Assembly: GCA_001655205.1 (NCBI GenBank)
Contig: LPNZ01007467.1
Span: 1 to 39,963 of the forward strand
DNA from: Lenisia limosa
Lineage: Eukaryota; Protista; Breviatea
Length of the DNA stretch: 39,963 nt
Reading direction: 5' to 3'
The number at the start of each line of letters is the position of its first letter. Position 1 is the first letter of the stretch. Of the stretch, positions 1 to 39,963 are shown piece by piece. The notes below the pieces were generated by a model, which was not told where the DNA came from, searched no databases, and saw only the letters and a list, made by a program, of their open reading frames with translations. The translations under genes were made by a program, and so were the position numbers.

Positions 1-465
1 CCCCCCCCCCCCAGGTTTGGACTTGGGATGCTGAAACGATTCAGCCCAACCCCGCCAACAAATGCACTGCTCTCAACGTGGTATGTTATGTATAAGATCA
101 TTTGCATTTTTACTATCTATATCTAAAAAATATAAAACCACCTATGAGAGTATATATACTATATTATACTATAATATATACTGTACATGTATATATAAAG
201 TATATCATATTCGAATATCTTTTGCTTCGTACCCATAGTGGGTATTGACTAACACTGTAGGCCAAGGCAAGATGGGAGACAGTGGCGTGTACGACCGCCT
301 ACCCAGTTGCGTGTAGACAGGATGCTCTGGATCGCTCCACTTTTGTGCCCNNNNNNNNNNNNNNNNNNNNNNNNNNNNNNNNNNNNNNNNNNACAACACT
401 TGGTTCAACTTTGGAGGTGAGGCCTCGCTGTCCTCAGCCAAATCTCACACTCTAGCCGATTCTAA
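1..465 (+). CDS. 3' part of a gene truncated by the window edge; possible C-type-lectin-like domain
   Basis: After a poly-C/AG acceptor, the exon at 15-78 reads VWTWDAETIQPNPANKCTALN. The exon from about 262 reads AKARWETVACTTAYPVACRQDALDRSTFV. The W-x-W..QPN..C..W....C......AC spacing resembles CTLD-like modules. An N gap (351-392) hides part of the end. Confidence 0.35.
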
Positions 466-634
466 CTTCGCGGCCGCCACTTGTGGTGCGTTGTACTCTT
501 TCGAAGCACCGCGTACCGGACTGGAAAATTCCGTTTTAGCGTGGGGAGGGGAGGGGCATGTGGGATGTCTGCCTTTTTTTGCAGTAAAGTCTCTTGAAAC
601 TAGACATAATAATCTGGCGGTTGAACTACACGCT

Positions 635-2103
635 ATGTCAGCCTTTTCACAACGTTTTAAGCTTACACACAGAAAACTCATAATTCTTCTCATGTGTAAC
701 TTATTGTTCAAACTAACCTTTCAGTGCTTTGGCTGCTGCCCAGAACCACACCCATGTGCTTCTTCCTATTGCAATGGCTCAGGGAACGGACGGCGACTTC
801 CAAGTTGTTACCAGTATGGGGCGCACAATTGCTTCCTTGTATTTCTGCTAATATAAGTCGTACCCTTTACTTCTGACACATTTTAGACCCTGGAGCTTTC
901 ACCTTGGAAACAGCTTCGATCGAATATCCCTTTGAGTACCCTCTTGATTGCAATGAAAGAATACACGGAGAGCAGGTAGGCTTCTACTCAGAGAAACGTT
1001 GGAATTTGAGCTGACGGACTATTTAGTACTATAACATTGCCAACTGCTGCAGTGACCAGCTCTGCTACCTCCATGGAGTGTGTACTGTCGTGGTAAGCTT
1101 CATATTATGCCAAGTTTTGCTTTCCAGAATGTCCTTTTCAAGCGTGATAATAAGACAGGCTGACAAGTCACATGTTTTTATCGTTCCTTTCAACATAATA
1201 TATGATCTATTGGGCTACTTTTGACTGTCTCAGAGTGGAAAGACGACCTGCAGTTGCTTCGAAGGCTTCAAGGGATCTGAGTGCATCTTGTCAACTGCGA
1301 GTAGGCATTGAGGGGTACTGAAGTGTTTTTGTTCTTAATTAGCAAATAGTATGTCTTAAACCAGCGATCTTTGTGTCATCATTGATCGATCTACAAATCA
1401 AAAATCTCACAAACCAATGGTCCATGCTCTTTGGGAGACAAAATAAAAACTAAAATTATAATCCATAGGCTATTAATAATGACTATATGATAGTATTAAT
1501 GATATATACTATGTAAATTAGGATATTATATCATATATTACATGACCTTGGTACAAGAAGCCCTGCTCGGGTAAAAAAAGAAAAGGGTACAAAAACACCT
1601 GCTTTTGTTATATATTCCCGATGGGTACTTGTTAGGAAAGTAATTGTTTGGCTTTCAATTTATCATTTCAAGACAGTTTCACTGATGTAGCTTTCACCCC
1701 CGTTCGTGAACACGAAGAAGTTGAGAACCCCATTCCTGTCAACATGATGACCCTCATTGCCTCTGTCACTACAACATTGGCCATTATGTTCGCCGTTTGT
1801 CTGTTCTGCTGTCTCTCCGTCAGAACCAGACAGGTAGGCCTCTTGATACCATATAAGTAGAACTTCACTTTGTTTCAAAAAAAAGATCGAATTTCTCAAT
1901 AAATCCTCAAAAACTATCGATATTTTACCGGTCTTTTTCGAACCGAAGGAAGCTTTACATATTAGCATTTGATCTGGGGAAAAAAAAGTTACTTTTTTAT
2001 TTATTTTTGAATCCCTACTATCATCTTGTCCCCCCCCCCCCTGACAATTTAGCACGCCAAAGTACGGTCCATGAAGAAAAGTCTCAAGGCCAAACCGATC
2101 TAA
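635..2103 (+). CDS. Type I single-pass membrane protein with one EGF-like domain (6 exons)
   Basis: A phase-consistent splice gives MSAFSQRFKLTHRKLIILLIALAAAQ (signal-like), then CCSDQLCYLHGVCTVV|SGKTTCSCFEGFKGSEC (six-Cys EGF pattern, about 1044-1290), then TM LIASVTTTLAIMFAVCLFCCL, then the basic tail SVRTRQ|HAKVRSMKKSLKAKPI* (TAA 2101-2103). Confidence 0.6.
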
Positions 2104-2249
2104 CTATTTTCTTGAAGTTTTGATAATTTTGATGCTTGCGATCCTTTGGTATACTTCCACACAAGTAAATTCGAATGTCAAAAAAAAAACAGAAGCAAAA
2201 AAGAAACAATACTACTCTACAACCTTTAGAATTCTTGTGGTAATATACA

Positions 2250-5200
2250 ATAGTTATCAATAATGTACGAGTTTGACCACTCCTGCATGCTCAGTGCCCG
2301 ACCTCCGAACCTCACCTGAGTGTTATTTGAGAAACATCAAACCCTTACATTGGAGATTCGACCTGGAGAGCTCTGGAGAGTTTGCCACCCCTTAAGCGAT
2401 ACAACAAACACATCCGTGAGAATCAGCTGTGCACTTTGCGCTGGAGCCAAATGATGGTCCCACACCTAGGTGTCAAATAATCTTAAGATTGTTCAACTCA
2501 TACAGATATTCTTTATGAATTATGGATATATAAAAAAAAGGAAACAAGCATCCTTTGATAAAACCTAAGTCCTTCTGATTATCGTAGTAATATATCTGCC
2601 CCAAGACATCCATCTGAACACACCACCCCACCTCCATAATGCTGCCGCTTCGTGAGATTGAGCCCCGAGGGTCCATAGAGGGCTTCGGGAACTGTCTGAA
2701 GAAGTCAACCAATACAATTCCATGGTGTAACAAACGTGGTGTCGAAGCCTGCCCATTCGTAGCCATCTGCAAGCACATGCCCGATGGTCTCGTTGTTCGT
2801 GTTCACTCCTGCAAACCCAATAGCCTACAGGTTAAATCCTAAACAAAACGTCACAAACCTGCCATTTGGGGAAAGTTTCTTGGAAGATTTCAAGATAACC
2901 AGCTAGTCTATAGGCAAATCCTGGGGGGAGATTGACCCCCGCCTAAGGGCAATAAGTGGCAAGAAGCAATAAAACTTACCTTAACAATAAGGGTTGGGAG
3001 GTTGGGGTGGGGTGGCTGAGGAGGCAAGTCAGGTCCCATGGTGAGTTTTATCCTATGAAGATCCGCAGCGAAACTGAATCGTAAAAGGAAACAACTCTTG
3101 GAAAACCCCCATGCCTCCCCTTCGAAAATGTGTTTAACCGTCAACTTTTGAGCAATATTTCAGATCCAAATATAATAACACATTCCATTCTCTTCAGTAT
3201 AAAATCGCACCTTTACGCTCAGTCTTACCAACCTTGAAGAGAACACCGCCGCTAGAAGCGTGTTTGGGTCTTCGGAAGATGCAAGAACATGGATTCCCAA
3301 ACGAATGTGTCTGGATAGTGAAGGAAGAACTAAATAGAGATGGCTACCCCCCCCCCCCANNNNNNNNNNNNNNNNNNNNNNNNNNNNNNNNNNNNNNNNN
3401 NNNNNNNNNNNNNNNNNNNNNNNNNNNNNNNNNNNNNNNNNNNNNGTTGTGACTGAATGTCGACGTTCGTGTCGATAGACCGTGTGTTTCCCTATAAAAT
3501 CAACATGCCAATCAAAAGACTGTCTCGGTAATCGAAATATTAATTTGTATTCATCAAAATGAGAGATGCTTTTCATTGCTTCCAGACAATATTCACACCT
3601 CTTGATGACTCCTTGCTTCCAAAGATGCGACACTGCACTGTTTGAGGCGTTGGGGTCGCTCAATCGTGCCACAGGCCCTCCTGTCTGATTAGCCAGTGGT
3701 ATTGAATCCAGTTCGGTTAAATTGTCGTATTAAAGATCACTACTATCGAGGCTATATTGATGATTATTTGATGTTCGCTGCCGACCTGGTACTTGGGCGT
3801 AGAAGAGGTAGTTTCGATCAGAGGACACCACCCAGTTAGGGTGAGGCTTCTGGAAAATCTACAGAGTCAAAGCCGACAGGAAAAGGCCTACAGTCTTTCC
3901 CGTGAAGTTAGGGATGTAGCCTTTGGAGTTGGCCTGAACCAGGTCCAAGAGATGGAGGACGCTGGGGACAATGTCATTGCCTGAGGTCTGGAGGGGGCTG
4001 AAAAGCATTCCATCAGTCTAAACGGTGAGTTCTGAAATAATACGAGAAATAACAAATAATAAAAGGCTGTGTCGGCCATCCACATACAAATCCGTATACA
4101 GAGAAACAATAAAACCCAAAATAGTGTCAATTACAACCTCTTTCGCTGCGTTGAATGCCTGTTCGACATCACTGTTTTGCCTGAAAGATGAAAGAACATA
4201 ATGTTCACGCACTTGAGTCCCTCGGGCACCCAAGCCACAAGAAGGCCGTCTGTCAGATCGGAGTGCTGCCGTCCGCAATGCCCGGTTCGGAAGATGCCTC
4301 CCTCCATGCCCTGTGGGTCAATATTATTGATTATACTTAAAGCACAATCTAAGTTAACGTTCAATCATTAAATATCATATGATATAATACAGTATTCAAC
4401 GTGTATATGAGTAATGGATCAGAGCTAACCTGGCCATGGTCCGATGTTATGATGACGATAGTGGTGTTGAAGTCGACAACCGACAACACCTGGTCTATAT
4501 CTTCATCGACCTAGTTTCGTGAGAAGAGAGCAAGGATTGTTTCAGTCCTAGCAAATGAACCTACCACAGGCATAAGGATCTTGGTGTAAATTTCATTGTC
4601 ACGAGTGGCATGAAGCAGGTTGTCATGCATAAAAACAAAGAACGGCTGGCTCTGACCATGCTTATTTCCATGGTTGTGGTTCTCGGTAGTGAGAAGAATG
4701 AAACACTTTCTTACATTTTACAAATACGTTTACACAGCTCCATAATAATACTTGTCATGAATGTAAAGTGAAACCTCCCACATTAATGAAAGCCTCAGTT
4801 AAGTTGTGCGTGAAGTCGGAGTACAGGTACGCGTCCCACGAAACTGGCTGCGACCATCCGAAGACCTCCCTCCGACTAAGTTGGTGAGATAACGCAGTAA
4901 CGGGGGAAGTGAGTCACTTTCGCCTTCATTCTCAACCCACATGTCCTTCTTTTGGTCGTTGTTGAGTAGATCGTTATTCTTGATGTTGACTTGGAGGCTC
5001 GTTGTGGCTCCGTTTGCCATTTGTATGACGTCAACTCCACGCTGGTTGAACTTGCCTCCATTTCGCAGCTTCAAAGTTAGTTTCAAATCATCATATGGGA
5101 AGCCGTACGAAATGATGCCCCCATTACCACTACATCCACGTCCGTGAAGACAGAGATGTCGTGTTCCTTCTTAGTCAGCGGATGGTCAGGCATCAGATTC

Positions 5201-6765
5201 AGGTTGCTGGCCATTCCAACCCGCCGATACCGTTCACCAAGGTACCAGCCAAGAAGAGGTACCTGGGGGGGGGGGGGGNNNNNNNNNNNNNNNNNNNNNN
5301 NNNNNNNNNNNNNNNNNNNNNNNNNNNNNNNNNNNNNACCATGTTGGCTAGCAACTAGTGCTTCACTCCGATGCGATCTGGGAGATATTTTGAAAGCGAT
5401 CCGATCCGATCCGATCTGAGTCATTCTTTGAGCGATCCAGAAGCTCAGATCGGATTGGAATGCAAAATAAAAACAAAAGAAAAAAAAAGTAAGAAAAGAA
5501 AAAAAAAGTAATGGAAATGGGTATTGATCTTTCCAGTTTCAACTCACACAAAACCAATTTTGGGAAATAGTCTGCTTCTTGTAATAATTTCTGGTGCACT
5601 GACAAAAAAAAACTGTTATAAATAAGCATTATTTTTACTTTAAAGGGAACAAAAATGGAAAATGAAGGGGGTTCATAAATGAGCGATCCAGCGATCCGAC
5701 CTTAACCGATCCGATCCGATCCGATCCGATCTGGAGACAATTTTCATTTTGAGCGATCCGATCCAGAATCGGATCGGAATGGAGTGAAGCACTACTAGCA
5801 ACACACGAAGGTTAAGAACAGCAAAAAAACAAAGCCTCAATCGCTACTAGAAGATAAACATTTGATAGGTTTGAAAAAGCAACATCGCATACCAGAATAA
5901 TACAAGAAAAAACGGGGGGGTCACCAATACGGCCAAGTTTGTGTTTATAACACAGTTCCGTTACTTGTTCAGAGTCTCACCTTTAGAGATCGATCACTGT
6001 CGAAGATGCCAGTTGCCTCCGGTGCGAGGCCAGTCAGCATGCTCGCGTGTGAGGGGCGCGTCCATGGCGCTGAGGTGGAGTGGTTCGGGAACACCAGCGG
6101 CCTCCTGGGGGGTGAGGTGCTGAACCGGCGGCATGGGCTTACGGTGCGGTCTTTTCCCCCTTGAGCCACGAGAGAAGCTTAGGCGTGCGGGCGAAGTTGA
6201 GGTCATTGTACCGCGGCCGTATACTGACTGTCAGAAACAAACGGAGGGCACTTCAGCAGATGTTTACTCACCTGTCGAAATGATCGAAGAACTCAGCACG
6301 GGCGGTGTCAAGACTGATGAGGAGAACTGGGGGTAAGGACGTCCAATCCGTTTCCTACCATTATAGCCCTCAAGAGCTGTATCTGGAGGAGATGCAGGGG
6401 GGACCTTCTTGTCGAACGGAGGGTATGTCAACTGGGTGCATTACATACAAGAACATATAAACCAATACTATCTGTGATTATTATACTATACTATATGATA
6501 TGATATATAGTTTTGAATAGTAGTGCAATAATTCCTCGATTTGATTAAAGCCAACCAAGTTGAGACACTCACTCCTTGCCGGACTGAACCTCGAACGACA
6601 CTGACAACTAACCTGTAAAATAAGCGTTTACATTGGTCAAGGTCAAATGACTACAGATAGAGACCGATCCCTTCTTACATCCGACACTTCTTCGTTCATA
6701 TTTGCAATGGGGCAAGTCTGCAAACAAGTTATAAGGAACAAAAGCGCTCCTAAGAACAACAACAT
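2250..6765 (-). CDS. Secreted alkaline-phosphatase-superfamily, sulfatase-like hydrolase (Thr nucleophile) with a C-terminal extension; 3' end approximate
   Basis: Spliced translation: signal MLLFLGALLFLITCLQT (ATG 6765); YNVLLISLDTARA; RTPKLLSWL; VFPNHSTSAPWTRPSHASMLTGLAPEATGI (Thr codon 6059-6061); QPFFVFMHDNLLH; VDEDIDQVLSVVDFNTTIVIITSDHGQ (about 4430-4510); DIVPSVLHLLDL...PNFTG. These motifs are in the canonical order of the sulfatase/NPP fold. Exons below about 3800 are less certain. Confidence 0.75.
5356..5794. mobile_element. Non-autonomous hAT-type DNA transposon (MITE), 439 bp, intronic
   Basis: Perfect 14-bp TIR: TAGTGCTTCACTCC at 5356-5369 and GGAGTGAAGCACTA at 5781-5794. Perfect 8-bp TSD CTAGCAAC at 5348-5355 and 5795-5802. 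Subterminal (CCGAT)n/GCGATCC arrays at both ends, an A-rich core and no credible ORF. An 8-bp TSD with a TAG terminus is characteristic of hAT elements. Confidence 0.88.
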
Positions 6766-6829
6766 GTTCTTTTGGGCCAAAAAAAGTCCAGATCAAGTCA
6801 TGGAAAATTAGGGGAAAATAGTTGGACGA

Positions 6830-8732
6830 AAACGCAGCCCGTCAAACCATGAGACTGATGGCGGGTGAACAAGCCAGACCGAGGCCCTCAACCGATCTCC
6901 CCGTCCAGTTGGCAACCTGCAGTCAGAGATGCAATGTCCATAGAAATGAGAGAAAAAAAAAGGTTTAAGCCGTCCTCACAATCACGATTGATAAAAGCAT
7001 ATATTACTGTAAAAACAATTAAATGTCGCGAACTCAACTTTCTCTCCCCTACGCATGAAAAGAATTTTGAATAAGGACATATCGATAGATGATCAGTGTA
7101 CATACGATATGCATATAATATTATATGATGTGTGTATAATAGCGAAGTGTGCCCTCCTGTAATATGCACATGCATACCTGATGCATCTGGCTGATGGCTG
7201 GGTGGGCGGACGCTTTCAATGACCCAACATGGCACGGCGGCGATGATTTCTGAAGGTCAGCTCTCAAAACCAGAAAATCAATGCTATTCTCACATAATAC
7301 AGGAAACACATTCAGTTGCCCTTATCAAAACAACGTAAATGCATATCGACGATATAGTCTTAAAAAGTTAGAAATGTATTGATACCTAGCATATGTATAT
7401 GATGTGGTTGTATGATACACTTTGATAGGTATATCATAATATTAGATCCTATAATATTCCGCCTGGCTTCTATTAACATAAAAACCATACTATTGAATAT
7501 TCTACTGTCTCACCAGAATCTTGGGATAGTGTGGGATAATCCTGGAGTATTTTGCGGCGACCTGTTGGTCCTTGAGTCCTTGGCGGTCCACATCCTGCGG
7601 TCCAGTCGGCTGGTAGTGTCAGACTTATAGCTCACTCTGGGACCCCCGAAATCTCCCCTTGACTCGGAGTGTATAGGGTATCTAGAGCTTGTCCCAAAAA
7701 GACTGAAATTCGAGAAAAAGATTCCCAGTCTTTTTCGGACCGTTCTGGTCAAGGATCATGAGGGAACCTACCAAATACAGGGTGTCAAAAGGGTCTGTTT
7801 TGAAGTTGCCCCTCCAGAGCGTTCCGTTATATGACCACGTATCGTCAGAATCGAAGACCAAGTCGTCCCACTCGGGGTTATGGAAGGCAACCTGTGAGCG
7901 AGGCCGGGCTGGGATGGTGATTGTGTTAGCCTTGGACACCAGGGGGAACTTGAGCTTCTTCCGCCGCCGTATTTTGTGCCTGTTTCTGATGGCAGCATTG
8001 TCGATTTGGTCATCATTGGGCTCAGAAGGCACGTCATCCGGTACGTCGGCTGGTTCGGCTAGAGGCTCAGAAATGTCAGCGGGAGAAGATGGCGATTTAC
8101 TGGGGACGGGAGACGAAGCGCTTGGAGGCTCAATTCGGTCTTTTTCCGACTCTTTGGAGGTCACTGGCTCAGGTGATTTGTTTTCTTCGACTGGCTTGTC
8201 TGCTGAGGAAGAGGTGGCAAACTTGTCAGAGTACTCATCTACGCGAGGTTGTGGCTGGGGGGGGGGGGGGGNNNNNNNNNNNNNNNNNNNNNNNNNNNNN
8301 NNNNNNNNNNNNNNNNNNNNNNNNNNNNNNNNNNNNNNNNNNNNNNNNNNNNNNNNNNNTTAGTGACACCATCTTCCTATCAGTATCACTGGTTGATTTG
8401 AAGACCCCGTCTTCCTGACACTAATTGTAGAAATATCATGTAGACTGAAAAAAAACCAATAGAAGTCAAAAGAGAACACACTCCATCTCAAAGATTTCCC
8501 TCGTTTATTCTTTTCCGGTGTTTTTAATACATACTTGCTGGTCAACCGTCCATGGTGACGACGACTGCGCGAGGGTAACCTGCTGATCTTTTAAAATGGG
8601 TCTGGTGAGTCAGCAATGGAACAGGCAATAGGGCAAATATCACCTTATAAACAGCAAAAATGTGACAAAGAATAGTGTTACTGCAAAGAAGACAAAGAAG
8701 CGGAGTACTGGAAGCCTGTTTCCAACAATCAT
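6830..8732 (-). CDS. Hypothetical type II membrane protein (signal anchor, S/P/E/D-rich stem, luminal domain); 3' end approximate
   Basis: ATG 8732 gives MIVGNRLPVLRFFVFFAVTLFFVTFLLFIR|LPSRSRRHHGRLTSK. A long exon (about 8256-7785) encodes the low-complexity stem PQPRVDEYSDKF...EPPSASSPVPSKSPSSPADISEP and then KFPLVSKANTITIP...WSYNGTLWRGNFKTDPF. Downstream exons are ambiguous. Confidence 0.5.
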
Positions 8733-9058
8733 TGTCAAAAGGCCGCTAATATGTCTCTTTTTTTTTGCATAGTTTGTGTATTTCTTTAACTTAGTTGATT
8801 AATACTTATCGTTATTCAAATTGTTCAAATCTCGTGCTTCTAAAAAAACATTGCTGGATGGATAAATTTTTAATATTAAATAATTCAAGGAAAGGTACTG
8901 TTCAATGAACTTGCCTTTTTCGACATATCCTCGTGTCCCTTAACTATTTAAAAAAATTTTCATTGCCTTTCTTTTATTTATTAATAATTTGGATTTTGCA
9001 ACTCTTATCCCTCGTTTACCTTATAAGTTATATTTATCCAGTTACCTAAATTATTACG

Positions 9059-12297
<3,239 letters not shown>

Positions 12298-12489
12298 TTG
12301 TGTCGATTGCAGTCTTGTGCGTTATATGTTGTTTTCCTTGTTTCCTGTTTCTTGACTTGATATTCTACCATGCATTTATTATTTATTATGTAACACTTTG
12401 TGTGCCACTTATCTATGCTTTGTGTAATTAATATCTAAGAGTAAAATAAGGGTACAGATACGAAGAAACAAGAATAAATACGCAATCCT

Positions 12490-15400
12490 AGACCATACCA
12501 TAACCTCTACCACTCCTCATCCAGCTCATCATCCGTCTCAGGGAGGAACTTCTCCAAGGATTGCTTCAAGTGTGAGTATCGGGACCGTTTTGACCATTTG
12601 ATGTAGTGGGGAAGATGCCGACTTTTCAGAATAAATGGCAGCTAAATGATCAATTACAAAGTCTAGATAAGAGTTGATAACGAGAGATTTTCCGATTTCC
12701 CACAATTTCCTTTTTACTAGTTCCTGATGTAAGAAGCCAAGATAACTGCATCTTTTGGGCTTTTTTAAGAACTTTAAAATCCATTTTCTCAAGTTTGTAG
12801 AAAAACTTGGACCCAATGACTTCCTAAATTGTGATAATCTGTCAACAGTATTAAAATGGGTGAGATATCATTTCGGGATTCCTACTACCTTCACATTTTC
12901 GTCATTGTCTTCAATGATTTGAGTGAAGACTTGAAATACTTTTTCCCGTAAGCTAGATGATGTCAAAGGGATTACCAAAATTTGAAAAATATGTAAATAT
13001 TAAGAAAATTTTGTTTTATATCTACCTACTTTGTATTTCCGAGAGCTTCAATCAAATTTGAGACGTATGGCAGAACCAGGGAACACGAGTATGAGGACGT
13101 TTCAGTCAAAGACACAAACAGCTCAATATGACTCTAAGGGAGTGATCGAACACATTTGGGCCCATGCTTTAGGCAATATTCTCAATACTCTCACTAGGGT
13201 CAGTTTTTCTCGGCGACAAATCAGAGGCATAATTCTCTCAATTCCCGCTTCAGACATCAAAATTGGAGTCTTTCTCCTATGAAGTAAACAAGCCAAAACT
13301 TGCTCTTACCCTGCAAGTTTGAAAATCTCAATAAAGCTAAAATAAGTATCATCATCTCGATCGCCAACTAATTCAAACAGCCGGAAAATGGTTTTGTAAA
13401 ATGTCTACACGGTAACTCAAAATCTGGTATAAATTCAAAGCGGGTCAAACATACCTTGGGCTCTTTGAGCTTCTGCTCTGATTGTAACAGGCGATGAATG
13501 AACTTGATGATAGTGTCCATTTCTTCCTTTGGAACGTCTTTACTTCAGAACAATTAGACGGACATGTTTATAAAAATGTTCATGAACCATTTGCCAAAAG
13601 CCCCACTGGTTTCTTATGTATGTGGCGAAGTTGACTAAAATGCCGCCTGTGCGAGCGGCGTAGTGGATGTCATCGGCATCAAAACAAACACAATGCAAAC
13701 CCTCCAAGCTCTGTCGGCTGATTCGTTCGTCATTGTGCACCAGGTCTTGAGAATAAATTATTCCGGAGACCAATTCAAATAATCCAAATAAGGTCACCAA
13801 CCCACTTTGAGAAAAAAGTTTGGTGACAGGGAGTTTCAGAATCTAAGATAATAAAAACAGCTATCAGTAGCGCGGGGGTTCCAGGCAGCATACCCGAAGT
13901 CGTTGCAGACCGTTATCGCACAGAATAACGGAACAAAGGCCAAGTCCCTCCAACAAAAACTCCTAAAACATGATCAAAAAGATAGGAGTCAGTGGACAAA
14001 ACTAGATCAATCTTAAAACTTCAAAATCATTCTGGTGACTGTTCTTGCTGCACTCACATTATCCTCCGTTTCCAGACACTTGTCAACAATATTGCTGAGG
14101 ACGGGGCTTGATGATAAAAGGCTGAGTGGGGCTTTGCGCACTAACTCGTGAAAAGACCACAGAATGACTAATCCCAATATGACAATGCCACAAACCCAAA
14201 GCCAAGTCCTTCAAAGCAATAATGGATGCCAGACTGAGGTTGCCCTTCATTGCATTGAGTTGATTGGTCATATCCTCCGCTGAAACGGTTCGACTCTCTA
14301 TTCAGTTAGTGCTATTAAGTGCTTCAATCGGTTCAAAACCCCCATGTTATGACCCCCGTGCACACCAGTCCACTGCAACGCGGGTTTGTATGTAGACGTC
14401 ACGATGGCAATGTCAAGCTCTGTACCTTCCGTTTCAAGGTCCTCCTCAAAGTCACTCATCTCATCAATCTTGGCGTAGACCTACAATGACAATGAGCGGT
14501 GTCACTTGCTAATTCCTCGTAAGTATGCGACAAATACCAATAATTGACCAAACTAGCTATGTCATTGTACACGATACCCACATTCTTCATATTCTCTGGC
14601 TTTTCGTCATGCTCTGCTTCCATGTCGAAATTATGGAGTTCGGCCATTCTGAGTTGCGCTTCTTCTAGATTGCTGGGCATCTTGTACGGTTTGTTCATTG
14701 ATTCTGGGAAGGCAGCGTGCGGAAACATGTCCGAAGGCAAGATGTCTGTCTATTCGGGAATGAAATGGAAAGGTCTCTGAATGAAAAGGGCTCTGTTAGT
14801 TCAGCGGCAGACCCCCAAACAGGTATTCCTTTCTTGAACTTCTCAATTCGCTCCTCCCTCTCTCGTCTTTTAAGAGTATCCTCTTTAGATAAGACAGAGA
14901 CATCATAGACACTAAGAAACCAAGATACTGTCATTTCACAAGAAAATCGGTCATTCGACCATATCACTTTTCAACACACACCATACTTTCCCCTGATGTA
15001 TGATGAGGTTTTTGTAATGAACCACCAAGCATTTTCTCACTAAGTTTCAATTAGGTTGAAGAGGTAATGTCCCATCCTTCCACCTTCGGAACCCTGCATT
15101 GCCCCATCCTTCCAACCTTCGGAACCCTGCATTGCCGCCATTTGGGCCTGGTATTCCTCCCATTTCTACAGCAGGTCATTCTGAGACAATTGCACAATTA
15201 ATACGCCATATAGAATGCATAGCTACATAGTACGCCCCCCAAACAGTCATAGGCATTGCGGTGACACCCTTAGATAAATGGCAGGTTTCAAAGGATATAG
15301 GGTTAGGGGGGGGGGGTGCTTTTGCTTATATAACCCTTTCTTCAGCAGAACAGTGCTTATATAACCCTTTCTTCAACAGAACAGTGCTCAATGAATGTCA

Positions 15401-15530
15401 GGTTATGGATGGAAGTTTTTTGGTGGGGTAAATGTAACTAGTGTAACTAATGTATATTTATCAGTCGCCCGGATTATGTTTAAATAAAATATCTCTTACT
15501 ATCTTACAAACTCAACCAAATGCTTGTTGT
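12490..15530 (-). CDS. Hypothetical alpha-helical (ARM/HEAT-like) protein; ends approximate
   Basis: A chain of short exons with amphipathic helical peptides: KWEEYQAQMAAMQGSE|ENAWWFITK, KEDTLKRREREERIEKFKK, ELVRKAPLSLLSSSPVLSNIVDKCLE, DLVHNDERISRQSLEGL, LVLPYVSNLIEALGNTK, LREKVFQVFTQIIEDNDENVK. No family recognised. Confidence 0.45.
15071..15135. repeat. Tandem duplication (32 + 33 bp) spanning a splice donor
   Basis: CCCATCCTTCCACCTTCGGAACCCTGCATTGC (15071-15102) followed by CCCATCCTTCCAACCTTCGGAACCCTGCATTGC (15103-15135); they differ by a 1-bp indel. Confidence 0.9.
15324..15385. repeat. Tandem duplication, 2 x 31 bp
   Basis: GCTTATATAACCCTTTCTTCA(G/A)CAGAACAGT twice with one mismatch; probably intronic. 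Confidence 0.9.
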
Positions 15531-15628
15531 AGTTGGGAATCTAAAGTAGCCCCCCCCTCCAAAGCGGCCCCATCCCTTTTCAAGGAGGCATATCGCTTCT
15601 CTTCCTTTGACTAGTTTTTGCTGGTGCG

Positions 15629-18600
15629 ATGGCACTCCAATGTGTCAATGTCCCAACTCTCTTTGAAACCGCCCTCAATAAGGTGAGTGGTGTAGTTCCA
15701 TGTGATGAATGTTGCAGTAACGAATTGGCCTCTTTTTGACCTTCAGGTTGCCCTGCATCCCGAGGTAGTCTTCGACAAGGAAATCCCACAGCAAGTGTGC
15801 CATCAAAACGTCTTTCTGAACTTATCATATACACTTGTCATGTTTATAAGCTTGTTCTTGCAAGTTACAATACCCAGTTCCCCCATTATTTGACATGGTA
15901 TCGAAAGAGTCAAGTCCCATTCTTCACCCTGCAGTTGATATCTTTCTTGATTGCGCGCCTTTGTTTCACTCAATCAAGTCATTTGAACAATGTGTTTGTG
16001 GGTGTCTACTTTTGCATGGGTGTGTAGCATAAGTGGCCGGAGATAGGCAAATAAGGCCAAATAGTGACCCTTTAGCTTCGCTGCGTTATGCGCAGAACAT
16101 ACCCTCAATACCCTTGATGTCTCCAAGTGCTACGAACTTGATGTTGAAGTGTTTCGTGAGGGATTAGCTGAAGTGGGTCACTTACGTAGCAATTCCACTT
16201 TGGGACGGTTTTGACATTTTAGTTGTCATCTCTTCGTTCCCTGGTGATTTCTGATACACCGCATCTTCTTTCTGCAGTTTTACCAACCTGGTCAACAACC
16301 CCTATATCCGGTCCTGTTTTAGCCCTTCAAGAACTCAAATTGGATGATTTACCAGTATTGAGAAAGGTTGGGGGTGTGACCCCTTAGAGATAAACGCGCG
16401 ATGTATCTGTAATCCAGTTCAGGACTTGGAGTCATTAGCACATTGCATGCAGAATTTGTCCAGTCTCTCCATTACGCATAGCCCTTCCCTTGTGTCAACG
16501 TCTTTAACAAAGTGGCCAACTTCTCTCAAAGTTGGCAATTCATGATAACTAGAATCTATTGTTCCACAGCCCTCATGCTTACACATAGGAACTGGACCTC
16601 ACGGGGTCACCATCTGTGTTTCCGAGCCTGCATACCGCCTCCAGTCTCCTTGTGGCATGCCCGATGCTTCAGAGCCTTATCATCCCGGACTGTTCAATCA
16701 CCAAAGCAACCGCTGCCATGTTTCTTATGAGGTGATGGAGTCAGAGTAGGATACAATACAATGGGTTGTCCTATCACGTTTCCAATAGTATTGATGTGTT
16801 ATGTCCTAACGTTTCCAATAGTATTCACCTTTCATTTGTCAAGACTTTTCAAGCAACTATCCTCGTAACATATCATACGGCTGGAATATTGTCTTACTTA
16901 TACAGTTTCCCAAACTTGCACAGTCTCCATCTTCCTGAGTGTCGCGGTTTGGCATGGGAGGTTCTGAGTGACAATAGAGACAAGCTCCATCGCCTGTCAT
17001 CCGTGTCAATACCATCTGAAAGGTGGTCGTCATCAATGTGTTGTCTTACTCTTTAGTGGCTACGGAACAGTCCAGGTCTTGGCATCTTTAGCACAGAGCA
17101 GAAGAGGATTAGTAGATCTCATTGTAAGTGCTCTAGCGGATAGCTCATTCTCAGGTTCCAAGAACTGAGATTTTGTCTTCGGAAGCGTTGGATCTTTTGG
17201 CTACTTTGGCCTCCACCCCCATTCCCGAACCAAAGAAAGTTGTAAGCTGGTGCCGGGTGTCCAGTTGTGAAAGGTCTCAAAAGGTTCTAGTCTTCAGGTT
17301 ACAAAAAAGAGCTTTTGTAAAAGCACTATGTTTGGGGAACTTATTCTTAGTGCTTTTTCGGTCATCTTGAATATTCTAAAATTACTGTTGGATTAATCGT
17401 AGTAGTCGGGAACTTCAAGGAACATTTTGCAAAGACACAGTGCACCACCTGAAGAACCCTCAATACTTGACCAAGTGAGCCAATTGAATCTCTGACCTCC
17501 AAGGTGGAGCAAGAAGAGCCGGGTAACGGACCGTCGGACCATGAGAGTGACTCTGAATCGGAGGTGCGCCATCCCCCCCACATATCTGTCTCATGTCAAT
17601 AGGCCCGATCTGAGGTGTCATCCTTCGCCGATTTTGACGGTAGTGACGACGAGAAGGGGGTAGTAGCCTCTGTCAATAAGGAGATCACAACAGCGGATAT
17701 TTCGGTGTCATTTCCTGAGCCTGAAGAAGAAAGGTAAAAGCTTTTTTCACATGTGACGAATTAGCCCTGAAAGTACACCGGTAGCGGTCCCTCCAACTCT
17801 TCCTCCTATTCCCTCTGCAAGAAGAATCGTGAGCAGGATAAACTTTTACATGTTTATACCAATCATGTTTTTTGTTTGTCTTTTCATGCCATAGCTTCCG
17901 AAGCACCCGCCATTCCCAACCCATCTTCGGCCAAAACAGGCGAATCGGTAAGGCAATGACAACCTGCTTATTTCGTAGTCCAAAAGCGCCAAAAGCTAGC
18001 CTCCAGAACTTGTCATTCTCAAGCCTTGATAGTTGGTGGAGAGATGGCTCATCGTACTCCATCATCCACAAAGCTGCAGATAACTGAATATTGAAATCTC
18101 ATTCGTATATGAAGTATTTTTTGCTCTACAGCCTCTTGTCACAACATTACAGCTTCGGCCCCATCCACCGCCCTTGCCACCTTTCCCTTTTTGAAGACTT
18201 TGAGAATCCCCAATCTGTCGGGAGCGGTGGACCCTTTAACGTGGGAAATGGACTGAATTGATTGAACCTGCCGAAGTTTTTCATGCGCATTTACGATTAG
18301 CCCTGAGACCCTTGGATGGCACCATTTCCCCTCCAATCGTGGGGAAGGCGGACAGCTGAGGCTCGAGCACCTCTCTGTCGAGTCCACATCACCAATGACA
18401 AGTTGGCAGGCCGGAATGGAGTAGTACCAGTTTCAGTAACATTGTAGATGGTTTTCTGGAGTCAGTCTTGCCAAGGTCCCCGCATTTAACATCACTTTCC
18501 TTATTTGGGTGTCTCAATGACGTGGGTGACCTGTTTTCAATCCTGATGAAACAAGGTGGATGGAAGTGCCATCGAACTGATTGCAAGATGCTGTCCCCTC

Positions 18601-20211
18601 TTAGCATCTTTGGACGTTTCCAAGTGCAGCAAACTCTCCAACGATGACCTTGTACCGTTGAAGCGGTTTGAGTGGTGCAATGCCATTTTTGAGTATAGTG
18701 CACAGAGTTGTAAGGCAAATATTGGGAGAATTAATATTATACTATAATTCAATATCTCTTTTTAGCGTGATTGTGTGGACGGCTTCGTACAGATACAACC
18801 TTGGTTTTTATTTTCCATTGCTATATTCTCTGTCGATATATGTATTTCCTTTCTGAGTGTTAAATAACCTCAAATAAGTAAGATGTGGCACACGATTTAC
18901 TCTGTTATAACGGAAGGGGTTTTGTAAATATTCCAATTAACCTGTCACGAGGACACAGGCTTCGGTTGGAGGAGTTCCGTGGTTGTGATGTGCATTATCT
19001 GAGCGTAAGTTCCCTCATTTCTGTTGCCCGGCCCACCATAAGGCTATTGGACCTCAAAGGAGCTAGTTCCGGTAATAAGGGTTCTGAGTATTGTGAATTC
19101 TCATAAGGTGTGACTTCTCAGCTGACGGGCGATTATTGAGACATCTGGCTGACCACTGTCCGCTTTTGAGAGTATTGAATGTTGCTGAATGTGATGGTAT
19201 GTCGTTTTCCCCGGCATCAATGGGTGATTTAGTTTTACACCATGATTGTTCATAACCTTTGTTATCTACAACATGTGTAGCACTTCAGCCCCTTTGTTAT
19301 AGAACCATTTCTCCTGGAGCGCTCCACCTTCATGCGCTTGATATATCGTGGTATGCCGGCTCACTCTTGTGCAGTAACCCCACAGGTCCGATACTATGAC
19401 TGATGATGGGGTGATAGATGTTTGCACAATGTTTCCAATGTTGGTATGCTTCAAAGCTCGAGGACTGCCCATCTCCGATGAAACCCTAGGTTGGCAGCCA
19501 GTGCATCAAATGTTAATTGGAGTTCTATTTACAGCAATAACTCACAATTGAAGCTGTGATGGCAACGCTTCTGCCGAATCTGCAACGCCTTGTTCTAACT
19601 CGGTGTGAGAGAGTGACGGACAAGGGATTGGCTACCGTTGCTGCTGGGTGGCCAAAGCTAAGGGAACTTGTGGGCTTGGATTACAGCTTGGGAAATACAC
19701 ATTTTTCTCTCATCATGATCCCTGCTTGTGTGGGCTATCGAGGCCTCAAATAACTGTCCAGAGAGTTTCATGGTGTGACAAAGTGACGAATCATGGTTCC
19801 ACTCATATCTTGCATATGGAGGATTTGGAAAGTCTGGAGCTTTCAGGCTGTAAACGCCTCTCAAATTCAGGTTGGAAGCTGTTATCTCTGAAACACAGGA
19901 AAATAATAAAGTGTTTTAAATCTATCCTCATATTGCATCTCACTTTTTTTCAGGACTGGCAGCTTCACCAAAGCACCTGCATAGTTTGAACGTTGCCTGG
20001 TGCGACTCAATCAATGAAGAGGTTGGTTCATTCCACACCAGTCACCTTGTAGCTTCTCATCCAGCTCTACCAACATAAACATGCCAGTCACAAACCGGCA
20101 CCCTCGCGACTGCAGGGATACTACGGCGGATGGAGCCATGTTTTCGAGCCCGATGCAAAACAACGCATTGGTGGCGGCACCTGGTGGGTAGTATATATCA
20201 AAGAGAAATAA
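15629..20211 (+). CDS. Cys-containing leucine-rich-repeat protein (FBXL/AMN1-like), multi-exon, with an acidic insert
   Basis: N-terminus MALQCVNVPTLFETALNK|VALHPEVVFDKEIPQQ (BC-box/F-box-like). Repeats include TLNTLDVSKCYEL, CPMLQSLIIPDC, FPNLHSLHLPECRGL, CCPLLASLDVSKCSKLSNDDL, LPNLQRLVLTRCERVTDKGLATVA, WCDKVTNHG, LESLELSGCKRLSNSG and LHSLNVAWCDSI. The last exon (20053-20211) is tentative. Confidence 0.75.
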
Positions 20212-20299
20212 AAAAACAAGATTGTACCTGGCCGAAGCTGTCTACACCATCAGTAATTCACCCAGTCACACAGCTTTCTGATGCCTCTTAGCATACAGT

Positions 20300-21515
20300 A
20301 TAATAAGTGGGGTATTTCATGCTCCTAAAAAGACTGGTGAAATGCTACTTATCGAGAATCTATCGAAAGTGTCGGGATAGTATTGCACCTCATTTTTCAG
20401 AACTCCTAATCTTGAAGTAAATGCAATTTATTGAGACCGTTAGTTTCCTTGTTTTGTGGTTCTTTGACAAATGGATCTTTTGAATCTACAGTGGTTAATC
20501 ATCTTTGTGAAACGTACAAAGAGACGGCTATACCTACGTTTTGGGATCAGTTCTCAGAGTGCAGCACCTTTAACCCATTGTTCACAATCAATTGCATTGC
20601 GTAGCCAACAGCTGAAGGATGAGGTCCTCAAGGTGTGCGTTCATAAACATTTCTTTAAAACAAAGTTAACGAAGAAAAATCTCCATGAACGAAAGAGTTT
20701 CCTGGGTATGGGAAGGGGGAAGGCTACTACAATATAATGTAGGGGAGTGCAATAATCTTTTTGATATCTATGTTTAACAACACACTTCATTTCGATAACA
20801 AAAGGTTGAGATTCACCTGTCCCCACGAAGTTTGTTGGGATAACAGCAGGTCTGCTAGGTAACCCAACATTTACTTATTCTTAAAGAGCGGTAAACGACC
20901 CCCCCCCCGAACCTCCACAAATCGCAAACATCAAGATGATAGCAGAGCTTTGGGCAATCCATGAGCCCTCGCTGGCATACGTGGACACAAAAGGCTGAAC
21001 GTAGTCCTCCCAGACCTGAAAAGTCAACCAATGTCTGATGGTTTCATTCAACACAGGGGGGGGGGGGAGTAATATTGAGAAGGTCAGAAATATCTTAAAG
21101 CCATACTAATCGATGCAGTTATTATTAACCCCTAAAAATGACAGGCCAAGGCCATGAATAACTCAATACCAGAGTATTAGCATTGCAACTGCACCGTTCC
21201 ATACAAATGCCTGACCAGACCCCCCATTATTATACATGTTATTTGACTGTAGTAGATTTCTTTATCGCACATGCTTATTCAAAATAATACCGATCTCTCT
21301 TAATTGACGCAATCAACACCTTCAAATAAACTCATAACGTTTGTACCCCCTCCCGTTACGATGGGGACACCGTAGATGATGGCAGTGATGGAGACGGCAA
21401 GGACCATGAAGTGGTGGAAGGCATGGCTGTTGGGGGCCATCTTGACCACCGTGTTTCTGTTCCGTTTGCTCGGCGCCATCGGGTTCTTCGAGCTTGCTGA
21501 TTTAGACTTCGCCAT
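20300..21515 (-). CDS. Hypothetical multi-pass membrane protein; 3' end uncertain
   Basis: ATG 21515 gives MAKSKSASSKNPMAPSKRNRNTVVKMAPNSHAFHHFMVLAVSITAIIYGVPI|VLIASIKRDR, with C-ending-rich codons as in HSP70. A later exon reads VWEDYVQPFVSTYASEGSWIAQSSAIILMFAICG. Confidence 0.4.
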
Positions 21516-21699
21516 GATGAGGAATGGGGAGGGGGTCTTCGTTTCCGTGTTGTGTGGTCCTGTTTGCTGTAGTATATAAGGCTCGAAGCAGGCGATAAGC
21601 AAAGGTAAGTGGAAGCCAAGGAGAAGCAGTGGGCAATTTTAGTTGTTCGGAATTTGCGCCAAAAGGTGTGGTGCCCCCGTCCCGTGAATTTCACTCACC

Positions 21700-22800
21700 A
21701 TTATGCCTATTAAGGCAATTCAAATTCTGCTCTTGAGCTGGAGTCTCTCTTATTATTCTTCCCCGTTAGATATTTGATACATTTCAAGTTCAAATTCAAG
21801 TCTGTCTGTCAGCAGTCTGTGGTCTGTTTGCACATAGATCAGGAGGTGTTTGGAGCCGCCTTGGTATGGAGTATTCCAAGATGGCTGAGTGTGTGCGGTG
21901 CTATGACCCAAATGAATGGCCTTGGGTGGGCCACTGTTTACCATGCTATACCTTCAAAATTCATGTTTAGAAACTAAAATTAGTGTGCTTCATGACCCAC
22001 ATTTGACTTATTATTTCATAATCATCATGGTTACATTATACTAACTAGTTGTGGCCATCGCAACAAGAGCCATATTCCTCGAGATAAACTGTCAGCTTAC
22101 ATGTTCAGCCGAGTTGCATGTTCAGGAGAAGGGTTAACGAGGCATGCCACATTGGAAGAGGCAAACAATCAAGTTGGGTTTTGTATTTTCCTAAATCACA
22201 ACACAGATCATTCAATTTAAAAGGAGAGCAGCGAGTTTTGCCTCTAATTCCCCCACATCGTGAGTGTAACAATAGATAATCACTTCCAACAGACTACATT
22301 TCCGACTATTTTGAGGAGGACCCGCTGAAGTGGCGCGGTGACTACACAAATGTTGGAGGATGAGAGAAATCCATGACCTTTGCAGTCCTTCGACGACTGC
22401 GAATCGGACGACTATGAAGACGAGGAGTATGAATTATCTGACGAAGAGGATGCCATCCTTGAAACCTCAATGTATGAGAGCACAAACGTCACAATCAAGA
22501 GAAAATGTGAGTTGGCAATTGTGCGCATCGGAGGAGACGGTCAACGTGTCAGTTTACAAGGCAATCTGTCCAGATTTGTCTGGATGGGAAACAACACAAG
22601 TGATTCCTTTGGTTATTGGGAGTAAACACAAACCTTGAAACTTCTTACACTCTATTTGTTAAATGGTAAATGATAGTCCCCTGAAATAACCACTTAGGTG
22701 GAAATGCAAAAGTAACGAAATGCTGCTGTCGCGTTGAACTTCCCCCAAGACACAGACTCTGAAGAAGGTACAAGGGAAGCTAATAACCATATCAGATTTT
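21700..22800 (+). CDS. Probable small hypothetical gene; frame unresolved
   Basis: Several GT/AG-bounded open segments (about 21820-21930, 22050-22170, 22210-22260, 22385-22470), one of which can read as acidic DDCESDDYEDEEYELSDEED. No unique phase-consistent model was found. Confidence 0.25.
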
Positions 22801-23223
22801 GAAGACTCCCTAGAGAACCGCGCTGGCTCATGTGACATAATATTTCACATAGTTATGCATATCATTTGACATATTATATGATATATGTAGTATTGACGTT
22901 GTCAGTCCAAAAACAATACCTTGTGAAAGAAACCAACGAAATCTGTTTTTACATAAACTCAGGCAAATTCTTGATTGCCACTCTGACTCCCAAGATACAG
23001 GCAACTACCCTGAAGTGCGGAAACTCCTTTCAGCAAAGCCAGTGCATGAAGACTCTTCAAGTTCCTCATTCATATTCTCAAATTTCATTGAAAACTGACC
23101 TAATTGAAAACTGATTACAAGAAAACCACTTTTTGCTTCAAAGATGCAGCCAGAGTAGAAATAAAACCAGAATATATCAACATAGGGCAGTCTTGTGACC
23201 GAAGAAAAATAAGAAAGTGTAAA

Positions 23224-26041
23224 TTAGCGGCGGCGGTGGGTGGTGTGGAGGAGCTCGTGAGCCTTGTCTGAGAAAAGCTTGCCTTCCATGTGCTCATTGT
23301 AGACCTGGAAGCTAAGTGCAAGTAGAGAGGATGGTGAAAGAAGCAAGCAGCAGGCTGAAGCTTACGGTGATGAGATCGGGGTTGAGGAGAGAGGTACGAG
23401 AAGTGGAGTCTCTGTCGATGGCACGAAGGGCCTCCATACGGTCAGCAATGGTGGAAGAAGACTCGGGGGTAGGCATGCCGCCACCACCAACGCAGCCTCC
23501 AGGGCAGGCCTGAGGGGTTAACCGATAGGAGCGAGTGCAGTATGAATGGAAGGAAGCTCACCATCATTTCGATGAAGTGGTAATCTTGGAGTCCGTCCTT
23601 TGCGCGGAGAACAAGCTTCTGAAGAACGGAAGCGCCGGAAGCAACAGCAACGCGGAGCTGAAGTGTCAGTATATTACTCTCACTCGAGCGGAGAGTTGCC
23701 GATATTTTGAAGATCCTTCCTTACCTCCTTGCCGGCGATTTCAACGACGGCTTCCTTGACACCGTCAAGATGGCCGTTGCGGACCTCAGTGATCTCAACA
23801 TCCTTAAGCTCCTCGCCTAAAACGTCAGCTACACTGCAACTTTCAAGCCCTCAAAGAAGACACTATTACCTCCGAACCCCTCGCAGCCCACCGGTCATGA
23901 TGACGTTAGCGGAACGGAGAGCGGCCTCCATGACACCTCCAGAGGTACCGAAGATGGCGCCGGAGCCAGAGCCGTTGGCAAGAGGGTTGTCGTACTCGGA
24001 CTCCTCAAGGTCGGCGTAGTTGATGCGGTCCATCTTGATCATGGCGGCAATCTCGCGGGCAGTCAGAACGTGGTCGGTCTCGGGAATGGTCTCTGGGGGG
24101 GGGGGGGGNNNNNNNNNNNNNNNNNNNNNNNNNNNNNNNNNNNNNNNNNNNNNNNNNNNNNNNNNNNNNNNNNNNNNNNNNNNNNNNNNNNNNNNNNNNN
24201 NNNNNNNNNNNNNNNNNNNNNNNNNNNNNNNNNNNNNNNNNNNNNNNNNNNNNCCGGTAGAGGACTTCATGGTGAGTTCTTCACGCTCGGACTCGGCCTT
24301 CTTGGCAGTGCAAGGAGCAATGAACTGAGAAGTGAGACGGAGGCGTTAACATGGGAATGCCTACGGTGATGTCAATGTCTTCGGGGTTGGCCTCGATCTT
24401 GTCGGCAAAGTAGGTCTTGGTGAGAGACGCGAGCATGCCTTGAGGGGACTTGCAGCTAGAGGAGTTATAACAAACCAATGTGACGCTTGACGAACCTGGA
24501 GAGCTGGGGAAGAACCTCGGGGTGGAGCTTCTCGACAAGGTTGACCCAGGCGGGGCAGCAGGAAGTGAACATGGGGAAGGGGCCGCCGTTCTGGATGCGA
24601 CGGACGAGTTCGGAAGCCTCCTCAACAGTGGTGAAATCGGCACCGAAGTTGACATCGAAGACGTAGTCGAAGCCGAGCTGGCGGAGAGCAGCAACAAGCT
24701 TGCCGGGGGAGAGGGCACCAGAGGGGAGACCGAAGGCCTCGCAGACGGCAACACGGACGGAGGGTGCGGTGGTGGCAACCATAACCTTGCGCTTCTCCTA
24801 CAAGATGAGAAAGGTTACAAGGAACAGAGTATAAAGCAATTCACCTCCCTCTAACGCCAGGCATGGAAGTCATGTTGTTACGGACGGACTCCACATGGGG
24901 GTTGGCACGGATGGCGGCAGTGGGGCAGTAGAGAGAGCACTGGCCACACTCAATGCAGCGAGTTTTGTCGAGGGGCTTGCCGTCGGGGGTAGAGATGTGC
25001 TTGTTCATCCACTCAGCAGCGTCTTCGAGGACGGAAAGGTCCTGGATCTCGGCGCAGACACGGACGCAGCGGCCGCAACGGATGCACTTGTGGTCCTTGC
25101 GGGAAAGGGCGGAGGTGATGTCGTCCTGGTTCTTCTCGTTCTCGCGGAGGTTGGCACGAGACTGGGGGGACACCTGAAAGAGTCAAGGAAGCTCTACAAT
25201 GTCGTGTGACAAGTGTAATGAAAGAGCCCCCCCCCCCTCACAGCAGCGGTGACGTTGTACTTGTGGAAGAGGTCCTGGAGCTCACAAGAGCCGTTGGCGG
25301 GGCATGAGGCGCAGTCCTGATGAGTGGGGTAGTCTGAACGAATCTTGGCGAGGCGCTTCTGGACTGAAGAGATCAGTGCATGTTGGGCGAAAGAAGTACA
25401 AACCGGCATCGTTAACGCGGCTGGAGTTAGTCACAATCTCAGAACCATCAATAAGGGCGTTGGTGCAAGCCTTGCGGAGAGTTCCATTGACCTCAACCTG
25501 GCAAACACGGCAAGAACCCTCAACAGAAAGGTTGGGGTGGTAGCAGAGAACAGGAACATAGACACCTGACCAAAGTGAGAAGGAATAGCATAGAACAAAA
25601 AAATGTTCCAGAACAATGGTGTGAAGACGGCTAGAACCGCACTATTTGACCTTATATGACTATAAAAACGCAATTAAAAGATAAATATTCGATTGGGGCT
25701 TGAATATGCGCCACAAACCGGCATCACGGCAAGCGCTGACGATAGACTTGTGGTTTCCACCCTCAATGGTGTGTTTCTGACCGTTGATAGTCACATTGTA
25801 GGTCTGAGGAGCCTCGGCTAAAGATTAAGCAATCTAGACTGAACAGAAATTCAGACATGAATGCATTCCGCCTGATTTATCCTTCATAAAGTCACATTTA
25901 CTATTTACTGAACAGCCCAGACCATCTCATACTTTTCTTGAACTGAGGAACGTAGGTAGCACAGGCACGGGGAAGAAGGCGAGCACTGGTAGCAATAACA
26001 GGCGAAACACGCTGAGAAAGAGTTCTAAAAGCGGCCAGCAT
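23224..26041 (-). CDS. hydA: [FeFe]-hydrogenase, monomeric M3 type (2Fe-2S, His-ligated 4Fe-4S, 2x4Fe-4S, H-cluster, small-subunit tail), with a mitochondrial/MRO-type presequence
   Basis: ATG 26041 gives MLAAFRTLSQRVSPVIATSARLLPRACATY. F-clusters: LCYHPNLSVEGSCRVC...AC; HQDCASCPANGSC; CIRCGRCVRVC; CIECGQCSLYCP. H-domain: APSVR, FGADFTTVEEASELVRR, L1 FTSCCPAW, SSCKSPQ, L2 FIAPCTAKKAE, GAIFGTSGGVMEAA, L3 EMM|ACPGGCVGGGG. It ends AHELLHTTHRRR* (TAA 23224-23226). The N gap lies in a phase-consistent intron. Confidence 0.96.
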
Positions 26042-26130
26042 CTAAAGCAATGACAGCAGAAATGTGAATTCCAAGCCAAAAAGTGGTTTGCTGTATTTAT
26101 GTGTATATTTAAGACGCCCTCATACTTTTA

Positions 26131-28160
26131 ATGCAGAACAAGCAGTCAAAAAAGCAATTTGAAAAAATTGAAAAAAAATGTCTTAAGTATTTCGAAAATT
26201 ATCGACAAAATATCGATGATTATGTAGAACCAACTTTCTTCGCGCCCTCTTGCCCCACTCACTGCCACAACAACCCAACAACAACGTGCCAACAAAAAAA
26301 CAACAAAAAAACGTGTTTCCCTTTCTCTTCCCTGTACACCCCCAAACAACGTGGCCAACGATCCAAACAGAAGCACCTACATCACACAGAGAACAACATA
26401 CTGCAATACTGTAATACTGCTCTTGGGAAATGTAACAATTCCCAAGCCGAACGAAAATAGGGTTGAACAGGTGAACTCGTCGTTTCAAGCAAGACGCTGG
26501 GTGTCTTATTTGCAATGCCAAGGATATTCCCCGTCCCGATTCCGAGGAGAGCGATCCGAAAATGCTCATCTTCAATTGCGAGGTAACGATAATTCAATAT
26601 TTCAACATTTACTAACAGTTATGCGGGGCAACTCTCTTTCTTCCATTTTGTTTTTGCCTTGAGTGTGTTTGCGGTTTCCTTTCCCACCCCCACCTTCGAG
26701 TCAACAGCCAAAGTATGGAGGATGTGACGATGATATGTACGTTTCATTAGTTACTATTTAAGCAACCCATTCAAATTCCACTTTATTTTTCCTTATATCT
26801 AACGAGAATTGAGAAAATCAGACACGATTTAAATGTTTAATTATTTTTGAATATGTCAACCGTTTTTTAACGGTTTCAATTCAATCAACTTCTTGTTCTT
26901 TCTTCACACATTAGCTGTTTGCCTGGTTCTCATTGCTCTCGGTTTGGGTGAACATTTGGCGCAGTTTATGGAAATCCTTACGAACTGGAGGAATTCAGGT
27001 ATGTTTTCACGCCAAGTGGTTAAGCTTCCCTCTCTGGTTACAATTCAGGTTGTTGTCAGCACTTTCATTCTGGCAACGTTCTCAATGAGCTGTCTGTATA
27101 TTATTCTATTGGTGCACCTCACCACTGCGCGGCTTTGGCTGTTGTATTTTGTGGCGACCGCGGCGTACATGGCCTATTGCAACACCCAGCACGAAAGCAG
27201 GGTAGGGGGTTCATTGGTTTTTATTGAATTGAATGATACTTCACCACCGGATGTGATAGTTTTTCAAAGCAACAAACAGGTACAAAATTATCCACACAAC
27301 TCTCACAACCCTTCAGAAACAGGTGACGTCAGGTCTCCTTTCAATGCTGTCACTACTCATTCTCTACGACTCCTCGCTGTCCCATCTTGTCCGGCGCTAT
27401 GTTACGGATGTCGCCCTCTATGTCTTGGATACTGCGTCTTTTTTGACCTCATCTCTGGCGAATATGGTGTTACAGGCAGGACAGTCACTTTATCGAACCA
27501 TCACAAGGTACCTCCCGTTTCTCCATTCTTCTTGTCTTTTTGTATTGAGTGAAGCCTCTGATTGCTTGTCTGTCTGTTGGGCTATCCTGTTGGAGTATTT
27601 CAGCGAGTTTATGGTATAATAAGGCGTAAATTGTTTATTTCTGTTTGATGTTGTTTTAAGCCCTGTTTCCCTGTGCAAGTTTTGGATATCGCATAGTTCT
27701 CTGAGAAAAGGTTGTGTGTCTGGTCGAGAGATAAATATTATACGTGGAAATTCATAACCATTTGTAAACAGCAAACCACAGGTTTTGGGAAACAATTCAT
27801 CACACACAAAAAAAACATTTAAATAACAAGAAACAAAAAAGAAGACTATCTATTCATCAAGATGTACCAAAAGAGTACCCTCATGCTCTCCAACCAGAGA
27901 CTTGGTTCGCAATCGCCCAGAATCTATAGTTTCAGTTTTATATTCTTTGAAGGCTTCAACCAGATTGTTTTTATTTCCCATTTCACCCGCACTCACTTCC
28001 GGTTGGCGGTGCGAGAAGACCCTCAACATCAAACACCACACTTGCAGCAGTCTATGGGATCAGCGCTGATATTGATGTTTGCTTACATCGATTGGCTTCA
28101 TTGGTGGTGATTGCAGAGGGGGACATGAGGCACTTCTCTCATCAACCTGGTTGTAAGGAA
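26131..28160 (+). CDS. Hypothetical membrane protein; exon structure partly unresolved
   Basis: The phase-consistent exons LFAWFSLLSVWVNIWRSLWKSLRTGGIQ|VVVSTFILATFSMSCLYIILLVHLTTARLWLLYFVATAAYMAYC are hydrophobic. An upstream Cys-containing segment reads GCLICNAKDIPRPDSEESDPKMLIFNCE. Start and end are tentative. Confidence 0.35.
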
Positions 28161-28211
28161 ATGAAATACGCTATCAAGCTTTAAGAAATGAAATACGCTA
28201 TCAGGCTTTAA
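28158..28211. repeat. Tandem duplication, 2 x 27 bp, between convergent 3' ends
   Basis: GAAATGAAATACGCTATCA(A/G)GCTTTAA twice with one mismatch. Confidence 0.9.
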
Positions 28212-28231
28212 TCTACAACCCGCGTCGAGGA

Positions 28232-31200
28232 CTACCCGCGTACCGACTGCGGTACCTTATTTGGCTGACGTGGAGGCGTCATTGCCACTCTAATGACGTT
28301 AGCAAGTGGCAGAGCAAAAGAGCTCCTATTAGGACACAAATATAAGGAGCTAAAAGAAGTGTACCTATTAGGGCTGCGTTCGTGTAGCAAATTGGCGTAA
28401 CATGGTGCACATGTGCGGACGCTGTCTCTGAAGCCAAATCGTGGGATGGGCTAAGGGGTTATGTTACGCATGTCAAGACTCCTACAGTGAAGTAATCAGA
28501 GCATTTTCCGCAGAACACATGGCCGCAGCTTCTGCAATGGTGCTTTCGTCGGGTGGCCGAGAAGGCTCGGTGACATCTGTGGCATTCTCGTACCTAAGGC
28601 AATCAAGAAGTCGAATATTCTATCGTTTTTTTTGATGAAATTATATATTTTCCATTTACAAATTCTTATGATTACAATGCTTCGACTGAATTACCTGGGA
28701 ATCGGCAACCCAGACCGGTGGTGCTTGGGCTTTCTCGTCCTATGAAGATGAAGGAAAAGGCCATAAGAAGTATAAGAGACATACCAGCTGGGAGGATCTG
28801 CCATATTTTTGGAACTTTCCCGTCATTTTGTCACGAGCTGAGCGGAGGAATTGAAGCGAATGAAACTGAAATATGAGAGAACTTGATCATTTCCTACGTT
28901 CTTTGCTACGTGCTGGTGGTCTTGGATGTATGCCGGCTGGAGAGTGAGCGAAATAACGCAAGAAGGTCATTAAGACGACACATACGGAATTGTCGGACTC
29001 CGGAGTGAAGATATCCGGACTGTCGTCAGTATCGTGGTCAGTGAGGGTGACACTGGGTATTGGAGGGGCTTTTGTTATCTCTTCCGCTGCCAATGATGGA
29101 ATTGAAGTGGCGGCAACTAGGTATTAGAAAATGAGAAAAGGAGTGCTGTATTTGAAGTTATCATGCCAAACCAGAAAAAAACATCTACCTATGGACACCA
29201 TTTTAAAAGAACAAACTATTTCTTGTATTGTATTGTTTGATTTATTTTTTCAAAAGAGAAATGGCACAATAAAAATGGGCGACAATTTGGACTCCTGTAT
29301 ACCATTTGGGTCAACTGATGCAGAAGACGCAAGAGCTATTTGGGTATGAATAGGCAAGTGGACCTCTCCCGCCTAATGGAATAAGCGACATCAAGTAAGA
29401 GTTTATATTAAACACTATCCAACCTTGCGGGGTGGAGTCTGAGCAACTCCGGCTATTGGTTCGACGGAGTCCTAGGGTTTCATTAACAGCTACCAATTAA
29501 AATGTTTCTTTGGGAGTACAAGTTTATGCCGGCAAAAACACAACAATGAAGTATTACATTCTGTCAGTAGCGTCTTGCCCACCAAGTTGACAACTTCGGG
29601 GGTTCGTTCCAAAAGTTCCGCAACTGCTGCTGCCGTATGGGGGTTATCTGCAAGGGCCTGGATAATCCCATCAAGGCGCTCAGTCTTAGCAGCCAAGTAC
29701 GAGTGTCTGAGTAATGAGTCTGGTGTTTTCAACGTAGATTTCCAGTGTTAGGGATATCCTGGGGGGTTTTAAACGATGGGATGGGAATGGGTCTAGTTCC
29801 ACCAATGATATGACCCTATGACCGACTTTTGAGTCGAAGTGATGAAAATAACACGAGGGTTTACCCCGAATATATCATAGTTTCGTTGAGACTTGTCAAG
29901 AGTGGATATGATAGGTATCACTTCACTACGTGGCATTTAATTGTTCGCACGCGGGAAAATTACCCAAAAAGCGATATTCATATGTATGATCAAGGCAAAT
30001 TCGCACCTTGCAATGAGAGAGGTTTGGAAGTCCGCCAACTCAGCGTAACCTTCTTCAAGACTACAGGAGTCAGACACATTTGGAACAAGGTAGACTGACC
30101 TCTGGAGAGCTTGTGAGTCCCTATCTCCGCGGCAGTGTAGGGCTGCCCAGAACCGAAGAGACCTTGCAACAGACGGTTCCAATCGTGTTGGGCCAGTCTC
30201 AGCAAAGAAGGGGTTGAGCATTTGATGTCGTCGCGTGAGAACAACAGTCCTATACGTTAGAACGGAATGCTGGCAATATTCTCATTTTCAGCATACCAAA
30301 ACGAGGTAGTGTTCTTGTGCAGCTCTTGGGCTTTTCGGTCCCTCACATTGTCCGCCATAAATGTTCCAAACTAAAATGGCATCCAGTCAGCTTCGTATTA
30401 ACAAAACGTTTCATTGGTATCCTCGATAACTCCATATTTTGCTGGTCGTTTCGACCAAAGTGAAACCCTATTGTCATACCTGTCCTGAATAGGCAGCATC
30501 AATGGTTTTAATAAGGAAGGCCTCATTGAACTGGAAAGATCTCGGGTACTGCTGCATCACTAAATGGTGAGACACTGTCAATGAACAGAATTCGGCTGGT
30601 CACAATTTCTCATTTCTATAGATTGCTAAGGACCTCTAACCTTGCCAAACGCATTCAATCCACTGCATAAACACGGGCGACCTGTAATGTCAAAGCCGCA
30701 GTTCCAGGTACTAAACAAACCGTTTTGCGTGTTCCCGTCCACATCTTGTTTCAAACTGATGACCAAACCCTATGACGGTTAGTGAGGCACAAATTAGCAG
30801 AACATACCGATCCATTCCTTTTCAATGAGTGAAATGAATCCCTCCAATTTGCGGTATTTCGGCTCGAGAAGGAGTTGAACCAGAGAGCCCACCTGGAATG
30901 GTCAGTGCATACTGTAATATCTGGCCAAGGCTGTTTAATTGCAGTAAAGACCTACTTGGGGAGTTCTATCCCAACCATCAGAACAATGTAAGAGTATTGA
31001 AGCACCCTGAAATGTCAGATTTTATGGTTTTACCGAGACCCTCCATTACCTCATCTGCTACCAATGAAGCAACGCGGATGGAACTCGTCAAGATATCGCC
31101 AATTAGCTTGAGCCTTGGCGAGTAAATAAAAAGAAGAACACAAAACTGCCTACCACTGGGTTTCATGTAAGCAGCTTAGCCAAGTGGAGTGATCAGCAGG

Positions 31201-33471
31201 GGTGAAGCATAAAGTTTGCAATTTAGTTAGTGATGCCTATTGGGTGAACAGCCATGATTTTGTCCTACCTGGACTTGGTGGATGTTCTCTAAGCCAAGGA
31301 ATGTGAGATTAGCCCCGTAATTGGCAGGTGTTTCCGTGCCATATCCTAGAGCGTAAACAAGGCAAGCGAAATGAAGATTACGAACCAGCTACGTGGTTTC
31401 CCATTGCATTTACACGCGGCCTTGCGTCAACAATGATAAGAGCTGGTTTGGGGAGGTTCAGTTCTGCTGCCCGGTCTTAACAATGAATTAATTAAAGAAT
31501 TAAAGATAAGGCCAACCCTGAGCTGTTTTGTGGAATGCTCTGATAAGCCTTTCATCATCTGGAGATCGTTTCTACAGTGGTGTCAAATGTGTTAACTATG
31601 AAGGAGTAGCCAAAATCATAAGAACGAACCTGCGTCATTCCAGCATTCGGCTGTGAACATCGAATAATAATTGCCTAGATGAATGTTAGTGCTTGGTTGC
31701 ACATTTATAACTTTAAACCACCCCAAAATGTGCCAGCAATGACACATGTCACATGACTCGCACCAGTGTTTAAACGTTTTCATGCACCTAATGCTCATGA
31801 ACCCTCTCACTCCGTTTGTTGGGTATCGCCATGACAAAGCAGGAAATCGTTGCTTGGACCTGAAGAAGATAAAAAGCCACCAAATATGAGAAAATACCCG
31901 TTTTGTCAACAAACCTGAAATGTGCTGATTTGATGACGACAGAATCGGGTATGAAAGATGGTACAACTAGAACCTGAGGCAGTTAGATCACATAAAAAGA
32001 AACGAATTCAGAAGAACCTTGCGCCCCTATTATATATACTATGCATATCATAATTTATAAAATTGTATTTGCCATGCCATCATACCGGAGGGTAGGAAGA
32101 ACACAGTTCAAAGTTTTGATTGATTGTACAGAGCCGAAAGAACTTGTCTGGAATACCCAGGAAACCGAATTCGTTTTTTTCGGAGTAAACACTCCAGCCA
32201 TCAAACAAAGAAGCTGAAGCACTACAACAATAATGAAGGTTCGGAAAGCAGAAATATGAAATGATAAAATGTCACATACTTTGAACCTTGAGACTGATCC
32301 TGGGAGAGAATATCCGACTCTTCACTCTAGAATGTCACATATGAGCTCGTGTACAAAGGATAAACAAAAGACTCACCTGCGATGCATCGTCACTCGATGA
32401 CATGGCTCCTTCAGGCGACCTCGGCGACTTGAACCTAAAAAGTCAAAAGCAGGCCTTTTATCAAACGAATATGAAATTCACCACCCACCCCGTTTTCTGC
32501 AGTGAATCAAATGACTCATTGTGATGTCTGTCAAGTGCCTGAAATGTGAAGTTAGGTTTACATTTGACTAAGACATACTTTTCTGTGGGTAAACGCAAAG
32601 CCTGTTGTACCCTTTTTTCTGATAGCCTGGAAGGTGACATCAACAGCCGATGTTACCCACCTCTCTCAGTTTGGCCGTGAGCTCCCGGAGGGACTTGGTC
32701 AGTAGCACATTGGAGGTAGGGACTGAAAACGCCCATCTAAAAGTCAGACAACCAACTTGGCACTTGCTTTCAGAGAGATTAAGGTTACTTCCAAGCTCCC
32801 CTCCAAATTACAATCCCGCATATTCACCAAAAAAAACCCACGTCCATGAGGCTTTTGACGTGATACTGAGGACCTCCTTGCCAGTTTCCTAAAGGGTATC
32901 ACAATTCGTGGTCTTTGCTAAGGTCACTGTATCACATCTACCACCCCCACCTCCGATGTCATGCCCAAGGAAAAAATTGAGCTCAAGTAGGATCCTGATG
33001 TCTTCTCAGACTGTAACTCCACACTGAGAACACTATGAAGGTGGATCTGAACTGTCAATTCAATTTAAGCCACTGTTGCAGTCTTGTATGCGAACGATTC
33101 AAGAAAAGAAACAATCCAGAGTGTTATTTAAAATTTCACATAGTGTTAATATATTCTTCAAAAAGGCACGACAATTTCAATATTGGTGAGCTTACGGATA
33201 GAATTGTTTCATCACCTTGCTCAAACACAAGTTGGAAGTTGGTTAACGTGAGCGTTCCCTCAAGTAGTGTATTTTTTCGCGTAAAATAAACATCCTTAAG
33301 CTGAAATGGTTAACGGCGGGAGAGTTAGGTGCAAAGGGCTGATCAAATTTGGCTCACTGATTGCACTACAGTCTCTCCTAGGTGTAATTGGGCCGATGAC
33401 GAGTCGTTTTCCGTAATATTGCCTCTGTCCAGCGGTGAACGAGTCGCAGAATCGCCTTCTAGATTGCTCAT
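28232..33471 (-). CDS. Myotubularin-related PI3P/PI(3,5)P2 3-phosphatase with PH-GRAM and C-terminal FYVE domains (MTMR3/4-like architecture)
   Basis: ATG 33471. GRAM-like [14 protein letters not shown]; [11 protein letters not shown]; [12 protein letters not shown]; [12 protein letters not shown]; IRCSQP; IVDARP; LENIH; active site [17 protein letters not shown] (about 30955-31005); EKEWIGFGHQF; [13 protein letters not shown]; FNEAFL; FGTF. FYVE: WVADSQ|[32 protein letters not shown]...VRTCAPCY. Confidence 0.94.
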
Positions 33472-33695
33472 TGCCCTGCTCAAACCATTGCAACCATTTT
33501 TAAGATACTTTTCGGTATATTTTTTTTTTAGAAGTAGTAATGATAAGTAACTAGAAGGAGAAAGAGAAGAAAACAAGAAAACTACGAAAAAATTCGGAAC
33601 CGAATGTAGTTCTGCGACCGCAGGGATGGCTTTTTTGCGAAGACTTATTTCTCACTCCTATTTCAGATTAATTAGCAGTTAATTAGTGGTCAATT

Positions 33696-36375
33696 ATGGA
33701 GATTGAAAACGAGAGCGGACCGGTTTCTCTTCATATCAAATGGGGGAAGAAAACGTTTGATATTGCGACAGATGCGAGTCAAACGGTCGCTGTCTTGAAG
33801 GGTTTGTTTTTAATTTTAAATAATTTGTAATTTACTTCAATAGATCAGCTCTTTACTCTTACTGGTGTTCCGCAACCTAGGCAAAAGCTCACTGCCAAGG
33901 GTATCACTGGTCTTCTTAAGAATGATCAAACGATTTCTACCCTTAATTTGAACGAGGTTTGTGAAATGGTGACTTTCCTTCCTTATCCCATTCAAGAAAA
34001 CCAAGATCCTCTTGATTGGCTCCGCTGAAGTTCTCAAGGCTGCCCCCAGTGAAACTGAGTATGAAAAATAGAAGGAGTGTTAATTTGGTATCTTAAGAGC
34101 CGACGTTGATATTTCGTTACATGACCATTTCAGGATGAAGAAGTTCATTGATACTCCTTCCAACAACGTCAAAGAGGTTGGCTGGCTACTATACTTTCAA
34201 ATGAGTGTCAAGAATTTTTATTTCTTTAAAAGTACCCCCCCCCCCCCNNNNNNNNNNNNNNNNNNNNNNNNNNNNNNNNNNNNNNNNNNNNNNNNNNNNN
34301 NNNNNNNNNNNNNNNNNNNNNNNNNNNGTTAGGTGTTGAAGGTGAAATTTTTCAACGTATTTAAATAAGCACTGGTACCACTATTCATATCCCCAGGCAG
34401 TGTTCACTCCAGGCATGCGTAACCTTGGCAACACTTGCTACCTCAACGCCACAATTCAGGCGCTTAACGCCATTCCTGAGCTACACGAGGCTCTCTTGAC
34501 GTGGGGTTTTTTTATTGGTGCTTAGTTTTTTGTCACTCAATCATTTCTCTTATTACTATCTAACCTGATCCATTTCAGCTACAAGGAAAATGGAGCCCGT
34601 GCCCATGACCCGAATCACAACATCACAGTGGCCTCGCGCGAGCTCTTCAAAACCCTCAAGAAGAACGTCTCCAAGGAGGTTCTTCCTTCCACTTTGATCC
34701 AAGTTTGCTGTCATTATTTACAATCCATTTTTTTTCCTGCATTTCCCTGAAATTATACTGTAGCAATTCCACCGTGCCCACCCCGCCTTTGCGGAGAAAA
34801 ATGAAAAAGGAGTTCCTATGCAGCAGGTTTGACGAGTTCATGCTATATGTAGTGTTGTCCTTTTTATTTTAATTTTGTGGTTTCATGTATTCACTCATTT
34901 AGGATGCGGATGAGTTTCTTATTCTCCTTCTTGCCGCCTTCAGAGCCAAGTTGAAGCAAGGAGACCGTAACCTCATTGAATCTCTTTTCCACGGTTTGCA
35001 CATCCCGAACGAAATGTGGTGCTTTTGTAGAAGATTCCGCGTAACATTTCAGGAAAGCTTGATTTTGAAGCGAAATGTGCAGAGGAAGGTGGCGAGACCA
35101 TCACGGAAGCGAAGTCCTTTGAGAAGCTCCAGGTGGGTATCCAAGATGAGCTTATTTGACGAACATGGTGAATTTACCCGTTAAGGTATTCATTGAGAAA
35201 GACATCCAGGTTATCGAAGCAGGGCTTGAGAAAGGCTTCAAGGGACAAATGGAGAGAAAGTGGGGGTTTTTTCCGCGTTTGTTCTGAATGCTGAAGAGTT
35301 GACTGAAATATCTAAAATTGCACAGGTCCGACACATTAGGACGTGATGCAGTCTTCAACACAACGCAACACATTTCAGACCTTCCTCCTTTCGTAGTCGT
35401 ACAGGTTGGATGGCAATGTCGTTAAGTATTGTATCTAGGGCTTCACTTCGGTTCTCTCTGGAGTCAAATTACTTTGTTGTATTTACTCCATCAGTTTACT
35501 CGATTCCAATGGAAGACAAAGGAAAATGTTCGTGCCAAAATTCTCAGAGTGAGAGGGTGTTAGGGCTCTTTTATCAAATAAATATGGATGGAAAATTCTG
35601 TCAGTCCATCCGGCTTTACGCTTCTTAGAATGTGAAGTACGGCCAAACGCTGGATTTGCAGTACCTTTGTAACTCTGAGGTCAAGGCGGCTACCGAGGCG
35701 AACAGAGCAAAACTGGTTAGTGAAAACTGTTGCAAACAGCTTTACTTGATCCATACTTTACTTTTGTAGAGAGAATTTGAAGATGAGCGTTTGAAGCTTG
35801 AGGAAGAGAGCAAACCTGCCAAGAGCAAACCCAGCCTTCCTTCTGTAAGGAAGGGGTCCTTTCTTATTGCCTTGAAAGAATGTTGCAATTGGAGATTTGG
35901 GTTTGAATGAAATAACCAAGTAGCCTTCTTCCCCCGACTTCCGCGAAAGAATGACAGGACGCTATCGTTTGGCATCATGTGTGACGCACACTGGAGTGTC
36001 GGCTGAAGGTGGACATTATATTGGTTGGTGGGTTTTTTTTTTGTGTCTTTTGCTTCAAGAGGACACGAGTTAACGTATTAGGATGGGCGCGTGCTGCTAC
36101 TAAGGGTGGAAAGCCGGACAAAACAATGAAAGTTTGTTGAACGTATCTTTGGAACCAGGCCTAACAAAATAGGATGAGCAGAACTCAGAGAAGAACCCGG
36201 CCTGGCTGAAGTTTGATGACGCTAAGGTGGGCTTTGTGATGACGTGGCAGTCTTTTGATATCTTGATATCATTGGTTAGGTGTCGGAAGTTGACTCGAAC
36301 GCTGTGCTTGCCTGTTCCGGTGGCGCGGAGACCCCCATCACTTACATCCTTGTGTACAAGGCTGAGGCTTTCTAG
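33696..36375 (+). CDS. USP14: Ubiquitin carboxyl-terminal hydrolase 14/UBP6 (N-terminal UBL plus USP domain)
   Basis: UBL: IKWGKK...QLFTLTGVPQPRQKL. Cys box GMRNLGNTCYLNATIQAL; QQ|DADEF; His box HTGVSAEGGHYIGW; WLKFDD; ends ILVYKAEAF* (TAG 36373-36375). Confidence 0.93.
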
Positions 36376-36612
36376 AGAGCTGTACCCAATTGGGCAAAAG
36401 AGGGCCCTGTACTTCATCACTGATTCACCCTTTTGTCAGTGCATTTCAGTTTTATACATCTACCTTTTTATTTTGCTTCACTTATGGGTGCTATTGATGT
36501 TATATTGGCATAATGGTAGTTGACCATTTGTTTACTACTTGTAGATGGATAGTAGTATTAAATAGTTAAAAAATGTTTAAATGTTTGTTAAATGTTGAAT
36601 AGAACAATATAA

Positions 36613-36700
36613 GGTTGTAAGTCTGTAAGTCTGTAAGTCTAAGTTTGGTCTAAGTCTTGTGTAAGTCGGGTAAGTCGGGACAAGGGTCAAAGGGTCAAGG
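36613..36700 (+). repeat. Degenerate short-unit repeat array (GTAAGTCT-like units, then GGGTCAA)
   Basis: GTAAGTCT x3 at 36617-36640, further TAAGTC copies to about 36676, then GGGTCAA x2. It is intergenic between USP14 and the LRR gene. Confidence 0.8.
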
Positions 36701-36901
36701 GATGCTTGTAGGAATGGCTTAATCGGAACGGAAGCGGAAAGTTCAGTTAATTTCCCATAAAACTCAGGATTTTTTCGTAACAAAGTAACAATCAAAGAAG
36801 TTATATAGTATATTAACTATAAAAAAAATAGGAAAAACAAAAGTGAAGAGAATCGCTTGCTTCCTGCAAATGTGTTATTGGTGAATCGCAACATCACTAG
36901 C

Positions 36902-39445
36902 ATGGAGTCGCAGGAAGGCGATTACGCTGAAGACTATGATGTAGATGAGGATAGCGAGCAGGTTCAGCTTCAACTGCTTCTGAGTTTACTGAAAGGTGGC
37001 GATTTTCGGCACTTTGGGAAGAAGCTCGCTTTCAACCACCTTCCTAATCTAGAATGGCTAGATTTGCGTAAAAGTGGTTTAATTGAGCTGCCAGAAGGGC
37101 TTAGCGACTTAAGCAGCCTCGAGGTATGTTCGGTGAATGTTGGGTTTATTGACCTGAATCATGTTCACCAAAAATCATTCTACTTGATTTGGAACTTTTG
37201 TCTTTTTTTGTTAATACCCTGAATTGGGTGTCATCTATTTTTCTTGACACTTCCTATGACTATTGTTGTTGGGCATATCACCCCCCACCCCCGCATCGAA
37301 ATTTCCTTCGTTTTACTCCACCACGTCAGCGATTACCCCCCTTCCCAGCGCTTGAGTCTTAATGGTAATGAATTTGAGTCTGTTGCCGCATCTGAGCTGC
37401 CCTTGGTACAAAATATCGACGTTCGCCACAACAAACTCAGCCTCAGCGCTCTGTAGGTTTCCTGCACTGGTTTCATGTTTTTTTTGTTTTTGTTACTAAC
37501 CATGCTTTTGTTTCACAACCGCGGTCAACTAGAGGTCAACTAAGAATCAAATCTCTTCTAATGATGCAGTAATTCGCTGCTGACGCTGCCGTCGTTGACT
37601 CGTTTGGACGCCTCGTCTAACCCCTTGGTTCCGAAGGATGCCCCAACTCAGCCACTGTCTGCCCAAAACCCATACCTAGCCCATAACTCACCATTCAGCA
37701 TTCCTCCATCAACCGCCAAGTTGCAGTCTCTGGTTCTACGCCGCAGTTATCTTCAACAGTTTCCGGGGTCACTGGCTCTTTCAATTGCCACGTCACTCAC
37801 CCATCTTGACATCTCTGACAACTCCATCACCGCACTCCCACCCCAAAGTTGGTAGTTTCCTTTGTTGGTCGCCTTTAACTTTGCAGTTAAGCGACTTACG
37901 AAGCTGCGACTGCTCAACGTTTCGAGGAACCAGCTTTTCAAAGTTTGCTTGGGGCGGTATCCAAATAGAAACAATGATGTACTTTGTTGACGGTCCAGCT
38001 TTCTGACGGTATCTGCGAACTGACAGAGTTGGAGCACCTCATCTGTAGCCAGTGTGAACTGACCAGCTTACCATTGGATCTTCCTGATCTAAAGAAACTC
38101 ATTGTGAGCGGGAGGGGTGTTGAATGTTTAAGGCTAGGAGAGGAATTACGTTGTTTCCGCAGTCTTTACTCTTCAGGATTTTGATATTTCGGACAACAAC
38201 CTGAATGGAGTGCCGGGTGAGATCCAAGACATGACACAATTAGTCAGACTCAATTTGGCCAATAATGCTATCAGTACCATTCCACCTGCCTTTCGAAAGC
38301 TCAAGGTTGGCAGGCACTGAGTCAATCTACTCATACTCTATACGATAGTATATTGTTTTGTATTATATGTACATAATATATTGTATTAGATACTATAATA
38401 TAATATGCAGTGTATACGTATGCATCTTTTGTAAATCAAAATACTCTCTTTACATTAAACGACTGTTTAGCGACTGGAGAGTTTGAATATGAGTCGAAAT
38501 AAGCTGGCCATGGTTTCGGGACTTTTGTGCTCCCTGACCAGTTTGAGAAGGTATATGTCTTTATAATAATTTTTAATTTCTTTAATGACTATATGTGTTA
38601 ATGAAATTGAGCCGTTAATCATGTTTAGGCTTCTTTTGAATGGAAATGAGATCACCAATCGAGGAATTCCGCGCGCCATTTCCCGTCTTACTCGCCTTTC
38701 TTATTTGGGCCTCTCAAAAAACTTGATCACCAAATTTCCAGACCTGGTAGGCAGAATATGAATACACCAGCATCTGACCTTTAGGTGGAACCCATGCCTT
38801 CTCTTGCCACGCTTGATTTGAGTTATAACGTCTTGACTGATGCGCCTTCGACTGACCCTTTTCCGAGTCTCAAAGTTGGCTCATGACCTCATGGGCATAA
38901 TAACAGATGATACTCTTTATGGATAGTGTATCATCTTTTGTGGACTATCAGGAAGCCAGTCTTCATGTATTCGTTTGAGCCAACTGAGACGAGAAAAAAA
39001 TTTATACTCTTTTCGCAGGTCTTGAATTTGGACCATACGACACTTCCACCACGGTTTGCACGCGAGGCGAGCAGGCGTGCGCAAATGATTGTGGAACGCA
39101 GGGCTGAGGTCGAAAAACTTGTCCACAAGTGAGAGGACGAGGGGAGAACTAGTTTTATACCTGTTTTTTTGATAGTATCTAGATGTATACAATTTGTATT
39201 AACCCTATATTTTCACTCACTTTATTAGTGCACTTGAAGGTCGACTAACGTTCTTGAGGAATAGGGCTCGTGGAATGTAAGCCATACGTATAAGAACCGA
39301 AGATATTTTAATTTCTATTTTTACTATCGCCTTGATAAAGACCCAAATATTTGTTGACTTGTTAGGAAAGGAGAGCCCTTGCCGAATCAACTGGCATCCT
39401 TGAAGTTTGTGGATTGGGATTTTTCTATAGCTTAGGTGCACTTGA
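36902..39445 (+). CDS. Leucine-rich-repeat protein (typical LxxLxLxxN type), acidic N-terminus
   Basis: ATG 36902 gives MESQEGDYAEDYDVDED. Repeats include LPNLEWLDLRKSGLIELPEGLSDLSSLE, LSLNGNEF, IDVRHNKL, LTHLDISDNSITALP, LLNVSRNQL, FDISDNNLNGVPGEIQDMTQLVRLNLANNAISTIP and LSYLGLSKNLITKFP. The end is tentative. Confidence 0.82.
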
Positions 39446-39963
39446 ATATTTTTGTAGAGGGGTGGTTAAAATAACAAGCGCGCAGTAATTTTATACTTAC
39501 AATTTAGTAATATTCGAGTGCCAACAAAGGTGGTCAAAACCCCTTCAGGTTAGTAATGGGTGGACATAATTAGAAAAAGTGGATATTATTTCTTGTTTTG
39601 GAGAGTTTCTGACACTGTAGGTCCCGAACCAGGCTCTATCTTAGCCTCTGCACTGACAACCTCTACCCACAACAACACAAACACTGTCAAAGGTAGTGTC
39701 CAGAGTTGTCGCGGTTTTAACACCTAAGGAGGCTTCTCAATGTTCAACACTGAAGAAGATGGAGACTATGACGTGGGATGGGGGTGCAGCATTTGCTCTG
39801 CTGTTGCTGCTAAATATTAATATGATTCTCACTTCGCAGTTGGAGCAGCATATGACGGATCTTTTTGGCTCTCCCGACAGTCTTATACCCAATGTACCCG
39901 GTACGTATTGTCAGTAAATGATATATGATATTAATCTATTACTATTGACTTCATGTACATATC

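Follow-up and report, generated by a model that had tools for sequence, protein, structure and literature searches.

Intron-split gene for a CpI-type M3 [FeFe]-hydrogenase with a predicted organelle-targeting leader on a Lenisia limosa contig

The stretch of DNA analysed in this study, referred to as the window, is contig LPNZ01007467.1 of the Lenisia limosa assembly GCA_001655205.1 (39,963 nucleotides in length). Its minus strand carries, from the ATG at 26041 to the stop codon at 23226-23224, a hydrogenase gene composed of 13 coding exons, 1890 nt in total, plus one 5'UTR exon (Table 1); the summed exons are read as 629 codons with the sole stop at the end, giving a protein of 629 aa. As RNA evidence we used contigs of the polyA metatranscriptome run X2, with the DNA run X1 of the same study (2016) as a control. 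The RNA contigs contained 12 splice joints within the coding region and one in the 5'UTR, and all 13 introns were found to be of the GT..AG type on the minus strand; in the DNA run, a search for the same joints gave none. For the checks of reading frame, composition and leader, the coding sequence was joined from the window coordinates plus two bases read from a DNA contig. A preliminary description, made from the letters of the window, had proposed a complete M3-type hydrogenase split by spliceosomal introns and had left its exon model for comparison with RNA. The spliced joints in polyA RNA, the Pfam domains and the frame of 629 codons bear out this proposal, and the exon model agrees with the joints seen in RNA and missing from DNA. 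We conclude that the gene is intact, that its 13 GT-AG introns are spliced out, and that the leader is part of the transcript.

Table 1. Features of the hydrogenase gene in the window, listed in the direction of transcription.
Feature	Positions	Strand	Details
5'UTR exon	26126..26145	-	at least 20 nt seen, RNA contig begins here; joint 26041/26126, CT..AC
5'UTR intron, 84 nt (GTATGA..TTTAG)	26042..26125	-	acceptor directly adjoins the start codon
Coding exon 1	25933..26041	-	leader MLAAFRTLSQRVSPVIATSARLLPRACATYVPQFKK, 0 acidic residues
Exon 2	25719..25817	-	leader end (T-EAPQT) and start of 2Fe-2S domain (YNVTINGQ..)
Exon 3	25404..25565	-	2Fe-2S ferredoxin-like domain with its four Cys; Fer2_4 1.9e-05 and 3.7e-05
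Exon 4	25242..25363	-	His-ligated 4Fe-4S domain (H..C..C.....C); NADH-G_4Fe-4S_3, 1.5e-09
Exon 5	24856..25173	-	two 4Fe-4S ferredoxin motifs (CIRCGRCVRVC, CIECGQCSLYCP); Fer4_7 4.3e-11
Exon 6	24496..24797	-	first part of H-domain, L1 motif FTSCCPAW; Fe_hyd_lg_C 9.4e-37, PDB 4e-34
Exon 7	24365..24455	-	H-domain (CKSPQGMLASLTKTYFADK..); RNA joints
Exon 8	24254..24324	-	L2 motif FIAPCTAKKAE; final two bases (CG) concealed by gap
Intron 8	24093..24253	-	holds assembly gap 24109-24253; donor GTGAGC, acceptor polyC-AG
Exon 9	23892..24092	-	H-domain (ETIPETDHVLTAREIA..GGVMEAALR..)
Exon 10	23725..23816	-	H-domain; RNA joints
Exon 11	23562..23657	-	H-domain to ..YHFIEMM
Exon 12	23366..23509	-	L3 motif ACPGGCVGGGGMP and start of small-subunit-like tail; PDB 4.6e-06
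Exon 13, coding part	23224..23304	-	Fe_hyd_SSU tail (4.2e-06, 27.1 bits) and stop codon
3'UTR	23166..23223	-	to the limit of the RNA contig; adapter letters beyond

The assembly gap inside the gene was resolved by combining both kinds of contigs. An RNA contig links 24093 to 24254 with one letter in between, and the reading frame is continuous across the gap in the mRNA (..TMKSSTG/ETIPETDHVL..). A DNA contig of X1 extends 106 nt into the gap, and its minus-strand end, CCGG-CG/GTGAGCATTG.., is a canonical donor, taken from the loose end of that contig, while the acceptor (..polyC-AG) lies at 24094/24093. From this donor and acceptor, the gap is therefore intron except for the two exonic bases CG. 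By the N estimate, intron 8 is about 161 nt long, and its minimum length is about 120 nt, provided that the two read ends do not overlap; the DNA depth is equal on either side of the gap.

The deduced protein shows the layout of CpI-type M3 enzymes, consisting of a 2Fe-2S domain, a His-ligated 4Fe-4S domain, two 4Fe-4S domains, the H-domain and a small-subunit-like tail. Pfam search of the exons identified Fer2_4, NADH-G_4Fe-4S_3, two Fer4, Fe_hyd_lg_C and Fe_hyd_SSU, the last scoring above the cut-off of 24 bits on exon 13 and 14.5 bits on exon 12. The ligands for the accessory clusters follow in the order of four Cys, one His with three Cys, and eight Cys, and every Cys/His ligand set is kept for the four accessory Fe-S clusters and the H-cluster. 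In L1 (TSCCPxW), the Cys that serves as a ligand and the one used for proton transfer are both retained. The L2 segment APCTAKKAE aligns to IMPCTAKKYE (7Q4V) and MPCTAKKFE (7P5H) with the Cys, Lys and Glu kept, but the conserved Met beside the H-cluster is replaced by Ala. Among 79 bacterial relatives, L2 reads MPC in 62, TPC in 8 and APC in 4; since this Met is not a ligand, its replacement does not exclude membership in the group A M3 enzymes. The L3 segment, EMMACPGGCVGGGGMP, spans exons 11 and 12 and keeps its Met and both Cys, with Gln changed to Met (GGGGMP); of the 64 bacterial relatives in which L3 could be read, none had the GGGMP form. At the level of the deduced protein, the classification as a group A M3 (CpI-type) [FeFe]-hydrogenase was confirmed.

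Exon 6 matched [FeFe]-hydrogenases of solved structure with values of 4e-34 to 8e-33 and shared 63-66% identity with the Thermotogota enzymes. The best bacterial matches, with identical Pfam architecture, were the stand-alone M3 enzymes of Thermotogota (L001-L017; e.g., L014 of Fervidobacterium islandicum): in a local blastp comparison with the collected bacterial loci, the model is colinear with these 583-602-aa proteins at 43-47.5% identity over 587-601 residues. The Thermotogota enzymes, however, have neither leader nor introns and carry MPC and GGGQP, and ranking by similarity does not prove a donor lineage. Clostridium pasteurianum CpI (PDB 3C8Y/4XDC), the prototype of M3 monomeric ferredoxin-dependent hydrogenases, shares the five-part layout and the cluster ligands (exon 6, 8e-33), but is bacterial and cytoplasmic, whereas the window protein adds a 43-aa leader, introns, and the replacements of Met by Ala in L2 and of Gln by Met in L3. 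The M3 layout is common to the monomeric and the bifurcating types: exon 6 matches HydA1 of the bifurcating HydABC (PDB 8A6T, 2.3e-33) as well as CpI, and matches Thermotoga maritima HydA (7P5H) less well (3.8e-24). In HydABC-type enzymes the hydrogenase subunit depends obligately on HydC/HydB, which resemble NuoE/NuoF; in a eukaryote, synteny cannot link partner genes. Within 3 kb of the two nearest bacterial relatives inspected (L002 and L014), no NuoE/F-like (HydB/C) neighbours were present, so the confurcating variant is without support from homology. Two other identities were considered and rejected. NARF/Nar1 does not fit, since the protein has a complete M3 N-terminus together with L1-L3 and its best matches among solved structures are true hydrogenases. 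The second was a sensory HydS-type enzyme; neither PAS nor any other sensory domain is present in the protein.

In front of the [2Fe-2S] domain lies the leader MLAAFRTLSQRVSPVIATSARLLPRAC, which had been placed in the first exon. The sequence given for it was right, but the exon turned out to be the second of the transcript, because the 84-nt intron of the 5'UTR ends at the ATG; in addition, this exon continues to ..ATYVPQFKK. In alignments with 25 bacterial M3 proteins, homology begins at residue 44-45 of the model, leaving about 43 residues as a genuine N-terminal extension. Residues 1-37 include 4 R, 2 K, 7 S/T and 6 A but no D or E, so that the net charge is +6. Given the composition of this protein, a run of 37 acid-free residues has a chance probability of about 0.005. 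The helical hydrophobic moment of the leader is 0.57-0.65, as against a 95th percentile of 0.41-0.52 in the remaining protein. These features match the basic, hydroxylated, acid-free and amphipathic-helix profile of a mitochondrial or hydrogenosomal matrix presequence; the presequences of Trichomonas are much shorter. The RNA contig runs from the 5'UTR exon through exon 1 into exon 2, and the leader is thereby present in the mRNA. Between the upstream in-frame stop and 26041 no alternative ATG exists, and the next Met after the start is far downstream, within the ferredoxin-like domains of the 629-aa model. With the leader in the mRNA and no alternative start, the translation product carries the leader. 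R21 and R25 (..SARLLPRACAT..) could serve as the Arg at -2/-3 of a site for the processing peptidase. From the composition of the leader, the protein is predicted to be targeted to, and imported into, an organelle.

The codon usage of the hydrogenase gene (C3 0.52, A3 0.04, ENC 33.6) agrees with the earlier remark on C-ending-rich codons. High expression, which had been suggested on this basis, is consistent with the data, but an Hsp70 gene on the same scaffold has the same codon bias and contig depths cannot rank genes. This intron-split, cytosolic-type Hsp70 is located at 9-12 kb; the scaffold also carries an LRR gene, and its DNA depth is uniform (34-41). The preliminary description had recognised no maturase genes in the window, and in a non-exhaustive survey of the 20 longest open frames outside the hydrogenase gene we likewise saw none for HydE/F/G, nor for PFO, ferredoxin or NuoE/F.

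[FeFe]-hydrogenases located in organelles are the hallmark of mitochondria that produce hydrogen, and for the adaptation of mitochondria to anoxia the breviates are a key lineage. We consider it probable that the window carries an intron-rich nuclear gene, from an anaerobic protist that is most likely L. limosa, and that this gene encodes a 629-aa group A [FeFe]-hydrogenase of the CpI type (M3), made with a mitochondrial-type presequence that is cleavable and roughly 25-43 residues long. The precursor would be imported into the mitochondrion-related organelle (MRO), where HydE/F/G, encoded elsewhere in the genome, would install the 2Fe subcluster. An organellar pyruvate:ferredoxin oxidoreductase would reduce ferredoxin as the electron source, and the electrons would pass through the 2Fe-2S/4Fe-4S chain to the H-cluster, for reduction of protons to H2. 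A NuoE/NuoF flavoprotein module may take part, with co-oxidation of NADH, as has been proposed for breviates. The same module of PFO, ferredoxin, hydrogenase, maturases and 51/24-kDa complex I subunits is present in Trichomonas vaginalis and other MRO protists (Stygiella and others; PMC4989108), whose [FeFe]-hydrogenases belong to eukaryotic lineages other than breviates.

As to breviates themselves, MRO-targeted HYDA, maturases and NUOE/NUOF are encoded in most of them, L. limosa among these (bioRxiv 10.64898/2026.01.29.702055); MRO production of H2 and its transfer to Arcobacter are described for L. limosa (PMC12453579), and a group A1 hydrogenase of Lenisia appears in Table 2 of PMC5037454, where its H2 evolution is given as 'confirmed experimentally'. 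The H2-producing mitochondrion-related organelle that had been deduced from the window is in line with these reports. The breviate literature (Stairs et al. 2014; bioRxiv 10.64898/2026.01.29.702055; Hamann et al. 2016 as cited in PMC12453579 and PMC5037454) describes MRO-targeted HYDA of L. limosa and Pygsuia biforma, likewise [FeFe]-hydrogenases with a mitochondrial targeting sequence at the N-terminus in an anaerobic breviate host, accompanied by targeted maturases, PFO, ferredoxin and NuoE/F. Probably no difference exists from the window gene, which is very likely one of the published breviate genes for MRO-targeted HYDA, possibly the model 'LenisMan28' or another targeted paralogue. The organelle, the targeted HYDA, the maturases and the hand-off of H2 to Arcobacter are already published for L. 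limosa. The additions made here are modest: the transcript-verified exon model of one paralogue, the resolution of the gap as an in-frame intron, the 5'UTR intron adjoining the start codon, and the description of unusual residues at two positions close to the H-cluster.

The source was a mixed culture and the library is labelled metatranscriptomic, from which one might suspect a contig of another culture member, be it bacterial or from a contaminating eukaryote. The removal of 13 spliceosomal introns in polyA RNA excludes a bacterial origin, and together with the intron-split Hsp70 gene and the LRR gene on the same scaffold and its uniform DNA depth, renders contamination of any kind very unlikely. 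A functional hydrogenase that is cytosolic, or divided between cytosol and organelle, with the extension acting as an inefficient import signal, is an improbable but more serious alternative, given that breviates also possess cytosolic hydrogenases (bioRxiv 10.64898/2026.01.29.702055) and that a clear-cut cleavage motif is not established in the leader. The length of the extension, its long acid-free run, positive charge and high amphipathic moment all argue against this localisation, as do the absence of an alternative start codon and the MRO-targeted HYDA reported in the breviate lineage (bioRxiv 10.64898/2026.01.29.702055).

Ala in L2 and Met in L3 imply that the activity could differ from that of CpI. 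If these changes in the H-cluster pocket had shifted the role, the protein would be a diverged paralogue that might have altered catalytic bias, take up or sense H2, or depend strictly on NuoE/F as partners, and not the main ferredoxin-dependent producer of H2. The occurrence of APC together with a GGGGMP form unseen in the 64 bacterial relatives compared is in favour of such divergence, but the TSCCP proton-transfer Cys is kept, as are Lys and Glu in L2, Met and the two Cys in L3, and the whole set of accessory ligands, no sensory domain (PAS or other) is present, APC and TPC occur naturally in close bacterial group A enzymes, and the gene is transcribed and strongly codon-biased; we therefore regard this divergence as unlikely, slightly more so than a cytosolic location. 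Organelle targeting by the predicted presequence, as preferred above, would also be compatible with a paralogue functionally specialised by the same two substitutions, a doubtful proposal at present. Such an enzyme might be tuned, for example, for confurcation of NADH and ferredoxin, or might have altered catalytic bias under conditions in which epibiotic H2 consumers keep the H2 pressure low.

The minus-strand [FeFe]-hydrogenase gene (23224-26041), which lies in pieces in three alternating stop-to-stop open frames, was analyzed with one DNA-like run (X1) and one polyA metatranscriptome run (X2) from a single 2016 study. After alignment to positions 23000-26300, a pair of RNA contigs of 1076 nt and 924 nt was found to cover the whole coding region with 13 splice joints, each reading CT..AC on the plus strand and GT..AG for the gene, and 0 of the 13 were detected in the same region in the DNA run. 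With exon bounds given after stated cut shifts of the joint positions, the 13 coding exons total 1890 nt, corresponding to 629 codons with a single, terminal stop, and thus the intron-split gene of the preliminary description was confirmed on the RNA level. The second exon of the transcript opens with the start ATG; an in-frame stop is located upstream, and no ATG exists between this stop and the start.

Features of the hydrogenase gene and of its surroundings in the window
Feature	Position	Strand	Basis
5'UTR exon, at least 20 nt	26126-26145	-	RNA contig
5'UTR intron, 84 nt	26042-26125	-	AG acceptor directly abuts ATG
Coding exon 1	25933-26041	-	RNA joints
Coding exon 2	25719-25817	-	RNA joints
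Coding exon 3	25404-25565	-	RNA joints
Coding exon 4	25242-25363	-	RNA joints
Coding exon 5	24856-25173	-	RNA joints
Coding exon 6	24496-24797	-	RNA joints
Coding exon 7	24365-24455	-	RNA joints
Coding exon 8	24254-24324 (+2 hidden bases)	-	RNA joints
Coding exon 9	23892-24092	-	RNA joints
Coding exon 10	23725-23816	-	RNA joints
Coding exon 11	23562-23657	-	RNA joints
Coding exon 12	23366-23509	-	RNA joints
Coding exon 13	23224-23304	-	RNA joints
Homopolymer-linked gaps	3347-3445, 5265-5337, 8257-8359, 24095-24253, 34235-34327		start after G/C homopolymer
Intron-split cytosolic-type Hsp70	~9050-12294	+	Pfam HSP70 on three exons, GGMP repeats tail, EEVD end
Leucine-rich-repeat gene (LRR_8, LRR_1), several exons	~36809-37852	+	Pfam

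The hydrogenase gene is not broken by the assembly gap that it contains. The gap was identified as intron 8, because an RNA contig links 24093 with 24254 with one letter in between, the end of an X1 contig, which reaches 106 nt into the N run, reads on the gene strand CCGG-CG and then the standard donor GTGAGCATTG.., and the genome reads polyC-AG at 24094/24093 on the acceptor side. Of the exons, the Ns conceal only the two bases CG, and the reading frame continues across the gap (..ELTMKSSTG|ETIPETDHVLTAREIA..). No coding sequence is missing, since the bacterial homologues span the aligned flanks with only about 7 residues. The break itself is attributable to homopolymers, as 5 of the 6 N gaps in the window start immediately after a G or C homopolymer of 12-15 nt; homopolymers of 10-12 nt were bridged by the assembly, for instance C11 at 25227-25237 in intron 4.

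Along the exons, Pfam identified in order Fer2_4, NADH-G_4Fe-4S_3, two 4Fe-4S ferredoxin motifs, Fe_hyd_lg_C (9.4e-37 on exon 6, the largest) and Fe_hyd_SSU (exon 13, 27.1 bits; cut-off, 24). Matches of the largest exon to [FeFe]-hydrogenases of known structure, including HDCR HydA2, bifurcating HydA1 and CpI, ranged from 4e-34 to 8e-33. A scan with exon 6 against one genome per prokaryotic species yielded 507 relatives, the best being from Thermotogota (63-66% identity within this exon), of which the full-length frames (583-602 aa) align colinearly to the exons, beginning with their first residues and extending to their C-termini, with 43-47.5% identity over 587-601 residues in local comparison. 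Two Thermotogota loci, L002 and L014, carry hydrogenases with exactly the same Pfam architecture, and no NuoE/F-like neighbour was found within 3 kb of either. In L014, which is from Fervidobacterium islandicum, the M3 hydrogenase is followed 0.7 kb downstream by a HydG/HydE-like radical-SAM + BATS gene (4789-6216).

The set of cluster ligands is complete, and the only loose thread is two unusual residues near the H-cluster. L1 is FTSCCPAW; L2, APCTAKKAE (24292-24324), carries Ala in place of the usual Met; and L3, EMMACPGGCVGGGGMP (23470-23509), includes GGGGMP with Met in place of the usual Gln. In a comparison with 79 bacterial relatives, L2 was found to have MPC in 62, TPC in 8, APC in 4 and VPC in 1, and Ala is a natural minority state and no argument against activity. 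For L3, the relatives include GGGQP in 60, GGGEP in 4 and GGGMP in none.

Alignments to the Thermotogota enzymes begin at model residue 44-45, and residues 1-43 (MLAAFRTLSQRVSPVIATSARLLPRACATYVPQFKKTEAPQTY) have no bacterial counterpart. Matrix presequences are classically acid-free and basic and form an amphipathic helix. Residues 1-37 of the leader include 4 Arg, 2 Lys, 7 Ser/Thr and 6 Ala but lack Asp/Glu (chance of 37 acid-free residues about 0.005 with the composition of the remaining protein), and the maximum helical hydrophobic moment is 0.57 for an 18-residue window and 0.65 for an 11-residue window, against 95th percentiles of 0.41 and 0.52, respectively, for the remaining residues. 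No further Met follows until far into the protein, and therefore all translation products of this mRNA include the leader. The Arg/Ser/Ala-rich, acid-free leader noticed before the [2Fe-2S] domain thus fits a matrix presequence in both composition and hydrophobic moment, from which we infer that the hydrogenase would be imported into the organelle.

The gene context is intron-rich and eukaryotic and, like the run metadata, fits the breviate L. limosa. The hydrogenosomal module is textbook knowledge for protists bearing mitochondrion-related organelles (MROs) (PMC4989108). All breviates encode MRO-targeted maturases, and all but strain BLO carry MRO-targeted HYDA with NUOE/NUOF (bioRxiv 10.64898/2026.01.29.702055). 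One report (PMC12453579) describes that L. limosa MROs couple ATP synthesis to H2 production, that H2 is passed to an Arcobacter epibiont, and that a confurcating hydrogenase was proposed; in Table 2 of HydDB (PMC5037454), H2 evolution is marked 'confirmed experimentally' for a Lenisia hydrogenase of group A1. The proposal of an H2-producing organelle agrees with this literature, and both the original observation and its interpretation are right; the hydrogenase is of a known kind, already described for L. limosa.

In the hydrogenase gene, C makes up 52% and A 4% of third codon positions (GC3, 0.69; ENC, 33.6), and the introns are 45% GC. The Hsp70 exons on the same scaffold share the C-ending tendency (C3 up to 0.49), and therefore the bias is consistent with highly expressed genes in this genome. 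As to the high expression suggested from this bias, the bias is real and the same as in Hsp70, but contig depths are not usable for ranking expression and give no rank. In agreement with the earlier statement that no maturase genes were recognised in the window, a limited test of open frames outside the hydrogenase gene, covering the 20 longest, gave no signal for maturase, PFO or NuoE/F. Upstream of the hydrogenase, on the opposite strand, a stop-free frame of 233 codons, rich in hydrophobic stretches (26851-27549, plus strand), for which no Pfam match was found, may be an exon of a membrane protein. One X1 contig (761 nt, depth 22) shares with the window only the two conserved stretches 24434-24462 and 24528-24557, with 236 other letters in between, and is a paralogous hydrogenase gene from the same sample.
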